Sequence record: MN850609.1
DNA length: 64,000 nt
From: Escherichia phage dhaeg
Reading direction: 5' to 3' (one strand)
Shown: piece after piece, positions 1 through 64,000 of the stretch
How the letters are laid out: each line of letters starts with the position of its first letter
How positions within the stretch are numbered: position 1 is the stretch's first letter
Made by a program: the position numbers and the translations under genes
The notes under the pieces: generated by a model
Seen by the model: the letters and a program-made list of their open reading frames with translations, nothing else
The model's database searches: none
Told to the model about the DNA's origin: nothing

Positions 1-30
1 GTTTACTTCTGCTTTAAACATGATACTATA
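1..30 (+). promoter_or_regulatory. T4-type early promoter (GTTTAC -35, 17-nt spacer, TACTAT -10) upstream of motA
   Basis: gtttac at 1-6, tgaTACTATag at 21-31; same 30-nt block recurs at 17290-17320. Confidence 0.55.
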
Positions 31-63
31 GACCTATCAAATAAATGGTTATCGGAGATTAAA

Positions 64-696
64 ATGTCTAAAATTACTTATATCATCAAAGCTTCTGAAG
101 ACGTCCTGAATGAAAAAACGGCTTCTATCTTAGTACATATCATCAAGAATAACTTCATCACTTCAGGCGAAGTCCGTGAAGCCCTGAGTGAGCAATTTAG
201 TGCTGCGGTAGTTAATTCTAACATCGGTGTATTGATTAAGAAAGGATTCATCGAAAAATCTGGTGATGGACTGGTGGCTACAGGTGAAGCAATGGACCTA
301 GTTCAAAAAGCTGCCGACCTGTTCGCTTCTGAAAATGCTCCGGAGATGTTGGAAAAACGTAAAACTCGCAGTTCACGTGGTGTTACTCCTGAAATGGTGG
401 TATTGGCGGATGAAGTTAAATCTTTGTTAGAAGACCGTATCGAGATTCGTGAAATCGCTGAAAACCGTAGCAATCTTGAAGTTCGATTCGCTAAACGTAC
501 CAACGGTATTCGCCAAATCGAAGTCCGTCGTGACGGAATGATGCGTATCTTCGGTTATAATATGACCGATAAAGAAAAACAAGTGTTTACTTCCTTGAAT
601 CTTGATGTTAAGATTAAGACTGGTGGTAAGAATACTTATATCGACTTCCAAAATGTATCATCTGAAGTTATCAAAACCGTAACCAACGCAATTTAA
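64..696 (+). CDS. motA: MotA middle-transcription activator
   Basis: 210 aa; N-terminal MSKxTYIIKAS...NVVNSNIGVLIKKG...KSGDGL and central RTNGIR blocks match T4 MotA (about 211 aa) as I recall it. Confidence 0.85.
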   Translation: MSKITYIIKASEDVLNEKTASILVHIIKNNFITSGEVREALSEQFSAAVVNSNIGVLIKKGFIEKSGDGLVATGEAMDLVQKAADLFASENAPEMLEKRKTRSSRGVTPEMVVLADEVKSLLEDRIEIREIAENRSNLEVRFAKRTNGIRQIEVRRDGMMRIFGYNMTDKEKQVFTSLNLDVKIKTGGKNTYIDFQNVSSEVIKTVTNAI

Positions 697-714
697 CTGA
701 CTGAGGAAATTATT

Positions 715-1044
715 ATGAACAAGCTTAATATTGTTAATGAACTTCGTCGCTGTGCAGAACCTACTCAAGAAGGTTGGGATATTTGGTACCATGGCGCTTA
801 TCTCGGCACTATTGTTAAGATTAAAGCAGGTAAATACTTAATCATCCGTGGTGGTTCTGAAGCTTCTATGGGAATTCGTAAGAACTTTATGGCAGCCATC
901 AGCACCTTTGTTCCGGCTGCTTATGAAGTCTATAAAGCCGACTACAAAGAATACCAGGAATCACAACCGGTTATTCGTTCAATTGGTGTAAATAAAGCTC
1001 AACAGAAAACTTTATGGCAACGTGTTAAAGGATGGTTCAAATGA
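715..1044 (+). CDS. hypothetical early protein (arn.x-like position)
   Basis: 109-aa ORF with GAGGA Shine-Dalgarno 8 nt upstream; position between motA and arn as in T4. Confidence 0.5.
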   Translation: MNKLNIVNELRRCAEPTQEGWDIWYHGAYLGTIVKIKAGKYLIIRGGSEASMGIRKNFMAAISTFVPAAYEVYKADYKEYQESQPVIRSIGVNKAQQKTLWQRVKGWFK

Positions 1045-1391
1045 TTCCAATGGAACTTAACTGGGACGGCGAAGGCCATTCCCTTAAATTGATTGAAGAA
1101 CCTCGCGAAGAACAACGTAATGCCTGGAATGAAATGGCTTCCTTAGTTAACGGTGTTAAGAAAGTATACCAGCTTAATCTCCGTATTCATGACGTGACTC
1201 TTGAATTTGGTATGCAGTTAAATAGATTTTTAGCTATGATTGCTAAGGAAGAAGTTTCTATCAACCCATACGGTAAAGGTCAAATTGTGAACATCAGTTT
1301 ATCTTCTTCGGATGAGGATATGTTGATAGAAACAGGTTCCAAAATCCAATCATTTTCCAAAGTTAAAGGCTATAAGGTGATTGTGAAATGA
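1041..1391 (+). CDS. hypothetical early protein
   Basis: ORF in ATGA overlap with upstream stop (translational coupling); 116 aa from ATG at 1041. Confidence 0.45.
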
Positions 1392-1876
1392 ATCCGTTAA
1401 AAGGTAAAGAATTATCCTTTAAAGACCGTATGGCCTTGTTAGATAAAGCTCTTTCTCGCGAGACGCCTGAAAGCTTAGCAGCTAAATTACGAGCCTATGG
1501 TGATTACGCTGAATATTCGGAAGAGGATGTTTTAGAAGAGGTTCCTGAAATCTGTTGGCAGATTGCTCATTGGAATAACAATGAAAAATACCAACGTCGA
1601 ATTGTATGCGCAGCCAATCGCTTTAAGTTAAAAGACGGTGGGACTCTGGTTATTCCAGGAGCCCGACATTATTCAAAAGATATGGCAGAAGTGCTTGACC
1701 AAGTAAGTGATAAACTTGTGTCAGAGCATGTTTGTGGTGATGACCAAGGATTTATCGACCAATACTCAAACTATTGGACTCGCGAAGAAGCAATGATTAT
1801 TGCAACATATGCTAATCAAGTTCGTATTGAACGTGGTGGTAGTGAAAAAGAACTTTACTCTGAGGACCTTTACTAA
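1388..1876 (+). CDS. hypothetical early protein, 162 aa
   Basis: ATGA overlap with upstream gene; no recognisable motif. Confidence 0.5.
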
Positions 1877-2157
1877 TGAATCTTAAACAACTCCAGATTG
1901 ATGCAATCGAAGCCCATATCAACCATATTAAACGTCTGAATGTTATGCTGGAAGACAACTGGGGAACTTATGTCAACCAACCGGCTTGGGATGCATTAGA
2001 CCATGAATATATAAAGAATATTAGTTCTAAGACAATCCATGGGAATATGGAAGGGTTGAAGCCGTTCCTACGTGATATGTATATTGCAACTAATAAAGAA
2101 ATTATCAGTTCTCTTGAATATCAATTAAGGAAATTACGTGAACAACCTTGTAGCTAA
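1876..2157 (+). CDS. arn: putative Arn (anti-restriction, McrBC inhibitor) by position and size
   Basis: 93-aa ORF directly upstream of asiA, as arn is in T4 (about 92 aa); sequence identity not verified. Confidence 0.4.
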   Translation: MNLKQLQIDAIEAHINHIKRLNVMLEDNWGTYVNQPAWDALDHEYIKNISSKTIHGNMEGLKPFLRDMYIATNKEIISSLEYQLRKLREQPCS

Positions 2158-2246
2158 GCACGATTTCAATAAGGCTTCAGTCCATAAGGACAAGAAGAAA
2201 AATTTTAAAGAGTCCAAGCGTAAGCAGAAACATAAGGGTAAAGGCT

Positions 2247-2411
2247 ATGAGTCATAACTTAGAGAATACTGTAACAGGTATGCGTACGCGTGAGCAGGAG
2301 TGCTTTGAGGAATTCCTAGGAGCTGATTTTAAGTTCCAGGAACCTATTGAAGAAATGTATCAGGAATATGTTGTACGGATGAAAAATCATGTGTACAACC
2401 CAGAAGAATAG
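2247..2411 (+). CDS. small hypothetical ORF (54 aa)
   Basis: ATG-initiated open frame in the 313-nt gap between arn and asiA; below the ORF-track length cutoff. Confidence 0.25.
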   Translation: MSHNLENTVTGMRTREQECFEEFLGADFKFQEPIEEMYQEYVVRMKNHVYNPEE

Positions 2412-2469
2412 TGTTACAATATTCTTACTGAATAAATGAATGTCCTATTGAATACTTGAGTAAATTAAA

Positions 2470-2745
2470 ATGACTAAAATTGAAATCGTTTCCGAAATTG
2501 CTACTATTGTTTCTATTTTGATTAAAACGGATTGTGAAGACATCATGCAACGTCGTGATGAGTTTATTGCCTTTTTGAATGAGTTGGGTATTCGTAATGA
2601 ACATGGAAAGGAACTTAATGGCCTATCTTTTAATAAACTCTTTAAGTCTTTAACTGAAGATGAACGTGATACTCTTATTGAGCAATTTAATGAAGGGTAT
2701 GAAGATATACACCGTTATCTAATGATGTATACCTCCAATTTTTAA
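2470..2745 (+). CDS. asiA: AsiA anti-sigma70 factor
   Basis: 91 aa; blocks IASILIK, FIAFLNE, LIEQFNEGYE and RYLMMYT match T4 AsiA (90 aa) from memory. Confidence 0.85.
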   Translation: MTKIEIVSEIATIVSILIKTDCEDIMQRRDEFIAFLNELGIRNEHGKELNGLSFNKLFKSLTEDERDTLIEQFNEGYEDIHRYLMMYTSNF

Positions 2746-3395
2746 CGAGTTCGACCTAATGTTCTCCCAGCCTGACCACACATAGACGAAAGTCTAGGAA
2801 ATCCTAAATCCGGTTTGATATCGTACCAATATAATGATATCGAGCCGGCATAGATGTTATCCAAATTAAAAAACGGGCATGAAAACATATAAGTGAAATG
2901 GGTTTTCTCCTTTGTAGGGAGAAACACAGATTCAGTAGATGATTCAAAATAGTTCCCGTTAACTCCCGCCATATACTCTACTGACGTTTTGTCAATCGGG
3001 AATCCTCCCGTATTTTTTGCGTCTACCGTTTCCGGTAATTTACCCTCATAAGCTACCATATCCACAAAATAATTCATGTTGGTTGGCCTAAAAGAATATA
3101 TTGCTGTGAAGTCTGCGCCTGAAGAAGAATGCACTATTCGGAGCTGCTCGATAGCCGCAATTTTAAATCTATTGTCCTGGTCTTGTCTAATCATTTCAGT
3201 ATAAGAGGCATAAGTTGTCTCTTTGTAAAAGTTTAGAATATGCTCGCCTTTATACCAAACCAATGCCATAAAGAACAATAATATTACGACTAGGACCCGG
3301 GAAAAAACTACTTTCCCGGAAGAAGTATCTTTAAAAATTCTATCAAGAAGTCCAAAAAGTAGGTCTGTTATTGAAAATCCTACTTTTGGTTCCAT
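2742..3395 (-). CDS. t: holin T
   Basis: 217 aa; DLLFGLLDRIFKD..GKV..SRV.VVILLF.MA.VWY N-terminus, single TM then large periplasmic domain, C-terminal NLDNIYAG; matches T4 T holin (218 aa). Confidence 0.9.
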   Translation of the reverse strand: MEPKVGFSITDLLFGLLDRIFKDTSSGKVVFSRVLVVILLFFMALVWYKGEHILNFYKETTYASYTEMIRQDQDNRFKIAAIEQLRIVHSSSGADFTAIYSFRPTNMNYFVDMVAYEGKLPETVDAKNTGGFPIDKTSVEYMAGVNGNYFESSTESVFLPTKEKTHFTYMFSCPFFNLDNIYAGSISLYWYDIKPDLGFPRLSSMCGQAGRTLGRTR

Positions 3396-3413
3396 ACTTT
3401 TCTCCTTTAAAGA

Positions 3414-3421
3414 TATTTATA
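3414..3421 (-). promoter_or_regulatory. late promoter TATAAATA for t
   Basis: reverse complement of tatttata gives TATAAATA about 19 nt upstream of the t start codon. Confidence 0.6.
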
Positions 3422-3432
3422 ATACAGAAGTA

Positions 3433-4221
3433 TTAAACTCGGCTGCCGTGAATAGTACCAACGTTTTGCCAAGAAGGAGCATTACCTGTAACGGCTGCAC
3501 CAGCAGAACCACCTGCAGAAGTATAAACGTTAGAACCCCATCCTCGTCCGCCGCCAGCACCAACGTTACCACCATTACCTGCACCGTATTGGACCGTGGT
3601 ACCACCTGTGCCTGCAGCAGTTAGGGATGCGTTTGAACCTGACAATATGCTATCTGAACCGATTTTGCCGCCGACACCAAATGGTCTACCACCACCGCCA
3701 CCACAGGAACCGTTAGTCGGGTAGTTATTTTGCAATGATACTGCGCCACCGCCACCGCCACCACCAGCAATAGTACCGTTGTTCCGAATGCGTAATTTGG
3801 TTCCTGCTGAGTTACGTATCGCAACACCGCCATTTCCACCTGCTGAACCGTTAGTTGAACCATTACCGCCGCGTCCATAAACAGTTACACCACTATTAAT
3901 AGTAAGTTGAATATATGCATTAGGAAGGTCGCTAGGAAATTCTAAACAAGCATTACCTGTACTATTAGATACTATGTTGCCGGTTACTGTGATAACGACA
4001 GGCGCACTGCCTTGGGCCCTCATCCAATTAATTAGTGTATTTTTGTCATAAGAGTTATTAGCCCCTATTGAATAGTAAATTTCTTTTGATTGGTTAGCCA
4101 TTGAACCCATCCAACCAGGAACAGCTACACGAACGTCTCGCATTGCCGCATCCATCCAACGTTGACCTGTTTCATCAACTGCGGATTGTCCAATCCAACC
4201 AGGTAATCCTACAATTGCCAT
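3433..4221 (-). CDS. 38: gp38 receptor-recognising adhesin, T2-type with glycine-rich motifs
   Basis: 262 aa; N-terminus MAIVGLPGWIGQSAVDE typical of T2-type gp38; poly-Gly tracts (GGGGGGG, GGGGGRPFGVGG) separated by variable segments. Confidence 0.8.
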   Translation of the reverse strand: MAIVGLPGWIGQSAVDETGQRWMDAAMRDVRVAVPGWMGSMANQSKEIYYSIGANNSYDKNTLINWMRAQGSAPVVITVTGNIVSNSTGNACLEFPSDLPNAYIQLTINSGVTVYGRGGNGSTNGSAGGNGGVAIRNSAGTKLRIRNNGTIAGGGGGGGAVSLQNNYPTNGSCGGGGGRPFGVGGKIGSDSILSGSNASLTAAGTGGTTVQYGAGNGGNVGAGGGRGWGSNVYTSAGGSAGAAVTGNAPSWQNVGTIHGSRV

Positions 4222-4232
4222 TATAAATCCTT

Positions 4233-4250
4233 AGAGGGCCGAAGCCCTCT
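4233..4250 (-). other. stem-loop between genes 37 and 38 (agagggc-cgaa-gccctct)
   Basis: perfect 7-bp GC-rich inverted repeat with 4-nt loop; no T-run follows on the minus strand, so likely an RNA stability or processing hairpin rather than a terminator. Confidence 0.4.
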
Positions 4251-4252
4251 TA

Positions 4253-7200
4253 TTAGTTTAACTTAGCTTCAAGTTCTTTTACTTTAGCCGACAGGGTTTT
4301 AACTGCTTCAATTAATAGAGCAACTTGTGCCTGAGTCGAAACTGTCAGAACTTTATTACCTTTGATATCTTCAACTTCACGAATAGCTTCAGGTAATACA
4401 TCATTCAATTTCTGAGCAATAACACCAGCTTCAGTATGAACAACCTCTCCACCAATATAATCAGCTTTATCATAGATTAAACCATCAAGCTGTTCAACCT
4501 TTTCAAGAGCGTTTTCAATTGGTTTGAAGTTTGATTTCAAACGAATATCAGAACGAATATAAACGTTTGGAGCATTTATATTCATATCTGAATAAGTGTC
4601 GCCACCTTGGAATCTCATTCGGCGGGCGGCATTGGTCCAAACTTCTAAAAGCCCGTCACCAACTTGTCTGAAACCCGTATCGTTATCGCCAATTGCAATC
4701 GAGTTACCACCCCAGGCATTAGTTGTGTTGACACCAAAGGCACCAATTTGAGGCGTATTAATCTTGGTATTAACGTTAAGAGTAGTTATACCGTTTACTT
4801 CACACTGGTTATATGAAGAACGGTTTGCACCACCTGGAGTTTTTTCGAAATAAACAATATAATTTGATTCGTCAGCTATTTCAATACGGTTTCCACGAGA
4901 AGCATCACCTGCATGGAATATACACATGTTTCTCGGGTTCGCCCCAGACTTATCAAAGTTAATGCTTCCATTATTTTTGAGGTTAAGGCCATTATAAAAC
5001 TCTGCAACTCCAGAAACACTCATAGAGTTTGAAATAGTTACTTTACCGGAAGCAATATTGATAGAAAAAGGCCTTAAACTGTTGTTAGAACCAGAGGCTT
5101 TAGTCTTATCAGTGTCAGTGTTCTTATCTGTTAATAATATATGGAACGTCGTACCATCATTATAAAACAGAGTAGCGGCAGAACCACTTTCATCACCATT
5201 GGATTTATGGCGGAAACCTACAGTTGTATTAGCAACAAAGGTGGCATTTGTAGAAATATTAGAACTACCCGCGTCAAAAACGTCTGAGCTATTATTAAGA
5301 AGTTTAAAAACACGACCTTTAACAGTATCTACAGGAAGCTCTTCTACCGGTGATTGCGTAGGCCCGTATAATCCATGAACTACTACTGAGGCGTTTTCTG
5401 AAGTGCTATATTCTAGAGTAAGTCTATTTAAATAAGTGCCACAATTAATATAAACATCATACTCATCGCCTGAGGTATTAACATACGCAATATCTTTAAT
5501 AGCATCTGTTTCACGTTGCCATAAAACACCGTTAATTCCTTTAGGCGTATTATTACCAGAACGTAATACAATTTCATTAATTGTTGCTTGTTTGAAAATA
5601 CCAACGTTAAAACCAGAGCCGCCTGTTATTTTAAATTGGACCGTAGCTACACCTTGAGGCATATTTACTGTTGCCAATTTATACCAACCACTTGCAGAAG
5701 AATAGTTAATCCAGCCCGTGGTAACTTTGCGGTCTAAAGTAGTATTCAGGTTAGAGAAATTACCAGAACCACCAGTGATATTACCATCCGTACCTAGATA
5801 AACAGAACCGCCAGCAGAAACACGTTTAGGAGATACAAAATCACCTGATTTAGTGAATTCCCAACCGTAGTCCGCAATCTGAGCACCGGTCGAACCACCA
5901 TCACCACCAGCATGATAATGAACGCGGAAGTTGCCGTTATTCAACAAAGTACCGATTGAAAAACATCCATTACCCTGAACATAACGTTGCTTAATCATTG
6001 GAACATAAGTGCTAGTATCATCTCGGTCAATATTCATGTAGAATGGAGCGCGGACATTTTCATTATTCTGGGAAGCAAATGAACCTGCACCAGCTGAACG
6101 ACCATTTGCATCCATCAAAGCATTTATATAAGCACCGTTTTCCAGGTCCATACGATAGTTAGGGTTAATTTTAGAATGACTGTTAATTGTAATCAAGAAT
6201 GCTTTGGTATCAATATTCAGCAGGCCATCGCCTCGAGCCGAGTTGCCTATCATTAAAGAATGGCCTATATTAATTGCGCCAGTACCTAATTCAATACTAA
6301 ATGGACGTAAATTGCTTATCGGCCCGTTTTCCCCTTCGTTTTCATTGGTTGGGATAATATGCAATGATGTTTCTGAGCGGCGGAAAATAGCCCCATACCG
6401 GTCGTTCCAAATTCTTAATGCGTCGTTAACGCCACCAATTTTAACCTGGCCGCTTATATTAGCGCCGCCGCGAATAGCCGCTCCATTTTCAAAAGTAACA
6501 CCACCACCAAAAGAACCTTTACCTGAAGCGGTAATATCGCCAAGACCAACGATATGACCTGTTTCAACAGTTCCGTTAAACTTAAAATTAACAGGTCCTA
6601 CACCACCAGCAACGGATGGATTAGTACGTTGAGCATAGAAATAATATCCTTGTGAGTCTGATACTTCGAATACAGTTTCTCTATTACCACCGCCCGCGTT
6701 AAATGAGTTACCCCATGCCTTAATTGTAACGGTATTTTTGTTCTGGCCATTTCGGGTGCCGGCGTCCCAGTTAATGGTTTTAGTACCATCTACACCGGAA
6801 GGAGCTTTAAATGATAATGCATTGGTATTATCATCACCGTTTAAAAATAAACCAGTACGCATAGAAATGCGATTGGTGGAGTCAAATGTACCATCTGCTC
6901 TAATAGCAACTCTATTGGACCCGGTTTTAACATCTAAAATACCCGGCTCAACAAGAAGCCCGTCGCCCATACTAACAGACATACGACCTTGGCCACGGAA
7001 ATAGTGATACATCTTTGCATTGCTGCTATAACCGATATGAGTCTGCCCATCACCGTTATTATTATCGTCGACATCAGTGCGTGCAGTAAACATTGCTTGG
7101 TTGTTATTTGGGAAATCCCATGTAGTACCTGAATCACGGCTATAACCAACCATCAATTTCTTAGTGCTATTAATACCGTTATTCAAAATGGTAGCAGATG

Positions 7201-8227
7201 AAATACCATTAGCCATGAAATCAATAACACCATCGCGGACCCATTTAATACCGGTATCGTTATCGCCAATTGCAATACCAATAGAAATGGCGGAATCTAA
7301 AGGATAGCGTCCATTTGTACCGTTATCCGGAAGACCTACTGAAATAGATTTACCCGCAGTAATACGTCCAGAGTTATCAAACGCCCATTGGAAAGATGAA
7401 GGACCTACACCAGTCCACCAAGAAATTTCTTGTGGTTTACCTTTGCGACAATCAGCAATTTCATGGAAAATACTTGATGCACTTGATGCACGCAATTTAC
7501 GCAAATAGTTTAAACCGTTAGTAGTATCATCAGAGCCATCAGCAGGTGGATTATAAACCCAGGTAGGTAATGAAACCCAATCATACCCGATGTTGGCGTT
7601 AGCTACAAATGTTTTTGTACTGAAATTAATATTTTTGGTAACAATTTCAGGACCGGTGATAATACCATTAGCTGAATTTATGTTTCCTGATGCAGAAATA
7701 TTACCTGCTGATACCATTAAACTACCGCTATCAACTTGAAAATTACCATTACGATTAAAGGTCCAATATTTTGAATCACCTGTTTCATTAATATAGTGGA
7801 ATTTAAAACTGCCTTCGTTTACTAATGTACCTGCTGAAAAAGTACCGTCTTTATAACGTTGCTTAATCAAAGGGTGGTATTCTGAAACAGAAGTAGTTGA
7901 ACTCAAATCTGTAAAGATAGGGGCTTTATTCAGATGTTGGTTAGCCCAGGCGCCGTTGCCAGCTGTTTTAGGCAGGAATTCGATGTATTTACCTGCATAA
8001 ACATATTGGTTGCCATTGAGGTTAAATGTCCCGTTTTGAAGAACATCCCCATCAATGGTCCCACCCTTTGCAAAGCCTAAATCAATAATCTGACCTTGGT
8101 CTGACTTAGTAAAAATAGTGCGATCACGCAAGTTAATAGCCAGTTCACCTTCATCTAACTGGGCTGCAGTAGGCTTGGCTCCTGCTATTTTACTTCTTTT
8201 AAATTGTATCGATTTTAAAGTAGCCAT
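4253..8227 (-). CDS. 37: long tail fibre distal subunit gp37
   Basis: 1324 aa; position between gp36 and gp38; Gly/Asn/Thr/Ser-rich fibrous composition; size fits T2-type gp37. Confidence 0.85.
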   Translation of the reverse strand: MATLKSIQFKRSKIAGAKPTAAQLDEGELAINLRDRTIFTKSDQGQIIDLGFAKGGTIDGDVLQNGTFNLNGNQYVYAGKYIEFLPKTAGNGAWANQHLNKAPIFTDLSSTTSVSEYHPLIKQRYKDGTFSAGTLVNEGSFKFHYINETGDSKYWTFNRNGNFQVDSGSLMVSAGNISASGNINSANGIITGPEIVTKNINFSTKTFVANANIGYDWVSLPTWVYNPPADGSDDTTNGLNYLRKLRASSASSIFHEIADCRKGKPQEISWWTGVGPSSFQWAFDNSGRITAGKSISVGLPDNGTNGRYPLDSAISIGIAIGDNDTGIKWVRDGVIDFMANGISSATILNNGINSTKKLMVGYSRDSGTTWDFPNNNQAMFTARTDVDDNNNGDGQTHIGYSSNAKMYHYFRGQGRMSVSMGDGLLVEPGILDVKTGSNRVAIRADGTFDSTNRISMRTGLFLNGDDNTNALSFKAPSGVDGTKTINWDAGTRNGQNKNTVTIKAWGNSFNAGGGNRETVFEVSDSQGYYFYAQRTNPSVAGGVGPVNFKFNGTVETGHIVGLGDITASGKGSFGGGVTFENGAAIRGGANISGQVKIGGVNDALRIWNDRYGAIFRRSETSLHIIPTNENEGENGPISNLRPFSIELGTGAINIGHSLMIGNSARGDGLLNIDTKAFLITINSHSKINPNYRMDLENGAYINALMDANGRSAGAGSFASQNNENVRAPFYMNIDRDDTSTYVPMIKQRYVQGNGCFSIGTLLNNGNFRVHYHAGGDGGSTGAQIADYGWEFTKSGDFVSPKRVSAGGSVYLGTDGNITGGSGNFSNLNTTLDRKVTTGWINYSSASGWYKLATVNMPQGVATVQFKITGGSGFNVGIFKQATINEIVLRSGNNTPKGINGVLWQRETDAIKDIAYVNTSGDEYDVYINCGTYLNRLTLEYSTSENASVVVHGLYGPTQSPVEELPVDTVKGRVFKLLNNSSDVFDAGSSNISTNATFVANTTVGFRHKSNGDESGSAATLFYNDGTTFHILLTDKNTDTDKTKASGSNNSLRPFSINIASGKVTISNSMSVSGVAEFYNGLNLKNNGSINFDKSGANPRNMCIFHAGDASRGNRIEIADESNYIVYFEKTPGGANRSSYNQCEVNGITTLNVNTKINTPQIGAFGVNTTNAWGGNSIAIGDNDTGFRQVGDGLLEVWTNAARRMRFQGGDTYSDMNINAPNVYIRSDIRLKSNFKPIENALEKVEQLDGLIYDKADYIGGEVVHTEAGVIAQKLNDVLPEAIREVEDIKGNKVLTVSTQAQVALLIEAVKTLSAKVKELEAKLN

Positions 8228-8235
8228 AATGCCTC

Positions 8236-8895
8236 TTAATAATATCCAAAATCTTCAGATGTACCTCTAAGAACAACCTGGTCAATACGAGGAACGTGTT
8301 CGTTCAATGTACCTGGGTTCCTAGATATAAAATTCGGGGCTGAAAGAACACCAGCCATAGATTGTATGTTACTATTATTTATTTGGACCTGTTTTGCGTT
8401 ATCTACATCACTTAATCCAACCTGGGCTTTAGTAGGGGTGTTACCAGGTGAAAATACTCGACCGGATTCATCTTTAATCTGACGGCCAAGAATATCGCCC
8501 ATTACGGTAAGACGGTTAGCTCCTACTGTAGTGCTAGGGTCAAAGATTACAAATGGCGTCCCATCTGCTGTTTCAAGTCCCATACCTTTACTCATTCTAA
8601 ATGAGAAAGAATACGTAGACGACATTGGAGTAGTATTGGTTTTTCTACCTAATTTAACCCAATAACCATCCGAATCTTTAAATTGTAGGTCTTTATCAAA
8701 GTTTACAGTACCCAAATAATTCCCACCGTTGGCTTTAGAAACAAAGTCGTTATCTGCGGCTTGGGGCTTATTAAATTCGGTATAGATTTTGTAGGTTTTA
8801 TATAAAATATCATTTGATACCGGCGTCAGCGGAAAGTTACCTTGGTGCCATATAACGGAACCTCCAGCGGTTGAGCCTAATTTTAAATCAGCCAT
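8236..8895 (-). CDS. 36: long tail fibre distal connector gp36
   Basis: 219 aa (T4 gp36 about 221 aa); synteny 34-35-36-37. Confidence 0.8.
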   Translation of the reverse strand: MADLKLGSTAGGSVIWHQGNFPLTPVSNDILYKTYKIYTEFNKPQAADNDFVSKANGGNYLGTVNFDKDLQFKDSDGYWVKLGRKTNTTPMSSTYSFSFRMSKGMGLETADGTPFVIFDPSTTVGANRLTVMGDILGRQIKDESGRVFSPGNTPTKAQVGLSDVDNAKQVQINNSNIQSMAGVLSAPNFISRNPGTLNEHVPRIDQVVLRGTSEDFGYY

Positions 8896-8920
8896 AGTTA
8901 TTCCTCTTTATTAGATAACG

Positions 8921-8928
8921 TATTTATA
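8921..8928 (-). promoter_or_regulatory. late promoter TATAAATA for gene 36
   Basis: tatttata on plus strand = TATAAATA on minus, 25 nt upstream of gp36 ATG. Confidence 0.55.
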
Positions 8929-8934
8929 GCAAAA

Positions 8935-8953
8935 AGGGACCTCACGGTCCCTT
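8935..8953 (-). terminator. intrinsic terminator after gene 35
   Basis: agggacc-tcac-ggtccct hairpin followed on minus strand by TTTTT. Confidence 0.55.
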
Positions 8954-10076
8954 AATATTTTTCTTTAAATTCTTGAACAAATACTTTACCTGCGTTACCG
9001 GATGATTTATCATTCAACTGTGCAATAACATTATCCATTGAACGGGTTTCTGTACCAAAGTTCATACGAATACCGTTAACACCAATTTCAGCGGATTTAG
9101 GAGTATCTTCAGGTCTAGCTATTTCACCAAACACAACATTTCTAACACCACCTTGGCCGTCTAGGACAGTTTTTCTGGCATATAAGGTAAATCCATTAGC
9201 ATTTGGTGGAACTTCTACTACACGCTCAAAGGACATCCATGCGCCTGCCGGTGGAGAGCCAGCTCCTACAGGAATATTGATATCAGTGGATTGAAGCATT
9301 TCTTGGCCATTAAAAAATCGTATGGACATCTGGGTCGTCCCTAAATCTTTTAAAGCCTGGTCATAGGTCATTTGGAATTTAAGATAAAAGAAATCTCCTG
9401 GAACCATATTATAATCTGCACAAGGAGTTATAGTGGCTTCAGTAGGAAACCTTTTAATTTCTTGGGTAGCTCCACTATAATAAGTATTTTCATCTTCGAC
9501 AATTCTAACCGGGAATCCTGTCCCACCTACGTCATTAAAATTATCATAAACTACTTCTAACGGAGTTGAAACATCTTCAACTAAAACACCGTCGTTATAA
9601 AGAACGTGCTCCATTACAATGGCATTTCTTCCTGAAACGTAAAAAGCTGAATAAGAAGTATCCACTTTATCAATGAGCCATTTATCCGGAAAGGCCGCAG
9701 ACCCTGCAGCTCTAAACCAATCAATTAACACTTGCGAGGCGTTTAATTTGCCGGAAGAAATAAAGCAAACAATTCTACCGGCAGGTATAGAAGAAATATA
9801 AGTTATAAACGCTTGGGAAATAACATCATGGTCTTTGGTAAAGGCGTATGATTTTGTAGCCACTATTGTGTTATTTGTCGGGTCTATTTCAACCAAATTT
9901 AGCCCGGATTGGAAATTCTGAGGACCGAAGTCCTCATCTTGAAATTTAATATAAGCCTTTTTAGTAGACTTAGTACAGCTCCCTGCTATACTAAGTTTAT
10001 AACTAACGGCATTATTTTCAGATAGTACAGGAATTTGAACGTAATCTTGTCCAAATTCAGCCATAAATCTTTCCAT
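8952..10076 (-). CDS. 35: long tail fibre hinge connector gp35
   Basis: 374 aa (T4 gp35 about 372 aa); synteny. Confidence 0.8.
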   Translation of the reverse strand: MERFMAEFGQDYVQIPVLSENNAVSYKLSIAGSCTKSTKKAYIKFQDEDFGPQNFQSGLNLVEIDPTNNTIVATKSYAFTKDHDVISQAFITYISSIPAGRIVCFISSGKLNASQVLIDWFRAAGSAAFPDKWLIDKVDTSYSAFYVSGRNAIVMEHVLYNDGVLVEDVSTPLEVVYDNFNDVGGTGFPVRIVEDENTYYSGATQEIKRFPTEATITPCADYNMVPGDFFYLKFQMTYDQALKDLGTTQMSIRFFNGQEMLQSTDINIPVGAGSPPAGAWMSFERVVEVPPNANGFTLYARKTVLDGQGGVRNVVFGEIARPEDTPKSAEIGVNGIRMNFGTETRSMDNVIAQLNDKSSGNAGKVFVQEFKEKY

Positions 10077-10084
10077 ATTACCTC

Positions 10085-13000
10085 TTATGGTGTATCAATC
10101 CATTCGAATTTAACAGAACGAGTTACTGGGTCCGGAATTATACGAACGTTACCAATACGTAACCAATCACGAATGGTCAAGTTACTCATTGAAGCATTAT
10201 CAGAAGGTAATGCACCAATATCAGACGGTTGAGGTGGGTTACCGCCATCAAATACCTGAACAAATCCAGACCAAGCATTTTTATTTTGCTGCCAAGTACG
10301 AGTCCAACGAGTTGTGCTTCCATCTGCAGTATTTGGATAGGTAATCCAATCCTGGTAAAGTGAATTCAGAGTGTTACCGAACTGAGTTAATGTACCTGGT
10401 GATTTAACTTCTTCACCACGAACCAAATACGGCAACCCTGTTACTTCGTTAATTTTTTCAACCATTTTAAAATAACCAGGGAACTGATTATAAGTAGCCG
10501 AATCATTAACGTCAACAGACCAAAAGCCTGTATTGTCTGCATTAGGTTTTCTGGAATAAAGGTCGGCAGGTTTAGTACCTTGAGAACGAATTCTCGAGTT
10601 AACCGTTAAACCGCCATTAGCTGTCAAAGGGTCTCGGACAGTTAACGTATTATTAATTGCAACACTACCATCAAATCTTGATGCAGCTGTAGCAACAAAA
10701 CCTGTGGTAGTAATACCAGATGCTTTAGTTACACTTAACCCGCCATTAATAGTAGCATTACCGTTGTATAGAGTTAAGTCACCTTCTGATAAAAGTAGGG
10801 AACCATCTCTACGGAAGGTCCATCTTCTTTGTGTCTGGGCTTCATCAATATAATGCAATACAAATGAACCTTCGTCCGGACTTGTTTCAGATTCATTTAT
10901 TAAAGTACCAAAACTAAATGTCCCGGTTTTATACCTTTGCTTTGCGATAGGAACATATTTAGAAGAACCTGGACCTGTAGTTATATTTACAAATATAGGT
11001 GCTTTAACATTAGAAGCATGTTGTGAAGCCCAACTACCTGCACCTTGAGTCTCTGAAATAAATTCAATATAATTCAGAGTACCTACAGTAGAATTGCTAT
11101 TGATTGTAGTAGAACCGGTTAATGTAGTATTATTTGAAGTAATAGAACCACTCAAATTAACTGCACCTGTAACGGTTAAAGTACTTTCAATTCTTACAGG
11201 CTGTTTAAATGCCATATTAGCATTAATATCTTGTGCTATATCACGACGAATAAACTGCGCGCTATCAAATCCATCTAATTTATCAGAGTCAAAAGCCTTA
11301 CCTTTAATCGGAAGATAGTGAGTTAATGCCGTATTCATTTGAAGAGGGGAAATAGCAAAGCCATCGTCTTCAAATTTAGCCAGGTTAGCAACAGAACCGT
11401 TAGTATCGTCACCTTCCCAAGTGGCTGTACCTGTAGTTAATTTAACATATCCTCTACGAGCAGAAGTAGCTTCCCAGGATTTTTCCTGTTGGACGATATA
11501 TTTGTAATGCTTAGGACTAAACGCTTTATTACTTACCGTACCATCAATAACTTCGGCCTGAGTAGCAAGCTGGATAATACCTTCGGCATTTTCGGTAGCC
11601 TTTTTAGCTTGAAGCTTAAGAGGAGTAATGATTGTTTTATCATCGGTTCCAGTATTAACTTCAGTTTGGGTAGCCAAACGAGCCGTACCACGTTGGGTAT
11701 TACTTGCTTCACGGATATCTAGTGTATAATGGTTCCATAAGGTTCCTGATTCAATCAAACCGCTGGCTGCTGAGACAGAAGTTCTAGCAGTATTATCAAA
11801 TCTTGTTTTAATTTTCAACGGAGTTGAAATAACATTATCTAATACACCTGCATCAAATTCTACTTGAGTACCAATACGAGCAATACCAGTTAAAGTCTCT
11901 GTAGCCTTCCTATCATTTAACGTCTTAGGCGTTACCGCACGAGTATAATCAGTTCCAGCATCAGTCTCTGCTTGCGTAGCAATTTCAATTAAACCATGAT
12001 TAGTATCAGTAGAACGACGAGCACCTAATGTTTCAGGTGTGACAACCGAGTTACTAAAACCAGGGTTAGTAGCACCAGCATTAACTTCGGCTTGCGTAGC
12101 AAGATATACGGCACCTTGGTTATTTTGGTCAGCTTTATACTGGTCCAAAGCTTTAGGAGAAATAACTAAAGTAGTAGTGTTCTTATTATAAACGTTGGTA
12201 CCTACAGTTGCTCTGGAGTCCGCAGGAGTGGTTCCTGTGGTAGATACATATTTTACTATACCAGACAGGCTTTCGGTTCCCTGGCGCGTCTGTAGCTTCT
12301 TAGGAGTGATAATGGTTGTATCATCAACACCTGCATCAGTTTCCTGTTGCGTAGCAATTTCAGCTACACCACGACGAGTTTCTGTAGCAGTACGTTCGTT
12401 TAATTTCTTAGGAGAAATAATCAAATCGTCCTGGAAAGCGAAAGTTGTATTCTGGTTTACCTGAGCAGTTGTAGCAATACGAGCAATACCACGACGTGAT
12501 TCGGTGGCAACACGATTAGCTAAAGTCTGTGGAGTAATTGCAAGTTCTTTTTCAGGATTATTTTCATGGTCGACGTTTGCCTGGGTCTGAGATGCAAGGG
12601 CAATAACACCGAGACGAGCACGAGTTAAATCATCCTTAGAATCCACACGTTCTACAGTAGGAACGTTCTGAGCAACCACCCAGTAGTTAACGTTAATATC
12701 TGTATCTTCAAGATAACTTAATTCGATAACCGGAGTATAACTTAAGTTACCATTAAAGGTCAATACGTCATTCAGAACCCATTCAGTATCCGGTGGATAT
12801 TCCGAACGTTTAGGGAACTGGAGCAATTGAACCGAAGAAGCAATTTTATCACCTACAGCAGCCTTAATATTTACTGTCTGGGCTTTACGAAGATAGTTCA
12901 ATGCGATTTTAATAGTATCGCCTTGCGCTACGTTAGTAGGTAAAGTGATATTAATAGTTTGTGGAGTTGTGTTATTAGGACCAAAAACAATAACACTTTC

Positions 13001-13963
13001 ATTAGCCAAGAGCTCAACATCGTCACGAATTACACGTAAACGAGTTTGACGGTCTCCGTCCCAAACATACCACATTTTTTCAACAGAGTTATAAACAAAG
13101 AACCCATCACCGGAGGTACGGAATTCCATGCTGTGCTGGCCAGGCTTACCTAATGAAGACGACGCATCAAACGTTTCAACTACTAAATGGAACTTACTTC
13201 CAAGACCATCGATATCAACGGTTTTAACCATATCACCTTGGTTTGCATACTTAGGAAGAGTAAATTTAATTACTGCACCTGAAGTATAACGACGTAAAAC
13301 GTTATCACCTGCTTGTGATTGGAACTGTGCAGTGTTAGGCTCTACACGAATACCGCGTTCTTCGTTACCTGCTTCCCAGAAATGCCAAAGACGGTTAGCA
13401 AAGATAAGCATGTTATAAGAAAAAGGTTTGGTTATCAGAGTTTCAGAGAACTGGTTACCAAATCGAACAATTTTCTGATTACCGCCGCCTGGAGCAGAAC
13501 TAGATTGAACCTTGATTTCATTATAACCTACACGGCCACCAATGTCCTTGATTACAATGGTATCGCCATCAGTAGGGTTAGGAGGCAGAGTAAATGTAGT
13601 AAAGCTAGCAGCAGAATCCACTGCGATATATTCACCGGAAGCCAGCTGGCGTGTAGGAGATGCTACTGTAATCCATTTAGGGTCAGTACGGGTAGCGGTC
13701 CAATATCCAGGTACAAAAGTTCCAGCCGGTGCAGCGATATCACGTTGAGCAACCCAAATACGCTGGTCATGGATTACGGCAAACCCTTTCTTATATCCGC
13801 GCGTCTCGTCGTACGCCTGGATGGTGTTCTCATCTATAAAGAATTCAACGTTGACGCCATCATCTAGTACATTGTAATCGGCTTTGGCAACATTGATAAC
13901 TTTCTCGCCCGCAGCATCGAGTCCGGATGTAGCACGGAATGCAGGTTTTAAAATATCAGCCAT
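10085..13963 (-). CDS. 34: long tail fibre proximal subunit gp34
   Basis: 1292 aa (T4 gp34 about 1289 aa); repeated ...TQxExxAG.D...ITP.KL... segments; divergent from rnh as in T4. Confidence 0.9.
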   Translation of the reverse strand: MADILKPAFRATSGLDAAGEKVINVAKADYNVLDDGVNVEFFIDENTIQAYDETRGYKKGFAVIHDQRIWVAQRDIAAPAGTFVPGYWTATRTDPKWITVASPTRQLASGEYIAVDSAASFTTFTLPPNPTDGDTIVIKDIGGRVGYNEIKVQSSSAPGGGNQKIVRFGNQFSETLITKPFSYNMLIFANRLWHFWEAGNEERGIRVEPNTAQFQSQAGDNVLRRYTSGAVIKFTLPKYANQGDMVKTVDIDGLGSKFHLVVETFDASSSLGKPGQHSMEFRTSGDGFFVYNSVEKMWYVWDGDRQTRLRVIRDDVELLANESVIVFGPNNTTPQTINITLPTNVAQGDTIKIALNYLRKAQTVNIKAAVGDKIASSVQLLQFPKRSEYPPDTEWVLNDVLTFNGNLSYTPVIELSYLEDTDINVNYWVVAQNVPTVERVDSKDDLTRARLGVIALASQTQANVDHENNPEKELAITPQTLANRVATESRRGIARIATTAQVNQNTTFAFQDDLIISPKKLNERTATETRRGVAEIATQQETDAGVDDTTIITPKKLQTRQGTESLSGIVKYVSTTGTTPADSRATVGTNVYNKNTTTLVISPKALDQYKADQNNQGAVYLATQAEVNAGATNPGFSNSVVTPETLGARRSTDTNHGLIEIATQAETDAGTDYTRAVTPKTLNDRKATETLTGIARIGTQVEFDAGVLDNVISTPLKIKTRFDNTARTSVSAASGLIESGTLWNHYTLDIREASNTQRGTARLATQTEVNTGTDDKTIITPLKLQAKKATENAEGIIQLATQAEVIDGTVSNKAFSPKHYKYIVQQEKSWEATSARRGYVKLTTGTATWEGDDTNGSVANLAKFEDDGFAISPLQMNTALTHYLPIKGKAFDSDKLDGFDSAQFIRRDIAQDINANMAFKQPVRIESTLTVTGAVNLSGSITSNNTTLTGSTTINSNSTVGTLNYIEFISETQGAGSWASQHASNVKAPIFVNITTGPGSSKYVPIAKQRYKTGTFSFGTLINESETSPDEGSFVLHYIDEAQTQRRWTFRRDGSLLLSEGDLTLYNGNATINGGLSVTKASGITTTGFVATAASRFDGSVAINNTLTVRDPLTANGGLTVNSRIRSQGTKPADLYSRKPNADNTGFWSVDVNDSATYNQFPGYFKMVEKINEVTGLPYLVRGEEVKSPGTLTQFGNTLNSLYQDWITYPNTADGSTTRWTRTWQQNKNAWSGFVQVFDGGNPPQPSDIGALPSDNASMSNLTIRDWLRIGNVRIIPDPVTRSVKFEWIDTP

Positions 13964-13996
13964 TTTATTTCCTTTTCGTTTTTCAGGGTATAGAAC

Positions 13997-14004
13997 TATT
14001 TATA
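13997..14004 (-). promoter_or_regulatory. late promoter TATAAATA for gene 34
   Basis: tatttata on plus strand, about 34 nt upstream of gp34 ATG on minus. Confidence 0.6.
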
Positions 14005-14011
14005 GCAAAGT

Positions 14012-14040
14012 GTTTACTTCTTCCAGGGCCATGATATAAT
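14012..14040 (+). promoter_or_regulatory. early promoter for rnh (GTTTAC, 17 nt, TATAAT)
   Basis: gtttac 14012-14017, tataat 14035-14040, preceded by TG at -14/-15. Confidence 0.6.
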
Positions 14041-14071
14041 AACCTTCTACACTAATTGGACAGAGGTTCAT

Positions 14072-15019
14072 ATGAACGATTTAGATTTTTTACTTCCTGA
14101 AGAAGACCAACAAAAAGATGGATTTTTACTCCTGGATTTCAGCCAAATCATTATGGCTGCGGCCTTCCAAGAATTTGGTGAAAACGCTGGATTTCCTAAA
14201 GTAACAACAGCAATGCTTCGACATCTCGTCTTGAATTCAATCAAGAAAAACATTAAAGACTTTAAAAAACAAGGTTACAACCAACTAATCATTTGTGTTG
14301 ATAACTCTAAATCAGGTTATTGGCGTCGTCGTTATTCTTCTTATTATAAGAAAAACCGTGCCAAGGCACGTGACGAATCACCATTTGATTGGGAAGGCTT
14401 ATTCACTGCAATGCATATTATTGTGGATGAACTGGAACAAAACATGCCTTATATTGTTATGAATATCGATACAATCGAGGCCGATGACCACATTGCTGTA
14501 TTGACTCGTATCCTTACGGCTAAAGGCCATCCGGTTATGATTGGTTCTTCTGATGGTGACTTTACCCAACTTCATAAATTCCCTGGTGTAAAACAATGGT
14601 CTCCAATGCAGAAAAAATTCGTCAAAACAAAATCTGGTGATGCTCTGCTTGATTGTGTGACTAAGGTTATTAAAGGTGACCGCAAGGATAACGTTGCAAG
14701 TATTAAAGTTCGTGGTGATTATTGGTTGACAATGGTTGAAGGCGAACGTACTCCTAGCACCCGTGCCAAGGAACTTGAAGCAATTGCTCTGAATTATTAT
14801 GACCATGATATAATTAAAACACTTCTTACTGAGGAACAATATGAACGTTTCTGTGAAAACCAAATCTTAATTGATATGGACTTTATTCCAGATGATATTG
14901 TTGCTTTAATTACTGAAAGATATAATACGTATAACAAACCTTCGAAATCTAAAGTTTATCCTTATTTCGTTAAATCTGGTTTGTCTAAACTAACTGCTAC
15001 AGTAGCTGATTTTTATTAA
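14072..15019 (+). CDS. rnh: RNase H / 5'-3' flap exonuclease
   Basis: 315 aa; blocks DFSQI, GYWRR..YYKKNR, DDHIAVL, SSDGDFTQLHK, KQWSPM.KK, KGD.KDNVAS.KVR match T4 RNase H. Confidence 0.95.
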   Translation: MNDLDFLLPEEDQQKDGFLLLDFSQIIMAAAFQEFGENAGFPKVTTAMLRHLVLNSIKKNIKDFKKQGYNQLIICVDNSKSGYWRRRYSSYYKKNRAKARDESPFDWEGLFTAMHIIVDELEQNMPYIVMNIDTIEADDHIAVLTRILTAKGHPVMIGSSDGDFTQLHKFPGVKQWSPMQKKFVKTKSGDALLDCVTKVIKGDRKDNVASIKVRGDYWLTMVEGERTPSTRAKELEAIALNYYDHDIIKTLLTEEQYERFCENQILIDMDFIPDDIVALITERYNTYNKPSKSKVYPYFVKSGLSKLTATVADFY

Positions 15020-15029
15020 GGTGAATATA

Positions 15030-15299
15030 ATGGCTAAAGAAAAAGTGAAAGTTGAATTCAACCAAGAAGAACATGGTAATACCCTAGCCCAGTTGATTAA
15101 AACTGCTTCCGATACCAAATTAAAAATGGAAGCATACGGCGACGAAATTAAAGATATCAAAGACCGTGCTAAGACTGAACTTGGTGTAGACGGTAAAATG
15201 TTTAACCAGCTGTTCTCCTTGTATCATAAAGGCACTCGTGAACGTTTCGAAGACGAAAAAACTGAAGTGGTAGAACTGTATGACACAATCTTTGAATGA
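15030..15299 (+). CDS. dsbA: DsbA dsDNA-binding late-transcription enhancer
   Basis: 89 aa from ATG at 15030 (SD aaggtga); position rnh-dsbA-33 as in T4 (DsbA 89 aa). Confidence 0.7.
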   Translation: MAKEKVKVEFNQEEHGNTLAQLIKTASDTKLKMEAYGDEIKDIKDRAKTELGVDGKMFNQLFSLYHKGTRERFEDEKTEVVELYDTIFE

Positions 15300-15582
15300 T
15301 TTTGATGGAGCGGTTAATACCGCTTCTGAACCCGTCCATGTATTGGTAAATAAACAACAGAATGGCCTTGATATTGAGGCCTTTGTTGAGGCTGAAGGAT
15401 GTAGCTATCTCGAAGCGGCTACCGCATGGTTGGAAGAGAACAGCATCCCTGAAGGTAACTTTGCTCGTTATTTGCCTGCAGGAATTATTGATAAAATTAT
15501 GAACGAGGCCATTGATGATAACTTGCTTCGTCCTTCAATGGCACGAACGCAAAAAACTAATACCCTGGATTTCTTGTTATGA
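15280..15582 (+). CDS. 33: gp33 late transcription co-activator
   Basis: 100 aa; WLEENSIPE...LRPS...LDFLL C-terminal blocks as in T4 gp33. Confidence 0.8.
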   Translation: MTQSLNDFDGAVNTASEPVHVLVNKQQNGLDIEAFVEAEGCSYLEAATAWLEENSIPEGNFARYLPAGIIDKIMNEAIDDNLLRPSMARTQKTNTLDFLL

Positions 15583-16232
15583 TTAAGATTCGCATGCCAC
15601 CAAACAATAACCGTATGGTGAATGGTAAGAGCGTATATTCACTATACTTAATGCTCAAACATCACTTCAATGCCAAATACGACGTTATAAAATATAACTG
15701 GGTCATGCGAATCTCTGATACGGCTTACCAAAAACGTCGTGACAAATATTTCTTCGAGAAATTGAGTGATAAATACACTTTGAAAGAGCTTGCTCTTATC
15801 TTCATGAGTAACTTGGTGGCTAACCAAGACGCATGGATTGGCGACATCAGTGATGCTGACGCCCTAGTCTTTTACCGAGAATATATTGGTAGACTTAAAA
15901 GAATAAAACAAGTTTTTGAGGACGATATCAAAAACATCTATTATTTCAGTAAGAAAGTGGAAGTTCAAGCGCTTTCTGAAATTTTTGATTATAATAAAAA
16001 AGTTAATTCGAGCTATATTTTTAAGCTCCTTCAATCGAATGTTATTTCGTTCGAAACGTTTATTTTGCTTGATTCATTTATGGATATAATAAATAAACAT
16101 GATGAACAGACCAACGATTTAGTGTGGTCTAAGTATTCGACTAAATTAAATGCTTATAAGAAAATTCTTATAATCGATAATTTAGAAGCTCGTAAATTGT
16201 TCATTGAAACTATCAAATCTTGTAAGTTTTAA
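15579..16232 (+). CDS. 59: gp59 helicase loader
   Basis: 217 aa, identical length to T4 gp59; long colinear identity (YDVIKYNW, AYQKRRDKYFF, LVANQDAWIGDISDADALVFYREYIGRLK). Confidence 0.95.
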   Translation: MIKIRMPPNNNRMVNGKSVYSLYLMLKHHFNAKYDVIKYNWVMRISDTAYQKRRDKYFFEKLSDKYTLKELALIFMSNLVANQDAWIGDISDADALVFYREYIGRLKRIKQVFEDDIKNIYYFSKKVEVQALSEIFDYNKKVNSSYIFKLLQSNVISFETFILLDSFMDIINKHDEQTNDLVWSKYSTKLNAYKKILIIDNLEARKLFIETIKSCKF

Positions 16233-16322
16233 TGCTTCATATTAAATGTGTTAATATACTAACTCAATCTGTTAAAAACTGTTAATAAAATACAACTGCT
16301 AAAATCTGCTAAGGTAAATAAT
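16233..16322 (+). promoter_or_regulatory. gene 32 5' leader (candidate autoregulatory translational operator)
   Basis: 90-nt AT-rich untranslated leader upstream of gene 32; in T4 this leader carries the gp32 binding site and pseudoknot; structure not verified here. Confidence 0.35.
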
Positions 16323-17228
16323 ATGTTCAAACGTAAAGACCCTTCCCAACTGGCTGCTCAACTGTCTGCAATGAAAGGTGGTTCTTCTTTCTCTTCCGAT
16401 GATAAAGCTGAATGGAAATTGAAAGACGACAATGGTGTTGGTACTGCGGTAATTCGTTTCCTACCTTCGAAAAACGAAGAAAATCCATCTCCATTCGTTA
16501 AGCTCGTTAACCACGGCTTTAAGAAAAATGGTCAATGGTACATTGAAAACTGTACGTCTACTCACGGTGATTTCGATTCTTGTCCTGTATGTAAATACAT
16601 GAACCAGAACGATACGTATAATACTAATAACGCCGAATACAAACTGATGAAACGTAAAACTTCCTTCTGGGCTAACATCCTTGTTATTAAGGATAGTGCA
16701 GTGCCTGCTAACGAAGGTAAAGTGTTTAAATTCCGTTTCGGTCAGAAAATTATGGATAAAATCAACCAGATGGTTGAAGTTGATACTGATATTGGTGAAG
16801 TGCCGGTTGACGTAACATGTCCGTTTGATGGTGCTAACTTCGTACTGAAATCTAAGAAAGTTGGTGACTTCAAAAACTACGACGATTCCAAATTCATGGG
16901 TCAGTCTGAAATTCCTAACATCAATGATGAAGCTTACCAAGCTAAATTGATGGAAGAAATGCACGACCTTTCTAAACTGCTCGAGTTCAAATCCTTTGAA
17001 ACTAACGAAGCCAAGTTTAAGAAAGTTGTTGGTACTGCTGCTCTTGGTGGTGCTGCCGCTAAAGCTTCTGCAGCTGCTGATAAGATTGGTGATGACCTGG
17101 ACGCATTCAGTGCAGACCTTGATGCATATGATTCCAAACCGTCTACACCGACCCGTTCCACTACTCCTGAACCATCAGTAAGTCCTTCTGATGACGATGG
17201 TCTGGACGACCTGTTAGCTGGTCTATAA
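16323..17228 (+). CDS. 32: gp32 single-stranded DNA-binding protein
   Basis: 301 aa, same length as T4 gp32; MFKRK...VIRFLPSKN...[24 protein letters not shown] (zinc site) ...SFWANILV. Confidence 0.97.
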
Positions 17229-17244
17229 GTTATTGATTTATAAT

Positions 17245-17269
17245 GGGAAGACTTCGGTCTTCCCTTTTT
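17245..17269 (+). terminator. intrinsic terminator after gene 32
   Basis: gggaagaCTTCGGtcttccc hairpin (UUCG loop) + TTTTT. Confidence 0.7.
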
Positions 17270-17280
17270 GGCATTTAATG

Positions 17281-17309
17281 GTTTACAATGCCTTTAAACA
17301 TGATACTAT
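17281..17309 (+). promoter_or_regulatory. early promoter cassette
   Basis: gtttac, 17-nt spacer, catgaTACTATagacctatcaa; near-identical to the cassette at 1-40. Confidence 0.55.
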
Positions 17310-17338
17310 AGACCTATCAACTACATGAGGAAATAAAA

Positions 17339-17707
17339 ATGGAAACTGGTAAATTTTACGTATTAGACCCTGCTGCCAAAAAACAATTCATCGCTGGTAG
17401 TCCTGATAACAATTCACGTATGGTTAAGATTATGGAACAACATGGCAGTTCCTTTAAAGTCCTGGGCATGTGTTATATCGACGGTGATTATTTTGTCGAA
17501 AAAGTTGAAATGAAAGATGGTACCATCCTGAAGTCTGTTTATGATAATGCTGACGAGTATTTTGAACTCGCTGAATGGGAATTCAAACACTTCATAGAAG
17601 TTGATGGCGATGCTCCTGCTGTTGATACCCAAACCATTCATGTGCAGGTAAATCATAAAAATGCGGCAGAAGTTGTTGCCTTGATTAAAGCTACCTTTGG
17701 AATTTAA
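17339..17707 (+). CDS. hypothetical early protein, paralog A (frd.x-like position)
   Basis: 122 aa; paralogous to the next gene. Confidence 0.55.
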   Translation: METGKFYVLDPAAKKQFIAGSPDNNSRMVKIMEQHGSSFKVLGMCYIDGDYFVEKVEMKDGTILKSVYDNADEYFELAEWEFKHFIEVDGDAPAVDTQTIHVQVNHKNAAEVVALIKATFGI

Positions 17708-17709
17708 AA

Positions 17710-18093
17710 ATGGAAATCGGTAAAAAATACGAACTTCGTCCTGAGCGTATCAAATCTTTTATTAATATCAGCCCTATCAATAATAATGATATGGTTGATA
17801 TTATCCAAGAAAACGGTGGTTGGTTTGAAGTAAAGGACATGATGACCACAGATGGGGATAAATTTGTAACTAAAATTAAATGTGCGAATGGTGAGATTTT
17901 TAGTTCGGACGGGACCCTAGAGGAATATTTTGAATTGCATGAAGATGAGTTCTATTGCTTCCGTGAATATGCCGAACAAGATGAAGTTGACGAACCTGTT
18001 ACTAAGGCAGGCGTAACTCAAATACATTGCATTGTTACCGAACAGAACGTTGACCAAATTATTAAACTTTTGCAAAAAACTTTTAAGGCCTAA
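17710..18093 (+). CDS. hypothetical early protein, paralog B
   Basis: 127 aa; shares ME.GK.Y.L.P...K.FI..SP.NN.MV.I.....F.V......DGD.FV.K......I.......EYFEL.E.EF with the 17339 ORF. Confidence 0.55.
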   Translation: MEIGKKYELRPERIKSFINISPINNNDMVDIIQENGGWFEVKDMMTTDGDKFVTKIKCANGEIFSSDGTLEEYFELHEDEFYCFREYAEQDEVDEPVTKAGVTQIHCIVTEQNVDQIIKLLQKTFKA

Positions 18094-18094
18094 C

Positions 18095-18355
18095 ATGACT
18101 AAAGATGATTTCCTGGATGCAGTAGAAAAAGCCAGTGAGAAATTTGAAGTGATGGGTGTACGAGTTCATAAAGACCGAAATTATGGCCTCGATATTCAAA
18201 CGTATTCGTTATGGCTTGTAGGTGAACATAGTCTTGTAACCAGCTTAGTTATGGGTGTTGATGCTCAACCTTTACTGGTTAAATTCAGAAGTATGGAAAA
18301 AGCTACCAAAGAAATGATTAAGCTTGGTAAATGGCTTGATAAAATTCAAAAATAA
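18095..18355 (+). CDS. hypothetical protein (86 aa)
   Basis: ATG at 18095 immediately after upstream stop; track ORF 18032 start overlaps previous gene. Confidence 0.45.
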   Translation: MTKDDFLDAVEKASEKFEVMGVRVHKDRNYGLDIQTYSLWLVGEHSLVTSLVMGVDAQPLLVKFRSMEKATKEMIKLGKWLDKIQK

Positions 18356-18357
18356 AT

Positions 18358-18386
18358 GTTTACATGGTCTATAGGCATGATACTAT
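18358..18386 (+). promoter_or_regulatory. early promoter cassette with inverted repeat ggtctatag/ctatagacc around -10
   Basis: gtttac 18358-18363, tactat 18381-18386. Confidence 0.55.
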
Positions 18387-18418
18387 AGACCTATCAACTA
18401 ATGAGTGAGGAAAATAAA

Positions 18419-18646
18419 ATGGCTAAGGTTAATATTGATATCGTTGATTTTGAATACACTTACGAAGTTATCCGTAATCGTTATCCTTCTTTGAATATGA
18501 CTTATATCAAAGATACGCAATTCTGTAGTATGCAAATTGAAGTCCAAGGTCCTCTTGAAGACCTTACCCGCTTTATGGCTGATGAATATTGCGATGGTAT
18601 GCATGCTGAAGACGCTGAATTTTATATGGGCTTAATTCAAAAATAA
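18419..18646 (+). CDS. hypothetical protein (75 aa)
   Basis: ATG with gaggaaaataaa SD; track start 18401 lies in the promoter cassette. Confidence 0.45.
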
Positions 18647-18648
18647 GT

Positions 18649-18678
18649 GTTTACCTAAGGCTATGGTAGTGATACTAT
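18649..18678 (+). promoter_or_regulatory. early promoter cassette with inverted repeat aaggctat/atagcctt
   Basis: gtttac 18649-18654, tactat 18673-18678. Confidence 0.5.
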
Positions 18679-18704
18679 AGCCTTATCAACTTGAGGAGAA
18701 TAAA

Positions 18705-18944
18705 ATGAAATTACAACGCGAATCAATCAAAAATTCTGAAGTTAAAGGCAAATGGTACTTCACAATCCAAGGTAACAATCCAGAAGCTCTGGAAAAAGCC
18801 GAACAGGCTTTGTGTGAAATGGGTTGGAAAGATGAGTGTGATGGTTGTCCTCTTTATGAAGATGGTAGCTCATCTGGTTTCTGGATTCACCATTCTGATG
18901 TTGACCAATTTAAAGCTGACTGGAAAGTCGCTAAGAAAGCGTGA
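18705..18944 (+). CDS. hypothetical protein (79 aa)
   Basis: SD gaggagaataaa; Cys-containing small protein (CEMGWKDECDGCP). Confidence 0.5.
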   Translation: MKLQRESIKNSEVKGKWYFTIQGNNPEALEKAEQALCEMGWKDECDGCPLYEDGSSSGFWIHHSDVDQFKADWKVAKKA

Positions 18945-18954
18945 GGAAAATATA

Positions 18955-20076
<1,122 letters not shown>

Positions 20077-20077
<1 letters not shown>

Positions 20078-20937
20078 TGAAACAATACCAATTTTTAATT
20101 AAAGATATCCTGGAAAATGGCTACGAAACCGACGACCGTACCGGCACCGGTACAATTGCACTGTTCGGTACTAAATTACGTTTTGATTTAACTAAAGGCT
20201 TTCCTGCAGTAACAACTAAAAAATTAGCATGGAAAGCCTGTATTGCTGAGCTCCTTTGGTTCCTTTCGGGTTCAACTAACGTTAATGACCTTCGTTTCCG
20301 TACTCACGGTTCATTAATTGGCGGCAAAACTATTTGGGACGAGAACTATGAAAATCAGGCCAAAGACCTAGGTTATCATAGTGGTGAACTGGGTCCGGTA
20401 TACGGGAAACAATGGCGAGATTTTGGTGGTGTCGACCAGGTTGTAGAAATTATCGACCGCATTAAAAAGATGCCTAATGACCGACGTCAAATAGTATCTG
20501 CATGGAACCCGGCTGAAATCGACCAGATGGCTCTTCCTCCATGTCATTGTTTTTACCAGTTCAACGTTCGTAATGGACATCTTGACCTCCAGTGGTACCA
20601 ACGTTCTGTTGACGTGTTCTTAGGATTGCCATTTAATATTGCCTCTTACGCCGCTCTTGTGCATATTGTAGCTAAGATGTGTAATCTTATTCCGGGCGAT
20701 TTAGTGTTCTCAGGCGGCAATACGCACATCTATTCTAACCACGTTGAACAATGCCAAGAAGTTCTTCGTCGTGAGCCTAAAGAGCTTTGTGAACTGGAAA
20801 TTAATTGGCCTGAAGGATTCTCTGATTGGAGCACGACATTACAGCTTTATTGGGTAACAGAGCATATGGTCCATGAAGATTTTAAACTCATTGGTTACGA
20901 ATCACACCCTACCATTAAGGCTAAAATGGCTGTATGA
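20077..20937 (+). CDS. td: thymidylate synthase, uninterrupted (no intron)
   Basis: 286 aa from MKQYQ; continuous match to T4 TS through ...GNTHIYSNHVEQC.E.LRREPKEL; no intron or intron ORF. Confidence 0.95.
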
Positions 20938-20998
20938 AAATTCAAATAATCTGTACTCTGTTTTTGGTTATTATGGTCGGACTGAATTTGGTGTTATA

Positions 20999-21292
20999 AT
21001 GAGAGTCTGTAGAGTTGTTAACAAGTATAAAGAAGATTTTGATGTCAATATCCAGCGTGGAACCATGTGGGGTAATCCATTTAAAGATGGTACCCGCGAG
21101 GAAAACATCAAGAACTTTAAAGAATACTTTATTGCTAAAATAAAATCGGGTGAAATTAAAAGAGAACACCTTGAAACCCTTAGAGGTATGCGAATAGCGT
21201 GCACCTGTAAACCTAAGGACTGTCATGGGGATGTGATAGCCCTGGTTGTTAACAAACTTTTCAAAGATACGTTCTCATTAGAAGACCTATAA
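20999..21292 (+). CDS. hypothetical protein with DUF4326-like motif (GNPF ... C.CKP..CHGDV)
   Basis: 97 aa from ATG at 20999; motif pattern only. Confidence 0.5.
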   Translation: MRVCRVVNKYKEDFDVNIQRGTMWGNPFKDGTREENIKNFKEYFIAKIKSGEIKREHLETLRGMRIACTCKPKDCHGDVIALVVNKLFKDTFSLEDL

Positions 21293-21358
21293 ATATCAGT
21301 CCATGCTTAACAGGTTCTATGTTATTATAGATGTAGAACCTAACATATTGAGGAAATT

Positions 21359-23614
21359 ATGCAAGTACAAAAGAGTAGTGGTGTATCCCAAGATTTTGAC
21401 GCACAAAAAATTATTAAAGTTCTGACTTGGGGCTGTGAAGGAACCCAAATCGACCCCTATGAATTATACGAAGAAATCAAATCCCATCTTCGTGATGGTA
21501 TGACCACCAAAGATATCCAGAATCTGACTGTTAAGGTAGCAGCCAACCTTATCTCGGTTGAAGAACCCGATTACCAATATGTTGCTGCAAAGCAATTGAT
21601 GTTTGCCCTGCGTAAAGAAGTTTATGGCCAGTTTGAACCGCGTAGTTTTATTGACCATATTTCCTATTGTGTTAACGAAGGTAAATATGACCCTGAATTG
21701 CTGTCTCGATATTCTGCGGAAGAAATTACTTTCTTAGAATCTCATATCAAGCATGAACGCGATTTTGAATTGACCTATGCGGGTGCAATGCAGCTGAAAG
21801 AGAAATATCTGGTTAAAGATAAAACAACCGGTAAAATCTACGAAACCCCTCAGTTCGCTATCATGTGTATTGGTATGGCCTTACACCAAGACGAGCCAGG
21901 TAACCGTTTAGCACATATTATTCGTTTTTATGACGCTGTAAGTACTCGTCAGGTTTCGTTGCCTACTCCTATTATGGCAGGAGCACGTACTCCAACCCGT
22001 CAATTTAGTTCTTGTGTGGTTATTGAAGCAGGCGACTCGCTGAAATCTATTAACAAAACCGCTAACTCAATAATTGAATACATTTCTAAACGTGCAGGTA
22101 TTGGTATCAACGTTGGTATGATTCGTGCTGAAGGTTCTCGTATTGGCATGGGTGAAGTCAAGCATACCGGTGTTATTCCATTCTGGAAACATTTCCAGAC
22201 TGCTGTTAAATCATGTTCACAAGGTGGAATCCGTGGCGGCGCTGCTACTGCTTATTATCCTATTTGGCATTTGGAAGTTGAAAATCTGCTCGTTCTGAAA
22301 AACAACAAAGGTGTCGATGAGAACCGTATTCGACATATGGACTACGGAATCCAGTTGAACGACCTTATGATGGAACGTTTCGGTAAAAATGATTACATCA
22401 CGTTGTTCAGTCCTCATGAAATGGGCGGTGAGCTTTATTATTCTTATTTTGAAGACCAAGAACGTTTCCGTGAATTGTATGAAGCGGCTGAAAAAGACCC
22501 TAGCATTCGCAAGAAACGTATTAAAGCACGCGACCTCTTTGAATTGTTCATGACCGAACGTTCAGGCACTGCACGAATTTATCCTCAGTTTGTTGATAAC
22601 ACTAACAACTTCACACCATTTATTCGTGAAAAGGCTCCTATTCGCCAGAGTAACTTGTGTTGTGAAATTGCTATCCCGACCACCGATGTGAATAGTCCGG
22701 ACGCTGAAATCGGGTTGTGTACGCTGTCTGCATTCGTGTTGGATAACTTTGATTGGCAAGACCAAGACAAAATCAACGAACTTGCTGAAGTACAGGTACG
22801 TGCACTTGATAACTTGTTAGATTATCAAAGCTATCCTGTTCCTGAAGCTTTGAAGGCTAAGAAACGTCGTAACCTGGGTGTAGGTGTTACGAACTACGCC
22901 GCATGGTTAGCAAGCAACTTTGCTTCTTATGAAGATGCAAACGATTTAACTCACGAATTGTTTGAGAGATTACAGTATGGACTTATCAGAGCATCAATCA
23001 AGTTGGCCGAAGAAAAAGGGCCTTGCGAGTATTATTCAGACACTAAATGGTCTCGAGGCGAGCTTCCTATCGACTGGTACAATAAAAAGATTGACCAAAT
23101 CGCAGCCCCAAACTATGTTTGTGACTGGTCGTCGTTGCGGGAAGACTTGGCTAAACATGGCATCCGTAATAGCACATTATCAGCACTTATGCCATGCGAG
23201 TCAAGCAGCCAAGTTTCCAACTCTACAAACGGTATCGAACCTCCGCGTGGTCCGGTAAGTATTAAAGAATCTAAAGAAGGTAACTTCCGTCAGGTAGTTC
23301 CTAATGTAGAACATAACCAAGGCCTCTATGATTACGCTTGGAGCCTCGCTAAGAAAGGTAATAAACCTTATCTTACCCAAGTAGCAATTATGTTGAAATG
23401 GGTTTGCCAATCTGCATCAGCGAATACGTATTACGACCCTCAGAACTATGAGAAAGGAAAAGTTCCTATGTCAGTAATGCTTGATGACCTGTTATATTTC
23501 TGGTACTTTGGTGGTAAGAACCTTTACTATCATAACACCCGTGATGGCTCTGGTACCGACGATTATGAAATCGAAACCCCTAAAGCCGATGATTGCGCAG
23601 CTTGTAAGCTTTAA
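21359..23614 (+). CDS. nrdA: aerobic ribonucleotide reductase large subunit
   Basis: 751 aa; N-terminal ATP-cone, catalytic-site block SNLCCEI, C-terminal redox-active cysteines (..CAACKL). Confidence 0.95.
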   Translation: MQVQKSSGVSQDFDAQKIIKVLTWGCEGTQIDPYELYEEIKSHLRDGMTTKDIQNLTVKVAANLISVEEPDYQYVAAKQLMFALRKEVYGQFEPRSFIDHISYCVNEGKYDPELLSRYSAEEITFLESHIKHERDFELTYAGAMQLKEKYLVKDKTTGKIYETPQFAIMCIGMALHQDEPGNRLAHIIRFYDAVSTRQVSLPTPIMAGARTPTRQFSSCVVIEAGDSLKSINKTANSIIEYISKRAGIGINVGMIRAEGSRIGMGEVKHTGVIPFWKHFQTAVKSCSQGGIRGGAATAYYPIWHLEVENLLVLKNNKGVDENRIRHMDYGIQLNDLMMERFGKNDYITLFSPHEMGGELYYSYFEDQERFRELYEAAEKDPSIRKKRIKARDLFELFMTERSGTARIYPQFVDNTNNFTPFIREKAPIRQSNLCCEIAIPTTDVNSPDAEIGLCTLSAFVLDNFDWQDQDKINELAEVQVRALDNLLDYQSYPVPEALKAKKRRNLGVGVTNYAAWLASNFASYEDANDLTHELFERLQYGLIRASIKLAEEKGPCEYYSDTKWSRGELPIDWYNKKIDQIAAPNYVCDWSSLREDLAKHGIRNSTLSALMPCESSSQVSNSTNGIEPPRGPVSIKESKEGNFRQVVPNVEHNQGLYDYAWSLAKKGNKPYLTQVAIMLKWVCQSASANTYYDPQNYEKGKVPMSVMLDDLLYFWYFGGKNLYYHNTRDGSGTDDYEIETPKADDCAACKL

Positions 23615-23667
23615 TAAAATCTGATTATAATTGACTCATGGATGAGTCACTAACAAATGAGAATAAT

Positions 23668-24807
23668 ATGTCTACAGTTTTTAATACTACCCCAGTTGAT
23701 GTTTTAGTCGAACCGATGTTCTTTGGTTCAGGATTGGGTATTGCTCGTTACGATATCCAACGTCATAAAGTATTCGAAGAGCTTTGTGAAAAGCAGTTGA
23801 GTTTCTTCTGGCGTCCAGAGGAAGTTAACTTGATGATGGATGCTGCCCAGTTTAATAAGCTTCCTCAATTCCAACAAAATATTTTTACCAATAACCTGAA
23901 GTATCAATCACTTCTGGATAGTATCCAGGGACGTGCTCCTTCTGCTGCGCTCCAAGCATTGATTTCAGACCCTAGCCTTGATACATGGGTGGCTACATGG
24001 ACCTTTAGTGAAACTATTCACTCTCGTTCGTATACCCATATCATGCGTAACCTATACACAGACCCATCTAAGGTATTTGATGAAATTCTGTTAGATGAAG
24101 CTATCATGAAACGTGCTGAATCTATTGGTCGCTATTATGATGATGTTATTGAGAAAACCCGACTTTACCAGAATGCTTTAGAAGAATATCATGAGTTTAG
24201 CGAAGGCGTAAAACAGGCCAAATACGAACTAATGCGCTCTCTTTACCTCTGCCTGCATGTAATAAACGCATTGGAAGCTATTCGTTTTTATGTATCTTTC
24301 GCATGTACCTTTAACTTCCATAAGAATATGGAAATCATGGAAGGTAATGCTAAGATTATGAAGTTCATTGCACGTGATGAACAGCTTCACCTTAAAGGCA
24401 CCCAGTACATTATCCGTCAACTCCAGCTTGGTACAGATGGTGATGAATGGGTTAAAATTGCTCAAGAGTGTGAACAAGAAGCAGTTGATATTTTCATGGA
24501 AGTTAACCGACAAGAAAAAGAGTGGGCCGCTCACCTGTTCAAAGATGGTACTTGCCCTGGATTAAATACTCAGAACATGGGTGCTTTTGTCGATTACCTG
24601 ACAGTTTCTCGTATGAAGCAATGTGGCTTACCGTGTCCTATTACTGATGCCCCTACTCGCCATCCTTATCCTTGGATTCGCGAATACCTGAACTCTGATG
24701 CTGTACAGGCTGCTCCTCAGGAAGTGGAAATCAGTTCTTACCTTGTAGCACAAATTGATAATGACGTCGATGAAAAAGTAATGGCGTCATACAAGAAATA
24801 TTTTTAA
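23668..24807 (+). CDS. nrdB: ribonucleotide reductase small subunit, uninterrupted
   Basis: 379 aa from MSTVFNTTPVD (T4 NrdB start); no intron; only 54 nt separates it from nrdA. Confidence 0.92.
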   Translation: MSTVFNTTPVDVLVEPMFFGSGLGIARYDIQRHKVFEELCEKQLSFFWRPEEVNLMMDAAQFNKLPQFQQNIFTNNLKYQSLLDSIQGRAPSAALQALISDPSLDTWVATWTFSETIHSRSYTHIMRNLYTDPSKVFDEILLDEAIMKRAESIGRYYDDVIEKTRLYQNALEEYHEFSEGVKQAKYELMRSLYLCLHVINALEAIRFYVSFACTFNFHKNMEIMEGNAKIMKFIARDEQLHLKGTQYIIRQLQLGTDGDEWVKIAQECEQEAVDIFMEVNRQEKEWAAHLFKDGTCPGLNTQNMGAFVDYLTVSRMKQCGLPCPITDAPTRHPYPWIREYLNSDAVQAAPQEVEISSYLVAQIDNDVDEKVMASYKKYF

Positions 24808-24834
24808 GGAATGGGGCTTCGGCCCCTTATTGCT

Positions 24835-25248
24835 ATGAAAGAAATCGCAGATGAATTTAGCTTTATCAAGTACGTTACACTGGAGCTCCAAACAGATGCT
24901 ACTATAGCCCCTATCACGGTTCCAAATAAACAAAATGTCATATATGCTATAGCGGTTGATGATATACTAGTCTACATCGGGAAGACTAAAAATCTTCGTA
25001 AGCGCATCAACTACTACCGAACCGCTATTAATCGTAAGGACCAAACGTCGGATTCGACCAAGTCCATTCTGATTCATGAAGCATTAATGGCTGGTAAAAA
25101 GGTAGAGTTCTATGCTAGACAGTGCTTTAATCTGTCAATGACTAACGAACTTGGAACTATGTCAGTTGAGACCATGTCTCTTGAAGAGCCAATGTTCATA
25201 AAGAAATTTAATCCACCTTGGAATACCCAACATAGGATAAAGCAATGA
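24835..25248 (+). CDS. denA: endonuclease II (GIY-YIG family)
   Basis: 137 aa from MKEIADEF; VIYAIA..D.LVYIGKTKNLRKRINYYR GIY-YIG block; near-colinear with T4 EndoII (136 aa). Confidence 0.9.
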   Translation: MKEIADEFSFIKYVTLELQTDATIAPITVPNKQNVIYAIAVDDILVYIGKTKNLRKRINYYRTAINRKDQTSDSTKSILIHEALMAGKKVEFYARQCFNLSMTNELGTMSVETMSLEEPMFIKKFNPPWNTQHRIKQ

Positions 25249-26393
25249 TTGAATTATATGATAACTTGATGACTTTGGTTAAAAACTCGACTAAATCTAA
25301 GTTCTTCTTTAAAGACTTCCAGAGTGCGCTAGGAGTCAACTATCGCATCTTTAGTTATAACTATGCATCGTACAGTGATTGGTTGGAAGACGGCGCACTA
25401 GAGTGCCGAGGCATTATGTTTGAAATGGACGAGAATGGTCCTGTACGTATCGCTGCTCGTCCTATGCAAAAGTTCTTTAATCTCGATGAAAACCCGTTGA
25501 CTATTGGTTTGGATTTATCACAAGAAAATATCGACCTCGTAATGGCCAAGGAAGATGGTTCTTTGATTTCTACCTTCATGGATAGACAATATCTTTCTGT
25601 TAAATCTAAAGGCTCTATCCATTCATCGATGGTACATGATTCTTTACGTTTCCTTCGACTCCCTGAAAATGAGGCCTTTGCTGCTCGTTTAGAAGAAATT
25701 ACTAAAGCAGGCTATACGTGCAACCTCGAGTATGTTTCGCCTACTAACCGTATTGTGCTGGCATACCAAGAAACAAACCTTATCTTACTGAACGTTCGTA
25801 ATAACGAAACAGGTGAGTATATCCCTTACGCTGAACTGTTTAAAGATGGCGCTCTGCGTAAGCATTTGGTTAAAAGCTATGAACTCGCTGAAGGTGATTT
25901 TGTTGACAATATCCGTAAACAAGAGGGTATTGAAGGCTTTATCTTTGTACTTAAAGATGGTACGTTCTTTAAACTCAAAACCGCTTGGTATAGCGCACTG
26001 CATCATACCAAAGATTCCATTAACAACAACGAACGTTTGTTTGAAGTTGTAGTGGCCGGTGGAACCGATGACCTCCGAGGTTTGTTCAGCACAGATTCAT
26101 TTGCTATTGAGAAAATCAATGCATTTGAACGTATCCATTTAGACTACTTAGAACAGTCCTTGGCTTTGTTAGAAGCAGCATATTCTCAGCTCAAGGGTCG
26201 TGACCGTAAAGACTATGCTGTTACCGGTCAGTTAATTCTCAAAGACTTCCCAGGGCTGTTCTCTATTCTTATGCAGGCGTACGTAGGCGGTATTAATTAT
26301 GATACGGTCGTAGACCAGATTAACTCTGTGTTCTTGAAAAATCATAAGGCCCAAATCCCTGAAAAATATTTGAAAGAAATTGTGATAGAGTAG
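25245..26393 (+). CDS. rnlA: RNA ligase 1
   Basis: 382 aa; YRIFSYNYASYSDW...ALECRGIMFEMD, KEDGSL (lysine nucleotidyl motif), NRIVLAYQE...LLNVR.NETGEY match T4 Rnl1. Confidence 0.95.
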   Translation: MIELYDNLMTLVKNSTKSKFFFKDFQSALGVNYRIFSYNYASYSDWLEDGALECRGIMFEMDENGPVRIAARPMQKFFNLDENPLTIGLDLSQENIDLVMAKEDGSLISTFMDRQYLSVKSKGSIHSSMVHDSLRFLRLPENEAFAARLEEITKAGYTCNLEYVSPTNRIVLAYQETNLILLNVRNNETGEYIPYAELFKDGALRKHLVKSYELAEGDFVDNIRKQEGIEGFIFVLKDGTFFKLKTAWYSALHHTKDSINNNERLFEVVVAGGTDDLRGLFSTDSFAIEKINAFERIHLDYLEQSLALLEAAYSQLKGRDRKDYAVTGQLILKDFPGLFSILMQAYVGGINYDTVVDQINSVFLKNHKAQIPEKYLKEIVIE

Positions 26394-26421
26394 TTTACAT
26401 CTCCTCATGATGTGTTAGTAT
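26393..26421 (+). promoter_or_regulatory. early promoter cassette upstream of alc
   Basis: gtttac 26393-26398, tagtat 26416-26421, flanked by inverted repeat ctcctcat/atgaggag whose 3' arm contains the SD. Confidence 0.5.
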
Positions 26422-26451
26422 AGACTTACCAACTAATGAGGAGAAAACAAA

Positions 26452-26952
26452 ATGAATATGCAAATGATTACCAACGAAATGGTTGTTAAAGCTTTTGGTG
26501 ACTCTACTGACGGTATCCAAGTTTTTAAAGGTTCTCGTGCAGTAGGGTACCTAACCGATCTTCGTGTTACTTTAGCTAAAAATGCTAAAAAGAAAATTAA
26601 GCAAAAAGAATACTCAACCCGTTATGCAGAAGAAAAGCGTGAAGCCATGCCGGAAGCTGTTAACTCTATGGTTGAGTTTCTCCAAAACAACCTTTCTAAG
26701 TATGATGCTGAGGTATTCATTAATATCAGCCAACCTAATGTCAAAGTCGCAGGAATCACTTTCTATTTGATTTGCGACCCATTAAGCGATAAGTTTAATC
26801 GCCTTGGCATTTCCAGCCCGTACCATACCGCTGAAGAATTGTGCGTGATGTTTGAAACGTATAAAATCCAGTGTGAAAACCCTAAAACGGTTCTTATCAA
26901 CTCCCTGTCACGTGATGACATCATCGAGATTATTACCAAATGTCTAAATTAA
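26452..26952 (+). CDS. alc: putative Alc (host transcription shutoff) by position
   Basis: 166 aa between rnlA and the spanin pair, as alc (about 167 aa) is in T4. Confidence 0.55.
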   Translation: MNMQMITNEMVVKAFGDSTDGIQVFKGSRAVGYLTDLRVTLAKNAKKKIKQKEYSTRYAEEKREAMPEAVNSMVEFLQNNLSKYDAEVFINISQPNVKVAGITFYLICDPLSDKFNRLGISSPYHTAEELCVMFETYKIQCENPKTVLINSLSRDDIIEIITKCLN

Positions 26953-27293
26953 GTATTTACCTTTTAGCTGGAGCTCTTGCAGTAGGTGCTTATGGTCTGA
27001 TTTCATATCAATCAAGCCGTATTGATACCCTTACTGAAGAACTGAAAACGACCCAGGAAGCGGCTAAACAGAACGCCGAAGCTGTTGATGACCTTCGTGG
27101 TCAATATTCAGATATTGAATTCCGTACTACTGAAATGAATGCCAGACTGGATAAAATTAAGGTAGAAAATGAAAAGCTCCGTAAAGATTCGAAGAAGGCG
27201 CACGTGGTGGCAAGTAAGCCAGGATTGGTCGAAAAACAAATCAACAAGTCCTTCGATTCCTTTACAGAAGACTTCAGGAGCATCACAGAATGA
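26940..27293 (+). CDS. i-spanin (PseT.3-like)
   Basis: 117 aa; N-terminal TM helix (LSIYLLAGALAVGAYGLI) then charged coiled-coil periplasmic domain. Confidence 0.75.
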   Translation: MSKLSIYLLAGALAVGAYGLISYQSSRIDTLTEELKTTQEAAKQNAEAVDDLRGQYSDIEFRTTEMNARLDKIKVENEKLRKDSKKAHVVASKPGLVEKQINKSFDSFTEDFRSITE

Positions 27294-27580
27294 TTAAATT
27301 GGCTGCTGTAATGTTATCTATTGGATTGCTAGTTGGATGTGCCCAGGATGTTCCTGTAGCGCCTAAACAACAACTCCACCCTTCATGGCCACAACCTATT
27401 GCCGAACATAATGTTAAGTGGCAGGTTAAGGTAATCGATGGTAAGGCTTGGGTCGGTATGCCATTTGAAGACTCCCAAGAACATCGGATTTGGTTGAATG
27501 ACGTAAAAAGATATGTACAAGACCAGAAATCTATGTTATGTTATTATCGTTCTGGGTTAAAAGAGGAGAAGTGCAAATGA
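27290..27580 (+). CDS. o-spanin lipoprotein (PseT.2-like)
   Basis: 96 aa; signal peptide with lipobox LLVGC; overlaps i-spanin stop (ATGA). Confidence 0.75.
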   Translation: MIKLAAVMLSIGLLVGCAQDVPVAPKQQLHPSWPQPIAEHNVKWQVKVIDGKAWVGMPFEDSQEHRIWLNDVKRYVQDQKSMLCYYRSGLKEEKCK

Positions 27581-27684
27581 TCGAGGCTTGTGCTGACGGG
27601 TGGGATATCGTTCGATTTGGTTTTGCATGCTTTTGTTTTGGAATCGTGTTCAGCATGTGTATGAACGGTATTTTTGGAAAGTAG

Positions 27685-27713
27685 TTTACAAACTCTTAGG
27701 AGCAGAGTATAAT
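27685..27713 (+). promoter_or_regulatory. early promoter cassette (GTTTAC, 17 nt, TATAAT inside taggagca/tgctccta inverted repeat)
   Basis: gtttac 27685-27690; tataat 27708-27713. Confidence 0.55.
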
Positions 27714-27747
27714 GCTCCTACGGATTATAAAAATTGAGGAAATGACT

Positions 27748-28205
27748 ATGAAAATATTATGGTATGTTGAGAACGCTAATAATATCATGAAGTGTAAAGA
27801 CGAATTCTTCCAAAATCTGGCCCGAATTGGTTCTTGCCGTAAAACACCTTTGGAAGGTAAAGCTCGATTCTTTATTTCAGAATGTAAAGACAAAGCTATT
27901 ACAGAAGTTGAATACTACGCCCCATGGAATGATTTCCCGAGCAGAGTGTTGAAATTATCCAAGCCTATTCCTTCTGATGTGTGGAATTCAATCTTAGATG
28001 TTACTGCATGCTATGAAGAAAACCAATCACTTCATGAAGAAAAAGAACGTATTCGCGAACTGGTAAAAAGTTTTGAATATGCGGCTAAACGCCATGGCCA
28101 AATGCAATCCGCAGTAACCCTTGGCGATGTTCCTGAAAGTGTTGCTTATGAATCAGGTAAAATCCTTAAAACCTGCCGTGAAGAACTTTATAAGGAGCTC
28201 GGTGT

Positions 28206-28209
<4 letters not shown>
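27748..28209 (+). CDS. hypothetical protein (PseT.1-like position)
   Basis: 153 aa from MKILWY with gagg SD 8 nt upstream. Confidence 0.5.
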
Positions 28210-29430
<1,221 letters not shown>

Positions 29431-29431
<1 letters not shown>

Positions 29432-29628
29432 TGAATAATATCGAAAAGATTTTTCGTACAATCGAAGAAATTGAAAAACGTAAATGCTTTTTCTTCGGCG
29501 TATGGCCTTTAACTGATGGACGTATTGGCCTGGATGTTATGGACTATAAAGATGAAGACAAGGTCGATGGTGGTATTTTTAAATCCGCGCCGGAACTCCT
29601 TGCCTTCTTGGAAGAACATTATGTATAA
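29431..29628 (+). CDS. hypothetical small protein (cd.x-like)
   Basis: 65 aa; TAATG overlap with pseT stop. Confidence 0.4.
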
Positions 29629-29836
29629 CAAACACCACGAAGTTGAAGAAGAAGCTTATAAAGAGCTTCAGAAACTGGTAGGACAGAATATGTCTCCTGC
29701 TCTCATTAACTCGCTTGCCACTCTTCGTAATGACTTGAACGAACGTTACAAAGGTGAATATTATGTCGAGTTCGTTCCACTGACTGAAGTCGTTGACCGG
29801 TTTATTGTTAACGTGAAGGTCCATACAGTACACTGA
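29621..29836 (+). CDS. hypothetical small protein
   Basis: 71 aa from MYNKHH. Confidence 0.4.
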   Translation: MYNKHHEVEEEAYKELQKLVGQNMSPALINSLATLRNDLNERYKGEYYVEFVPLTEVVDRFIVNVKVHTVH

Positions 29837-29837
29837 G

Positions 29838-30122
29838 GTGATTATGTTCCCTACTTATTCTGAAATTGTTAAAGTAGTTTTTAGTCAGATTGTATCTGAT
29901 TACCTATACGAACCTGTCGACACGTCGACTGAACTAAAAGTTCACGGTCGTTTGTCTGCTATTCTTGAAATCATGTTCCCGGATGCAGTCGATGCAATCA
30001 CTGTCCAACTCACGCCCGGTGCAGCATTTGCAATTGTTCCATTTAAAATTGATAACCACATTTTGGCTATTTCATGCAAAATGGACTTCCAGAAACAAAC
30101 GGTAGTTGTCGAAGCAATTTAA
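29838..30122 (+). CDS. hypothetical protein (94 aa)
   Basis: ORF with aggtga SD. Confidence 0.45.
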   Translation: MIMFPTYSEIVKVVFSQIVSDYLYEPVDTSTELKVHGRLSAILEIMFPDAVDAITVQLTPGAAFAIVPFKIDNHILAISCKMDFQKQTVVVEAI

Positions 30123-30124
30123 GT

Positions 30125-30154
30125 GTTTACAACATGGTAGGACTGTGGTATAGT
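30125..30154 (+). promoter_or_regulatory. early promoter cassette with inverted repeat gtaggact/agtcctac
   Basis: gtttac 30125-30130; tatagt in loop. Confidence 0.5.
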
Positions 30155-30184
30155 AGTCCTACCGAAACAAATGAGGAAATCGAA

Positions 30185-30739
30185 ATGAGCAAGTTCTTTG
30201 AAGAGCGTAAGTTTTATAAGTTCGTTAGTGAATACACTAAAAACAAATTCACTAATAACGGCGCTTACGGCCTCAATACAGCTTTTGCCAAGTATGTAGG
30301 TATGAACCCGTTTGAAGTTGAAATTGATTACCATAATGGGCGTGAACGTGTAAGCCGAATTCGTGTATATGACGAGATGATGTTTGTCGACCCGAGAAAA
30401 ATCACAGGTAATCCTGATGATGCAAATGCCGTTCTTTTTAATTCAACAGGCTTTTTTGGCCATGAATTCGATTACTTTATTGAAGTAGTACGTCCACTGG
30501 CCTCGGTGAGTATTCCTGAAAATGGTGGACCTAAACCGGTAAAAGCCACTGCGGATTGGAAAGTGCTTATCGTTAAAAATGGTAAGATTGAAGTTCATTC
30601 TCGCCATAACACAAAGGAACAAGCCGACCGTCAAGCCGAAGAGCTTTTGACCAGTTCGTTCCAACAAGTGTGTTATATTGTTAAAGGCGACGTTACCCAA
30701 GCTACCACTACCAAACAACTTAAGTTGGAGACCATCTAA
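30185..30739 (+). CDS. hypothetical protein (184 aa)
   Basis: ATG with gaggaaatcgaa SD. Confidence 0.5.
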   Translation: MSKFFEERKFYKFVSEYTKNKFTNNGAYGLNTAFAKYVGMNPFEVEIDYHNGRERVSRIRVYDEMMFVDPRKITGNPDDANAVLFNSTGFFGHEFDYFIEVVRPLASVSIPENGGPKPVKATADWKVLIVKNGKIEVHSRHNTKEQADRQAEELLTSSFQQVCYIVKGDVTQATTTKQLKLETI

Positions 30740-30972
30740 TGCTGAGCGAACAACCTATTACTGTAGAGCAGTTCCAAGTTAAAGTTAAAGAATTTGCTCA
30801 GGCTCTGATTAATAAGGTTTCTGTACGTTTTCCTGATGCAACTCTGCGAGTAATTCAGGAATCACCACGTGCGGTATTGGTTATCGTTAATCCTAAAAAT
30901 GGCGGCCAGATTACCCAGTTAAAACTTGGTTCTGATGGTCTGGTCGAAGCACAGCGAGTGTTCGTAGAATGA
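30739..30972 (+). CDS. hypothetical protein (77 aa)
   Basis: coupled ORF upstream of cd. Confidence 0.45.
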   Translation: MLSEQPITVEQFQVKVKEFAQALINKVSVRFPDATLRVIQESPRAVLVIVNPKNGGQITQLKLGSDGLVEAQRVFVE

Positions 30973-31514
30973 AAGCAAGTACATATCTTCAGATTGCCTA
31001 TCTGATTTCTCAGGAATCAAAATGTTGTTCATGGAAAGTTGGCGCGGTTATTGAAAAGAATGGTCGCATTATTTCTACAGGGTATAATGGTTCTCCGTCT
31101 GGTGGTGTTAACTGTTGTGACCATGCAGTGGAACAGGACTGGACTCGTGTTGTGTATGACCCAGCACGAATGTCCCATAAATCGATTCTTCTTAAAGAAC
31201 ATCGTATGGCCCATGCCGCATGGTCATCCAAAAATGAAATCCATGCCGAATTGAATGCTATCCTGTTCGCAGCTCGTACAGGAAGTTCTATTGACGGTGC
31301 TACGATGTATGTGACACTATCCCCATGTGCCGATTGTGCTAAGTCTATTGCGCAGTCTGGAATTAAAACACTGGTTTATGCTGAACTCTATGACCGAAAT
31401 CCTGAAGGTTGGGATGATATCCTCCGTGAATCAGGCATCGAAGTTATCCAGTATAACCGTACTGGCCTCCGTTCTCTGAACTGGGAATCAATTCAAAACT
31501 ATTGTGGTGAATAA
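30969..31514 (+). CDS. cd: dCMP deaminase
   Basis: 181 aa; cytidine/dCMP deaminase zinc motifs HAE and PCxxC. Confidence 0.85.
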   Translation: MKASTYLQIAYLISQESKCCSWKVGAVIEKNGRIISTGYNGSPSGGVNCCDHAVEQDWTRVVYDPARMSHKSILLKEHRMAHAAWSSKNEIHAELNAILFAARTGSSIDGATMYVTLSPCADCAKSIAQSGIKTLVYAELYDRNPEGWDDILRESGIEVIQYNRTGLRSLNWESIQNYCGE

Positions 31515-31747
31515 TGAAATTTCGTTTAGTTAAGTTTTCAGGTCTGAATTCAAAAGGTGAAAGCTTAGTAGCCTATTCGGTAGAATACAAAAAGTACTTT
31601 TTCTCTCGATGGAAATCGTACTATAAATCTGAGTGGGTTTATGCCGATATGAATTACAAAACAGTGCCTATTCTTGAGAATTGCCATAGCCTATTAAGAG
31701 CTCTAAAAGAGCGTAATGCAACCACTATTAAAACTATTCTGGAATAA
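31514..31747 (+). CDS. hypothetical protein (77 aa)
   Basis: TAATG-coupled ORF. Confidence 0.4.
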   Translation: MKFRLVKFSGLNSKGESLVAYSVEYKKYFFSRWKSYYKSEWVYADMNYKTVPILENCHSLLRALKERNATTIKTILE

Positions 31748-31749
31748 TT

Positions 31750-32049
31750 ATGATTTTAACTGAACAAGAAACTATTCGACTCCGTGAAAAAGTCAAGACC
31801 ATCTTGTCTGTTGGCTTTCACGAAGTTCTGTTTGAAAAGGCGGATGGCAGCGTTCGTCGTATGACTTGTACTCGCGACCTGGACCTCCTCCCGTATAAAG
31901 AAATTCAAGCACCGGGCCCAGAAGCTAATAAAGAACCGGTCAATTATATTCGTGTATTTGATACCAAGGTTAATGACTGGCGCTCGTTCCGTTTCGATAA
32001 ACTGATTTCTATTAATGGGCTTCAGACTGAAACTCTGCTTGTCATGTAA
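31750..32049 (+). CDS. hypothetical protein (99 aa)
   Basis: ORF. Confidence 0.45.
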   Translation: MILTEQETIRLREKVKTILSVGFHEVLFEKADGSVRRMTCTRDLDLLPYKEIQAPGPEANKEPVNYIRVFDTKVNDWRSFRFDKLISINGLQTETLLVM

Positions 32050-32107
32050 TATGCTTTAAGAATAGCGTGTTATTATTAATCTATCAACAAAACAACATGG
32101 ATTAAAT

Positions 32108-32431
32108 ATGGAACTTCCTATTAAAGCGGTCGGAGAATATGTTATTCTCGTTTCCGAACCAAAACAAGCTGGCGATGAAGAAACTACTGCATCTGGTATC
32201 GTTATTGGTAAACTTCACCAAGGTGAAATCCCTGAACTTTGTGAAATTTATTCTGTAGGACCTGATGTCCCTGAAGGGTTTTGTGAAGTAGGTGATTTGA
32301 CTCCACTTCCTGTTGGTAAGATTGCTAACGTGCCGCATCCTTTAGTTGCATTGGGTATTAAACAGCCTAAAGAAATTAAACAGAAATTCGTTACCTGTCA
32401 CTATAAAGCTATTCCGTGTCTTTATAAGTGA
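32108..32431 (+). CDS. 31: gp31 co-chaperonin (GroES-like)
   Basis: 107 aa; [18 protein letters not shown]...[22 protein letters not shown]...[31 protein letters not shown] matches T4 gp31. Confidence 0.95.
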
Positions 32432-32591
32432 TATAAATAATAATATGGATTGGCTGATGTCATACAGAGCTTTGCTGGTGTATGGGGTTAGCTAATCCTA
32501 AGCGGTGGACTACAACTGAGAGACTTGCCGAAAGGAAGTGAAATTCAGAAGAACGTGTCCACCAATCTTTATCTCGAATCGAGAATTTAAA

Positions 32592-32840
32592 ATGAACAAA
32601 CATCTGAATCACGCTCTTGAACTGCAACGCAACGCTTGGAACAACGGTCACGAAAATTACGGCGCATCTATTGATGTTGAAGCCGAAGCACTGGAAATCC
32701 TGCGTTATTTCAAACATCTTAATCCTGCTCAGGCTGCTCTGGCTGCTGAACTGGAAGCAAAAGATGAACTGAAATATGCTAAGCCTTTGGCTTCAGCAGC
32801 TCGTAAAGCAGTACGTCATTTTATTATTACCCTGAAGTAA
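32592..32840 (+). CDS. rIII: rIII lysis-inhibition accessory protein
   Basis: 82 aa from MNKHLNH; HENYGASIDVEAEALEILRYFKH.NPAQ.AL.AELEAK.ELK.AKPLASAARKAVRHFI.TLK. Confidence 0.85.
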   Translation: MNKHLNHALELQRNAWNNGHENYGASIDVEAEALEILRYFKHLNPAQAALAAELEAKDELKYAKPLASAARKAVRHFIITLK

Positions 32841-33193
32841 AATCGAGGAGCCGTCGAACTGTCTGATTAATGATTTGCGAATCATTATAGTTTTAAGACC
32901 CCGGCAGTTTTACGGTGTACCTCTTGAATGTTATTTTATAGCGGCAAGTGCATGCTACCCCGAGGTGATGGCCAATCGGGAGTACGCCTCAAGGCCTATA
33001 TACCCATCAGTATATATCTTATCCTCGAGAAATCGAACCCGGAACCTTTAAGCTAACGGTGCGCAACAGATAAGAGCTATGATGACGAGGTTTATGGTTA
33101 TCCTGTCGTTAAATATCCGAAACCTATGTTCCCCTTGAGGGCTTGCGCAGGCAACGCCAATAAGTCCTGCATTCTAATTTAAGAGATTTAAAA
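32841..33193 (+). other. ORF-free ~350-nt region with local hairpins (candidate structured RNA, regulatory leader or decayed gene)
   Basis: no ORF of at least 60 aa on either strand in a genome that is otherwise coding almost everywhere; hairpins at 32868-32888 and 32997-33016. Confidence 0.25.
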
Positions 33194-33355
33194 ATGGCTA
33201 AGAAAGAAGTTAAAGTAGTTGACGGAACCTCTAAACGCGCTGGTTACAAGCGTGCGTCTAACAAGCGTATCAATCAGGTAGTTGATAAGCTTCAAGCTCG
33301 TGCTCGTGCAGTATTGCGTGCAGATGCTGCTTGCTTCGGTAAAGTTATTGCATAA
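33194..33355 (+). CDS. small basic protein (53 aa)
   Basis: MAKKEVKVVDG...KRAGYKRASNKR...; followed directly by a strong terminator. Confidence 0.4.
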   Translation: MAKKEVKVVDGTSKRAGYKRASNKRINQVVDKLQARARAVLRADAACFGKVIA

Positions 33356-33360
33356 GTTAT

Positions 33361-33390
33361 GGGACTCTTCGGAGTCCCATTTTTGTTTCT
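33361..33390 (+). terminator. intrinsic terminator
   Basis: gggactCTTCGGagtccc + TTTTTGTTT. Confidence 0.7.
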
Positions 33391-33476
33391 AAATCTTTAA
33401 AAAAGGGTATACATCTCCGGTAGGCATGATACTATAGACATGTACCAAATAATACGAAAACAAACCGGAGAATAAA

Positions 33477-33845
33477 ATGAAAATCAATCTTAACTCATAT
33501 ATCAAATGTAAAGACCACGACGGTTATAAAGCTATTGAAACTAAAGAGATGCAATGGCGCTTGTACAAAGAACAATTTGAATTTGTAGGTTGTATGACTC
33601 CTGAAGGTCCTTCCGATGACTTCTCTTGGAAAATTTTGGTAACAAACTTTTTTACTGGTGATACCTACGAACTGAAAACTATCATAACCGGTAAGATTCG
33701 TTGTAAGACCTATGAAGATGAAGAAACCGGTTATTCTGAAGATGTTACATGGTATCAAAATGGTCGTATAACTGCAGATAACTTGATCGAAAAAATGAAA
33801 GCCAAAGGTGAATTAAATTTAGATAATTGGATTAAAGTTGCATAA
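33477..33845 (+). CDS. hypothetical protein (122 aa)
   Basis: ATG after ggagaataaa SD; leader nearly identical to that of the next gene. Confidence 0.5.
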   Translation: MKINLNSYIKCKDHDGYKAIETKEMQWRLYKEQFEFVGCMTPEGPSDDFSWKILVTNFFTGDTYELKTIITGKIRCKTYEDEETGYSEDVTWYQNGRITADNLIEKMKAKGELNLDNWIKVA

Positions 33846-33848
33846 AAC

Positions 33849-33876
33849 GGTTTACTTTGGTACAGGTTGTGTTATT
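33849..33876 (+). promoter_or_regulatory. early promoter cassette with inverted repeat ggtacaggt/acctgtacc
   Basis: gtttac 33849-33854; tattat 33871-33876. Confidence 0.5.
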
Positions 33877-33919
33877 ATAGACCTGTACCAAATAATACGA
33901 AAACAAACTGGAGAATAAA

Positions 33920-34285
33920 ATGAACTACATCAACTTCGAACGTAAATATGTTTCTAACGGTATCGCTGGTTCTTCTGAAGTTATTTGCCTGTGGAAACAC
34001 AACAACGGCACAGTGTGCGAAATCGAACAGTGCATGACTCCTAACTACGTTTATATGCGCTTTGAAAATGGTATCACGGTTTCAATCACTATGGAAGGTT
34101 CTACTTTTAAAATCGCTTTAGACGATGATTTCCGTCAACGTGATTTAGGTACCCATCCTTGCTGGAACGGCGCTAATCGTAAGCTTCTGGTTAAAACTTG
34201 GATTCGTCATATCCTGAGCAACCGTGCTAAACCTGAACACCTGGAAGCAATCTTTGATGTAGTTCTGAATGAATTTGATATCTAA
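33920..34285 (+). CDS. hypothetical protein (121 aa)
   Basis: ATG after ggagaataaa SD. Confidence 0.5.
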   Translation: MNYINFERKYVSNGIAGSSEVICLWKHNNGTVCEIEQCMTPNYVYMRFENGITVSITMEGSTFKIALDDDFRQRDLGTHPCWNGANRKLLVKTWIRHILSNRAKPEHLEAIFDVVLNEFDI

Positions 34286-34326
34286 TCTTAAAAATGGAGG
34301 CTTCGGCCTCCTTTGAGGAAAATATT

Positions 34327-34614
34327 ATGTTTATGACCACTTATTTCGATACTCGTAAAAATTTCTGTGAAGTTGTTTTCTCTAAGGCAGGTAAAGATGT
34401 TCCTGCTGACAAACAGCCTACTCGTGAATCCATTAAGGCCTATGCTGATGTGGTTTGTCCAGTAGAATTCCGTACAGTCAATGGTCGTGACACCCTAGCA
34501 ATCACTAAGCTCAGCCATGATATTAACATCGACCCTAGCGCTGCCCGCGAAGTCAATACTTCTGACATCTACGGTGGTAATGTTAAATCACATGGATTTC
34601 AGATGAGGTTCTAA
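34327..34614 (+). CDS. hypothetical protein (95 aa)
   Basis: ATG at 34327 after gagga SD; the upstream part of the track ORF is a hairpin (ggaggCTTCGGcctcc). Confidence 0.45.
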   Translation: MFMTTYFDTRKNFCEVVFSKAGKDVPADKQPTRESIKAYADVVCPVEFRTVNGRDTLAITKLSHDINIDPSAAREVNTSDIYGGNVKSHGFQMRF

Positions 34615-34808
34615 TGCAACTATTCTTATCACAAACCGTCCAGTTAAAAGGTGTAGGTATTCCTGGAATGATTTCTAAGGTCTTGCCTGGTTTTAAATTA
34701 GGTAATGCTACTATTAAAGAAGCCTACACCGTCCTGTGGGTCGATGGAACTGAAGACGTTCGTATGGGTTCTGAATTGTCTGTAATCAAATGTTTGAAGC
34801 GAGGATAA
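34614..34808 (+). CDS. hypothetical protein (64 aa)
   Basis: TAATG-coupled ORF. Confidence 0.4.
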   Translation: MQLFLSQTVQLKGVGIPGMISKVLPGFKLGNATIKEAYTVLWVDGTEDVRMGSELSVIKCLKRG

Positions 34809-34809
34809 T

Positions 34810-35025
34810 ATGGTTAAGAAACTGATTCAGAAATTGTTAGGTACGGAAATGGTTGAAGTGACTTATCGTGTGACTGATGTTTCTCCTCATACGGCAGACC
34901 ATTTAGAACCTTATATCATGACAATTAAAATGCCTAAACATGACGGTGGCTTATCCATTGAAGACCGACTACCTGGTTATGGTCATTGGGCTGATGTGGA
35001 GATTATCAGTGTCAAAGATATTTAA
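34810..35025 (+). CDS. hypothetical small protein, tandem paralog 1
   Basis: 71 aa; LxKKLxxxEMVEVTYRV.D.SP ... RLP..G.W....IISVKD shared with next ORF. Confidence 0.55.
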   Translation: MVKKLIQKLLGTEMVEVTYRVTDVSPHTADHLEPYIMTIKMPKHDGGLSIEDRLPGYGHWADVEIISVKDI

Positions 35026-35034
35026 GGAACCTTC

Positions 35035-35247
35035 ATGATTAATAAATTATTTAAAAAGCTGTTTGGTTTGGAAATGGTTGAAGTGACTTATCGTGTTATT
35101 GATTTATCACCGCCATATGCTTGCGATGAAGATGCTATTAAAACTGTTGTTATGCGAAAAACATATCGCGGGCGGTCAATTAAAGAAAGATTACCGGACC
35201 ATGGCATGTGGTATGCAACCAAGATTATAAGTGTCAAAGATGTCTGA
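35035..35247 (+). CDS. hypothetical small protein, tandem paralog 2
   Basis: 70 aa; paralog of 34810..35025. Confidence 0.55.
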   Translation: MINKLFKKLFGLEMVEVTYRVIDLSPPYACDEDAIKTVVMRKTYRGRSIKERLPDHGMWYATKIISVKDV

Positions 35248-35698
35248 GTTAGAGATAAGAAGTAACTTTCCGTGGCCATCATGCGCATTAAGTAACTTTG
35301 CTAAATGGCCTTTCGTTATGGATGGTATCCAATTCGGTGGGCTCGAAGGATTCCTCCAAGGATGTAAGGTGAAAAATGTTGAACAGCAAAGACGTATATT
35401 TAGGATGTCCGGGTTGGACGCGCAAAAAGCTGGACGAGCTTATGCTAGAGCTCAGGACCGTGGCACGTTGTTCTGGCTTGGAACCCCGTTTTCAAGATAT
35501 TCCGAAGCATGGAAAGAGCTTTACGAAAGTGCGTATTTTGAAGCAGCGCTCCAGAACAAAGGATTTCGCGATGCGTTACAAGCCACTAAAGGTAAGGTTT
35601 TAAAGCATTCAATGGCAAGCCACCTAAAAGAATGTGATACAATACTAACTGAAAAAGAGTTTATCGACATCCTAAACAAATTGAGAGATTTATTATGA
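35231..35698 (+). CDS. NADAR/YbiA-like (DUF1768-like) domain protein
   Basis: 155 aa; SNF..WP...DG..F...E.F.Q..K ... R.I....G.....KAGRA pattern resembling E. coli YbiA-family proteins; not verified by search. Confidence 0.5.
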   Translation: MSKMSELEIRSNFPWPSCALSNFAKWPFVMDGIQFGGLEGFLQGCKVKNVEQQRRIFRMSGLDAQKAGRAYARAQDRGTLFWLGTPFSRYSEAWKELYESAYFEAALQNKGFRDALQATKGKVLKHSMASHLKECDTILTEKEFIDILNKLRDLL

Positions 35699-36333
35699 AA
35701 CCAGTTATCTTAACAGATATCGATGGAGTATGTTTAAGTTGGCAGTCCGGCTTGCCTTATTTCGCACAGAAATATAATTTGCCTTTAGAACATATTTTGA
35801 ATATGATTCAGGACGAACGTTTCTTATCTCCAGGCGAACTGTTTAATTGTGACGACGAATTAGGCGCACGTTTAATCGAGAAGTATAACCAGTCAGATTT
35901 TATTCGTTATCTGTCCCCTTACATGGACGCATTAAAACACATCAACAAGCTCAAAAAAGACTTCGATTTTGTAGCCGTGACTGCGCTAGGCGACTCAATT
36001 GATGCCCTGCTGAATAGACAATTCAATTTGAATGCTTTGTTCCCTGGCGCATTCAAGGAGATTCTGATGTGTGGTCATTCAGAATCAAAAGAAGACCTGT
36101 TCATAAGAGCTAAAAATACGTACGGCAAACGTATTAAGTTTTATGTCGATGATTTGGCTCACCACTGTGATGCTGCATCTAATATTCTCATGGATATCCA
36201 AGTTTATTGGTTAGCCCGTGGTGAACGCGACTTTAAACCTAATTTAGCCGTAAAGGTTAATTCATGGGACGATATCGCAGCTATCGAATCCCTTCGTAAT
36301 AATGCAGCAGTTGAATGGATTGCTCGAGGTTAA
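35695..36333 (+). CDS. HAD-superfamily phosphatase / nucleotidase-like
   Basis: 212 aa; N-terminal ILTDIDGV (HAD motif I DxDGx) and C-terminal YVDD; ATGA-coupled to NADAR gene. Confidence 0.55.
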   Translation: MKPVILTDIDGVCLSWQSGLPYFAQKYNLPLEHILNMIQDERFLSPGELFNCDDELGARLIEKYNQSDFIRYLSPYMDALKHINKLKKDFDFVAVTALGDSIDALLNRQFNLNALFPGAFKEILMCGHSESKEDLFIRAKNTYGKRIKFYVDDLAHHCDAASNILMDIQVYWLARGERDFKPNLAVKVNSWDDIAAIESLRNNAAVEWIARG

Positions 36334-36334
36334 T

Positions 36335-36607
36335 ATGTTTGTTGTTCATACAATTTCGGACCATGGCCCTACCACTACAATGGATTATGGTCACGTCAAT
36401 CAGTTCTTTCGTCATCAACCTTTATTTAGGATTGCCAAAGAAAATCCTTTATTTAAAGAATGTGTGGAGCAAGGGTTTATTTACATCAGCAAATACGATG
36501 TAAATATGTTTTCCACAGGCAATAATAGAATGATTACCTACAATAAACGCCTTGACTTGCTGTTAGAAGAAGTGGCGTATAATAGAAATCAATCCGGAAG
36601 AAGGTAA
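36335..36607 (+). CDS. hypothetical protein (90 aa)
   Basis: TAATATG overlap with HAD gene stop. Confidence 0.4.
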   Translation: MFVVHTISDHGPTTTMDYGHVNQFFRHQPLFRIAKENPLFKECVEQGFIYISKYDVNMFSTGNNRMITYNKRLDLLLEEVAYNRNQSGRR

Positions 36608-36610
36608 ATT

Positions 36611-38116
36611 ATGATTTTAGATATTTTGAACGAAATTGCTGCTATCGATTCTACTAAAGCTAAAGAAGCTATTATTGCTCGTGAAAAGGATAACGAGCTT
36701 CTGAAACGTGTTTATCATATGGCTTATACCCGTCGTCTGAACTACGGTATTAAAAAGTGGCCAGAACCTGGATTTACGTCTCAATCCTTTGGTATGATTA
36801 CACTTGAAGACCTTCTTGATTTCGCTGAGTTCACACTAGCAACCCGTAAGATTACAGGTAATGCTGCTATTGAAGAACTTGCTCAAATTATTGCTGATGC
36901 CAAGGGTCCTGACGCTGAGGTATTACGTCGCGTAATGATGCGTGACCTTGAATGTGGTGCATCGATTTCTATTGCCAACAAGGTTTGGAAAGGTTTAATC
37001 CCTGAACAACCTCAAATGTTGGCTAGTTCTTATGACGAAGCTCTAATTAAGAAAAATATTAAATGGCCAGCGTTCGCTCAATTAAAAGCTGACGGTGCTC
37101 GTTGTTTTGCTGAAGTTCGTAACGATGGGGTAACATTCCTTACTCGTGGTGGTAATGAATATCAAGGGCTTACTAAGCTTGCAGCCGAACTTATTAAAAT
37201 GACTGAAGAAGCTCGTCAGCGCCATCCTAATGGTGTTATGATTGACGGCGAATTAGTTTACCATACACCTAAAGTAGAACCTAAAGCATCTAATGATTTG
37301 TTTAGTATGTTTGATGAGGAACTTCCTGAATTAAGTAAGGCTAAGGAATTCCAAACCGTAGCTGATCGTTCTACGTCAAATGGCTTGGCTAATAAAGCCC
37401 TCCAAGGAACTATTACTCCGGCTGAAGCTGATGGTATGGTATTACAGGCATGGGACTTTGTTCCACTGGATGAAGTTTATTCTGAAGGCAAAATTAAAGG
37501 TCAAAAATACGATGTTCGTTTAGCGGCATTAGTACAAATGGCTGAAGGTTTTACACGTGTCGAGCCTATCGAAACGCAATGGGTTAATAATCTTGACGAA
37601 GCTAAAGTCGTTTATAAGAAATATGTCGACCAAGGTCTGGAAGGTATTATCCTTAAGAACATGGACTCCTACTGGGAAAACCGCCGTTCTAAGAATCTTA
37701 TCAAGTTCAAAGAAGTAATTGATATCGCTTTAGAAGTGGTGGGTTATTATGAACACTCGAAGGACCCTAACAAACTTGGTGGTGTCGAGCTAGTATCGCG
37801 GTGTCGTCGAATTACATCCGACTGTGGTTCAGGCTTTAAAGATACTACCCATAAGAAAGATAAATCAGGTAAAAAGGTATTGATTCCATTGGAAGACCGT
37901 CCTGATTTAGACCGTGAACTTCTTATGAAACAAGCTCGTGAAGGTAAGTTGATTGGACGTATTGCTGACTGTGAATGTAATGGTTGGGTTCATTCTAAAG
38001 GACGTACAGATACTGTAGGTATTTTCCTTCCAATTATTAAAGGTTGGCGTTTCGATAAAACAGAAGCTGATACATTTGAAGATGTATTTGGTGATTGGTC
38101 TCAAACTGGACTATAA
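36611..38116 (+). CDS. 30: ATP-dependent DNA ligase
   Basis: 501 aa; MIL.ILNEIA.I.STK.K.AI....KDNELLKRVY, adenylation lysine block AQLKADGARCFAEVR, DGELVY, LEGIILKN match T4 DNA ligase. Confidence 0.97.
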   Translation: MILDILNEIAAIDSTKAKEAIIAREKDNELLKRVYHMAYTRRLNYGIKKWPEPGFTSQSFGMITLEDLLDFAEFTLATRKITGNAAIEELAQIIADAKGPDAEVLRRVMMRDLECGASISIANKVWKGLIPEQPQMLASSYDEALIKKNIKWPAFAQLKADGARCFAEVRNDGVTFLTRGGNEYQGLTKLAAELIKMTEEARQRHPNGVMIDGELVYHTPKVEPKASNDLFSMFDEELPELSKAKEFQTVADRSTSNGLANKALQGTITPAEADGMVLQAWDFVPLDEVYSEGKIKGQKYDVRLAALVQMAEGFTRVEPIETQWVNNLDEAKVVYKKYVDQGLEGIILKNMDSYWENRRSKNLIKFKEVIDIALEVVGYYEHSKDPNKLGGVELVSRCRRITSDCGSGFKDTTHKKDKSGKKVLIPLEDRPDLDRELLMKQAREGKLIGRIADCECNGWVHSKGRTDTVGIFLPIIKGWRFDKTEADTFEDVFGDWSQTGL

Positions 38117-38117
38117 T

Positions 38118-38288
38118 ATGAAAGCTTATTTAGAAACAATTGTTGTAACAAATACAAATACCACCGCGGCCTCTCAAATCATCCTAGAGTTTGAGGATGA
38201 AATAGCTTTTGCCGATTTTAAAGACGTGTTTGATGGCTATGAAAAAGGCCCGACATTCGAAGTATATCGTACGTTGCTACCACTTTAA
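38118..38288 (+). CDS. hypothetical small protein (56 aa)
   Basis: ORF from MKAYLE; followed by terminator. Confidence 0.35.
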   Translation: MKAYLETIVVTNTNTTAASQIILEFEDEIAFADFKDVFDGYEKGPTFEVYRTLLPL

Positions 38289-38305
38289 GGCCTTCGGGCC
38301 TTTTA
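38288..38305 (+). terminator. intrinsic terminator
   Basis: aaggccTTCGggcctttt. Confidence 0.65.
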
Positions 38306-38338
38306 TGGCATAAATACGGTTATTAAAGAGGAATTATT

Positions 38339-40399
38339 ATGACCGAACAATTGAATGAGGTGTTTGAGTCCGAAGGCACCCTGCCTACTGTAAACTTAAA
38401 CCCAAAACTTAAAGTACCGCAGATTTGGAAGATTGGCGACGCCGAATCCCAATTAGTGGCCCGTATGGTATCTTATGCCTCTGAAGGCGATGCTATTAAA
38501 CAGGTTAAATTAGGTGATAAATACGCCCATGTTATCCTTATGAGCCTTTCAGCTAAAGGTTCTCCGGCCGAACTTAAAGGTGGCTTAGGCCCTACTCCTA
38601 TTGATGCTATTAATACCATTTTCGACGTAGTATTCGAACAAGTTAAAAAGCTTCGTATGGATGCTGTGATGTTCCGTTTTCCAACCAAGAAAATGAAAGG
38701 GCAAGGACCTATTGTCCAACGGATTATCCAACGTTTGGTAGCACAGAAAACCGGTGGACGTTTTAAAGTAGTTCCGGCTATGTACCAATTTACCGGTAAA
38801 CATACTTATATCCTAGTAGTTCGTAAACAAGCTGATATCGAAGATATCAAAGGTATGCCTGGAATTAATGCCGAATTGTATACTAAGGTAGATTCTGATG
38901 TTGGTGAAGTTTATATTTCTAAAAAAGAAGGCCTGCAGGTTACTAAAGAAACTGCTATTGCCGGCAGTATTGCTAAAGTTGAAGAACGTCGCACTGATAA
39001 AATGGTTATAACCAAGACTAAGATTTCTCGTCGCGCTATTGCAGCAAGCCAGTCTTTAGAATCCTATCGTAATGAAAGTGAACTGTTTAAGAAATATGAA
39101 GCCACTGCCGCTGATTTTAATAAACCGGCAACAGCTCCATTAATCCCTGATGCCCAAGAAATGGTTACTAATAACAATTCTCCTGCGGCTAAAAATAAGG
39201 TTGCTAATATAGTAGCTGAAGGCACTGCTGAAGAGTTGCATTACGATTATAAAATGTTTCCTCTTCACGGTATAGGTGAAATCCAAGAGAAAATTAAAGA
39301 GAGAATCCTTACGGCCATCAAAAACGAACCTTTGACATCTGTTAAAGCTCTAGAAAAATATGCCTCTGTTATTAATACCGTTTTCGAAGAATACAAAGGT
39401 GAATGGCTGGCTAAGCATAACAAAACTCGTAAAGGTCAGCCTGATGACGTCTGGAATGAATTAACCGAGTCCAAGTGGAAAGCAGCCAAGACCAAGTTCA
39501 TTAAAAAACGTGTGTATAGTTTTGCTGGTGTAGGTGGTGGTATTATGGTTGATATTACTTTAGGTCATAGTGCAGATAAATACACCCCTTCTCAAAAACG
39601 TGGTATTCGTGAATATTGTGGCTCCGGATATGGCGATATCAATAACCTTCTTTTAGGACGATATAATCCTCAGAACTATGAGGTTATGAGCGAAAAAGAT
39701 ATCGAATCTGCAGTTAATAATTTGGATTCTGCTTTTGAAAACGGTGATAGATTACCTGAAGGCATTACTGTTTATCGTGCACAGAGTATGACGTGGGCCA
39801 TATATAATGCTTTAGTCAAAAATAAAGTATTCTATTTTAGAAACTTTGTATCCACTTCACTGACTCCTATTATTTTCGGCCGTTTTGGTGTTACTCATGC
39901 GGGTGTGGGTCTTTTAGAGCCTGAAGTTAGAGCCGAACTTACCGTAGATAAAAATGATGAAGGTTATACTAAGGTCCAAGGTTCCGGCGACAAGTTGGTT
40001 AAAGTTGGTTGGGCTATTGATGGGGCTTCTAAGGTTAACGTAGTATTCCCTGGGCAACTTGGCATTGCTACTGAAGCTGAAATCATTCTCCCGCGTGGAC
40101 TAATGGTAAAAATTAATAAAATAACAGATGCATCCAATAATGACGGTATAATATCCAACAATACAAAACTCATTCAAGCTGAAGTTATGACAACAGATGA
40201 GCTTCAAGAGTCAGTGGTATATGATGGTGATGTACTAATGGAAACTGGTGAATTGGTTGTATACCAAGATGACTTCGATACTTCCGAAAGCCCTGTATCT
40301 TTTGATTCATTTGTTAAATCTACACGGTTTGACGTACTGCCTCTTTTGGCTTCATGCATAGACCTCTATGACATCCCAGAAAAATTCATCCAAGGGTAA
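38339..40399 (+). CDS. alt: Alt-like ADP-ribosyltransferase, paralog 1
   Basis: 686 aa; N-terminal packaging region like T4 Alt (..LP.TNL.PK.K.PQI, MDAVMFRFPTKKMKG); C-terminal R-S-ExE ART signature (VYRAQ, FVSTSL, EAEIILPRG). Confidence 0.85.
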   Translation: MTEQLNEVFESEGTLPTVNLNPKLKVPQIWKIGDAESQLVARMVSYASEGDAIKQVKLGDKYAHVILMSLSAKGSPAELKGGLGPTPIDAINTIFDVVFEQVKKLRMDAVMFRFPTKKMKGQGPIVQRIIQRLVAQKTGGRFKVVPAMYQFTGKHTYILVVRKQADIEDIKGMPGINAELYTKVDSDVGEVYISKKEGLQVTKETAIAGSIAKVEERRTDKMVITKTKISRRAIAASQSLESYRNESELFKKYEATAADFNKPATAPLIPDAQEMVTNNNSPAAKNKVANIVAEGTAEELHYDYKMFPLHGIGEIQEKIKERILTAIKNEPLTSVKALEKYASVINTVFEEYKGEWLAKHNKTRKGQPDDVWNELTESKWKAAKTKFIKKRVYSFAGVGGGIMVDITLGHSADKYTPSQKRGIREYCGSGYGDINNLLLGRYNPQNYEVMSEKDIESAVNNLDSAFENGDRLPEGITVYRAQSMTWAIYNALVKNKVFYFRNFVSTSLTPIIFGRFGVTHAGVGLLEPEVRAELTVDKNDEGYTKVQGSGDKLVKVGWAIDGASKVNVVFPGQLGIATEAEIILPRGLMVKINKITDASNNDGIISNNTKLIQAEVMTTDELQESVVYDGDVLMETGELVVYQDDFDTSESPVSFDSFVKSTRFDVLPLLASCIDLYDIPEKFIQG

Positions 40400-40402
40400 A
40401 TA

Positions 40403-42526
40403 ATGGAAAATTTAAACGAAGTTTTTGATAGTGATTCCGCTAAAAACTATCCAGTAACAAATCTTAAACCAGGCTCCGGTATCCCACAGATTTTCTCTAT
40501 TCAAGCACCAGGTAACGATAACCTGGTTGCTCGTATGGTATCTTATGCGTCTCAAGGAGACGCTATTAAAATGGTTAAGCCCGGCGACAAATACGTTCAT
40601 GTTATTTTAATGAGTTTGTCGAGCAAGGGTGCTCCAGCTGAACTAAAAGGTGGCCTTGGTTCCGACCCACTTGGTACATTGAATACTATTTTCGATACGA
40701 TATATGAACAAGTAAATAAACTTAAAATGGATGCGGTTTTGTTCCGTTTCCCTACCAAGAAAATGAAAGGTAAGGGCCCTACTGTTCAGCGTGTATTAGC
40801 TCGTTTGGCGATGGCACGTACCGGTGGTAAGTTTAAAGTTGTCGATAGCATGTTCCAGTTTAGTGGTAAACATACATACGTTCTTTTAGCACGTCGTGGC
40901 ACTAATATCGAAGATATCAAGGGTATGCCTGAAATTGATGCGGACCTTTATACCAAGGTTGAGTCTAAAGTCGGTGAAGTTTATGTTTCTAAGAAAACCG
41001 GCCAGGCCGTAAGTAAGGTCGAAGCCGTAGCAGCATCTATTGCACAGGTTGAAGAGAAACGTACCGATAAGGCTGTTATCTCTCGTACTAAAATTTCCCG
41101 TCGTATGGCTGCAGCAGCGCAGTATTCTACTGCCGAACCTGAAACTTTATCACCTAAAGAATTGCAGGTTTATAACGAGTTTGAAGCTTCCGTCCCTGTT
41201 CACTCGGCCGAAGGCCCTGAGAACGAAGGTATTGAACAAATTAGCCAGAACTTTAAAAAAGGTGCTATTACTAAAATGCGTCAGGCCTCTCAGTTTAAAT
41301 CTAAGAGTGAGGACCTTGCCAACTTTAGATACACCATTGCTCTCACACACGCTTTAATGACTGATAGTAAATTTAAACTAAATTATGCTAATAGAGATAA
41401 ACAAGGGTTTGAAATTTACTCTAATAATATGGCATTTTTTAATACGGAAGTCGATAGACTTTTAAGCGGCCTTTCTCAAATCAATACTACCAATAGTCTG
41501 GATATTATTAAGAGAATTGTTAATAACCTGAGTGCCCGTTTTCAGGGGTCTCCTTCAGAGAAAGCATCCCGAATTGCTTTCGCTATGGAAGCCGTTTATA
41601 AACTGATTAACGATTCTATTAGCGATGCATATGCTTATTCAGGCGAGCTCATTAAACCTAAGGGCTTGACCAAAGACGAAAGTAATGCCATTATTGAATA
41701 TTGTGCGGCTGAATATGCTCCTATGAACTTATTCCTTTTAGGTAAACCTGAATCCGAAAACAATACAACAGCTATTAAATTGATTAAGGATTTAGACTCA
41801 GCATTTACCAAGGGTATTAAACTTCCTAAGGGTACTATTTTGTATCGTGGTCAGGATTTACCATACAAAATTCTGCGCCATAATATTGATAACAAAACCT
41901 TTTACTTTAAGAACTTTGTATCCGCTTCATTAAAGCCTAATATCTTTGGTGAATTTGGTAAAAATTATATGGCCCTCGACAACCAAGCAGTTTTTGTTGG
42001 TGATGAAGGTTCTTTATCCTCCGCCGATGAGTTGTTTAAATTGGCCAGTGGTAGTTCATCTGACGTAGGTGAAGTTGATGATGAAGAGGTAGAATGGGAA
42101 GAAGACGAGTTTGGTAATCCAATTGCACCTGAAGGCCCTGCAGACAGGATTGCTGAAATTGGTATGGTTATTCGAGGTGCTGAAGCAGTTAAAGTTATCG
42201 CTCCTGGTGACCTTACAGAATATGCCGAAGAAGCGGAAATTATCCTTCCGCGCGGATTATTGTTGAAGGTTGATAAAGTAGCAGCTTTTGCTATGAATGA
42301 TAGGGTATCTCACAAATACCTTATGGAAGCTACAGTGACATCTCCTTCAGAACTCAGTGAGTCCGTTTACGATGGTGACCATCTGATGGAAACCGGCGAA
42401 GTTAAATTGATGAATGGGTTTAAAGAATTCCTAGTTTCAGAATCTGTTTCAGAAAGTAACGAGGCTATGGAAATCCTTGCTGCATCTTTGGACATCTCTT
42501 CTTTACCAAATAAATTCAAAATGTAG
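40403..42526 (+). CDS. Alt-like ADP-ribosyltransferase, paralog 2
   Basis: 707 aa; first ~230 aa closely similar to paralog 1, divergent middle; ART signature (LYRGQ, FVSASL, EEAEIILPRG). Confidence 0.85.
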   Translation: MENLNEVFDSDSAKNYPVTNLKPGSGIPQIFSIQAPGNDNLVARMVSYASQGDAIKMVKPGDKYVHVILMSLSSKGAPAELKGGLGSDPLGTLNTIFDTIYEQVNKLKMDAVLFRFPTKKMKGKGPTVQRVLARLAMARTGGKFKVVDSMFQFSGKHTYVLLARRGTNIEDIKGMPEIDADLYTKVESKVGEVYVSKKTGQAVSKVEAVAASIAQVEEKRTDKAVISRTKISRRMAAAAQYSTAEPETLSPKELQVYNEFEASVPVHSAEGPENEGIEQISQNFKKGAITKMRQASQFKSKSEDLANFRYTIALTHALMTDSKFKLNYANRDKQGFEIYSNNMAFFNTEVDRLLSGLSQINTTNSLDIIKRIVNNLSARFQGSPSEKASRIAFAMEAVYKLINDSISDAYAYSGELIKPKGLTKDESNAIIEYCAAEYAPMNLFLLGKPESENNTTAIKLIKDLDSAFTKGIKLPKGTILYRGQDLPYKILRHNIDNKTFYFKNFVSASLKPNIFGEFGKNYMALDNQAVFVGDEGSLSSADELFKLASGSSSDVGEVDDEEVEWEEDEFGNPIAPEGPADRIAEIGMVIRGAEAVKVIAPGDLTEYAEEAEIILPRGLLLKVDKVAAFAMNDRVSHKYLMEATVTSPSELSESVYDGDHLMETGEVKLMNGFKEFLVSESVSESNEAMEILAASLDISSLPNKFKM

Positions 42527-42556
42527 TTTACAACACCACAAGGATGTGGTACTATT
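42526..42556 (+). promoter_or_regulatory. early promoter cassette
   Basis: gtttac 42526-42531, ccaca/tgtgg inverted repeat, tactat 42551-42556. Confidence 0.5.
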
Positions 42557-42583
42557 ACCTTACACAAACATGAGGAGAACATT

Positions 42584-42874
42584 ATGAAATCTGCATTCCG
42601 TTTTAATGGTCAAGAACTGGTAGTTGAAAACGTTATCCCTGCTTCTGAAGAGTTCGACAGTGCAGTAGGTAATGAATTACGTCGAGTTTTCGGCGAAGAC
42701 AAACAGTTCGACTTACGCCCGGTTGAAAATTTTTCACAACCTGAGCAAACCGAAAATATTTTTAATGGTGTAGTAACCGGTCAGCTTGAATCTGAAGCTC
42801 CTATTTCTATCACGGTCTTTGTTAAAAAGCAGCCATTAATGACCGCTGCAGGTTTTATCTCGTTCCGTAAATAA
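42584..42874 (+). CDS. hypothetical protein (96 aa)
   Basis: SD catgaggagaacatt; followed by terminator. Confidence 0.5.
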   Translation: MKSAFRFNGQELVVENVIPASEEFDSAVGNELRRVFGEDKQFDLRPVENFSQPEQTENIFNGVVTGQLESEAPISITVFVKKQPLMTAAGFISFRK

Positions 42875-42883
42875 ACCCCTAAA

Positions 42884-42908
42884 GGAGAGCGTAAGCTCTC
42901 CTTTTTTG
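42884..42908 (+). terminator. intrinsic terminator
   Basis: ggagagc-gtaa-gctctcc + TTTTTTG. Confidence 0.7.
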
Positions 42909-43862
42909 TTATAACAACCTGGATACTCCATTATTAATAGCACGCCCACCAAATGTATTAACCAACCCGGTCAATCCACTAGAAGCTCCTGAAAGTCTAC
43001 TTAATTTAGCTACAGAAGAACTTAATGAGTTACTCTCACTTATACCTGCTACGCCTTTAAGGACTTTATCTTCCAGCCATTCATAAGCAGCTTGTTTACC
43101 GACTGCACCCGTCTGTACACTTCTATAAGCAAATGTAACATCAAACGAAGCAATCTGGTTATCGCCATCATAAGATAATTCCGGCGATGAAACACTTACA
43201 GGAACACATCCATTAAGCATTACTACCGTATGTGGCAATCCATTACGAGAATGAAGGTTGACTTGGATATCGGCTTCAACATCCTCTGGCAATGCTCTTA
43301 ATTGTGTAATAGGGTCTTGGACACTGTTGACCCAATCATTAAAAGCACGGTAGTTAGCAGCTTCAGAATCCATACGGAAGCTTAATACCAATGGAGAATA
43401 TTCTCTTCCGGTAATTTTGATATTAGGCGAGTTGTGATTCAAATCCATTTCATAGTTCAAAGTATTATCTGGGATTTTAACAGCATGGACTAAAAGACCT
43501 GCCGTAGGATAAGCCATATTGAAAAAATCCATCAGATAAGTCCCGACTTCAAACTCACCTAGTAAGCTCTGCACAACCCTGGATGACATAGCACCAATCA
43601 GATATTTACTTATGCCTGACTTACGAATCAACTTCTGAGTGCCCGCGGTCACTAATGTCGTAACACCTTGAGTCAACTCTCCTTGAGTAATTCCAAACAA
43701 ATCAGTGTTCAATGGGATATTGTTAAATAAAGCTCCACCGAACTGGTCGAGGAGCGCTTGGGATTTAGAAGAAGGAACTGTAGCAAATACTACACTAAAC
43801 AGGTTATTCCTCTGTAGGTCAATATTAATTGCCTGGTTTTGAAATTCTTGTAAAGTATACAT
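42909..43862 (-). CDS. 54: baseplate tail-tube initiator gp54
   Basis: 317 aa (T4 gp54 about 320 aa); position downstream of gp48. Confidence 0.8.
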   Translation of the reverse strand: MYTLQEFQNQAINIDLQRNNLFSVVFATVPSSKSQALLDQFGGALFNNIPLNTDLFGITQGELTQGVTTLVTAGTQKLIRKSGISKYLIGAMSSRVVQSLLGEFEVGTYLMDFFNMAYPTAGLLVHAVKIPDNTLNYEMDLNHNSPNIKITGREYSPLVLSFRMDSEAANYRAFNDWVNSVQDPITQLRALPEDVEADIQVNLHSRNGLPHTVVMLNGCVPVSVSSPELSYDGDNQIASFDVTFAYRSVQTGAVGKQAAYEWLEDKVLKGVAGISESNSLSSSVAKLSRLSGASSGLTGLVNTFGGRAINNGVSRLL

Positions 43863-44956
43863 TAGAATCCTTCCGTATAAAGTGAGCCACGGTTCAAAGT
43901 AATGATTTCACGGAAAGTAACTTCTAAACTAAACGTAGATGGTAAGTTAGGAGCAATAGCCAAACCGTTAAAATGTCCATCAGGAGTTTTATCAAATCGT
44001 ATACTTTGGATTTGGCAGGGTCCGAAAATATCTTCACGGCCATCGTATGAACTACTATCACCAAAGTTTCGAATATACCAAATAGTTGGGTTACTTACCA
44101 CAATAACATTAGAAAGGAAGCTCGTAATACCTTCGCCTAATAGTTTGCCGTCAAAGTTATCAATAGCTTCTTTTTTAAATGTGGAACGGTACCAAGTATC
44201 AATCTTCTCTTTTAATTCACCGGCGAAGGCAGAGTTACCGGTTTCACCATAAGAATAGTAATTAAAGATTTCGTATATTTTAATAATCTGAATAAGGTCT
44301 TGGGCGTTTCTAGGGGTCATTTCCCAAGTAAATACCTTAGTACGGTTATCTGGCCCTGCATACATACTACGGGCGGTTGTGTATATTTGCTCACCTGAAT
44401 CGGCCATTACGCCGTTAGTTACGGATTCCAATGCTCCAAATACAGCAGTACTGGCAACGTTACTCAAAATACCGGTAGCAGTACCACCACCTTTAGTAAT
44501 TAATGATTCGCCTACATCATTAAATTTATGGGTAACCGAATCAACATCAGATTTAGAACGTGGGAGCAAAATATTGGCTAAAGCCTGGCTATCAAATTTA
44601 ACTCCTTTAGAGTTGTTACTAAACAAGTTTTTAACCGCACTGAATCCTCCGGTATTACCGGTAAGTTTACTAGCGGCTTTTGAAAACTTTTTAGTCATTT
44701 GGCTTGAACGGTCATTACGCAAATCGGGTGATACACGAGAGCTAAAATTATATGCTGTAAAAAGTAGCCCGTTTTTATATAAATCGCTTAACACCATATC
44801 CGTAGAGGTGTCATTACCAGAGGCCCTTTCTGCCGGGTATTGGGCCGTTACTGTAGTTTGGACCGGTTTAGCTTTAGACTGGCCGGCGGAGGTCTTTGAA
44901 CCTCCTTTAAACAAGGAGGCTACGTCAATGTCAATTTCTTTTACTTTCATTATCAA
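43862..44956 (-). CDS. 48: baseplate tail-tube cap gp48
   Basis: 364 aa, same as T4 gp48; synteny 29-48-54. Confidence 0.8.
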   Translation of the reverse strand: MIMKVKEIDIDVASLFKGGSKTSAGQSKAKPVQTTVTAQYPAERASGNDTSTDMVLSDLYKNGLLFTAYNFSSRVSPDLRNDRSSQMTKKFSKAASKLTGNTGGFSAVKNLFSNNSKGVKFDSQALANILLPRSKSDVDSVTHKFNDVGESLITKGGGTATGILSNVASTAVFGALESVTNGVMADSGEQIYTTARSMYAGPDNRTKVFTWEMTPRNAQDLIQIIKIYEIFNYYSYGETGNSAFAGELKEKIDTWYRSTFKKEAIDNFDGKLLGEGITSFLSNVIVVSNPTIWYIRNFGDSSSYDGREDIFGPCQIQSIRFDKTPDGHFNGLAIAPNLPSTFSLEVTFREIITLNRGSLYTEGF

Positions 44957-44958
44957 TC

Positions 44959-46695
44959 CTAATTAACTTTAGTAGCTTGACGCATACCAGGAGCAGGAGT
45001 AGAAGACTGTGGTGGTAAATTATAACTGGTCTTACTCGTTTTCTTGATATTCGTTTGCTGATTTATTTGAGTTGGAGCTTGCTGACTATATTTAGCATTT
45101 TCCTTTGCTCTCATTTGCTCGTCAACCTTTTTAACCTGGGTGTTTTCAGGAGATTCCGCTACAGAAGCAGGTTTAGGCTTTTCAGCTTCGTTAAATTTCT
45201 CTAAAGATTTATTCATCTTATCAAGTAATTGCTGGATATTAAGGTCCTTAGGTGCTCCACCTTTAGCCATAATAGGGTCAGCCAATTGTTTCTCGATATC
45301 CGCTTTAAATGCCTTGGCATTTTCGATATCTTTAGAATCAGGCTTCATTATATTATCGGCGGTTTGAGTTAAACGAATAATATCGGCCTGTGCTTTATCA
45401 CGTTTCTTGAAATACTCTAAACGTTCTTCTTCAGGGAGGTCACGGAAGCTTGTGTCAATTCCACCTGCGCGTAATTGGTCAGCTTGTTCTTTAGTAAGGT
45501 TACCGTATTTCTCTGCCTGGTTTATAAGCTCGGGTTTATCCTTATACTTCTTATTCATTTTCTCGGCTGCTTCTAAAGCCTCGGCAGAACGTCTATCATG
45601 ATACTTGGCTACTTTAGTTTGGTCTTCGTCATCTAAAGTGGCTCCGGTATTTTGTTGATATGACATTAAAGCGGATGCCTCTACGTTTTCAGCCAACTCG
45701 CCCATACCTGGTATTTTACTTAAAATAGCAGAAATCAATTTAGAAATACCGAGCATTAACAGTTGTGCCATATTTTTGGTAAGATTAACCATACCGCGAA
45801 TAATAGCTTCTGCCAGACCTAGCCAATTTCTTTCGCTAAACATAGCTTCAGCATTCTTGGCCCAGGTCATTAAGCCTTCAAGTACAGGTCCCCACTCTTT
45901 AAACTTATCGTTAAATTTTTTCCATCCTTCATTAAATTGGTCCATGAAATATTGGAAGTATACACGAATAGCATCTATACCAAATATTAAAAGGGCTAAA
46001 CCTGCGGCAAGTTTAGCGGCTTCTGCAGCAGCAGTAATAGTATACTTAAAAAGCATGCCTGAAATTCTATCAGCGACGCCTATAGAAGCTTTAAATCCTT
46101 TTTCGGTTATTTTTGTAAGGGCTTCGATTTTATCAGAAAGAGAAGACTTATCACCTTCTTTACCTTCATCCGAATTTTTAGGAGGCTCTGGCATAAATTC
46201 GGCGTCAGGTTTATTATCTTCAGGCGGAAGAATATCTTCAACAACAGCAGGGACTTTAGGAGTTTCGGCCTTGGGTTCTTCCGGAATAGAGTCTTCAATA
46301 ACCTTTAATGAGCTCCCGTCCGGTGGAATAGAAATACCGGAAAATTTAGCCTCCAACATATTAGAAAGCTTATTAATCTTTTCGTTTAATGCATCCGAAA
46401 GAGCTTTAGACTGTTGGGTTTGTTCTGATATAGCTTCAGCTGTTAATTCTGTTCCAGCGACAACGTCTTGGACGCTTTTATCTACTCTATCTACAGAATT
46501 AATAATCTGATTGGACTTTGTCTCAACCACTTCAGAGAGCAATTCAGACGCCGCCTGGGAATCAGATAAAACATCTGATATATTTCCTAATTCATCGTTC
46601 TGAGTTTGGGCTAGCGCCTCAGCACGACGCTGAGGAGCCATTTCTTCAATCAGTTTATTGCGACGAAAACTATTCTGATTAGATTCATTCTTCAT
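44959..46695 (-). CDS. 29: tail-length tape measure / baseplate hub protein gp29
   Basis: 578 aa (T4 gp29 about 590 aa); coiled-coil-rich with internal hydrophobic segment. Confidence 0.8.
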   Translation of the reverse strand: MKNESNQNSFRRNKLIEEMAPQRRAEALAQTQNDELGNISDVLSDSQAASELLSEVVETKSNQIINSVDRVDKSVQDVVAGTELTAEAISEQTQQSKALSDALNEKINKLSNMLEAKFSGISIPPDGSSLKVIEDSIPEEPKAETPKVPAVVEDILPPEDNKPDAEFMPEPPKNSDEGKEGDKSSLSDKIEALTKITEKGFKASIGVADRISGMLFKYTITAAAEAAKLAAGLALLIFGIDAIRVYFQYFMDQFNEGWKKFNDKFKEWGPVLEGLMTWAKNAEAMFSERNWLGLAEAIIRGMVNLTKNMAQLLMLGISKLISAILSKIPGMGELAENVEASALMSYQQNTGATLDDEDQTKVAKYHDRRSAEALEAAEKMNKKYKDKPELINQAEKYGNLTKEQADQLRAGGIDTSFRDLPEEERLEYFKKRDKAQADIIRLTQTADNIMKPDSKDIENAKAFKADIEKQLADPIMAKGGAPKDLNIQQLLDKMNKSLEKFNEAEKPKPASVAESPENTQVKKVDEQMRAKENAKYSQQAPTQINQQTNIKKTSKTSYNLPPQSSTPAPGMRQATKVN

Positions 46696-47206
46696 TTAAG
46701 ATATCCATGATTTTAAGCAATCCTTTGATAGGACCATTAGGACCAGGGATAGCTACAGTAGAAGTTATATCGTCGGCCCATGTAGCAACAAAGGCAGGCA
46801 TATCCAGAAAATCTGGTACATCGTTACCAAGGTAAAGAGATTGTAATACACTATCAACCGGACCAAAGGTTTGGAATGGTTCGTGCGATTTGAATTTAAA
46901 TGTTTTACCTTGGAATTGGAATTCAAGTCGCTGGCAGATATAAAGGTCATTTAGGTTATACGTAAACCCGTCCTTAGTTACCTTTTCTTTCAACCGTCCG
47001 TTGAATTCTAAAAGATGAAGAGCAGCGAAATCGGTTTCGGCCGCAGTTAAACCCTTATAAATGGAATTCATTAATATATGAAGAGCTTTATATGGGTCTT
47101 TTTCATCTTTAACCAATTTTTGGTGTTTAAGACCTAATTTAGGAATGGAAATCTCTTTATCACCCAGCGTTATTTTCTTGATCGGGAGTATCAGTTTTAA
47201 GTTCAT
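46685..47206 (-). CDS. 28: baseplate hub distal subunit gp28
   Basis: about 173 aa from MNLKLILP (T4 gp28 about 177 aa); exact start uncertain (track ORF starts at 47248). Confidence 0.65.
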
Positions 47207-48329
47207 TTTTAACCTTCGGTGGTTCTTCAATCTTAATAGGCTTACCATTAGTAAACATATAAAGGTTTGTAATTGATGTATTGTTACTCACTTCATGAAT
47301 AACTTCGTCTACATAAAAATCGTACTGGAATTGGTTTTTAGGGTCATAGAAATTAATCTTATCACCTGGAGTTAATTCAAAGTTACCGTATACCTTACAA
47401 TGAGCATAGCCATCATACTGGGCCATTGTAACTAATCTATCAGCTTCTTCAAATCCGTTTCGGTAGGTATAATCAGAATATCCACCTGAACGAGAAACCA
47501 ATATACTGTTTTGTCCATCACCAAAAGTAATTCGTGTAGCGTTTTTATCTAGGAACGAATGGGCATATACTGTAGCATTTTCGTATGGCTTTCTGGTATG
47601 TTGGTTAGCTTTAGTTAGCCACTCAAAATCAAATGCAATAGGGGTATCCATATCTTGGACGTATTGGCCTATTAAACGAGGCTCACCAACCACAAAATTG
47701 ATAGGCTCCTGATTAACCATAAATTCGTAGTCCATGATAGAAATACCATCTATATCTTCCCAGACAAATACAAATTTATCGGATTCAACAGCCATACCTA
47801 CTTCTCGCACAAATTCCATATATCTGTCCATAGAATCACACCACGGAACATTAGGAACGTAAACGTTTATTCCGTTCAAAGGAGGAGCAAGTAACGGACG
47901 GTCTTGGTAAATAACACCAATCATTTCTGTTAATGTTTCTTGAACGCTAGGGAAGAACATACGTCCGAATTTAAGATTTTCTAAAAAGTGGATAGGGGCG
48001 AGTTGTATTGTTATGATATTGTCGCCCTTAGAATCCACCCCTACTGCAAAGTGTTTACTTCCGTAAATTCTTGATTGGGTACGTTCAGAGTTGGCATTCT
48101 TAACAGAAACTTGGATAATTTGTTCACCATCCATTTTAGTATGAAGGTTTTTTGCATCATAAAACTGGAGCAATCCTTCATTACTACCGTAAAGGCCATC
48201 ACGCATTGTTAGGGTAGTAAATGTCGCGCCTAGTTCAACAAAACGATGCTCTAACCAGGCGTCATAATCTTCGTAAAGGCGTATACTAATATTAGGAAAG
48301 CCTTCACGCTGCATAGTTTTTGAACTCAT
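47160..48329 (-). CDS. 27: baseplate hub subunit gp27
   Basis: 389 aa (T4 gp27 about 391 aa); synteny 51-27-28-29. Confidence 0.8.
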
Positions 48330-49078
48330 TTCTTAAGGTCCTTTTCAACCAAAGACAAAGCAATACCGCGTTCGATTGGAATCATCTGCATAATGCTTTC
48401 TAATGAATAATTGTTCTTTACCAATAAATGGTTTATTTGGTAAAATAAAAATATCTCATCCGGATTGACTATAAGCTTAAACACCTCTAAAATATCGGTA
48501 TACGTAATTGTTCTACGATTACAGCATCCATATTTGAGTTCGAAATGAATAGGGCTTGTTTGTTTGACTATATCCTCTAAAGTGGATAAGTCTATAGCAT
48601 CTATTACGGCCAACTGGTCTTCTTCAGAAAGGTCAGTCCAATTATATGTCCCATTTTCATCTTCGACGGTTTGGAGGGTGTTCAAAATCAATTCAGATTT
48701 GTCGTGATATTCTATTTCCGGAAATTTGAATGTTAGTTTCAAGCCAGCCACTTCAATTGTAGGGTTATCTAACTTGGCCTGTTTCAAATTGAATAAGACT
48801 TGTTTATCCTTTTCACACTTACTGCAAGTGTATCGGATAGGAATTTTGGTCTTGCCGAGTGATGACGTGTAAAGTTCAATGAACATATACGGGCGCCATG
48901 ACATAGGATATTCACCGAAGTATTCTTCCAGTAACTCATCTAAAATTTGTTTTTGCTCTTCAGGTGATTTATTATTCATGTCATTTCGAATCAAAATAAA
49001 ATCACGATAATCAGCTACTGTAAAAGGTTTAAATCGGTGGACTCCATCGGGCATTTCACAACGTACTATATTAGCCAT
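48326..49078 (-). CDS. 51: baseplate hub assembly catalyst gp51
   Basis: 250 aa from [12 protein letters not shown] (T4 gp51 about 249 aa); SD gagga; Cys-rich. Confidence 0.75.
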
Positions 49079-49098
49079 AGGGTGTCCTCTTATTGATG

Positions 49099-49110
49099 TA
49101 TTTATAAATA
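49099..49110. promoter_or_regulatory. palindromic bidirectional late promoter (TATTTATAAATA) for genes 51 and 26
   Basis: TATAAATA readable on both strands at the divergent 51/26 junction. Confidence 0.55.
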
Positions 49111-49128
49111 AGCTTAAAGGAGAAGACA

Positions 49129-49752
49129 ATGAATTATACTTTTGACGTAAAAATTAAAAACAAAACCATAAAATGCAGAGCATTTACCCTCAGAGAGTAT
49201 AAGGACTTGCTCCAAGCTAAATTAGAAGGCAGAATAGAGTCCTTTATCAATGAACTCATTTCGAATTGCACAGATGCTCGTGATTTAAACAAGCAAGAAT
49301 CTGAGCTCCTGGTGATAAACCTGTGGGCCCATTCATTAGCTGAAGTTAATATAGAACGTGAGTGGGTTTGTAGTTGTGGTCGCTCACAGGTTGTTCCTAT
49401 GACACTAACTCGCGCAACATTAGGTAAAGAGCCAGATGTTATTAAAGACTTTGGCAACTTTAAAATCGTGTTCAGATATCCTAAACTCTTTGAAGATAAA
49501 AATAGAGCTATGATGGTCGCAGGGTGTATCGATTATATTTTAACTTCTGCAGGCGAAAAGCTTTTTCTTTCCGATTTAAGTGATGCGGAACTTGATGACC
49601 TTTATTCTGTGATAACAGAAAAAGATATAAAAGAAGTTTATGATGCTCTAGTTGCCCCTAAGCCTATTTTGGCCATACCTATTTCTTGTGAATGTGGTGA
49701 ACATACCGTCCATGTTATTGAGGGACTTAAAGAGTTCTTTAAGGTGATGTAA
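49129..49752 (+). CDS. 26: baseplate hub subunit gp26
   Basis: 207 aa (T4 gp26 208 aa); aaggagaagacaATG. Confidence 0.8.
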   Translation: MNYTFDVKIKNKTIKCRAFTLREYKDLLQAKLEGRIESFINELISNCTDARDLNKQESELLVINLWAHSLAEVNIEREWVCSCGRSQVVPMTLTRATLGKEPDVIKDFGNFKIVFRYPKLFEDKNRAMMVAGCIDYILTSAGEKLFLSDLSDAELDDLYSVITEKDIKEVYDALVAPKPILAIPISCECGEHTVHVIEGLKEFFKVM

Positions 49753-50141
49753 TGAATATCAATAAAATGTATTCAGATTTAGACCCTGAAATGAGGACGT
49801 CTTGGAATAGAGACGTCGCTAAAGCTACAGGGGCCCGTGCAGTAAAAAACAGTTTGCTAGGCATTATTACCACCCGTAAGGGTTCTCGCCCTTTTATGCC
49901 TGAATTTGGTTGTGATATCAGTAATCAACTATTTGAGAATATTACTCCATTAATCACAGATACCATTAAGCGTAATATAGTTTCCGCTGTGCGGAACTTC
50001 GAACCTAGAATTTCTGCTCTTGCCGTAGGCGTTACCCCTGTTTATGATGACAACTCTATTATAGTAACTGTCCAGTTTAGTATTGTTGATGACCCGGATA
50101 CATTAGAGCAAATTAGAATCCAGCTCTCACAGAGTGGTTAA
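49752..50141 (+). CDS. 25: baseplate wedge protein gp25 (gpW/lysozyme-like fold)
   Basis: 129 aa; NINK.YSD.DPEM...WN.DV....G.R..KNSLLGIITTRKGSRPF.PEFGCD...QLFEN.TPL..DT..RNI.SAVRN.EPRI match T4 gp25. Confidence 0.95.
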   Translation: MNINKMYSDLDPEMRTSWNRDVAKATGARAVKNSLLGIITTRKGSRPFMPEFGCDISNQLFENITPLITDTIKRNIVSAVRNFEPRISALAVGVTPVYDDNSIIVTVQFSIVDDPDTLEQIRIQLSQSG

Positions 50142-50199
50142 TTGCTGTTCAAATGAATAGTGTATAATGGTCCTATGGTTATTACACAGGAAACATGCG

Positions 50200-50634
50200 A
50201 TGAGTAAAGAGATTGAATATAAATTGGAATCATTCCAAGATGCATTAGATGAAGATTTAAAGATTGATGGGACCCGTTTACAGTATGAAGTACAGAACAA
50301 CGTTTTGCTGCACAGCAAATGGCTAAGGCTGTATACGAATTGTAAGAAAGAGATAATGCGATTAGAAATCCAGAAAAAGACCTCTCTTAAGAAGCGATTA
50401 GATTTCTACACGGGACGTGGAGAGCCCGGTGATGAGGTTTGTATGGACCAGTATGAGAAGTCAGAATTAAAGACTGTAATGGCCGCAGATTCTAGCGTGA
50501 TTAAAATAGATACATCAATTCAATATTGGGCTTTATTACAGGACTTTTGTAGTTCAGCCCTTGATGCTATTAAAGCGCGAGGTTTTAACCTTAAGACCAT
50601 GCATGAGATGAGGCAATTTGAGGCAGGTAAATAA
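50200..50634 (+). CDS. uvsY: UvsY recombination mediator
   Basis: 144 aa from MSKEIEY; LQYE..NNV.L.SKWL, MRLE.QKK..LK.RLD.Y.GRG, YEKSE.KTV..AD..V.K.DTS.QYW..L.DFCS.ALDAIK.RGF match T4 UvsY. Confidence 0.92.
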   Translation: MSKEIEYKLESFQDALDEDLKIDGTRLQYEVQNNVLLHSKWLRLYTNCKKEIMRLEIQKKTSLKKRLDFYTGRGEPGDEVCMDQYEKSELKTVMAADSSVIKIDTSIQYWALLQDFCSSALDAIKARGFNLKTMHEMRQFEAGK

Positions 50635-50732
50635 TGAGACGTACTAAAAATACCAAACCCATTAAAGTAGATGCCGATAAGATGAAACTTCTCCAAGAAT
50701 TCATTAATGCCGCTTTAGCAAGTAATAAATAG
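50634..50732 (+). CDS. small ORF (uvsY.-1-like, 32 aa)
   Basis: TAATG-coupled small ORF. Confidence 0.35.
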   Translation: MRRTKNTKPIKVDADKMKLLQEFINAALASNK

Positions 50733-50760
50733 ATATGTAAGATAAACTAAGGAGACAATC

Positions 50761-50928
50761 ATGTCAGATAAGATTTGCGTTGTCTGTAAAACTCCAATCG
50801 ATGCTGCATTGGTTGTTGAAACAGAAAAAGGTCCGGTTCATCCGGGTCCATGTTATAATTACGTTCAAAGCATGCCTGTTACGGAAAACACTGAAGAACA
50901 GCTGAACGAAACCCAATTATTACTTTAG
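50761..50928 (+). CDS. small Cys-containing protein (uvsY.-2-like, 55 aa)
   Basis: aaggagacaatcATG; CVVCKTP...PGPCYNY putative zinc ribbon. Confidence 0.45.
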   Translation: MSDKICVVCKTPIDAALVVETEKGPVHPGPCYNYVQSMPVTENTEEQLNETQLLL

Positions 50929-50958
50929 TCTAGTGTGTATAGCCATTTTATGGTTATT

Positions 50959-50990
50959 GGCCCTTCCGAAAGGTTGGGCCCTTTTTTGTT
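50959..50990 (+). terminator. intrinsic terminator after uvsY operon
   Basis: ggccc-ttccgaaaggtt-gggcc + TTTTTTGTTTTT. Confidence 0.65.
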
Positions 50991-50991
50991 T

Positions 50992-51219
50992 TTAGAACTC
51001 TTCTTGCTCTTCGTCATCCATGGATTCTAATTCAGCCCGTTTACCTGCCAGGGCATCACGAACACTGATATCATCCGAATCTCGAAGTTCAGCTTCTTTA
51101 CTACGAGTTTTGTAATACTTCTCCAATTCCTTCAAACCGTCCATGGTTTGACAAGAACTAATTTTAGACATGAAGCTCTCGATAGAGGCTTCATAGATAA
51201 CTTCTTTAAAGGACTTCAT
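50992..51219 (-). CDS. UvsW.1
   Basis: 75 aa acidic ORF immediately downstream of uvsW, overlapping its stop. Confidence 0.6.
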   Translation of the reverse strand: MKSFKEVIYEASIESFMSKISSCQTMDGLKELEKYYKTRSKEAELRDSDDISVRDALAGKRAELESMDDEEQEEF

Positions 51220-52712
51220 AAATCCACCTGTTTCATTACGTAATTAAATTTCTCGTCAGCATAACGTTGAATACGTTCTAAGGCATGTTTTAATGCATAA
51301 TTCAAATGAACATATTTCTTTTTAGCATTTGCTGATTTAGGCTTAACGCCCATGTCGTCTATAATGTCCCAAACTTGTGCTGTTGATTTAGAAGCATGTT
51401 TACGGAGCACACGACCTATTGTCTGGAGTACAATGATTTTGGATTTTACCGGATGTGCAAATATTACATGGTGGAGGTTCTTAACGGAAATACCAGTAGA
51501 GAACACACCATAACTTGCCACAACAATAATACCCTTACCATTTTCCGCCATTACTTTAAGAGCATTACGAGTTTCTGTATTAACTTCACCTGATACGTAA
51601 TAAACTTCTTTATGTTGCTCTTTAACCATTTCAAAAAGAGTTTTACCGTGCTCGATGTTTTTAAACATCAGGAATACGTTCTCTTCTTTCTTAGCGAGTT
51701 TAACAGCTAAATTAGCAACCCATTTATTACGACGAGTAGCCTTAGTAATGACTTTAATTTCTGATTGGTAATCTTTACCTTTCATCTTAACAGTGAATTC
51801 ATCCGGATAACGAAGGAAAATACTGTTTATTTTTAAATCAGTTACCTGTCCTTCTTCCATTAACTGTGAAGTGGATACTGGCTTAAACACATCACCAAAC
51901 AAACCCATATATTGCATTAAATTGGCTTTACCGTCTTTTAAAGAACCGGACAAACCGAATTTAAACATACAATTGGTAAGGCCTTCGATGATGGTAGAAA
52001 TTGATTTACCTGTTGCCAAATGGCATTCGTCATTCATAAACATACCAAACTGAGCAAACCATTCTTTAGGTTGTTTAATAGCCGTTTGATAAGTTGAAAC
52101 ATAAATCATTGCATCAGAATCACGAGCAGTACCTGAACGAATACCAAGCATAGCGGCTTTAGGGAACAAACGATAATCGATGAAGTCATTAATCATCTGG
52201 TCGACAAGTGCAGTAGTAGGAACTAAGATAAGAATTTTACCTTCATAGTTCTCAACGTAATATCGACTCAGGAGCGCCTGAATCAATGATTTACCTGCGG
52301 ATGTAGGTAAATTCAGAATTGCACGACGTTTTGTCAGACCGTTGTATACGGCTTCATTCTGGTACCAATGTGGCTCAATCTTGGTAGAACCTGAATAAAT
52401 CTCTTGTGAAGCCACCCATGAGTCAAAATCTTCGCGAGAAATATCTTCCTGTTCAAGAATACGTGGGTCTATCCAAAGAGAGTATTCAAACTGGTCAGCG
52501 AATTTTTTAATTTGTGGGACTAGACCATACGGAAGTTTACGGTTATAATCTAGAAGACGAATTCTCCCGTCCCATTGCCCGTAACGGTATTTAGGGTTAA
52601 ATTTATATCCATCAGCTTCAAAGCTGAAATAGTCTCTGAGTTCGTAGAAGGTGGATTCATCACACTCAACACGAACATGACTAAAATTATCAAAATGTAC
52701 TTGAATTTGCAT
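51216..52712 (-). CDS. uvsW: UvsW DNA/RNA helicase (SF2)
   Basis: 498 aa; Walker A NLPTSAGKS, DECH box (MNDECHLATGKS), near-colinear with T4 UvsW. Confidence 0.95.
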   Translation of the reverse strand: MQIQVHFDNFSHVRVECDESTFYELRDYFSFEADGYKFNPKYRYGQWDGRIRLLDYNRKLPYGLVPQIKKFADQFEYSLWIDPRILEQEDISREDFDSWVASQEIYSGSTKIEPHWYQNEAVYNGLTKRRAILNLPTSAGKSLIQALLSRYYVENYEGKILILVPTTALVDQMINDFIDYRLFPKAAMLGIRSGTARDSDAMIYVSTYQTAIKQPKEWFAQFGMFMNDECHLATGKSISTIIEGLTNCMFKFGLSGSLKDGKANLMQYMGLFGDVFKPVSTSQLMEEGQVTDLKINSIFLRYPDEFTVKMKGKDYQSEIKVITKATRRNKWVANLAVKLAKKEENVFLMFKNIEHGKTLFEMVKEQHKEVYYVSGEVNTETRNALKVMAENGKGIIVVASYGVFSTGISVKNLHHVIFAHPVKSKIIVLQTIGRVLRKHASKSTAQVWDIIDDMGVKPKSANAKKKYVHLNYALKHALERIQRYADEKFNYVMKQVDL

Positions 52713-52726
52713 GTCTAATTCTCAGT

Positions 52727-52748
52727 TATAAATATAATTATATTTATA
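52727..52748. promoter_or_regulatory. divergent late promoters: TATAAATA (+, inh) and TATTTATA (= TATAAATA on -, uvsW)
   Basis: tataaata at 52727-52734 on plus; tatttata at 52741-52748. Confidence 0.5.
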
Positions 52749-52767
52749 CACCAACAAGAGACTAATT

Positions 52768-53439
52768 ATGGATACTCAATATATTGAAGAGCTTCGTGCA
52801 CTCGAAGATAAAAAAGAAGCTAAAGCTAAGTTAATCGAATACGGCGAACAATTCGGTTTGAAACTTAAGAAAACCCGTTCGTTTGATAATTTGATTATCG
52901 ATATCTCTGAAGGCCTTAAAGCCCTGGCTGATGAACCACTTCCAGAAACCGAAGGTTTGTCTATTTCTGATTTGATTGATGCCGCCGACGAACTCACAGG
53001 CGCTAACGAATTTGTTGATGGTGCCGAACCCGCCAAAGAAGAGGCTACCCTATTATTTGATGCCCCTGAAGCGGTAGTTGAAGTTATTGAGGTAGCCGAA
53101 CTTCCTAAGGTAGAGATTATTGAAGAAGACGTCCCGTTTGTCGAAGAGAAATTCAAAGAGGCTGTGGCCGAGGTTATTGAATCTGAAAAACCTGTATTCT
53201 CTTTACCTGAAAACTTTAGCCCTAATCTTTTACTCATTGGTAAAAACCCAGGGTATTGTACTGTGCCTTGGTGGATTTATCAATGGATTACCGAAACCCC
53301 TGATTGGAAAGAACGCCCTAAAGATTTCCAACACCCATCTGCCCACCAAACACTATTCAGTCTGATTTATTACATCAATCGTAATGGTTCAGTATTAGTA
53401 CGTGAAACGCGTAATTCATCTTTCGTAACTTTAAAATAA
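52768..53439 (+). CDS. inh: putative Inh (prohead protease inhibitor) by position
   Basis: 223 aa acidic protein between uvsW and hoc (T4 Inh about 226 aa). Confidence 0.55.
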   Translation: MDTQYIEELRALEDKKEAKAKLIEYGEQFGLKLKKTRSFDNLIIDISEGLKALADEPLPETEGLSISDLIDAADELTGANEFVDGAEPAKEEATLLFDAPEAVVEVIEVAELPKVEIIEEDVPFVEEKFKEAVAEVIESEKPVFSLPENFSPNLLLIGKNPGYCTVPWWIYQWITETPDWKERPKDFQHPSAHQTLFSLIYYINRNGSVLVRETRNSSFVTLK

Positions 53440-53448
53440 GGGTAAAAT

Positions 53449-54861
53449 ATGGCTTTTACTGTAAGTATAGCCGGCACAGCGTCTATTAAAATAGGCGAAA
53501 GTGCTAACTACACTGCTACCGCAACAGGTGCAGCTGTAGAAGGAACCATTACATATGTATGGTCTATTGATGGTGCTTCTAATCCAGAAGCAACCAATGT
53601 TTTGAAATATACAGGTGCTGCACCTGTAGGTAAGAAAGTTTTAAAAGTAGTAGCAACTTCTACTCCGGCTGAAGGCGAACCTGAGGTAGCTGAAGATACT
53701 TTTGAAGTTACCGTAGCTAATAAGACCATGTCTATTTCTTTGGCTTTGGACCCTATTTCTGTTTCTAAAGAAGTTGGCCAATCTCAAGTTGTTACTGCTA
53801 ACGTGACGGGTGCACCTGCAGGTGCAACAATTGCTTATGTTTGGAAACGTAACACCAGCGTAATCTCTGGCCAAACTGGTAAAACTATTACTGTAACCGA
53901 AGCCGCGGAAGCAAATTACACGTTGAACTGTGAAGTTACTGTTACCGCCCCTGAATATAACCCGGGTACCGCTACTAAAGGTGCTGCGGTAACTTTTGTT
54001 AAGAAAACTATATCAGGTGTTTCTGTTACTTTAACACCGGCCTCAATTAGTACAGAGAAAGACTCATCTGCACAGTTTAAAGCGGATGTAGTCGGCGCTC
54101 CTTCCGGCGTAAATGCAACTTATTCTTGGAAGAAAAACGGTTCTATTATTCCGGGCGAAAGCAGTAATACTCTTGCTGTTGATACGTCTACAATAGGTTC
54201 TTACTCTATTGAAGTTTCGGTACTCCTAAAAGGTACGGATTATAATGATTTAACCGTTACCAAAACAGGAAGTGTAACAATTACTAAAAAGACTATGGCA
54301 GGTGTTTCTGTTAATTTAACGCCTGCTTCTATTACTGTCTCTGAAGGAATCCCGGCTTCTTTTAAAGCCACGGTAGTCGGTGCGCCTAGTGGTGCTACTT
54401 TTGCTTATTCTTGGAAGAAAGATGGTTCACCTGTTGTGGGTGCTACGGATACATTAGTAATTGACACAAGCGCTGAAGGTTCACAGGTTATTGAAGTTTC
54501 TGTTGTGGTTTCGGCTACCGACTATAATTCTGTGACCGTCACAAAATCCGGTAATGTAACAATTACGGCTAAAGTCGCTCCTGAACCAGAGGGCGAACTA
54601 CCTTACGTTCATCCGCTACCAGTTCGTAATTCAGCTTATATTTGGTGTGGTTGGTGGGTTATGGACGAAATTCAGAAAATGACCCTTGAAGGCAAAGACT
54701 GGAAAACTGACGAACCTGATAGTGAATATTATCTCCATCGTTATACCCTTCAAAAAATGGTAGCCGATTATCCTGAGGTTGATGTACAGGAATCTCGTAA
54801 TGGTAGAATTATTCACAGAACCGCTTTGGATGCTGGAATTATTTACGATTACGTTTATTAA
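53449..54861 (+). CDS. hoc: Hoc highly antigenic outer capsid protein, four Ig-like repeats + capsid-binding C-terminus
   Basis: 470 aa; C-terminus PEPEGELPYVHPLP...AYIWCGWWVMDEIQKMT.EGKDWKTD.PDS.YYLHRYTLQKM..DYPEVDVQESRNG.IIH.TAL matches T4 Hoc; four tandem ~90-aa Ig-like repeats. Confidence 0.92.
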   Translation: MAFTVSIAGTASIKIGESANYTATATGAAVEGTITYVWSIDGASNPEATNVLKYTGAAPVGKKVLKVVATSTPAEGEPEVAEDTFEVTVANKTMSISLALDPISVSKEVGQSQVVTANVTGAPAGATIAYVWKRNTSVISGQTGKTITVTEAAEANYTLNCEVTVTAPEYNPGTATKGAAVTFVKKTISGVSVTLTPASISTEKDSSAQFKADVVGAPSGVNATYSWKKNGSIIPGESSNTLAVDTSTIGSYSIEVSVLLKGTDYNDLTVTKTGSVTITKKTMAGVSVNLTPASITVSEGIPASFKATVVGAPSGATFAYSWKKDGSPVVGATDTLVIDTSAEGSQVIEVSVVVSATDYNSVTVTKSGNVTITAKVAPEPEGELPYVHPLPVRNSAYIWCGWWVMDEIQKMTLEGKDWKTDEPDSEYYLHRYTLQKMVADYPEVDVQESRNGRIIHRTALDAGIIYDYVY

Positions 54862-54864
54862 TAA

Positions 54865-54886
54865 AGGGCCGCAAGGCCCTTATTTA
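54865..54886 (+). terminator. terminator after hoc
   Basis: agggcc-gcaa-ggccct + TATTT (weak T-run). Confidence 0.45.
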
Positions 54887-54946
54887 GTTTATGATAATGT
54901 TTCGGGAGATTAAGTTATTGACGAATAATTTTTAATAGGTGGATAT

Positions 54947-55126
54947 ATGAAATTTAACAAAGATATAGGGTTGTTGGTTTTCTTTATAGTGCTGTTTTTG
55001 TTTTCGTTAATTTCATTAACTAGTGGGTTGTTTGCTTCTATATTGGCTCTTTTCACATGCATTAGTTCCTTTTTTGGGATAATAGCTACTATAGATAAAA
55101 TTTTACATACCAAAAAGGGCCCGTAG
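54947..55126 (+). CDS. small hydrophobic ORF (59 aa, predicted membrane peptide)
   Basis: MKFNKDIGLLVFFIVLFLFSLISLTSGLFASILALFTCISSFFGIIA...; sits between convergent terminators; weak SD. Confidence 0.3.
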   Translation: MKFNKDIGLLVFFIVLFLFSLISLTSGLFASILALFTCISSFFGIIATIDKILHTKKGP

Positions 55127-55140
55127 GCCCTTTATTATTT
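55114..55140. terminator. bidirectional terminator
   Basis: aaagggcc-cgta-ggcccttt with T-runs on both strands. Confidence 0.6.
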
Positions 55141-56001
55141 TTCAGGAGGGACGTAAACTAAGTCTTTCCTTTCTAAGATGTAGCCATTTCTCGACTCTTG
55201 TATCTCTACTTCAGGATACTTAGACAAAAGGTCGGCTACTTTTTGTAACTCACATTTATACTTGTATGGGCTGTTGTTTATATCCAAAGTCCAATCTTCT
55301 CCCAATCTAACGGCTTCTCTTATTTCGTCCCATACCCACCAACCTATCCACATATACGATTCATTTCTTCCACCGCCATAGGGTAAATAAGCATTAAGGT
55401 CGTTATCATATATGAAAGGGCACTGCAATACATCATCCCTAGGTTTTATTTCAACTAAAAGTTCTTCAGAAGCAGGGATATATGCTCCTTCGCAGGTCGC
55501 TATAGATTTTAATGTATAATCTCCAAATTTATCAGGGTCGTCTATTAATATATCAATATCTTCGTCTTTAGATAATTCTACTCCATCTCTATACCATCTA
55601 CAAATTCTTTCGGCATAAGTGGGTTCCACTCTACACGACGGGCGAAGTGAAACTGTTTCTCCTATATTGGCATATATTAATTCCCTAGAGTTTATATCTA
55701 GGACTATTCTTCTTGGAAGGGTACCTATTTCAAGTTCTATTTCGTTACTCTTTGTTATTTCACCACTTTTCTTATTTGTTATGGTCGCATAAAATGTTCC
55801 TGCCGCCGGGAATCCTACTTCCCATAAATTTAATTCAAAAGGGTCTTCGGTAGGAAGTTGTGGAATATGGACATCGTTTTTATACCAATTAATTTCTACG
55901 TCATCTAGAGTAGAACCGGGTGGTAATACAAACCCGGTATAAAAGGTTACTGTCCTGCCAACCAATTCATATCTAGGACCATTTATTTTAAGTACAATCA
56001 T
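55135..56001 (-). CDS. Hoc-like protein (Ig-like N-terminal domains + Hoc-type capsid-binding C-terminal domain)
   Basis: 288 aa; C-terminus YMWIGWWVWDEIREAVRLGEDWTLD...YKYKCELQKVADLLSKYPEVEIQESRNGYILERKDL aligns with Hoc C-terminus. Confidence 0.7.
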   Translation of the reverse strand: MIVLKINGPRYELVGRTVTFYTGFVLPPGSTLDDVEINWYKNDVHIPQLPTEDPFELNLWEVGFPAAGTFYATITNKKSGEITKSNEIELEIGTLPRRIVLDINSRELIYANIGETVSLRPSCRVEPTYAERICRWYRDGVELSKDEDIDILIDDPDKFGDYTLKSIATCEGAYIPASEELLVEIKPRDDVLQCPFIYDNDLNAYLPYGGGRNESYMWIGWWVWDEIREAVRLGEDWTLDINNSPYKYKCELQKVADLLSKYPEVEIQESRNGYILERKDLVYVPPEK

Positions 56002-56010
56002 TTAACCTCC

Positions 56011-57516
56011 TTAAAACGTGCTCATATTGGTATGGTCTTCGACAGAAAATAAAACTTCAACAGGGATATCTGTAGTCGTATTAAGAGGGCCGCCTACAAT
56101 AAACACAGATACAGTGTAGTATTTTCTAGTATCACGGTCAAATATTTCGTAACGGTTAAATTGTCTTGCACTAGAATAAGCCAAATCGTCGAATAATTCA
56201 GGAGATGATGACCACAACACATTACTCCAGTTGGCACATTCTATTCCGTTTTCATAGTTGGTAAATCTTTTAATATCAAGCCTATTAGTAAGACCTGCAT
56301 TAGTAGCCCTTATATGGATGCCTACAGATGAGTACATGCGAACATGAAGAACCATATTAAGGTCCCACAAACGTATTTCCTTCCACTCTGAAGTGTTCAG
56401 AGGCTTATCAAATCTTAAAGAGCCTTTCCAATATCTAGGTGGATAGAATGGGAAAAGTTTATCATATAAAGATTTTAATTGAGACTGGGTTAAAGAATCG
56501 ACATCAAATACTGCATCTTTGCCTGGCGCACCTGCAGGACCTATAGGACCTTGAATACCTTGTGGCCCGGGTTCACCCTTTTCACCTTTAGGACCTGGGT
56601 CGCCTTGCGGTCCTTGGGCACCTTGCTCTCCAGGTGCACCATCTTCTCCGGGATTTCCTGGACGCCCTTCTTTTACAAATAAATTCCAATAATCGGCCCA
56701 CAGGTCTCCACTCCCAGGATAACTATCATTATTTGCTATATTATCCTGGATACAAATCCAAGAAGACCCTTCGCACTGGACCAAATCGTTTATATAATAA
56801 GACGAACCAAGGGCCCAGTTTCCGGCCCAGATAAACCCATTACCATCTTGGCCTGGCGCGCCTTGTGGACCTTGAGGGCCGGTTGGGCCTGTTGGTCCTT
56901 GAGGACCTGGTGCACCGATATTAGCCAATAGTGCCCAAACTCCTTCGCTAGGAGGTATTGTTCCTGTATTAGAACTGATGCAAAAATAAGAAGCTCCCTG
57001 GTATCCAACTGCATCGTCTTTAGAGTATTGGGTAGATTCATCCCAGGCTCCCTTCCACACCAAACCTGCCGGGCCTATAGGACCTTGTGGTCCTTGCGGT
57101 CCTACTTCTCCTTGGGCCCCTTGTAAACCCTGAGGGCCTTCTTTTCCTGGTGAACCCGGGTCTCCTTTAGGACCTTCTGGACCTGCTGGTCCTGGTTCGC
57201 CCTTTTCTCCTTTAGGACCGGGGTTACCTTGAATACCTTGCGGCCCTGGGTCTCCTTTAGGGCCTTGTGGACCTTCAGTACCAGGTGTTAGCATCTCATT
57301 AGTTATACCTAAATGGGCCAACGCGCCTTCCCTAGAAGCTTGTTTTATAAATTCAAGTCCATAGCTTTGAGAAGAATCTAGCATAGTAGGGTCTAAGGTG
57401 CTTTCACTAGTGAGTATGTCCACAAATTCCAATGATTTGTTCTGTGGAACTTCTACTAATGATACGCCTCTAAAGTGGCCTCTACCATCATGCCCGTATA
57501 ATGGATTGTCTGACAT
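56011..57516 (-). CDS. collagen-like triple-helix repeat protein
   Basis: 501 aa; three blocks of G-x-y repeats rich in Pro/Gln/Lys/Glu ([49 protein letters not shown]...), interspersed with repeated W.G.W...Y..D.V...G.S..CI globular segments. Confidence 0.75.
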
Positions 57517-57526
57517 AAAATCTCCT

Positions 57527-57556
57527 GTTTACAAGTTAAAATTCTCATGTTACTAT
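57527..57556 (+). promoter_or_regulatory. early promoter (GTTTAC, 18 nt, TACTAT)
   Basis: gtttac 57527-57532; tactat 57551-57556. Confidence 0.5.
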
Positions 57557-57585
57557 TGAATAGTTCAAATCACAAGAGAACTGTT

Positions 57586-57798
57586 ATGGATAAGATTAAA
57601 GTACATTTTTTACATGAATCGGGTATGAATTTTATTGATATTGCTAAAAAGATTGGCGGAACTGCCAGAGATATGGCTAAAGCCTGGGCCGAAGTTGAGA
57701 ATGCTAAGGCCAAGTTTAAAGCAAAAGAGAAAGTTGTGTATCGTAAAAGATTAAACAACAAAAAGGTCAGCGCAAAGCGCGTTTTTGGTCTAAAGTAA
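57586..57798 (+). CDS. small basic protein with possible helix-turn-helix (70 aa)
   Basis: MDKIKVHFLHESGMNFIDIAKKIGGTARDMAKAW... then Lys/Arg-rich tail. Confidence 0.4.
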   Translation: MDKIKVHFLHESGMNFIDIAKKIGGTARDMAKAWAEVENAKAKFKAKEKVVYRKRLNNKKVSAKRVFGLK

Positions 57799-57912
57799 TA
57801 TGCTTTAAATTTAGGTGTGTTATAATGGGTCTAGGTCCTTCCGTTAAACCATTTGGCTTGGTGACAGAAGATTACTAGCTCTTCTATTTAATTATATTTA
57901 TTATGGTGATTT

Positions 57913-58920
57913 ATGTTCAAGAAATATAGCAGTCTGGAAAACCACTACAACAGTAAGTTTATCGAAAAACTCCGTACCAATGGTTTGACTGGTGGTGAAT
58001 GGGTAGCACGTGAGAAGATTCATGGAACCAACTTTAGTTTAATCATAGAACGTGACGCAGTCACATGCGCCAAGCGCACTGGCCCAATTCTCCCTGCTGA
58101 AGATTTCTATGGTTATGAAATTGTACTTAAGAACTACGCTGATTCTATTAAATCTATACAAGATATTATGGAAACTTCAGCAGCCGTATCTTATCAAGTT
58201 TTCGGTGAATTCGCTGGAACAGGCATTCAGAAGAACGTTGATTACGGTGATAAAGATTTTTATGTATTTGACATTATTGTTACCACCGAAAGCGGCGATG
58301 TGACTTATGTCGACGATTATATGATGGAATCATTTTGTAAGACGTTCAAATTTAAAATGGCACCACTTTTAGGTCGTGGTAAATTTGAAGACCTTATTAA
58401 ATTGCCAAATGATTTAGATTCCGTCCTTCCTGATTATAATTTTACAGTAGATAATGTCGGGCTAGCCGAAGCTAATGCTCATGTGTGGAATGCCGAAGCA
58501 AAAGGCGAAGTATTTACCGCTGAAGGGTACGTATTAAAACCTTGTTATCCGCTTTGGCTGCCTAATGGAAATCGTGTAGCAATTAAATGCAAGAACTCTA
58601 AATTCAGCGAGAAGAAAAAAACTGATAAGCCTATTAAAGTTGCAGTAGTATTATCCCAAGACGATTTAGATTTATTACAACAATTCACAGATTATGTGAC
58701 TGTTAACCGTATTAACAACGTTATCAGTAAGATTGGTGAAGTATCACCTAAAGATTTTGGAAAGGTAATGGGACTGACGGTCCAAGATATTTTGGAAGAG
58801 GCAGCCCGCGAAGAATTAGAATTAACCGATGCAGAAAACCCTGTTGAAGTTAAAAAGCAGCTTATTGAGTGCGTTAAAGATACGCTACGAGCTGTATGGA
58901 TTGAATTAGTATCCAAATAA
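57913..58920 (+). CDS. rnlB: RNA ligase 2
   Basis: 335 aa; near-colinear with T4 Rnl2 ([65 protein letters not shown]). Confidence 0.97.
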
Positions 58921-58926
58921 ACAATA

Positions 58927-58955
58927 AAGGGACCTTACGGTCCCTTTTATTTTTC
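58927..58955 (+). terminator. terminator after rnlB
   Basis: aagggacc-ttac-ggtccctt + TTATTTTT. Confidence 0.6.
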
Positions 58956-60227
58956 TAGTGGTGGAAGTTTAACACCGAGATAAGAACTCAACTGGCTTTG
59001 GTTAGCCATTTTGTCCATATCAGAACCATCAATAATGCGGGCTTCTTTATCGTCCTTAGCGACGGTATAAGGGTTTGCAGTCAATGCATAACGAGCAAGC
59101 AATGCTACTGTAGGTTGTAAGCTTTCTGGGTCAACAATAACCTTAAATTCACCTACTGAAGTATCACCTTCTTCATCAACCACATCCAAACCTTCCGTAT
59201 AAGGCGCATAATATAAAGATGCGACCGTCTGTCCTTCACCCATCTGAGCATTTACACCAACAATAACATAATCACATGGACTATTCATATCGGCATAAAG
59301 AGGTAGACCATTCTTTAATACACCATAAGCCAATTCATCTTGGTCTTCCTTTTTCTCAACCCAACCGGATGCAGCGAGAATAGCAGCACAACGAGAACTA
59401 GCTACGGCATAAGTCCCAGCGAAAGAAGTTTGACGTTGGACGGCAGAGTTCATCTCACACATGTAATAATATAATGTACGAGCACGGTCCTGGGCATTAT
59501 CATAACGTGGGTTAGTAAGGTCCAATACGCCCTTTTCAGAAACACCCTGGACTTTAAAACGAGAACTCACTGTAATTAATGACTGTAATACGTCCTTATT
59601 AATTTCTTCTGCCATTTGAATGCCTAGCAGATTTTCAATGAAATTAGGAGCATTAAACCCGTTTGATTCTAGGTCTTGGGCTAATTCGACTGTCAATGAA
59701 GTTTTCAGTTTACGTGATTTAACTTCAGATTGCCATTTGTCAATACGGAAGCCTGCTTCAGCAATTTCAGGATGGCCTTGTTCGAATTTAGAAGTAATAG
59801 CAGCATCTGATACCATACGAATATGCCCAGCGGCCACTGCTTCAGAAATAACTTCACCGAGGTCGGTTTCCGTGGTTCCGGCGAAAGGAGATGCTTCTAG
59901 AACTTTAAACACTACACTTTCAAACTGGAACATATCGCCGGCTGCATAAGCTGTAGACGAATCGGTAAATTCAGGAATATTTTCACGTTCCGACATACCA
60001 ATCTGGCCTGCAAATGTAGCGCCACCAAGATAAGTCATTTTGTCGTCAGGGTTAAGTACACGAACCCCGTACAGAGCAGCAACAGGTTGGCTTGTTTTTT
60101 GTTCAGCAACTAGGGCTTTAAAGATTCGTTTATTAGTTGCTTGGGTGTATGAAAGAAGAGCAGGACGGCCAACCGAGTTGGCAGCCGTCAATGTGGATTC
60201 TTTAATTAGGTCTATAATCTTAGACAT
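58947..60227 (-). CDS. gp24-like capsid vertex protein, divergent paralog
   Basis: 426 aa; same domain order as gp24/gp23 fold (..RK.LKT..TVELAQDLE.NGF.AP.F.E.LL...M..EINKD.LQSLITVS.R.KV.GVS..G..DLT) but about half identical to the adjacent copy. Confidence 0.8.
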   Translation of the reverse strand: MSKIIDLIKESTLTAANSVGRPALLSYTQATNKRIFKALVAEQKTSQPVAALYGVRVLNPDDKMTYLGGATFAGQIGMSERENIPEFTDSSTAYAAGDMFQFESVVFKVLEASPFAGTTETDLGEVISEAVAAGHIRMVSDAAITSKFEQGHPEIAEAGFRIDKWQSEVKSRKLKTSLTVELAQDLESNGFNAPNFIENLLGIQMAEEINKDVLQSLITVSSRFKVQGVSEKGVLDLTNPRYDNAQDRARTLYYYMCEMNSAVQRQTSFAGTYAVASSRCAAILAASGWVEKKEDQDELAYGVLKNGLPLYADMNSPCDYVIVGVNAQMGEGQTVASLYYAPYTEGLDVVDEEGDTSVGEFKVIVDPESLQPTVALLARYALTANPYTVAKDDKEARIIDGSDMDKMANQSQLSSYLGVKLPPLEK

Positions 60228-61510
60228 TAATCAGCCTCGTAAATAATTGCTGGAAGTTTAACACCAAGCAGATAAGACATATTACTCTGACCAGCCATTA
60301 AATCCATATTGGTTGCATCGATAACACGAGCTTCTTTATCGTCTTTAGCTACGGTGTACGGGTTAGCGGACAGTGCATAACGAACCATCAGAGAAATAGA
60401 AGGCTGTAATGAATCCGGGTCGACAATAACCTTATAAGCACCAACGTGTTCTTGGTCGTCTAAATCCAGGCCTTCTGTATATGGGGCATAGAAAATAGAA
60501 CCGACAACTTCATTACCACCATAGTTCTCTTTAACACCTACGATAACATAATCCAATGGGCTGTTAACGTCACAGAACAGAGGTAATCCATTCAACAAAT
60601 AACCATAGGCCGTTTCTGGGAGCCAATTATTATCTTCAGGTCTATGTTTTAACCAGCCAGAACCTGCAAGCATTGCAGCCACACGACTTGAAGCCACAAC
60701 AAACGTACCCGAATAAGAAGTAGTTTTCTGGATTTCAGAATTCATCTCACAAACAATTTCATAAAGTTTACGTGCAGATTCTGGAGCACTATCATAAGTC
60801 AAATCGATGATGCCATTATCAGATACACCCGTAACTTTATAGCGTTTGGATACGGTTATTAGAGATTGCAGAACATCTTTATTAATTTCATCTGCCATTA
60901 CTGTAGCCAGGAGGTCTTCTAAGAATGCAGGGGCGTCGAAGCCATTTGATTCCATATCCTGTGCTAATTCTACGGTCAAAGCAGTCTTCAATTTACGGGT
61001 CTTAACAGGGGCATTCCATTTATTAACCTGGAATACAGCATCAGAGATTTCTACATCACTCTCTTCAAATTTAGTGGTATGGGCTGCATCAGGAACCAAA
61101 CGACACGTTAATGACACCAAACCTTCTTGAAGAGCATCGGCCAATTCTGTAGCGCTAGTGGATGCGAGTGGGCTTGCTTGAAGAGCCTTATAAACCACAT
61201 TCTGATACTTAAAGTAGTCACCCTTGGCAATCGCCTGGGCTTTATCTGTGAGTTCCGGGATAGTTTCACGGTCTTTAGAACCAACTTCACCACCATAAAC
61301 TGCACCGGTTTGGAAACTGAATTCATTATCAGGGGTAAGATATTTGACACCATACAACGCAGCGATAGGTTGGTTTGTACGTTGTTCAGCGATGATATCG
61401 CGATAAATTAGTTTAGTGGTAGCACGGGTCAAAGCAACAAGATTAGGGCGACCCAATGAGTTGCTGGTAGTAGTTGTTGACTCGCGCAGTAATTCGTTAA
61501 TCTTTGCCAT
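60227..61510 (-). CDS. 24: gp24 capsid vertex protein
   Basis: 427 aa, same as T4 gp24; MAKINELLRESTTT.SNS.GRPNLVALTRATTKLIY.DI.A.QRTNQP.AA.YG.KYL.PDNEF. Confidence 0.92.
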   Translation of the reverse strand: MAKINELLRESTTTTSNSLGRPNLVALTRATTKLIYRDIIAEQRTNQPIAALYGVKYLTPDNEFSFQTGAVYGGEVGSKDRETIPELTDKAQAIAKGDYFKYQNVVYKALQASPLASTSATELADALQEGLVSLTCRLVPDAAHTTKFEESDVEISDAVFQVNKWNAPVKTRKLKTALTVELAQDMESNGFDAPAFLEDLLATVMADEINKDVLQSLITVSKRYKVTGVSDNGIIDLTYDSAPESARKLYEIVCEMNSEIQKTTSYSGTFVVASSRVAAMLAGSGWLKHRPEDNNWLPETAYGYLLNGLPLFCDVNSPLDYVIVGVKENYGGNEVVGSIFYAPYTEGLDLDDQEHVGAYKVIVDPDSLQPSISLMVRYALSANPYTVAKDDKEARVIDATNMDLMAGQSNMSYLLGVKLPAIIYEAD

Positions 61511-61538
61511 TGCGCTTTCCTTATTGAGGGTATATGTT

Positions 61539-61546
61539 TATTTATA
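61539..61546 (-). promoter_or_regulatory. late promoter TATAAATA for gene 24
   Basis: tatttata on plus strand, about 29 nt upstream of gp24 ATG. Confidence 0.55.
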
Positions 61547-61600
61547 AAAGTTGTTTACAGCAAGGTTCCCACGTGTTACTATAGTACAGAAACAAGAATG

Positions 61601-61618
61601 GGAGACCGAAGTCTCCCA
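61601..61618 (-). terminator. hairpin after gene 23 (gggagaCTTCGGtctccc on minus strand)
   Basis: perfect 7-bp stem with UUCG loop, followed on minus strand by T-rich attcttgtttct. Confidence 0.5.
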
Positions 61619-61633
61619 TAATAAGGTTAGGTC

Positions 61634-63193
61634 TTAGATACCTTTAACATAAACGCGACGGAAGTAACCATTCAGACCGAGGCTGTTAACGATGTCCGGC
61701 ATACCATTCTGAATACGTTTGGTAGGTGCCTGAGCAGCTGGGTCAGCGAACGGGTTAATACCGATACCGTAACGAGTTTTGAAGCCCATTACCGGCTGGA
61801 AGTTCTTCGGATCGGAACCGCGCAGTGGGGTCAGTGCAACGTAAGGGGCGTAGTAGATACCTGCGTCCATTTCGTTGGAACCTTTATAACCGATGGTGAA
61901 GTAATCAGCACGGGCATACTGGTCGATGTAAACGCGATATTTACCACCAAGAACACCGGCAAATACTGCTTTAGTGGTGTCAACGTTGAAACCTTGACCC
62001 AGACCTTGAGCTGCATAACTTACAGAAGTATCAACTGCAGCCAGTACGTTAACTACGTTACGGGAAGCGATGATGAAGTTACCAGCACCACGACCGGTCT
62101 GACGAGCGATTTCGGCTGCTTCTTTATCAATCTGGAACAGAAGGGCTTTAAAGCTCTCACCGGCCCAACGAGCACCACGGATATCGATCGGGTCCTGGAA
62201 GTCAAACACACCAGCTTTAGCGCCAACGGTGTTGGTCATACCAGATTTACCAACCTGTGCAGAGTAGTTAATCCAATCAATAACTTCACGGTTGATTTCG
62301 AGCATAATTTCGGTAGCAAGGATACCGGACAGTTCAGCATCTGCATCCATACCGTGTACTGCACGAAGGTCCTGTGCCAGTTCGATGGAGTAACTTGCTT
62401 TCAGCTGACGGGATTTAGCTTCGATAACTTGTTTATCGATACGGAAGCCCATTTCGTTCCACGGGTTGTCCTGAGAACCGTTAAAGCCTTCCTGAAGTTC
62501 AGCGATAGAAGTAGCCATACCTTCAGCCAATTCAGCCAGCTGACCAGCTTCCAACAGAGAGGTTACGGCAACATCCAGTTTAGCAGCATCGGTAGCAGCA
62601 GCATCAACGGTTACGGCTTCAACAGCCTGGAAGTGTGCAGAACCGGTAGCTTCGAAGAAGTGAGAATAAATTTTACCAACTTCCAGAACTTTACCTGCAG
62701 CCAGTGCTTCAAAAGTCTGAGCAGCACCCTGACCAGAGAACATAGCATTCGGAGCATACATCGGGTGGAAAGCTTCTTTAGCGCCAGCAGCGATAGGGTC
62801 TTTACCGTATACTGCGCGCAGTGCAAATACCTGGCCGGTAGGGTTATTCAGAGGCTGAACACCACAAATATCAAAAGCAATCAGATGAGGAATAGCACGA
62901 CGAACCATACCCATTACTGCCGGCCCAATCTGAGTTACAGCACCAGAGGTCTGGCCAGCTGCGATATTGGTAGCATCATAACCGTGGTCACCACCGATTT
63001 CAGCTTCAGTCAGGAAAGAACCAAATGCTTCGGAGATTTTTTCGTCACGATATTCAGGAGCGGTCAGAATATCTTGTTCCTGGTTTTCAAAGATTTTAGC
63101 GATGATAGCTTGTTTAGAAGCACCAACGATTTCAGGAAGAGCTTCGTTTTCCAGCAGAGCGGACCATTTTTGTACTAATGCATTCTTTTTCAT
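61634..63193 (-). CDS. 23: major capsid protein gp23
   Basis: 519 aa; very high identity to T4 gp23 along its whole length (e.g. AIIAKIFENQE, DHGY.ATNIAAGQTSGAVTQIGPAVMGMVRRAIP.LIAFDICGVQP, C-terminal FRRVYVKGI). Confidence 0.98.
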   Translation of the reverse strand: MKKNALVQKWSALLENEALPEIVGASKQAIIAKIFENQEQDILTAPEYRDEKISEAFGSFLTEAEIGGDHGYDATNIAAGQTSGAVTQIGPAVMGMVRRAIPHLIAFDICGVQPLNNPTGQVFALRAVYGKDPIAAGAKEAFHPMYAPNAMFSGQGAAQTFEALAAGKVLEVGKIYSHFFEATGSAHFQAVEAVTVDAAATDAAKLDVAVTSLLEAGQLAELAEGMATSIAELQEGFNGSQDNPWNEMGFRIDKQVIEAKSRQLKASYSIELAQDLRAVHGMDADAELSGILATEIMLEINREVIDWINYSAQVGKSGMTNTVGAKAGVFDFQDPIDIRGARWAGESFKALLFQIDKEAAEIARQTGRGAGNFIIASRNVVNVLAAVDTSVSYAAQGLGQGFNVDTTKAVFAGVLGGKYRVYIDQYARADYFTIGYKGSNEMDAGIYYAPYVALTPLRGSDPKNFQPVMGFKTRYGIGINPFADPAAQAPTKRIQNGMPDIVNSLGLNGYFRRVYVKGI

Positions 63194-63214
63194 GTGTTGT
63201 ATAACCTTATTAAA

Positions 63215-64000
63215 TTAAGAAATTCGAGATGCTGCGATTGCAGACAGGTCCGCGAAGGACAGGGTAGGCTTAGCGCCTTTTTCTTCAACTGCTTCCGAAA
63301 TATAATTCAGTGCTGCAGCATCGTCTTCAGTTTTATTTATAGCGGCTTCAGTGATTGGTTTTTCAACGTCGGTCTGACCCTTAACCATTTCAACGATAGC
63401 GCCAATTTTTTTACCAAATGCATCGGAATAATCCATGCCTTCTACCAGAGAACTAACTTTTTCTTTCTGAGATTCAGTCAGGTCTTTGGTTGCTTCCATA
63501 ACAGCTTGTTCACGCTGTACGTAATTAATATATGCGTCACGCTTGCCAACTTCTTCGAACAAACGAGCGGTTTCAGCTTTCTGTTCAGCCAATTCTTCTT
63601 CCATTTCAGCGACAACGTCTACTGCTTCTTCTGGAACAACCACGTTATGTTCAACAAACAGTTCTTTCATACCCATCAACATGGATTCGAACAGTTCGGC
63701 TTTAATACCTTTATCAACAGCCAGCTGGTTTTCAGCCATCCATTCTTTAGCGACGTGGTCAAGGAAACGACCGGCAGCTTCTTGGATTTTCTTATCAGCT
63801 TTTTCTTCAGCTTCTTCTTTATTTTTCTCAACTTCTTCTTCCGCTTTTTCAGCGATTTTAGCGATATGAGATTCAGCCAGTTTAACGGCGTGTTGCTTGA
63901 CGGTAGCTTCGAATACAGTGCCGAAAGTTTCTTTTGCTTCCGGAGAAATATTAACTGATTCGAAAATACTGTCAAGAGCAACGGAAGCATCAATATTCTG
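63215..64000 (-). CDS. 22: prohead core scaffold protein gp22 (5' end beyond window)
   Basis: frame remains open upstream of the track Met to the window edge, encoding ...IQEAAGRFLDHVAKEWMAENQLAVDKGIKAE... as in T4 gp22; N-terminus not in window. Confidence 0.8.
   Translation of the reverse strand, partial: QNIDASVALDSIFESVNISPEAKETFGTVFEATVKQHAVKLAESHIAKIAEKAEEEVEKNKEEAEEKADKKIQEAAGRFLDHVAKEWMAENQLAVDKGIKAELFESMLMGMKELFVEHNVVVPEEAVDVVAEMEEELAEQKAETARLFEEVGKRDAYINYVQREQAVMEATKDLTESQKEKVSSLVEGMDYSDAFGKKIGAIVEMVKGQTDVEKPITEAAINKTEDDAAALNYISEAVEEKGAKPTLSFADLSAIAASRIS

Follow-up and report, generated by a model that had tools for sequence, protein, structure and literature searches.

Three folded RNA domains with compensatory base changes in the non-coding gap between rIII and gene 30.9 of a T4-type phage

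The 353-nt non-coding gap between rIII and the gene for the 53-aa protein gp30.9 of Escherichia phage dhaeg (positions 32841-33193) contains three domains, modules A, B and C1, that keep their folds through compensatory base changes. Module B is a new RNA family, and it is under more constraint than the neighboring genes, its unpaired stretches included. The gap is, we think with somewhat better than even probability, an array of self-contained folded sense-strand RNA domains within the rIII-to-30.9 mRNA, in which B is most likely an autonomous domain recognized by a partner. All positions refer to the window, the whole 64-kb stretch of phage DNA that was analyzed.

The rIII-30.9 interval and its neighbors

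The window is from a Dhakavirus and shows 99% identity to Escherichia phage CLB_P2 and 98% to JS98. Its gene order is 31-rIII-gap-30.9-30.8, and a gap of 146-395 nt is found in nine genera of Tevenvirinae and in Muldoonvirus. The rIII stop codon ends at 32840 and the ATG of 30.9 is at 33194. The elements that delimit the gap are:

32432-32439, + strand: T4-type late promoter consensus TATAAATA, upstream of rIII, the nearest recognizable promoter able to drive transcription of the gap
32592-32840, + strand: rIII, 82 aa, the upstream neighbor (PHROG 1457, E = 4e-43; annotated as rIII in CLB_P2, JS98, T4 and RB69)
33194-33355, + strand: gene 30.9, encoding a 53-aa Lys/Arg-rich protein (PHROG 1427)
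33359-33390, + strand: intrinsic terminator, 9-bp stem with 5 G-C pairs, C(UUCG)G loop and following T-run, closing the rIII-30.9 transcription unit

No sigma-70 promoter, MotA box or late promoter was found on the + strand within 32841-33193, and the gap holds no terminator. The gap would be transcribed in the sense direction as part of the rIII-to-30.9 mRNA. The strong terminator that the first-pass annotation placed after the 53-aa reading frame was borne out: a G+C-rich stem-loop (33359-33380) is followed by a T-run, as expected of an intrinsic terminator, and it is the sole terminator-like site in 31900-34000. The tiny basic reading frame noted there is a true gp30.9 homologue (PHROG 1427, E = 6.5e-26, residues 1-51), and gp30.8 was identified downstream (Pfam PF06019). 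Among 41 homologues of gp30.9 all the named ones come from T4-like phages and none carries a functional annotation. In the AlphaFold2 model of gp30.9 (mean pLDDT 68) the basic N-terminal part is unstructured and of low confidence, and a single helix spans residues 28-48. A search against solved structures gave no significant match for gp30.9.

The two longest open reading frames inside the gap measure 58 aa (32875-33051, beginning with TTG) and 42 aa, in agreement with the earlier statement that neither strand of 32841-33193 holds a frame of at least 60 aa. That the interval is exceptional in an otherwise coding genome was also correct. At a cut-off of 70 aa the top ORF-free stretch of the window lies here and measures 636 nt, a figure that counts the short 30.9 gene as part of the stretch. 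The GC-rich segments described earlier were found as well: the G+C content is 0.439 in the gap and 0.504 in 32942-33076, compared to 0.397 in the window, which ranks the gap in the top 10% and 32942-33076 in the top 2.5% of same-size windows. By folding energy alone the gap could not be told from chance, at z = -1.8 on the sense strand and z = -0.65 on the antisense strand. That the gap is more than a chance sequence follows from comparative evidence, i.e. conservation and covariation, rather than from folding energy. The comparative alignment of the rIII-30.9 region that had been proposed as a check displayed compensatory base changes, not frameshifted coding remnants.

Fold and covariation of module B

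Module B folds into six helices, and the loops of two adjacent hairpins form a kissing contact:

32942-33076, + strand: module B, RNA family of ~135 nt outside Rfam, six helices and a 6-bp kissing contact
32943-32945/32994-32996, + strand: helix P1
32954-32963/32976-32987, + strand: helix P2
32966-32971, + strand: P2 loop UGAUGG, kissing the P3 loop over 6 bp
32997-33003/33010-33016, + strand: helix P3
33004-33009, + strand: P3 loop CCAUCA, kissing partner of the P2 loop
33017-33023/33069-33075, + strand: helix P4
33025-33028/33033-33036, + strand: helix P5, closed by a GAAA tetraloop
33037-33041/33057-33062, + strand: helix P6

On a MAFFT alignment 98.9% of the cells in these helices were paired and 15 of 42 pairs changed on both sides. 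With the alignment that was fitted to the model (A7) the values were 99.3% and 23 of 36 nested pairs; because of the close relationship of the sequences (an effective number of 0.99 in covariance model R1), some of these covariation counts reflect few independent events. When the partners were slid along each other only 26-45% of the cells were paired, and in 500 shuffles neither the paired fraction nor the covariation score ever came up to the observed value. The kissing loops offer at least 6 contiguous complementary bases in each distinct copy. Six versions of the contact were seen: UGAUGG/CCAUCA, CGAUGG/CCAUCG, CUAUGG/CCAUAG, CAAUGA/UCAUUG, UUGUAUU/AAUACAA and UGCAUUU/GAAUGCA. About 60 unpaired or tertiary positions are invariant across genera, and B combines conserved, covarying helices with invariant junction bases, as an aptamer does.

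Within the helices of B there are 31 G-U cells and 3 A-C cells, and in module A the corresponding numbers are 41 and 4. This excess of G-U over A-C in both modules indicates that it is the sense strand that folds. The antisense strand of B was also inspected for a T-arm like that of a tRNA (GGTTCGATT), an idea that was rejected because the stem is unpaired and the G-U bias favors the sense strand. The 5' tail of B has 8 nt of complementarity to a hairpin in the 5'-UTR of rIII; this match is not conserved beyond Escherichia-type phages and is probably due to chance.

Module A, module C1 and the 3' hairpins

AU-rich linkers lie between the modules of the gap, which besides B are:

32841-32931, + strand: module A, branched hairpin RNA, pairing kept with compensatory changes
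32845-32848/32920-32923, + strand: module A helix Pa1
32850-32854/32912-32916, + strand: module A helix Pa2
32856-32863/32903-32910, + strand: module A helix Pa3
32868-32875/32880-32887, + strand: module A helix Pa4, closed by a UGCG tetraloop
33077-33129, + strand: module C1, putative hairpin-type pseudoknot with stem S1 (33084-33090/33102-33107) and stem S2 (33096-33099, GGUU/33121-33124, AACC)
33131-33141, + strand: hairpin H, CCC-loop-GGG followed by CUUG; stem kept across genera with variable loop length and sequence, as judged by eye
33147-33170, + strand: hairpin hp2, GCAGG...CCUGC; stem replaced by GAACUGG/CCAGUUC, GGGAGC/GCUCCC or GGUGGAG/CUCCAC in other phages, as judged by eye
33172-33186, + strand: tentative weak hairpin over the presumed ribosome binding site AAGAGA, pairing UUCU (33172-33175) with AGAG (33182-33185)

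In module A 98.9% of the cells were paired, versus 25-62% with slid partners, and 5 of 25 pairs changed on both sides. The module is found in T4, RB69 and JS98-type phages and is truncated in S16. The two hairpins singled out in the first-pass annotation belong to these domains. The first (taatgatt/tgcg/aatcatta) exists at 32868-32887, one base short of the end originally given (32888), and is Pa4 of module A; the second (tatatac/ccatca/gtatata) is present at 32997-33016 and is P3 of module B. Both keep their pairing via compensatory changes, and of the proposed 'structured small RNA' the structured part is supported. A GGAG sequence in module A was rejected as a site of RegB cleavage since its context departs from the published GGAGRAYARAA consensus.

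Module C1 is present in T4 itself and has an A-rich loop between its two stems. The outer three pairs of S1 are intact in 21 of 21 sequences, with two of them switching identity (A-U/U-A/G-C and C-G/G-C). The core of S2 is fully paired in 18 of the 21 and has one mismatch in the other 3. S2 is longer in other lineages (6-7 bp, with compensatory changes), whereas in this window it has just 4 bp. Inspection of C1 for a hammerhead core by eye led us to discard that idea: the spacing of the AUGAUGA and GAAA words is wrong and the G5-equivalent and core positions vary.

Hairpin H adjoins module B in all arrangements inspected by eye, and in one related locus (L026) a U-A pair replaces C-G in its stem. 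A pairing of GGGCUUG with UAAGUCC suggested by RNAalifold for the leader was dropped in favor of H, the stem of which is kept with variable loops across genera. Equivalents of the weak hairpin before 30.9 are UUUUC/GAGAA in T4 and UUCUCC...GGAAGA in other genera, and the JS98 version (L011) is mismatched. This hairpin may mask the ribosome binding site. Translation of 30.9 would likely be set solely by the last ~65 nt of the gap, comprising H, hp2 and the weak hairpin.

Distribution and portability of module B

Covariance model R1 scored 167.8 bits at module B and gave no second match in the window; C1, Z and H likewise have no additional copies in the 64 kb. Module B occurs in 403 phage records, with one copy apiece, and in none of them is it annotated as RNA. 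Its identity across genera is 92-94%. In the comparison with Klebsiella phage JD18 B is 94% identical, versus 74.7% for rIII and 73.6% for 30.9. T4 and RB69 lack B, which indicates that it is dispensable for growth.

A 20-mer scan of 185,579 bacterial species genomes gave no match, and neither did BLAST searches of 5,426 E. coli genomes and 72,556 plasmids. On these null results, mimicry of a host or plasmid sequence was rejected. The module was found solely in T4-like phages of enterobacteria.

Full-length B was also recovered with R1 from Yersinia phage JC221 (81 bits) and Klebsiella phage iPHaGe-KPN-12i (76 bits). There the module is flanked by the uvsY.-2 side and by uvsW.1 and stands just 5' of a terminator, in an interval without an annotated 30.9. 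The rIII region of JC221, a genome that is arranged differently, was not located. In Pseudotevenvirus and JC221 alike, B thus occupies a locus other than the rIII-30.9 gap, downstream of the uvsY genes. Because of this second locus near uvsY, B is better described as a portable RNA module than as a leader bound to 30.9. The order of the modules also varies by genus, with C1 preceding B in JD18 and following it in the window, and one slot may be occupied by B, by a 57-nt module D, or by nothing. From one close relative to another the domains may be there, missing or in a different order, which is the behavior of cassettes.

Comparison with known RNAs and control elements

The Rfam covariance-model search recommended in the first-pass annotation found no described RNA family in the gap. 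With the 4227 models of Rfam 15 there was no match at gathering thresholds across the whole window. When E-values up to 10 were accepted for 32400-33500, the sole match was a chance miRNA inside rIII, and ten related loci gave two sub-threshold chance matches, both outside the modules. The self-cleaving ribozyme classes in Rfam (hammerhead, twister, hatchet, pistol, HDV-like and others) gave no match, and ARAGORN predicted neither a tRNA nor a tmRNA gene in the window. In the literature other than Driukas and Nivinskas (2003), which concerns expression of rIII and 30.9, we found no RNA described in the rIII-30.9 gap.

The stable RNAs of T4 known as species 1 and 2 (rnaC and rnaD) are structured, promoterless RNAs of 139 and 119 nt that are released from a longer transcript (PMC3014915, PMC9697503). 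Like B, they are small structured T-even RNAs of unassigned function without a promoter of their own; they differ in their location in a tRNA cluster and in the tRNA-like 3' arm of rnaC. Model R1 gave no match to the T4 rnaC/rnaD locus (L074) at E-values up to 10. A relationship of B to rnaC, considered because of short words shared with a published probe sequence, was rejected: the shared words differ in their order and come from the opposite strand, and there is no covariance-model match.

The gene 32 mRNA of T2, T4 and RB69 carries a hairpin-type pseudoknot operator in non-coding sequence upstream of the gene (PMC3014915). C1 is also a putative hairpin-type pseudoknot in non-coding mRNA upstream of a gene, with two stems and an A-rich connecting loop. 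By eye no further resemblance was seen, however, and the C1 of JD18-type phages precedes B and is remote from the start codon.

Aptamers of the purine-riboswitch type resemble B in having adjacent hairpins (P2 and P3 in B) with Watson-Crick pairs between their loops, conserved junction bases and a location in an untranslated region. In contrast to such aptamers, B lacks a helix closing around both hairpins, is followed by the three-helix domain P4-P6, has no Rfam match or expression platform, and is >115 nt away from the ribosome binding site. The search for an expression platform was negative: the gap lacks a terminator, the position of B relative to the other modules varies, and B copies at the uvsY locus have no annotated downstream gene.

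The promoter-early stem-loops (PeSLs), reportedly described by Arbiol et al. in 2010, are said to be short non-coding cassettes shuffled between T4-type genomes. The gap modules are likewise short, non-coding and shuffled, but they are promoterless on the + strand of 32841-33193 and their folds are far more complex. PeSL-looking cassettes are present just 3' of the gap, at 33427-33481 and 33870-33924.

By analogy to the enterobacterial small RNAs derived from 3'-UTRs, B is a distal, promoterless part of an mRNA to which release by RNase E would apply, and the B copies of the uvsY locus lie just 5' of an operon terminator. The difference is that in the window the 30.9 gene stands between the modules and the terminator. 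This arrangement fits a leader as well as a small RNA.

Possible functions of the modules

Module B is portable, present as a single copy and constrained at unpaired positions, and for these reasons we infer that it is most likely an autonomous RNA domain. It would be recognized by a specific partner, whether protein, small ligand or RNA. The module may become a stable small RNA after cleavage of the mRNA in the AU-rich linkers, by analogy to the release of T4 rnaC and rnaD from a tRNA transcript, or alternatively it may act while embedded in the mRNA. A bolder possibility, which we hold tentatively and consider on balance unlikely, is that B is the founder of a new functional class of phage RNA. 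It would then either be a ribozyme whose self-cleavage separates the rIII message from the 30.9 message, or serve as a compact decoy or sponge RNA. In the latter version B would capture a host or phage protein or a small signaling molecule, for example as an accessory counter-defense factor.

The modules could instead serve as passive punctuation of the mRNA, blocking 3' exonucleases or RNase E scanning so that the rIII and 30.9 mRNAs decay independently and no specific partner is needed. Stable hairpins between cistrons are common in T4, the two contexts of B are both intercistronic or 3'-terminal in operons and upstream of a terminator, modules are interchangeable in one slot (B, module D or nothing), and the linkers between them are AU-rich. 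Such a barrier would need stable stems alone, however, and the constraint on B, with its ~60 invariant positions, its kissing contact and its conservation above that of the flanks, is typical of specific recognition, which makes punctuation rather unlikely. We are more doubtful still about the proposal that the whole gap is a cis-acting leader of 30.9, a riboswitch or protein-binding operator in which B or C1 senses a ligand or protein, perhaps the basic gp30.9 itself, and controls the hairpin over the ribosome binding site. It is true that in Tevenvirinae the modules always lie 5' of 30.9 on the same strand, that a hairpin at the ribosome binding site is present with a sequence differing by lineage, that the conserved unpaired bases of B are aptamer-like, and that the predicted unstructured basic N-terminal part and single helix of gp30.9 would be compatible with RNA binding; the T4 gene 32 pseudoknot operator provides a precedent (PMC3014915). 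Against this, more than 115 nt and other modules separate B from the ribosome binding site, the module order differs between genera, T4 and RB69 express 30.9 without B, in JC221 and Pseudotevenvirus B sits in the uvsY 3' region with no annotated 30.9 downstream, and no alternative terminator/anti-terminator structure was found in the gap. The 'long regulatory leader' considered in the first-pass annotation thus holds at most in part: it suits the last ~65 nt (H, hp2 and the weak hairpin) and fails for B, which occurs at another locus without an annotated 30.9.

A further reading, highly improbable in our view, treats the modules as mobile cassettes that are selfish or merely hitch-hike, that move between co-infecting T4-like phages by recombination, and that have no function for the phage. 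Near-identical phages do differ in their presence (L024 versus L023 and L025, and Tequatrovirus with and without B), B stays 92-94% identical across genera, and it occupies different loci in different genera. Yet there is one copy per genome, terminal repeats, target duplications and an associated endonuclease or transposase are missing, and the compensatory changes reflect long-term selection for an RNA fold, which is unexpected of junk DNA. The chance that the gap is the remnant of a decayed protein gene, such as a lost homing endonuclease, is close to nil. Homing endonucleases are numerous in T4-type genomes, with segB seen as a case in one of them, and a 58-aa 'hypothetical protein' is annotated in the gap of CLB_P2. 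This idea, also raised in the first-pass annotation, is already contradicted. The changes within helices are compensatory, the segment is conserved above its flanking genes, substitutions show no periodicity by codon position (19/21/19), some relatives have frame-breaking indels of 1-2 nt, the 58-aa frame has no PHROG or Pfam family, and an intact gene is absent here from each of the roughly 40 related loci. Equally remote is the idea that the conserved sequence acts as DNA, whether by binding a protein, by serving replication or recombination, or through cruciforms. Inverted repeats could form in DNA too, and T4 replication origins lie inside or near genes. Modules A and B together contain 72 sense-strand G-U cells versus 7 A-C cells, however, an asymmetry expected of a one-strand RNA and not of duplex DNA, and neither the loop-loop kiss nor the pseudoknot has an obvious DNA counterpart.

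Implications for T4-type phages

Few viruses are as well studied as T4 and its relatives, and we know of no functionally understood regulatory RNA in T4-type phages. The domains described here indicate that T4-type genomes hold unannotated RNA domains under strong selection, which annotation pipelines leave blank or overlay with spurious small proteins. The carriers of B include many phages of Klebsiella, Enterobacter and E. coli of the kinds explored for therapy. The fold of B, with six helices and a loop-loop contact, is defined well enough for the direct design of mutants, probes and pull-down experiments, and its presence or absence among near-identical phages provides ready-made comparisons. 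If B does found a new functional class, the T-even group would gain its first functionally meaningful non-coding RNA, and modules A, C1, Z, H and E, the last from RB43 and JC221, would represent a wider kit of portable modules. If it binds a host factor or counters a defense system, it would add an RNA layer to the conflict between phages and their hosts in enterobacteria.

Genomic setting of the rIII-30.9 gap

The window derives from a T4-type phage of the genus Dhakavirus, and the 1.1 kb round the gap shares 99.1% identity with Escherichia phage CLB_P2 and 97.9% with JS98. On the plus strand the order is cd, 31.2, 31.1, 31, rIII, gap, 30.9, 30.8, 30.7, which is the T4 order as read along the T4 minus strand. 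The first-pass annotation had described an ORF-free segment after rIII, and this description holds: after the rIII stop codon, whose last base is 32840, no start is convincing until the ATG at 33194, and the longest ORFs inside the gap are of 58 aa (TTG start) and 42 aa. The GC-rich segments it mentioned were also found (G+C 0.44 in the gap and 0.50 in its middle third vs 0.40 in the window), as were the tiny basic ORF downstream, a gp30.9 homologue of 53 aa, and the terminator, a hairpin with T-run at 33359-33390 that is the sole terminator-like site nearby. Its two hairpins are present, one of them with an end coordinate wrong by 1 base. The folding energy of the gap was unremarkable (z = −1.8 for the sense strand and −0.65 for the antisense strand), so the case for an RNA rests on comparison among phages.

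The gp30.9 family is confined to T4-like phages and is most conserved in the basic stretch SKRAGYKRxSNKRINQ. In the AlphaFold2 model (mean pLDDT 68) the N-terminal part is unstructured and of low confidence and residues 28-48 form a single helix, and no significantly similar solved structure was found for gp30.9. The model is compatible with a putative nucleic-acid-binding peptide.

Several public records of this region contain errors. CLB_P2 and several others place a 'hypothetical protein' across module B (window 32875-33051), several records, those of a T4 clone and a UniRef entry among them, mislabel gp30.9 as '1,4-alpha-glucan branching enzyme, GH-13-type', and in Klebsiella phage records the annotated start of 30.9 lies too far upstream (MYFSKMEDDK...), within the ribosome-binding-site hairpin. 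Further downstream a 55-nt cassette, TG(A/T)TA(C/T)TATAGAC(A/C)TGTACCAAATAATACGAAAACAAAC(C/T)GGAGAATAAAATGAA, is repeated with 93% identity at 33427-33481 and 33870-33924, directly upstream of 30.8 and 30.7, and the same region has a perfect inverted repeat of 12 bp at 33856-33892. Promoter-early stem-loop cassettes are described for T4-type phages, and these elements look like them.

Modular organization

A rIII-30.9 gap of 146-395 nt also occurs in T4, RB69, S16, PM2, JD18, KM16, KMB17, Muldoon and Cronus and in many metagenomic relatives. Alignment of these gaps gave blocks with sharp boundaries.

Blocks of the gap and their order in relatives
32841-32931, sense strand: module A
32942-33076, sense strand: module B
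33077-33129: module C1, then hairpins H and hp2 and a short leader
Relatives: block Z, a stem of 3 bp whose 9-nt loop is conserved
Relatives: block D, 57 nt, taking the slot of B in RB69
Relatives: block Y, a hairpin with a UGUACG loop
Order in the window: A-B-C1-H-hp2
Order in T4: Z-A-C1-H-hp2
Order in JD18: Y-C1-Z-B-H-hp2
Order in KM16: B-C1'-H-hp2
Order in KMB17 and Cronus: H-B-C1-hpX

Close relatives differ solely in whether B or D is present (locus L024 vs L023 and L025), and B is present in some Tequatrovirus phages (loci L067 and L071) though absent from T4. In RB69-type gaps (RB69 locus L004, 1087-1143, and relatives) D includes GGTTATCTGTC, which nearly repeats the C1 centre GGTTATCCTGTCG, and D may therefore be a partial duplicate of C1. 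In metagenome contig QZLZ01027750.1 (L073) hairpin H is joined directly to mid-30.9 (...CCCCTTGAGGGGATACAAGCGTGGG...), so that the first ~17 codons of 30.9 are missing together with hp2 and the ribosome-binding site, through either natural deletion or faulty assembly.

Structure of the modules

The fold of B was derived by eye and with RNAalifold from 23 distinct copies. It consists of six nested helices (P1-P6), a GAAA tetraloop capping P5, and a 6-bp pairing between the P2 and P3 loops. In an unbiased MAFFT alignment 98.9% of the cells were paired, vs 28-41% with the partners slid by 1-3 columns; 15 of the 42 pairs had changes on both sides, and none of 500 shuffles matched the observed paired fraction or covariation score. 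A covariance model was built (effective sequence number 0.99, the sequences being closely related) and three diverged copies were then added. In the resulting alignment, which is biased towards structure by being fitted to the model, 23 of 36 nested pairs were doubly changed and 99.3% of the cells were paired. Helices P1, most of P6, and Pa1 of module A are invariant and hence uninformative as evidence for pairing.

The P2 and P3 loops share at least six contiguous complementary bases in every distinct copy, in the versions UGAUGG/CCAUCA, CGAUGG/CCAUCG, CUAUGG/CCAUAG, CAAUGA/UCAUUG, UUGUAUU/AAUACAA and UGCAUUU/GAAUGCA. This loop-loop contact is the strongest single evidence for B as a structured RNA. 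Since G-U cells exceed A-C cells (31 vs 3), B folds on the sense strand of rIII and 30.9. The window itself has C at 33062, where all 23 other distinct copies have U, which turns the closing A-U pair of P6 into A-C; CLB_P2 keeps the usual U and is identical to the window in the rest of its gap.

Module A folds as a long, irregular hairpin that has a UGCG tetraloop and branches three ways at its top; 98.9% of its cells were paired and 5 of 25 pairs doubly changed, with 41 G-U vs 4 A-C cells. In C1 the outer three pairs of stem S1 are formed in 21/21 sequences, and two of them switch (A-U/U-A/G-C and C-G/G-C). A GGUU in the S1 loop can pair with a downstream AACC to form S2, whose core is fully paired in 18 of the 21 sequences and has a single mismatch in the other three; the connecting loop is A-rich with an invariant AAA. 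In KMB17, PM2 and loci L026, L027 and L056, S2 is extended to 6-7 bp and shows compensatory changes. C1 is a probable hairpin-type pseudoknot, and only probable because the second stem of the window's copy has 4 bp only. As judged by eye, which also applies to the ribosome-binding-site hairpin before 30.9, the CCC/GGG stem of hairpin H is retained round a loop of 3-6 variable bases, and the hp2 stem is fully replaced in other lineages.

Transcription

No match to a sigma-70-type promoter, MotA box or late promoter was found inside the gap, and no terminator occurs in the gap and 30.9 stretch ahead of 33359. A late-promoter consensus, TATAAATA, is located at 32432 upstream of rIII. Most simply, the modules are produced by read-through within the rIII-30.9 message.

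The 31-to-rIII spacer (32440-32591, ~160 nt) is likewise structured. Here a long-range stem, GGTGGAC (32506-32512) with GTCCACC (32558-32564), lies 3' of the late promoter and surrounds a GAAA-capped hairpin; other complementary pairs take its place in T4, RB69, KM16, KMB17, S16 and locus L013. A second hairpin covers the rIII ribosome-binding site (CTCGAATCGAG in the window, CCTCATTTGAGG in other genera). The conserved 5' tail of B, CGGCAAGT (32942-32949), is a perfect complement of ACTTGCCG (32523-32530) in the rIII 5'-UTR hairpin; L023, a close relative without B, has ACTTGTCG. This match is probably due to chance, because it is missing from B-carrying Klebsiella-type phages.

Distribution of module B

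Scans with exact words only, which may therefore miss more distant copies at other loci, found B in 403 of 50,697 phage records, as a single copy per genome. The carriers are phages of Klebsiella (158), Escherichia (129), Shigella, Enterobacter, Yersinia, Salmonella, Citrobacter, Serratia, Raoultella and Erwinia, and none of the 403 records annotates B as RNA. A 20-mer of its invariant core had no match in 185,579 bacterial and archaeal species genomes, and the gap had no BLAST match among E. coli genomes or plasmids.

In Tevenvirinae B invariably lies within the rIII-30.9 gap. With the covariance model, Yersinia phage JC221 (81 bits) and the Pseudotevenvirus phage iPHaGe-KPN-12i (76 bits) were each found to have a diverged but full-length copy, in both cases in another transcription unit, 3' of uvsY and uvsY.-2 and before the terminator facing uvsW.1. 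Z- and H-like hairpins are present in this region too, as is a conserved block E, and the interval has no annotated 30.9 gene. Given these copies, B is a portable unit and not a 30.9-specific device.

The interval is an ORF-poor stretch of 250-800 nt in JC221 (L076 300-1135), L080 (1490-1830) and RB43 (L081 1490-1740), with B-, Z- and H-like modules and block E. Block E (...CTTGCCGTATGGCGTA...TTTCGGCGGGGTGATTGG...AAAGGCCAGTGA) is common to RB43 and >150 Klebsiella, Citrobacter, Cronobacter and Enterobacter phages; in the majority of these genomes the query matches in two places. In the window itself a short spacer free of modules separates uvsY.-2 from the terminator.

Possible function

The modules of the gap are selected RNA folds of the sense strand with a modular arrangement. 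None matched Rfam 15, and B is an RNA family absent from that database. No description of an RNA in the rIII-30.9 gap was found in the literature searched. A specialist review stated that neither a riboswitch nor a trans-acting RNA had been characterised in T4 by then. The main text of a survey of >10,000 candidate phage RNAs is silent on rIII and phage T4, and its supplementary data may list the region. Nearest to B by function or setting are T4 rnaC/rnaD, the gene 32 pseudoknot operator, purine-type kissing-loop aptamers, PeSL cassettes and 3'-UTR-derived sRNAs; B fell outside all of these in the membership tests run.

A selfish cassette, a DNA element and a gene remnant are unlikely explanations. 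Coding or decayed coding sequence was rejected on several observations: the variable columns of B are spread 19/21/19 over the codon positions of the 58-aa ORF, without codon periodicity; several relatives have 1- or 2-nt indels; neither PHROG nor Pfam gave a match to this ORF; no relative compared has an intact gene at this position; and B is more conserved than its flanks (94% identity to Klebsiella phage JD18, vs 74.7% for rIII and 73.6% for 30.9). The main rivals are a passive RNase barrier, which would require less sequence constraint than is seen, and a cis-regulator of 30.9, which is less likely in view of the varying order of the modules and the copies of B at the uvsY locus.

Dozens of unpaired positions and the tertiary contact of B are invariant across genera, and B occurs once per genome, is dispensable (being missing from T4) and is portable from one operon end to another. 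From these features we think that B functions autonomously, as a domain that some specific partner recognises. It may do so once released at the AU-rich linkers, like rnaC/rnaD from the T4 tRNA transcript, or alternatively while embedded in the mRNA.

Follow-up and report, generated by a model that had tools for sequence, protein, structure and literature searches.

Why do two adjacent and apparently unrelated genes of a T4-like phage begin with almost the same leader? The question is raised by a stretch of 64,000 nucleotides from Escherichia phage dhaeg (MN850609.1; hereafter the window), in which a short segment upstream of one small gene recurs, with few changes, upstream of the next. In the initial annotation of this DNA the pair was taken as the footprint of a regulatory cassette that had been duplicated or recombined, with coding modules swapped behind a constant promoter and leader. 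The reading that we favor, with a probability of about 80%, is that the segments belong to a tandem pair of T4-type cassettes, each with an early promoter and a leader, of the promoter-early stem-loop (PeSL) class, which have been homogenized by conversion and which act as recombination joints.

The window belongs to a Dhakavirus (JS98/IME08/CLB_P2 group, T4-like) and is 96-98% identical to CLBP2, CLB_P2, and NC-G. The gene order on the + strand is that of T4: cd, 31.2, 31.1, 31, rIII, 30.9, 30.8, 30.7 ... 30 (DNA ligase). The two genes behind the repeat are homologs of 30.8 and 30.7 (Table 1), with the protein sizes first given (122 and 121 aa). Both Pfam matches cover the full length of the protein (PF06019, 149.4 bits against a gathering cut-off of 25; PF06919, 174.5 bits against a cut-off of 27), and the AF2 models have pLDDT values of 92.9 (30.8) and 84.9 (30.7). 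Amino acid identity of 30.7 is 90-99% across the E. coli T-even genera. Functional clues were sought for both proteins, and none emerged. It had been proposed that comparison with related genomes would reveal which of the two genes was the newcomer. Neither is: the same order is found across T4-like genera, each gene with its own early promoter, and by synteny and orthology with the T4 genes both are long-standing residents of the locus. The spacer between rIII and 30.9 (32845-33190, about 340 nt) is ORF-poor and visibly more G+C-rich; a 58-aa ORF is annotated there in CLB_P2, its predicted fold is modestly better than that of shuffled sequences (z = -1.98), and searches of the spacer returned no Rfam match and no tRNA.

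Table 1. Genes and predicted expression signals of the 30.9-30.7 region (window coordinates).
Position	Strand	Feature	Basis
33194..33355	+	Gene 30.9 homolog, 53 aa, upstream neighbor	PHROG 1427, E 6.5e-26; annotated 30.9 in IME08
33359..33386	+	Intrinsic terminator after 30.9 (9-bp stem, UUCG loop, then T-run); upstream stem-loop of unit 1	Terminator scan, RNA fold
33387..33406	+	AT-rich stretch 5' of the P30.8 -35, UP-element-like	Direct reading of sequence
33407..33435	+	P30.8, predicted early promoter: GTATAC (33407-33412), 17-nt spacer with TGA, TACTAT (33430-33435)	Sequence; orthologous to Mosigvirus/TuIa P30.8
33414-33421	+	Anti-SD TCTCCGGT in P30.8 spacer	Pairing in predicted RNA folds
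33427..33481	+	Repeat copy 1: extended -10, predicted +1 ~33442, 35-nt A-rich 5'UTR, SD GGAG (33467-33470), ATG (33477)	
33477..33845	+	Gene 30.8, 122 aa, 'W' allele class	Pfam PF06019 (Phage_30_8), E 5.9e-44; PHROG 1507
33850..33878	+	P30.7, predicted early promoter: GTTTAC (33850-33855), 17-nt spacer with TGT, TATTAT (33873-33878)	
33856..33892	+	12-bp inverted repeat TTTGGTACAGGT (33856-33867) / ACCTGTACCAAA (33881-33892), P30.7 -10 in 13-nt loop; PeSL-type stem-loop	
33870..33924	+	Repeat copy 2: extended -10, predicted +1 ~33885, 35-nt 5'UTR, SD GGAG (33910-33913), ATG (33920)	
33920..34285	+	Gene 30.7, 121 aa	Pfam PF06919 (Phage_T4_Gp30_7), E 7.5e-52; PHROG 1582
34296..34311	+	GGAGGC-UUCG-GCCUCC hairpin after 30.7, end of the two-gene block	Fold -19.6 kcal/mol, z = -4.3

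The 40-nt pattern TGTACCAAATAATACGAAAACAAACYGGAGAATAAAATGA has exactly two matches in the window (33441-33480 and 33884-33923), which differ from each other at one position. The full ungapped repeat is 55 nt long (repeat finder, family D14), with 51/55 positions (93%) identical; it starts with the TG of the extended -10 and ends with ATGAA, i.e., two bases beyond the ATG. Three of its four differences (A/T, C/T, A/C) lie in the -10 region and the fourth (C/T) is at 33466/33909. The near-identical leaders described in the initial annotation are thus present, but the repeat is longer than described there, and its limits were 2 nt off at one end of each copy. Eleven good early promoter-leader units were found in the window, and the 30.8/30.7 pair is the most alike (42/44), ahead of the next best pairs (0.86-0.79) and of a median of 0.63. 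The pair is therefore at the top of a range and is no lone outlier. As values of 0.79-0.86 are reached between other early leaders, some of the likeness comes from a leader consensus that selection maintains throughout the genome, and not from recombination alone.

Promoter-like units with stems, as first noted, are present at both copies, and their anatomy can be read directly from the sequence. The hairpin part of the terminator upstream of unit 1 (the unit before 30.8) occupies 33359-33380, and its counterpart is annotated as a stem_loop in the TuIa record (AJ621579). The AT-rich part of this unit (33381-33404) contains 21/24 A/T. The corresponding part of unit 2 (before 30.7) is short (TAAAACG), and the 30.8 stop codon lies 4 nt 5' of the -35. 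TGn precedes the -10 in both units. We infer promoter activity and transcription starts, the latter placed about 7 nt past the -10, from consensus and orthology. On that basis the repeated core would be essentially the whole 35-nt predicted 5'UTR plus the ribosome-binding site, with the block GGAGAATAAAATG at 33467 and 33910. The stem of the second unit has a predicted RNA fold of -22.5 kcal/mol (z = -5.1); that of the first, GGTAggCATG/CATGTACC around the -10, is weaker. Read by the sigma70 convention, P30.7 is TTTACT-16 nt-TATTAT and P30.8 is TATACA-16 nt-TACTAT, with one -35 mismatch, and a generic sigma70 scan flagged P30.7 alone and missed P30.8. No promoter features are annotated in the T4 record AF158101; the TuIa record annotates promoter, stem_loop, and RBS features. 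An Rfam search of the 31-37 kb region at E <= 1 gave no match.

The sequences 5' of 30.8 and 30.7 were taken from 39 loci (GenBank phages and IMG/VR), and the two leaders of each genome were compared as ATG-anchored identity over the last 45 nt. In genera with both genes, each gene has its own GTTTAC...TAnnAT unit, and nearly all units end in GGAGAATAAAATG. Leader identity is 0.93-0.98 in Dhakavirus, 0.78 in Mosigvirus, 0.49 in Gaprivervirus-like loci, and 0.38 in T4, ime09, and other Tequatroviruses. The one Dhaka-type exception, with an identity of 0.42, is a vB_EcoM-VR5-like locus (L028, IMGVR_UViG_2706795356) in which the ribosome-binding block of the 30.7 leader has been replaced and shifted; the Dhakavirus core is retained and the block differs (AAACCAAAGGATAATAAAATG), which indicates a recombination or mutation junction within the leader itself.

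The similarity does not extend through the whole unit. The -35/spacer half of P30.8 is no copy of that of P30.7; the ortholog of each half is its counterpart in Mosigvirus/Tequatrovirus. For Dhakavirus P30.8 (GTATACATCTCCGGTAGG...) the ortholog is P30.8 of Mosigvirus (GTTTACTCTCCTGTAGG...), and P30.7 (GTTTACTTTGGTACAGG...) hardly varies among four genera, the promoter being conserved in Tequatro-, Mosig-, Gapriver-, and Dhakavirus. Already in Mosigvirus, TATAGACNTGTACC follows the -10 of both units and GGAGAATAAAATGAA lies at both start codons. The UTR core of about 20 nt between these patches (AAATAATACGAAAACAAAC) is identical in Dhakavirus only. The unit was detected in 40 phage records, including JS98; because a megablast with the 55-nt sequence reports one place per record, copy number per genome was taken from directly read genomes and IMG/VR loci, and the 24-nt core has just these two sites per genome.

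The simplest reading of the near-identity is a short gene-conversion tract that would have become fixed in the Dhakavirus ancestor. A donor was sought by alignment of the core, and the result was a tie between the TuIa/Mosigvirus 30.8-type leader (0.73) and the Gaprivervirus 30.7 leader (0.75). Several further lineages likewise have a pair of leaders within the genome that is closer in sequence than orthologous leaders are on average. This is no more than suggestive of repeated concerted evolution, as the sequences are short and the early leaders of every genome follow a consensus of their own. The initial annotation was right that a regulatory cassette is involved and that modules have been exchanged or lost between such units, in relatives; the whole cassette, however, was not duplicated. 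Nor is the repeat a footprint of a gene swap at this spot: the shared stretch runs only from about the -10 to the ATG, which points to homogenization of leaders, by gene conversion or unequal exchange.

Other explanations of the repeat have to be weighed against conversion. A chance match in AT-rich DNA or an assembly artifact might be suspected from the leader's richness in A and its rather low complexity. The odds of either are negligible: none of 100 dinucleotide-preserving shuffles contained a match to the 40-nt pattern, even with up to three mismatches, and two copies were read directly in the independently sequenced CLB_P2, IME08, and NC-G, are present in IMG/VR contigs, and are indicated by hit geometry in JS98 and about 40 other records. 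An ancient tandem duplication of gene plus leader, after which the proteins diverged beyond recognition and the leaders were kept alike, would account for two adjacent genes in the same orientation and of near-equal length. In both structural models, too, an N-terminal beta meander precedes C-terminal helices, and a weak 28-aa match (E = 0.036) was obtained with BLASTP, in which CMTP occupies the same position in the two proteins. CMTP, however, is nearly invariant in the 30.8 family and absent from distant 30.7 homologs, and hhalign of the two family profiles gave a probability of 0.2% over 8 columns. Foldseek searches of the AF2 models against BFVD point the same way: at E <= 0.001 each model matched only T4-like phage proteins 29-77% identical to itself (TM-scores up to 0.95), none of them in the top 50 of the other model, and the two top-50 lists had no target in common. 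Homology of 30.8 and 30.7 was rejected on these grounds. The proteins were first described as unrelated, with the proviso that a sensitive alignment might reveal homology; none was detected by these methods, and simple gene duplication is therefore not the explanation. The leaders, moreover, are dissimilar in T4 (0.38), so their identity in Dhakavirus is derived and not ancestral. We consider an ancient duplication very unlikely.

The other rival attributes the identity of the two leaders to selection through a shared trans-acting factor, such as a RegA-type translational repressor, the GGAG-cutting RegB nuclease, or a small RNA, rather than to copying. It gains from the invariance of GGAGAATAAAATG before both genes in nearly every genus sampled and its recurrence at 18695 in the window, from a 30.7 leader that is invariant in most Dhakavirus loci examined, and from the strong consensus common to other early leaders. 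The 20-nt core AAATAATACGAAAACAAAC behaves differently: it is not kept in the orthologous Tequatro-, Mosig-, and Gaprivervirus leaders, it occurs nowhere else in the genomes, and SNPs are tolerated in its 30.8 copy within the genus (ACAAAAAC, ACTAAAAC). Identity at 19/20 non-consensus A-rich positions would also be unexpected from convergence, and no Rfam family was matched. Selection through a common factor thus seems an improbable source of the core.

That the units serve as joints is indicated by natural variants of three kinds in relatives: replacements, deletions, and an insertion. Between the window and NC-G (both Dhakavirus), identity is about 100% on both flanks and about 45% solely across 33480-33845, the 30.8 ORF; the same pattern, with flanks of about 100% and about 45% across the 30.8 ORF, was observed between T4 and ime09 (both Tequatrovirus). 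Identity ends at GGAGAATAAAATGAAAA and returns at GTTTACTTTGGTACAGG. Such sharp breakpoints mark where homology begins and are not necessarily the crossover sites, as any flanking homology is usable between close relatives. The 30.8 allele of the window (92-100% aa identity) was found behind four genus-specific leaders, of Dhaka-, Tequatro-, Mosig-, and Gapriver-type, and most Dhakaviruses have a T4-type allele (78% aa identity to T4).

Natural deletions were searched for with a synthetic junction query in which unit 1 was fused to the 30.7 coding sequence. The 30.8 gene is deleted in TuIa (AJ621579), PTE-Eco05, and AV109, where 30.9 and its terminator are followed by a P30.8-type unit and then by ATGAACTAC... 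of 30.7. It is also deleted in JM10, where a single chimeric unit precedes 30.7, made up of the -35/spacer of Mosigvirus P30.8, a P30.7-type -10 and stem arm, and a Dhakavirus-type UTR. The arrangements in all four phages are the products expected of crossing-over between the two units. The same query, which did find the Mosigvirus and TuIa deletions, detected no Dhakavirus without 30.8 (0 of ~44 records). As this genus has the longest repeat, recombination between the copies must be rare or selected against there.

An insertion was also observed. In phage C6 an extra 118-aa ORF, which has its own terminator, separates the terminator of 30.9 from the AT-rich part of unit 1. In CC31-like and Klebsiella-phage loci (L022-L024, L030-L032, L035, L037, L038) an extra ORF of 162-173 aa lies between 30.8 and 30.7. 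It has a GGCCTTCGGGCC-type hairpin and an SD upstream but no promoter unit, and was for that reason rejected as a PeSL cassette; it is a further sign that this intergenic site is plastic. Farther downstream in the window, 34810-35025 and 35035-35247 are tandem paralogous, 30.4-like ORFs of 71 and 70 aa (78% nucleotide identity over the first 77 nt). The 30.4-like ORF is single-copy in CLB_P2 and IME08, and the pair has the look of a tandem duplication of recent origin, again within this plastic region.

The history that we propose combines these elements. Each unit consists of a predicted sigma70-type early promoter, a stem-loop over the -10, and an A-rich 5'UTR that is short and unstructured, followed by GGAGAATAAAATG and the start codon, and would thereby give its gene an immediate-early transcription start and a translation start of its own. 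In the ancestor of Mosigvirus and Dhakavirus the units would already have been related through TATAGACNTGTACC and GGAGAATAAAATGAA. In the lineage of Dhakavirus, gene conversion or unequal exchange would then have carried the sequence between these patches, some 20 nt, over from one unit to its neighbor, yielding the 55-nt near-identical repeat. The conserved patches may provide portable homology for the efficient recombination system of the phage, through which the 30.8 ORF could be exchanged between phages as a precise cassette; crossing-over between units would delete 30.8 and leave one unit, sometimes chimeric, driving 30.7.

PeSLs have been described in RB49/phi1 (Arbiol 2010, PMC2839356) and in T4/PST and KVP40/nt-1 (Comeau 2014, PMC4122927). 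They consist of an AT-rich stretch, a sigma70-like early promoter, and a stem-loop, mostly between the boxes or overlapping the -10, followed by SD and ATG (PMC2839356, PMC4122927); the promoter consensus in T4/PST is TTTACW ... TAYWAT (PMC4122927). PeSLs precede small genes in plastic regions and are tied to indels and replacements, with crossovers between the -10 and the ATG (PMC2839356, PMC4122927). All of these sequence-level features are found at the present locus: promoter, stem-loop, AT-rich region, SD plus ATG, and insertion, deletion, and replacement of ORFs with chimeric units. As with the published PeSLs, the flanked ORF is small, of unknown function, and replaced, deleted, or inserted between close relatives in a plastic region, and the chimeric units at deletion junctions have crossovers between -10 and ATG, as reported for mini-circles. 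There are differences. The flanked genes are conserved T4 genes and not ORFans, the stem is GGTACAGG/CCTGTACC instead of the published G(n)/C(n) or AGNA/TCNT, and the spacer by the sigma70 convention is 16 nt, compared with 17. In addition, the transcribed UTR of two adjacent units is homogenized in one genus, which the papers do not report for this locus. Judged by their sequence features, the twin units are a further instance of the PeSL cassettes already described.

Other systems of modular exchange offer partial parallels. In lambdoid phages, short conserved boundary sequences ('linkers') are located at module junctions of mosaic genomes. The units resemble these in being short conserved intergenic sequences at the ends of exchanged modules; unlike linkers, they are expression signals repeated within one genome, so that intragenomic deletion and conversion are possible too. 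Integron gene cassettes are likewise single ORFs, promoterless or self-contained, that are swapped at repeated sites, and circular intermediates have been proposed for them. At the 30.8/30.7 locus, in contrast, there is no integrase and no attC, each cassette carries its own promoter, and exchange is attributed to general homologous recombination.

The locus adds a new instance of a described phenomenon and no new principle, but in it well-studied coliphages provide the PeSL model with a clean series of natural variants. Two adjacent units are found at different degrees of homogenization according to genus, 30.8 is exchanged as an exact ORF cassette across four genera, and natural deletion products have junctions inside the units. 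It would be well suited to measuring how gene shuffling in T4-like phages is driven by expression signals that are short and conserved.

The arms of the P30.7 stem vary by genus and yet remain complementary (GGTACAGG/CCTGTACC, GGTGAGgGTCT/AGACtCTCACC, TTGGTGTAgGAGT/ACTCtTACACCAA, GCTGATTGAGTGT/ACACTCAATCAGC). Across genera 81.8% of cells are paired; sliding the partner lowers this to 32-44%. Four pairs are changed on both sides. This covariation argues for selection on pairing. In RNA read through from upstream, the P30.8 spacer UCUCCGGU (33414-33421) is predicted to pair with the SD segment ACCGGAGA (33464-33471), and the predicted probability that the 30.8 SD is unpaired is 0.01 in such RNA versus 0.72 in the unit's own transcript. 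The SD of the twin 30.7 leader is predicted to be open (0.91 unpaired), because its promoter half folds on itself. Occlusion that depends on transcript origin was predicted in 4/11 early units of the window, that of 30.8 included. In three further units (26393, 14012, 42526) the spacer is complementary to the SD, e.g., CTCCTCAT/ATGAGGAG at 26393. The 30.8 unit of T4 itself has TCCTTTGT/ACAAAGGA, and an apparent 11-bp anti-SD version was read by eye in CC31-like 30.7 units. An inverted repeat brackets the -10 in most early units of the window, as seen at 18358, 18649, 27684, and 30125 (arms GGTAGGACT/AGTCCTACC at 30125 and GGTCTATAG/CTATAGACC at 18358).

A possible, if rather doubtful, interpretation of these folds is that the stem-loops of early units may not be mainly terminators but discriminators of transcript origin, the anti-SD silencing read-through RNA and the unit's own transcript being translatable. 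Identical leaders would then be wired differently by non-identical promoter halves, and such translational insulation could make each cassette autonomous and therefore portable. The ribosome-binding sites of T4 genes e, soc, 49, and I-TevI are reportedly sequestered in read-through transcripts and free in those that start from a promoter inside the hairpin. The 30.8 SD is similarly predicted to be buried only in RNA from upstream. Those T4 genes have late or middle promoters, however; here the promoter is early, the occlusion is a prediction, and the twin 30.7 leader is not sequestered.

Repeats of other kinds were noted elsewhere in the window. Two adjacent large ORFs of 686 and 707 aa (38339-40399 and 40403-42526) are paralogous, with patches of 71-78% nucleotide identity in a 2070-nt register. 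Tandem repeats of about 285 nt (70-79% identity) are located inside a coding region at 53989-54566, suggesting repeated protein domains. On the minus strand, a 501-aa ORF (56011-57516) contains many CCTGGxCC-type repeats phased by 9 nt, which correspond to collagen-like Gly-X-Y on the coding strand.

Follow-up and report, generated by a model that had tools for sequence, protein, structure and literature searches.

Two adjacent genes of 71 and 70 codons lie head to tail on the forward strand of the window (the whole 64-kb stretch of DNA analysed), between homologues of T4 genes 30.5 and 30.3. Both are members of the T4 gene 30.4 family. They are designated here copy A and copy B.

34614–34808, + strand: gene 30.5 homologue, 64 aa (PHROG 1690, E=1.5e-28; the syntenic JS98 gene is annotated 30.5)
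34801–34805, + strand: Shine-Dalgarno sequence GAGGA of copy A, by direct sequence reading
34810–35025, + strand: copy A of gene 30.4, 71 aa, JS98-type "H" allele with loop HTADHLEPY, stop TAA
34845–34871, + strand: 27-nt stretch GGAAATGGTTGAAGTGACTTATCGTGT in copy A, identical to 35070–35096 in copy B (codon alignment)
34879–34914, + strand: hypervariable loop 1 of copy A, codons 24–35, the main difference between allele classes
35023–35034, + strand: junction, in which the TAA of A overlaps the Shine-Dalgarno sequence AAGGA of B (35024–35028), followed by ACCTTC
35026–35034: spacer between A and B, 9 nt
35035–35247, + strand: copy B of gene 30.4, 70 aa, rare "B" allele class with loop PPYACDEDA, stop TGA
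35240–35698, + strand: gene 30.3 (adfN homologue), 152 aa (Pfam PF08010 Phage_30_3, E=8e-66)

The paralogous pair and its genomic setting

An earlier note on this DNA had described two adjacent reading frames of 71 and 70 aa, 9 nt apart, and had called them clear paralogues; coordinates, lengths and spacing are exact. Aligned end to end, A and B share 38 of 71 residues (54%) with one gap (BLASTP, E = 3e-22). By Smith-Waterman the pair scores 164, whereas 2000 shuffles give 22.9 +/- 4.2 (z = 33.7), so that the similarity is far above chance. The conserved motif quoted in that note is found in both proteins, and its divergent central segment corresponds to residues 24–52 of the alignment. No third paralogue is detected in the 64-kb window by tblastn. 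Both genes start with ATG and are preceded by a Shine-Dalgarno sequence. The TAA of 30.5 (34806–34808) lies 1 nt upstream of the ATG of A, and the leader AAGCGAGGATAAT before this ATG is common to most Dhakavirus and Gaprivervirus loci compared. Neither a promoter nor a terminator was found between A and B, and RNA structure was not detected at their junction (z=+1.2).

The phage is a T-even Dhakavirus; over 24 kb its identity to JS98, JS10 and Esco_phi_B-01 is about 96%. Its closest relatives JS98, JS10 and CUA3 (96–99% identical) carry a single 30.4 copy each. The order of genes in the island is 31.1, 31, rIII, 30.9, 30.8, 30.7, 30.6, 30.5, A, B, 30.3, 30.2, 30.1, ligase (30), alt, alt. The place of A and B in the rIII-ligase region, after 30.5 and before 30.3, is syntenic with T4, JS98 and WG01. 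The single gene at this spot is annotated 30.4, "conserved hypothetical protein", in JS98, T4, RB69, VR7 and PP01. PHROG 2042, the T4 gene 30.4 family, is matched by A with E=3.8e-35 (residues 1–71 on profile positions 1–72) and by B with E=2.9e-26. Precomputed hits to PF26911 Phage_T4_Y12I exist for proteins 93–94% identical to A and to B; the local Pfam scan, with a model set lacking PF26911, gave no match for either. A and B both belong to the T4 gene 30.4 family (Phage_T4_Y12I / PHROG 2042) and parted long ago. Copy A is 98.6% identical to the CUA3 protein, and the JS98 30.4 is two residues away. Among 1.84 billion cluster representatives, searched exhaustively with HMMER, only 3 clusters matched 30.4; the family is therefore confined to T-even phages and has no distant relative to lend it an annotation.

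T4 gp30.4 (UniProt Q02405) agrees with A and B in family, length, position between 30.5 and 30.3 and overlap onto the start of 30.3. It differs in being present as one copy instead of two, and its allele is only 47% identical to A and about 30% to B and more acidic (pI 4.6). In T2 and LZ gene 30.4 is frameshifted, which indicates that it can be lost. A few kb downstream, the same phages carry tandem alt paralogues (alta, altb), likewise stacked, diverged, early and host-directed; alt encodes a large ADP-ribosyltransferase with a known activity, whereas 30.4 has no known activity.

Copy B and gene 30.3 share 8 nt, ATGTCTGA (35240–35247), which include the ATG of 30.3; this overlap of 30.4 with 30.3 is conserved from T4 to Dhakavirus. 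Gene 30.3 has no obvious Shine-Dalgarno sequence of its own. Copy A is without an overlap of this type: it ends ATTTAA and is followed by the Shine-Dalgarno sequence of B. The 30.3 product of the window gives weak YbiA/NADAR matches (TIGR02464, E=0.05; PDB 2b3w, E=0.81).

The 30.4 product is a soluble protein of about 70 residues. AlphaFold2 models were built from an alignment of 33 sequences. Copy A (pLDDT 85.7) is modelled with a helix at residues 2–10, strands at 14–23, 35–42 and 61–70 and a short helix at 50–53; copy B (pLDDT 84.6) with a helix at 2–9, strands at 14–23, 34–41 and 60–69 and a short helix at 49–52. Both are accordingly predicted to share one fold, an N-terminal amphipathic helix and a three-stranded antiparallel sheet. 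Model confidence is lowest in the two variable loops of each. The conserved scaffold consists of KLxxKLxG, VTYRVxD, RLPxxGxW and IISVKD; residues 24–35 and 43–52 are variable. Copy A is acidic (pI 5.7, net –3) and copy B basic (pI 9.4, net +4). The change of charge falls entirely within residues 24–52, with six net-charge units at 24–35 and 43–52.

In BFVD the model of A pairs with copy B of WG01 (E = 7e-7, TM 0.74); beyond WG01 only uncharacterised T4-like phage proteins, of Merlin and EcS1, were returned. Foldseek searches of the PDB with both models gave nothing below E=0.6, and a profile search of PDB sequences gave only chance matches, with E above 0.4. Scanned against Pfam, NCBIfam and PADLOC, neither A nor B hit a family of known function. 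No likeness to characterised anti-defence inhibitors was found through Pfam, NCBIfam, PDB sequences, PDB Foldseek or BFVD.

Allele classes and distribution of copy B

The allele comparison covered 44 loci with 45 distinct 30.4 coding sequences, which group into about seven discrete classes that differ mostly in residues 24–35.

HTADHLEPY: JS98, PP01; RB69 is a more distant member
VHPQDEPY (V-type): WG01, JS09
WARNIEPY (W-type): VR7, IME08
GGQDIEPV: VR5
YLQDNKEKV: SP18-like
PPYACDEDA: class B
YTDEHEEPQ: T4

Classes cross genera: the Dhakavirus IME08 carries a class typical of Gaprivervirus, and the Mosigvirus JS09 carries the class of WG01. Between the A copies of TH54 and WG01 there are 24 nucleotide differences, 15 of them within nt 69–98 and none in the last 118 nt. 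Among 30 A-type sequences pN/pS is 0.71 in loop 1 and 0.10–0.15 in the scaffold; the crude loop value is below 1, so positive selection is not claimed. Gene 30.4 is thus a conserved scaffold with an exchangeable loop, and its alleles have evidently been shuffled between T-even genera by homologous recombination. A diversity-generating retroelement acting on loop 1 was considered and rejected, as the window holds no second template copy.

About 720 phage records with a 30.4 homologue served as the search base. A homologue search in other phages, proposed in the earlier note, recovered the tandem in 12 further phages of two genera. It is present in 13 of the ~720 GenBank records (12 phages) and in 2 metagenome contigs, which excludes an assembly artefact. 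The carriers are the WG01-like Dhakaviruses WG01, fDHCT2, 04086, LHE83, PSD2002 and ABTNLS3 and the Gapriverviruses TH54, TH57, TH44, CJ20, PSD2001 and P896. In the 2 contigs the tandem stands behind other A alleles, one of them SP18-like; B sits behind at least four A-allele classes. Poultry and livestock are the source of many B carriers. Neither the JGI metagenomes nor IMG/VR contain a 29-mer specific to B.

The B-type gene itself occurs in 14 of the ~720 records. The fourteenth is phage 212, with one chimeric gene composed of an A-type N-terminus and a B body; three metagenome contigs (L022–L024) hold chimeras of the same kind. In all four the B-type gene is the only 30.4 copy. The crossover lies within the 27-nt stretch identical in A and B (34845–34871, 35070–35096), and this stretch is a site of recombination between A and B. 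Ongoing gene conversion was also considered as the source of the 27-nt identity and was not retained: the hand estimate, made with approximate codon usage, was marginal, and the WG01 copies differ by 2 nt.

In all tandem loci examined, both reading frames, their starts and their Shine-Dalgarno sites are intact. The junction GA(T/C) ATT TAA GGA nnC (T/A)TC ATG is essentially constant in every tandem locus, with two single-base variants in one metagenome contig (L035). This near-constancy argues for a single origin of the tandem arrangement. Architecture and junction in the WG01-like Dhakaviruses and in TH54, TH57, TH44, CJ20, PSD2001 and P896 are identical to those of the present phage. Their copy B proteins are 94–100% identical to B here (100% in the Gapriverviruses TH54 and TH57). 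Their upstream copy is V-type (VHPQDEPY) or W-type (WARNIEPY), whereas here it is the JS98 H-type (HTADHLEPY). No other record in the collection compared combines an H-type A with B in one locus. In the records of the other tandem phages the genes are annotated hypothetical at most, or carry no annotation. The family is a known one and the arrangement already stands, unremarked, in public genomes; the allele combination of this phage is new.

Age of the split and arrival of copy B

The earlier note had proposed that a small early gene had been duplicated recently and had then diverged, and had suggested a dN/dS comparison of the copies. That the gene is early holds for T4, in which 30.4 is expressed early at both the RNA and the protein level (PMC9697503). 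The recency of the duplication is not supported. Between A and B (Nei-Gojobori) pS is 0.66, dS about 1.6, pN 0.28, dN 0.35 and dN/dS about 0.22; in the central third pS reaches 0.81. Values of pS are 0.61–0.80 for B against every A-type allele, 0.60–0.77 for T4-type against A-type alleles and 0.31–0.60 within the A-type alleles. Silent sites are saturated and B is as far from the A alleles as is the T4 type, so that the A/B split is as deep as silent sites can record. In addition, the DNA of copy B is 98–99% identical to Gaprivervirus B, whereas its identity to the neighbouring A, taken segment by segment, is only 48–77%.

A recent duplication in place with rapid divergence under positive selection would accord with the adjacency of A and B, their common orientation and reading frame, their near-identical ends including the 27-nt stretch, and the neighbour-joining tree, where B arises inside the A-type cluster on a very long branch; it is nevertheless barely credible, given the saturated silent sites, a B-to-A silent distance equal to that between T4 and A types, a dN/dS of 0.22 (not above 1), single-copy closest relatives (JS98, JS10, CUA3) and a B belonging, at 98–99% identity, with that of another genus.

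The model implied by the earlier note is that of the gene "accordion", by which T4 under experimental evolution amplified its anti-defence gene tifA (PMC9391042). It is likewise a recombination-driven tandem of a small early T4 gene in an arms-race setting. The tifA copies are reportedly recent and identical and act through dosage. A and B, unlike these, are 54% identical with saturated silent sites, and are fixed at two copies in many phages.

Silent divergence of B lies 2–10 times below that of its flanks in most phage pairs, here given as pS for copy A, copy B and gene 30.3, respectively.

Window against TH54: 0.44, 0.11, 0.49
Window against WG01: 0.34, 0.09, 0.37
WG01 against TH54: 0.23, 0.02, 0.23
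fDHCT2 against PSD2001: 0.32, 0.05, 0.28

The contrast is weaker between WG01 and P896 (A 0.30, B 0.21, 30.3 0.25). Pairs with contig L035 do not show the low-B contrast; the B of L035 is more distant (pS 0.37, pN 0.04). Against this most distant B, pN/pS is about 0.1. The divergence of the L035 copy indicates that silent sites of B can change and that B is under purifying selection. Silent divergence so far below that of the flanks points to a recent spread of B by recombination.

In a sliding comparison the flanks of the window and copy A are 93–100% JS98-like. Over 34994–35243 the match is instead with TH54 and TH57, at 98–99% identity; in the flanks these two reach only 70–85%. Informative sites turn from JS98/CUA3-like to TH54/WG01-like at 34968–34971 (codons 53–54 of A) and revert to JS98/CUA3-like at about 35197–35229.

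34970–35225, + strand: segment of non-JS98 origin, comprising the 3' third of A, the junction and nearly all of B

No JS98-clade record contains B. JS98-like flanks, a TH54-like B and a JS98 clade free of B indicate that the tandem of this phage arose by homologous recombination with a tandem-bearing relative, and not by duplication in place.

The mobile unit is evidently a cassette of about 290 bp, made up of the last third of the upstream copy, the fixed 9-nt junction and B. It has spread recently over WG01-like Dhakaviruses and several Gapriverviruses, and in the present phage it recombined into a JS98-type genome at about 34970–35225. This evolutionary account, an old A/B split and a B spread by recombination as a cassette, is very probably correct. 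Hyperplastic regions of T4-type phages are known for PeSL cassettes, in which small early reading frames are gained, lost and swapped at short conserved sequences (PMC2839356, PMC4122927). Gene 30.4 resembles these in the exchange of small early reading frames between related phages. It differs in that the exchange points lie inside the coding sequence, at the conserved 5' and 3' ends, and not at promoter/stem-loop motifs; the 9-nt A-B junction is without a promoter/stem-loop motif and without RNA structure.

Function and retention of the two copies

No paper on the gene was found under gp30.4, Y12I or PF26911, and no source was found that assigns a function to 30.4 by experiment or homology. 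On a laboratory host, T4 with 30.4 knocked down shows no change in fitness ("Not Fit", score –0.10) (PMC11879866). The neighbours are better described. T4 30.3 is adfN, a NADAR enzyme that reverses ADP-ribosylation of DNA by DarT1 and is required only in the presence of DarTG1; alt, a few genes from 30.4, aids evasion of Mokosh type I by T4 (bioRxiv 10.1101/2025.11.20.689424). T4 transposon screens against five cloned systems named rIIA/B, dmd, acb1, adfN and tk.4 as hits; those against Mokosh I and Septu named alt and nrdC.1 (bioRxiv 10.1101/2025.11.20.689424). Gene 30.4 is nowhere named in the described screens against RexAB, RnlAB, CBASS, DarTG1, DarTG2, Mokosh I and Septu (bioRxiv 10.1101/2025.11.20.689424). 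The anti-host or anti-defence role put forward in the earlier note is plausible by context, from the neighbouring adfN and alt; in phage early-gene clusters such neighbourhood is weak evidence.

The proposal favoured here is as follows. Early in infection each 30.4 copy would bind or inhibit, stoichiometrically, a host component that varies between strains, most plausibly one belonging to an anti-phage defence. Target specificity would reside in the variable loops, and a phage with both A and B would have two specificities at its disposal. B would stay translationally coupled, as in the ancestral arrangement, to 30.3/adfN, the anti-DarTG gene. Retention of both copies is supported by the intact reading frames, by the pN/pS of about 0.1 in B and by the occurrence of B as sole copy elsewhere. 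This functional account, with its early binder and its two stacked specificities, is offered tentatively. Taken as a whole, evolutionary and functional parts together, the explanation is given a probability of about 0.5.

The main rival is neutral stacking of alleles, in which unequal recombination between different 30.4 alleles would have left one copy redundant and heading for loss. Rarity of the tandem (13 of ~720 records), the collapsed one-copy chimeras of phage 212 and L022–L024, dispensability of T4 30.4 on the laboratory host and the pseudogenes of T2 and LZ are all in keeping with it. Against redundancy speak the reading frames, starts and Shine-Dalgarno sites, intact for A and B in every tandem locus, and the purifying selection on B (pN/pS about 0.1). 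Presence of B in two genera and behind at least four A backgrounds, with very low silent divergence, resembles a selected sweep. Neutral stacking is on this balance unlikely.

A hetero-oligomer of A and B, acidic and basic partners on one scaffold, is suggested by the opposite charges (pI 5.7 and 9.4); the helix and edge strands conserved in A and B could, in the models, form an interface. A near-invariant B nevertheless stands beside A alleles of pI 5.7 to 8.0 with very different loops, without co-variation, and phage 212 has a B-type protein as its sole copy; a hetero-oligomer is improbable.

Equally improbable is an accessory role towards 30.3/adfN, either as an upstream frame that delivers ribosomes or as a partner of the enzyme. 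The 8-nt overlap ATGTCTGA, conserved from T4 to Dhakavirus, would fit such a role, as would the want of an obvious Shine-Dalgarno sequence before 30.3 and the fact that B kept the overlap while A acquired its own stop. Against it, the L036–L041 lineage keeps 30.4 without 30.3, and T2 and LZ keep 30.3 with a frameshifted 30.4. The text on the T4 DarTG1 screen names only 30.3 (bioRxiv 10.1101/2025.11.20.689424). Coupling would moreover leave seven allele classes and two copies unexplained.

Still less probable is a small RNA-polymerase binder like the Gram-positive epsilon subunit YkzG. The structure 4njc_A of YkzG is the top PDB match of the B model (probability 0.80, TM 0.49/0.55, rmsd 3.7 over 57 columns, E 0.9) and is second for the A model (E about 0.9, not significant). 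YkzG is said to resemble the phage T7 inhibitor Gp2, and 30.4 is early and near alt. Neither E value is significant, though, simple alpha+beta folds of 60–70 residues match by chance, and the YkzG match is taken as a lead only; no Gp2 chain occurs in the top-50 structure lists of A or B, and the PDB profile search gave no sequence signal. When 45 early proteins from Mosigvirus AV110 were screened, six inhibited growth (gp94, 135, 204, 208, 214, 263); their numbers lie far from the 30.4 homologue of AV110, the 38th CDS and possibly outside the 45 screened, which is not among them.

The early-binder proposal can be taken one step further, into more doubtful ground. 30.4 proteins may be small scaffolds with interchangeable loops that neutralise polymorphic defences, and B may be a new specificity that swept recently, as a cassette of about 290 bp, through two T-even genera. 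Stacked on an A allele beside adfN, it would widen host range.

Real as it is, the finding is for the most part ordinary; the anti-defence idea is sensible but unproven, and the biological pay-off of a follow-up on 30.4 is uncertain. Most small early T-even genes still lack an assigned function, and the neighbours adfN and alt have recently been shown to counter defences. Gene 30.4 bears three population-genetic marks of an arms race: discrete allele classes that differ mainly in one loop, exchange between genera, and a recently spread second class kept beside the first. These marks make 30.4, and the B cassette above all, a cheap and well-defined candidate for knockouts and host panels.

Chimeric, mosaic and disrupted forms of gene 30.4

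Single-copy 30.4 genes of chimeric structure are present in four of the compared loci, each numbered here in its own coordinates.

L045, 701-913: chimeric single-copy 30.4 of phage 212 (PQ765507)
L022, 1350-1562: chimeric single-copy 30.4
L023, 1400-1612: chimeric single-copy 30.4
L024, 280-492: chimeric single-copy 30.4

All four possess an A-type N-terminus, MF[KN]KLIQKILGTEMVEVTYRV, followed by a body of the B type, the rare allele class found downstream in tandem loci. Such a gene is what would be expected if copies A and B had recombined within their common 27-nt stretch (window 34845-34871 in copy A, 35070-35096 in copy B) and the intervening DNA had been deleted. Exchange on a smaller scale is suggested by the upstream 30.4 genes of phages TH54 (L013 604-816) and WG01 (L002 3017-3229). 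Their 3' halves are identical, and 15 of about 30 nt differ in loop 1, the variable codons 24-35. This very small mosaic patch suggests that loop-sized segments are swapped between alleles. In phages LZ (FN868249, L005 1713-1917) and T2 (MH751506), a frameshift breaks 30.4 into two short ORFs, which carry the annotations 30.4(A) and 30.4(B); the T2 group has thus lost the gene naturally.

Many B-bearing phages are of poultry or livestock origin (feces of ducks, chickens and swine, poultry fecal matter, duck sewage); the remainder are from sewage. This may reflect where these genera are isolated and nothing more.

Gene 30.3 and the surrounding island

The following features of the window flank the tandem in the rIII-ligase island.

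33359-33380: strong terminator-like hairpin after 30.9 (consensus match only)
33851-33878: promoter-like site with extended -10 (TTTACT, 16 nt, TG, TATTAT), directly upstream of 30.7 (consensus match only)
35240-35698: gene 30.3, homologue of T4 adfN, a NADAR anti-DarTG1 enzyme
38339-40399: large ORF, 686 aa, after ligase
40403-42526: large ORF, 707 aa, in tandem with the preceding ORF

Gene 30.3 matches Pfam Phage_30_3 strongly; with YbiA/NADAR models only weak matches are obtained (TIGR02464, E=0.05; PDB 2b3w, E=0.81). The conserved start is ATG at 35240, where the gene overlaps the copy B stop codon; the mechanical ORF list has it starting at GTG 35231. The gene is absent from the L036-L041 lineage of metagenome contigs (e.g., L036 1501-2331), and adfN is thus not universal. 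In the tandem-bearing metagenome contig L042, the 447 nt that separate copy B from 30.2 (1936-2382), the expected place of 30.3, contain no called gene; adfN may be disrupted there.

Given the promoter-like site and the hairpin, 30.7 through 30.1 may constitute a single early transcription unit. The 686- and 707-aa ORFs correspond to the paralogous ADP-ribosyltransferase genes that JS98 and JS10 annotate as alta and altb, a second instance of stacked paralogues in the island of the 30.4 tandem.

Junction and reading frame of the two copies

The 30.4 gene of L036-L041 ends in ATTTAA, like copy A of the window; this ending therefore occurs also outside tandems. The next gene in that lineage, 15 nt further on, is 30.2-like and encodes 199 aa. 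Copies A and B (window 34810-35247) lie in the same frame at an offset of 225 nt, separated only by TAA and the three codons GGA ACC TTC. The shared frame is probably a coincidence; read-through of the A stop would produce a fused A-B protein.

What the first reader, a model, noticed from the sequence alone, without database searches (positions are those of the whole stretch)
35231..36333. NADAR/YbiA-like protein translationally coupled to a HAD phosphatase in the rIII-ligase island
The sequence shows a 155-aa ORF with the SNF..WP / DG..F...E.F.Q..K / KAGRA motif pattern I associate with the NADAR (YbiA, DUF1768) fold. It overlaps by ATGA with a 212-aa ORF that starts ILTDIDGV, a HAD-superfamily DxDGx catalytic motif. 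From established knowledge, NADAR-family enzymes include hydrolases that remove ADP-ribose from guanine bases modified by DarT toxins, and N-glycosidases acting on riboflavin intermediates; HAD enzymes are phosphatases or nucleotidases. By inference, this phage pair could reverse DNA ADP-ribosylation by host DarTG-type defence, or process nucleotide or ADP-ribose derivatives. I cannot tell from sequence alone whether T4 itself carries the same pair in its 30.x region.
Basis: partly seen in the sequence, partly recalled or inferred. Interest (0 to 1): 0.7.

Follow-up and report, generated by a model that had tools for sequence, protein, structure and literature searches.

The report
Known anti-DarT enzyme AdfN plus phosphatase
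The two overlapping genes are this T4-like phage's copies of T4 genes 30.3 and 30.2: the first is AdfN, an enzyme already shown to strip ADP-ribose off phage DNA to defeat the bacterial DarTG1 defence, and the second is an uncharacterised nucleotidase-like phosphatase that does not appear to work with it.

Summary
The window is a Dhakavirus (JS98-like, T4-type) genome. ORF 35240-35698 is gene 30.3 and ORF 35695-36333 is gene 30.2, overlapping by ATGA.

gp30.3 is 86% identical to T4 gp30.3, which is AdfN. AdfN is a NADAR-fold DNA ADP-ribosylglycohydrolase, shown by experiment in 2024-2025 to remove DarT1's guanine ADP-ribosylation and to be needed for T4 and T2 growth on DarTG1 hosts. The window copy is full length and keeps E36, K43 and the family-specific H123. 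Its model matches only the three solved NADAR structures.

gp30.2 is a C1-capped HAD phosphatase with all four catalytic motifs. It is closest to the 5'(3')-deoxyribonucleotidase (NT5C) branch.

The proposed functional pairing is not supported:
- ATGA overlaps are generic here (16 in the window).
- The two genes abut only in close T-even relatives and lie 54-64 kb apart in other T4-like genomes.
- gp30.2 instead stays just upstream of DNA ligase in 67 of 67 T4-like loci.
- In published T4 transposon sequencing, 30.3 insertions are lost on DarTG1 (log2FC -7.25) while 30.2 insertions are unaffected (-0.12).

T4 does carry the same pair. Interest is low.

The parts
35240..35698 (+). adfN (gene 30.3): 152-aa phage-type NADAR DNA ADP-ribosylglycohydrolase. 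Codons: E36 at 35345-35347, K43 at 35366-35368, H123 at 35606-35608. The C-terminal helix (residues 138-151) is present.
   Evidence: Pfam PF08010 at E 7.7e-66. 86% identical to T4 gp30.3 over 152/152 residues. E36, K43 and H123 are invariant in 41 homologues. Model pLDDT 94.2. The top PDB matches are 2b3w, 8bau and 8bat.
35695..36333 (+). Gene 30.2: 212-aa C1-capped HAD phosphatase, NT5C-like. D8 at 35716-35718, D10 at 35722-35724, T96, K132, D152-D153.
35695..35698 (+). ATGA overlap: the 30.2 start codon overlaps the adfN stop codon.
   Evidence: Sequence. T4 and JS98 have the same 4-nt overlap. It is one of 16 such junctions in the window.
35240..35247 (+). ATGTCTGA overlap: the adfN start lies inside the end of the upstream 30.4b ORF.
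   Evidence: T4 and JS98 have the same 8-nt 30.4/30.3 overlap.
34810..35247 (+). Two tandem 30.4 paralogues (34810-35025 and 35035-35247) directly upstream of adfN.
   Evidence: 54% identical to each other. T4, JS98, CLB_P2 and the IMG/VR relatives have a single copy.
36335..38116 (+). Downstream context: gene 30.1 (DUF3045, 36335-36607) and the ATP-dependent DNA ligase gene 30 (36611-38116), the conserved neighbour of 30.2.
   Evidence: Pfam PF11243 at E 6e-24. Synteny with T4 and JS98. The ligase lies downstream of 30.2 in 67 of 67 T4-like loci.

Best explanation
These are two independent early genes of the T4-type 30.x cluster, packed end to end as almost all genes in this region are.

(1) adfN (30.3). 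Its product is a minimal NADAR-fold hydrolase. When the host DarT1 toxin ADP-ribosylates guanine in replicating phage DNA, AdfN cleaves the base-ribose bond and releases ADP-ribose, so replication can continue. The mechanism was shown for the T4 orthologue; for this phage it is inferred from 86% identity, intact catalytic residues and full length.

(2) Gene 30.2. Its product is a Mg2+-dependent HAD phosphomonoesterase with a helical C1 cap, which implies a small-molecule substrate. By fold and remote homology it is most like the 5'(3')-deoxyribonucleotidases, so it most likely dephosphorylates a (deoxy)nucleoside monophosphate. This step is inferred, and the substrate is unknown. It is dispensable under the laboratory conditions tested so far. 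It is not part of the anti-DarTG1 mechanism.
For: adfN:
- Pfam PF08010 at E 7.7e-66.
- 86% identical to T4 gp30.3 with no gaps.
- E36 and K43, whose mutation weakens T4 AdfN, are invariant, as is H123, which marks phage NADARs.
- The C-terminal helix that RB69 lacks is present.
- The fold search returns only the NADAR structures 2b3w, 8bau and 8bat.
- 17 of 40 family members also match Pfam NADAR PF08719.
- Published work: purified T4 AdfN removes ADP-ribose from DarT1-modified DNA; T4 and T2 adfN deletions cannot plaque on DarTG1; ectopic adfN rescues RB69. In T4 Tn-seq on DarTG1, 30.3 has log2FC -7.25 and adjusted p 0.

Gene 30.2:
- D8, D10, G11, K132, D152 and D153 are invariant and T96 nearly so.
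- Model pLDDT 95.6, with a helical insertion at residues 16-86.
- The only sequence-level PDB hit is the mitochondrial deoxyribonucleotidase 2jao, with W16 aligned to its Phe six residues after the second Asp.
- Distant homologues reach 37 and 32.7 bits on Pfam NT5C, against a cut-off of 24.8.

Independence of the two genes:
- Of 80 loci holding a 30.3 homologue, 30.2 abuts it in 15 complete-flank loci (14 close relatives, L003-L014 and L042, plus L016 at 12 bp). It lies 0.7-1.2 kb away in 7 and is absent within 5 kb in 57. One further locus, L015, ends within 30.3 itself, so its downstream side cannot be scored.
- In the same genomes the two genes can be 54-64 kb apart.
- 30.2 lies upstream of the ligase in 67 of 67 T4-like loci.
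- 30.3 homologues have no conserved neighbour on either side.
- T4 30.2 insertions are neutral on DarTG1 (log2FC -0.12, p 0.61, 71 sites).
Against: - No experiment has been done on this phage's alleles.
- AdfN of T4 works fully only during T-even infection. It fails as an antitoxin in uninfected E. coli and only weakly rescues T5 and Bas25, so an unidentified T-even factor is postulated. The mechanism is therefore incomplete.
- The window gp30.2 itself scores below the Pfam NT5C threshold (12.9 against 24.8 bits), and no substrate has been tested.
- A nucleotidase role is hard to reconcile with T4's heavy reuse of dNMPs.
- Tn-seq neutrality could hide redundancy.
Confidence: 0.85

Rival explanations
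1. AdfN and gp30.2 form a functional two-enzyme module. Either gp30.2 is the unidentified T-even factor that potentiates AdfN, or it processes a product downstream of ADP-ribose release.
For: The genes overlap by ATGA here and in T4 and JS98. T4 AdfN is reported to need an unknown T-even factor for full activity. RB69, in which ectopic AdfN works, belongs to the group that carries 30.2.
Against: T4 30.2 transposon insertions are not depleted on DarTG1 (log2FC -0.12, p 0.61), whereas 30.3 insertions are lost. Adjacency holds only in close relatives. The genes are 54-64 kb apart in 44RR2.8t-type genomes, and 30.2 is absent near most 30.3 homologues. ATGA overlaps are generic. ADP-ribose is a pyrophosphate diester, not a HAD phosphomonoester substrate (established enzymology).
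Confidence: 0.05
2. gp30.2 acts on nucleic-acid ends, for example as a DNA 3'-phosphatase that prepares nicks for the adjacent DNA ligase, rather than on free nucleotides.
Against: The model has a large helical C1 cap over the active site (residues 16-86). In HAD enzymes such a cap goes with small substrates, whereas Pnkp is capless (established HAD classification). Synteny with a core gene in a strongly collinear genome family is weak evidence of shared function.
Confidence: 0.08
3. The window gp30.3 is a YbiA-like metabolic N-glycosidase acting on riboflavin intermediates, rather than a DNA de-ADP-ribosylase.
For: There is a weak hit to TIGR02464, the riboflavin-intermediate N-glycosidase model (E 0.05, 13.9 bits against a cut-off of 73.7). 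YbiA is the top structural match.
Against: The protein belongs to the phage NADAR family, marked by His in place of the YbiA Glu (H123 invariant). The T4 orthologue, 86% identical, is active on G-ADPr DNA and is needed against DarTG1.
Confidence: 0.02

Closest known systems
T4 AdfN (gp30.3), anti-DarT factor NADAR (Johannesman et al. 2025, PMC11825919; Pfam PF08010)
   Same: 86% identical over the full 152 residues. Same E36, K43 and H123. Same C-terminal helix. Same genomic slot between 30.4 and 30.2, with the same 8-nt and 4-nt overlaps.
   Different: 22 substitutions. The host phage is a Dhakavirus rather than a Tequatrovirus. Two 30.4 paralogues lie upstream instead of one. This allele has not been tested.
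DarG1 (DarT1-associated NADAR antitoxin; Geobacter lovleyi 8bat)
   Same: NADAR core fold, and the same reaction, removal of ADP-ribose from guanine.
   Different: DarG1 has an N-terminal extension and an Asp where the phage enzyme has His. It is encoded next to its toxin and works in uninfected cells, whereas T4 AdfN does not.
E. coli YbiA (2b3w) and Pfam NADAR PF08719
   Same: Best structural match (Foldseek E 5.7e-05, TM 0.68). Shared SNF...E.F.Q..K motif.
   Different: Only 18% identical. The window protein does not match PF08719 at E up to 1. YbiA has Glu in the last strand and a housekeeping, riboflavin-linked role.
T4 gp30.2 (NP_049815, hypothetical protein; PHROG 420)
   Same: 75% identical over the first 194 residues, with the same HAD motifs and the same position between 30.3 and 30.1.
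   Different: The T4 protein is 278 aa, with a C-terminal tail of about 85 residues that the 212-aa window protein lacks. Tails vary widely across the family.
5'(3')-deoxyribonucleotidases of the NT5C family (mdN 2jao, cdN 6g2n, 3bwv; Pfam PF06941)
   Different: The window protein scores 12.9 bits against a 24.8 cut-off and is about 15% identical. No substrate is known.

Membership tests
Phage NADAR / AdfN (gp30.3, Pfam PF08010) | Significant full-length match to the family profile | tested here: met
   220.6 bits against a cut-off of 36; profile positions 2-138 of 138.
Phage NADAR / AdfN (gp30.3, Pfam PF08010) | NADAR core fold | tested here: met
   Model pLDDT 94.2. The only PDB matches with probability of at least 0.97 are YbiA, PnNADAR and GlNADAR.
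Phage NADAR / AdfN (gp30.3, Pfam PF08010) | Catalytic Glu and Lys (E36 and K43 of T4 AdfN) | tested here: met
   Both are present and invariant in 41 homologues. Their role was shown by mutation in T4.
Phage NADAR / AdfN (gp30.3, Pfam PF08010) | His in the last strand, in place of the Glu (YbiA) or Asp (DarG1) of other NADAR families | tested here: met
   H123 is invariant. The feature is defined in PMC11125620 and PMC12945103.
Phage NADAR / AdfN (gp30.3, Pfam PF08010) | Intact C-terminal helix (its loss in RB69 causes DarTG1 sensitivity) | tested here: met
   152 aa, aligned with T4 to the last residue. Helix predicted at residues 138-151.
Phage NADAR / AdfN (gp30.3, Pfam PF08010) | Hydrolysis of guanine-linked ADP-ribose on DNA, and protection from DarTG1 | not testable with these tools
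   Shown only for the T4 and T2 orthologues.
Pfam NADAR (PF08719, DUF1768) | Match to the NADAR profile | tested here: not met
   The window protein has no hit at E up to 1, although 17 of 40 gp30.3-family members do (best 1.5e-07). The link to the superfamily rests on fold and on intermediate sequences.
HAD superfamily phosphatases | Motifs I (DxD), II (T/S), III (K) and IV (DD) | tested here: met
   D8, D10, K132, D152 and D153 are invariant; T96 is conserved in at least 90% of sequences.
HAD superfamily phosphatases | Rossmann-like HAD core with a cap insertion after motif I (C1 type) | tested here: met
HAD superfamily phosphatases | Mg2+-dependent phosphoryl transfer | not testable with these tools
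NT5C 5'(3')-deoxyribonucleotidase family (PF06941) | Profile match above the gathering score | tested here: not met
   The window protein scores 12.9 bits against 24.8. Distant gp30.2 homologues from L150 and L155 score 37 and 32.7 bits over the whole profile, so the relationship holds only through intermediates.
NT5C 5'(3')-deoxyribonucleotidase family (PF06941) | Nucleotide-binding cap with a base-stacking aromatic residue after motif I | tested here: inconclusive
   The invariant W16 aligns with the Phe of DGVLADF in 2jao. No ligand modelling was done.
Functionally coupled NADAR-HAD gene pair | Adjacency conserved across diverged genomes | tested here: not met
   The genes abut only in close relatives. 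They are absent within 5 kb of each other in 57 of 80 loci, and 54-64 kb apart in several complete T4-like genomes.
Functionally coupled NADAR-HAD gene pair | Both genes needed for the same phenotype | tested here: not met
   Published T4 Tn-seq on DarTG1: 30.3 log2FC -7.25; 30.2 log2FC -0.12, p 0.61.

The most novel reading that the evidence does not exclude
AdfN of T-even phages is reported to need an unidentified phage factor for full activity, and a neighbour in this cluster could be that factor.

gp30.2 is formally not excluded, because redundancy could mask it in Tn-seq.

The small upstream gene 30.4 is the more suggestive candidate. Its T4 insertions are depleted specifically on DarTG1 (log2FC -1.79, adjusted p 0.014; not depleted in M9). 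It is translationally coupled to adfN, and it is duplicated in this window. The simpler reading is a polar effect of the insertions on adfN.
Probability: 0.07. Interest if true: 0.55.

Novelty: already known. Interest (0 to 1): 0.15.

Why it matters

What remains open:
- the substrate and role of gp30.2, a phosphatase kept next to DNA ligase across all T4-like phages examined;
- the identity of the phage factor that AdfN needs.

Neither question becomes directly testable from this window beyond what T4 genetics already offers.

Tried and rejected
- Single-sequence searches of gp30.3 and gp30.2 against PDB sequences gave only sub-threshold hits: YbiA at E 0.8 and mdN at E 0.19. Structure prediction was needed.
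- NCBIfam gave nothing useful.
- PHROGs places both proteins in families of unknown function.
- A literature search for 'gp30.2' found no paper.
- The AlphaFold-database fold library was unavailable, so no closer annotated relative of gp30.2 could be sought.
- The promoter and terminator scan of 32500-40600 found no more sites than shuffled sequence gives, so transcription units could not be defined.
- A conserved neighbour of 30.3 was sought by clustering the flanking ORFs of 74 loci. None was found outside the close T-even group.
- The alternate-frame ORF 30.3' was examined and rejected as a conserved gene.
- The idea that HAD chemistry could process free ADP-ribose was rejected on enzymological grounds: ADP-ribose is a pyrophosphate diester, not a phosphomonoester.

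Full report
**What is there.** The window is a T4-type myovirus of the genus Dhakavirus. The 2.1-kb stretch around the finding is 95-96% identical to JS98, JS10, MN04 and CLB_P2. The local gene order is rIII, 30.9 to 30.1, DNA ligase (30), alt.1, alt, all on the + strand.

The first ORF is gene 30.3. ORF listing gives a GTG start at 35231 (155 aa). The ATG at 35240 gives 152 aa and reproduces the T4 N-terminus, so I take 35240-35698 as the gene. The second ORF, 35695-36333 (212 aa), is gene 30.2, and its ATG overlaps the 30.3 stop as ATGA.

**gp30.3 is AdfN.**
- The protein matches Pfam PF08010 (Phage_30_3) at E 7.7e-66.
- It is 86% identical to T4 gp30.3 over all 152 residues, without gaps.
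- In an alignment of 41 homologues down to 35% identity, E36, K43 and H123 are invariant.
- An AlphaFold2 model (pLDDT 94.2) has E. coli YbiA (2b3w), Phytophthora NADAR with ADP-ribose (8bau) and Geobacter NADAR (8bat) as its only meaningful PDB matches.
- The window protein does not itself match Pfam NADAR PF08719, but 17 of 40 family members do.

**Published work on T4 gp30.3.**
- T4 gp30.3 was renamed anti-DarT factor NADAR, AdfN.
- Purified protein removes ADP-ribose from DarT1-modified DNA.
- E36A and K43A variants lose most activity.
- T4 and T2 adfN deletions cannot plaque on DarTG1.
- RB69 is sensitive because a frameshift removes the last 15 residues (PMC11825919).
- An independent biochemical study showed guanine-specific activity and named the His that distinguishes phage NADARs (PMC11125620). 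A 2026 paper lists phage NADARs as one of four NADAR families.
- T4 transposon sequencing found 30.3 insertions lost on DarTG1 (log2FC -7.25, adjusted p 0).

The window allele is full length and keeps every residue that these studies mark as important. The same function is therefore a safe inference, although it is untested for this phage.

**gp30.2 is a HAD phosphatase of the deoxyribonucleotidase type.** No Pfam or NCBIfam model reaches threshold, and PHROG 420 is a family of unknown function.
- In 38 homologues, D8, D10, G11, K132, D152 and D153 are invariant and T96 nearly so. These are HAD motifs I to IV.
- The model (pLDDT 95.6) is a Rossmann-like core with a helical cap inserted at residues 16-86.
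- A family profile finds only the mitochondrial deoxyribonucleotidase in PDB (E 0.066). That alignment places the invariant W16 on the Phe that follows the catalytic DxDGV.
- Distant gp30.2 homologues from marine viral contigs (HMM E 1e-23 to 1e-28) pass the Pfam NT5C gathering score (37 and 32.7 bits against 24.8).

I therefore place the family on the NT5C-like branch through intermediate sequences, and I note that the window protein itself fails that membership test. A capped HAD enzyme points to a small substrate, most likely a nucleoside monophosphate. This last step is inference.

**Are the two a functional pair? Four lines of evidence say no.**
1. The overlap is generic. The window has 16 ATGA junctions between ORFs of at least 50 aa. 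All junctions from 30.6 to alt.1 lie within -8 to +9 nt.
2. Linkage is confined to one lineage. Among 80 viral-contig loci with a gp30.3 homologue, 30.2 abuts it in 15 (14 close relatives, L003-L014 and L042, plus L016 at 12 bp), is 0.7-1.2 kb away in 7, and is absent within 5 kb in 57. One more, L015, ends inside 30.3, so its downstream side cannot be scored. In complete genomes that carry both genes, such as Aeromonas phage 44RR2.8t, they are 54-64 kb apart.
3. gp30.2 keeps a different neighbour. It lies 0.6-2.2 kb upstream of the DNA ligase gene in 67 of 67 T4-like loci, whereas 30.3 is nearby in only 34. Homologues of 30.3 have no conserved neighbour on either side, which fits the published description of AdfN as an orphan.
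4. In the T4 Tn-seq data, 30.2 insertions (71 TA sites) are neutral on DarTG1 (log2FC -0.12, p 0.61), in M9 (-0.10), and on K-12 generally.

**What is left open.** T4 AdfN does not protect uninfected E. coli from DarT1 and only weakly rescues non-T-even phages. The authors therefore postulate an unknown T-even factor. gp30.2 is a poor candidate, given the Tn-seq result.

Insertions in the upstream gene 30.4 are depleted specifically on DarTG1 (log2FC -1.79, adjusted p 0.014) and not in M9. Gene 30.4 overlaps the adfN start by 8 nt, so polarity is the simplest explanation. The window nevertheless carries two tandem 30.4 paralogues, where the relatives examined carry one.

**Verdict.** The NADAR and anti-DarT inference is correct but already published. 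The HAD assignment is correct at fold level. The pairing hypothesis is not supported.

Noticed in passing
window 34810-35025 and 35035-35247: Two tandem paralogues of gene 30.4 (71 and 70 aa, 54% identical) lie directly upstream of adfN. T4, JS98, CLB_P2 and the IMG/VR close relatives have one copy. The second copy's stop overlaps the adfN start by 8 nt.
   Followed up: partly
T4 gene 30.4 (L001 6759-6965, minus strand); window equivalent 34810-35247: In published T4 Tn-seq, 30.4 insertions are depleted on the DarTG1 host (log2FC -1.79, adjusted p 0.014) but not in M9. This could be a polar effect on adfN or a real helper role. The paper does not discuss it.
   Followed up: partly
window 35695-38116; loci L083-L149: gp30.2 is always just upstream of the DNA ligase gene, on the same strand, in 67 of 67 T4-like loci. 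This holds even where 30.3 and 30.1 are absent or elsewhere.
   Followed up: partly
window 35376-35603 (+), frame +1 inside adfN: A 75-aa alternate-frame ORF corresponds to the annotated T4 gene 30.3'. It is 58% identical to the T4 version, against 86% for the main frame. It is shortened in JS98 and not open in distant homologues, so it is probably not a real gene.
   Followed up: yes
L001 5475-6311 (T4 30.2) compared with window 35695-36333: T4 gp30.2 has a C-terminal tail of about 85 residues, rich in Pro, Asn and Tyr, that the window protein lacks. C-terminal tails of this family vary from none to more than 100 residues.
   Followed up: no
L150-L161 (marine metagenome viral contigs): Distant gp30.2-like proteins have motif IV as IEDK instead of DD. 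They lie in contexts with no ligase, 30.1 or 30.3 homologue detected.
   Followed up: no
L024, L027, L039, L055, L059, L060, L068, L079: gp30.3/AdfN homologues at about 40% identity occur on viral contigs of 250-424 kb. The phage-type NADAR is therefore also present in much larger, jumbo-sized phage genomes.
   Followed up: no
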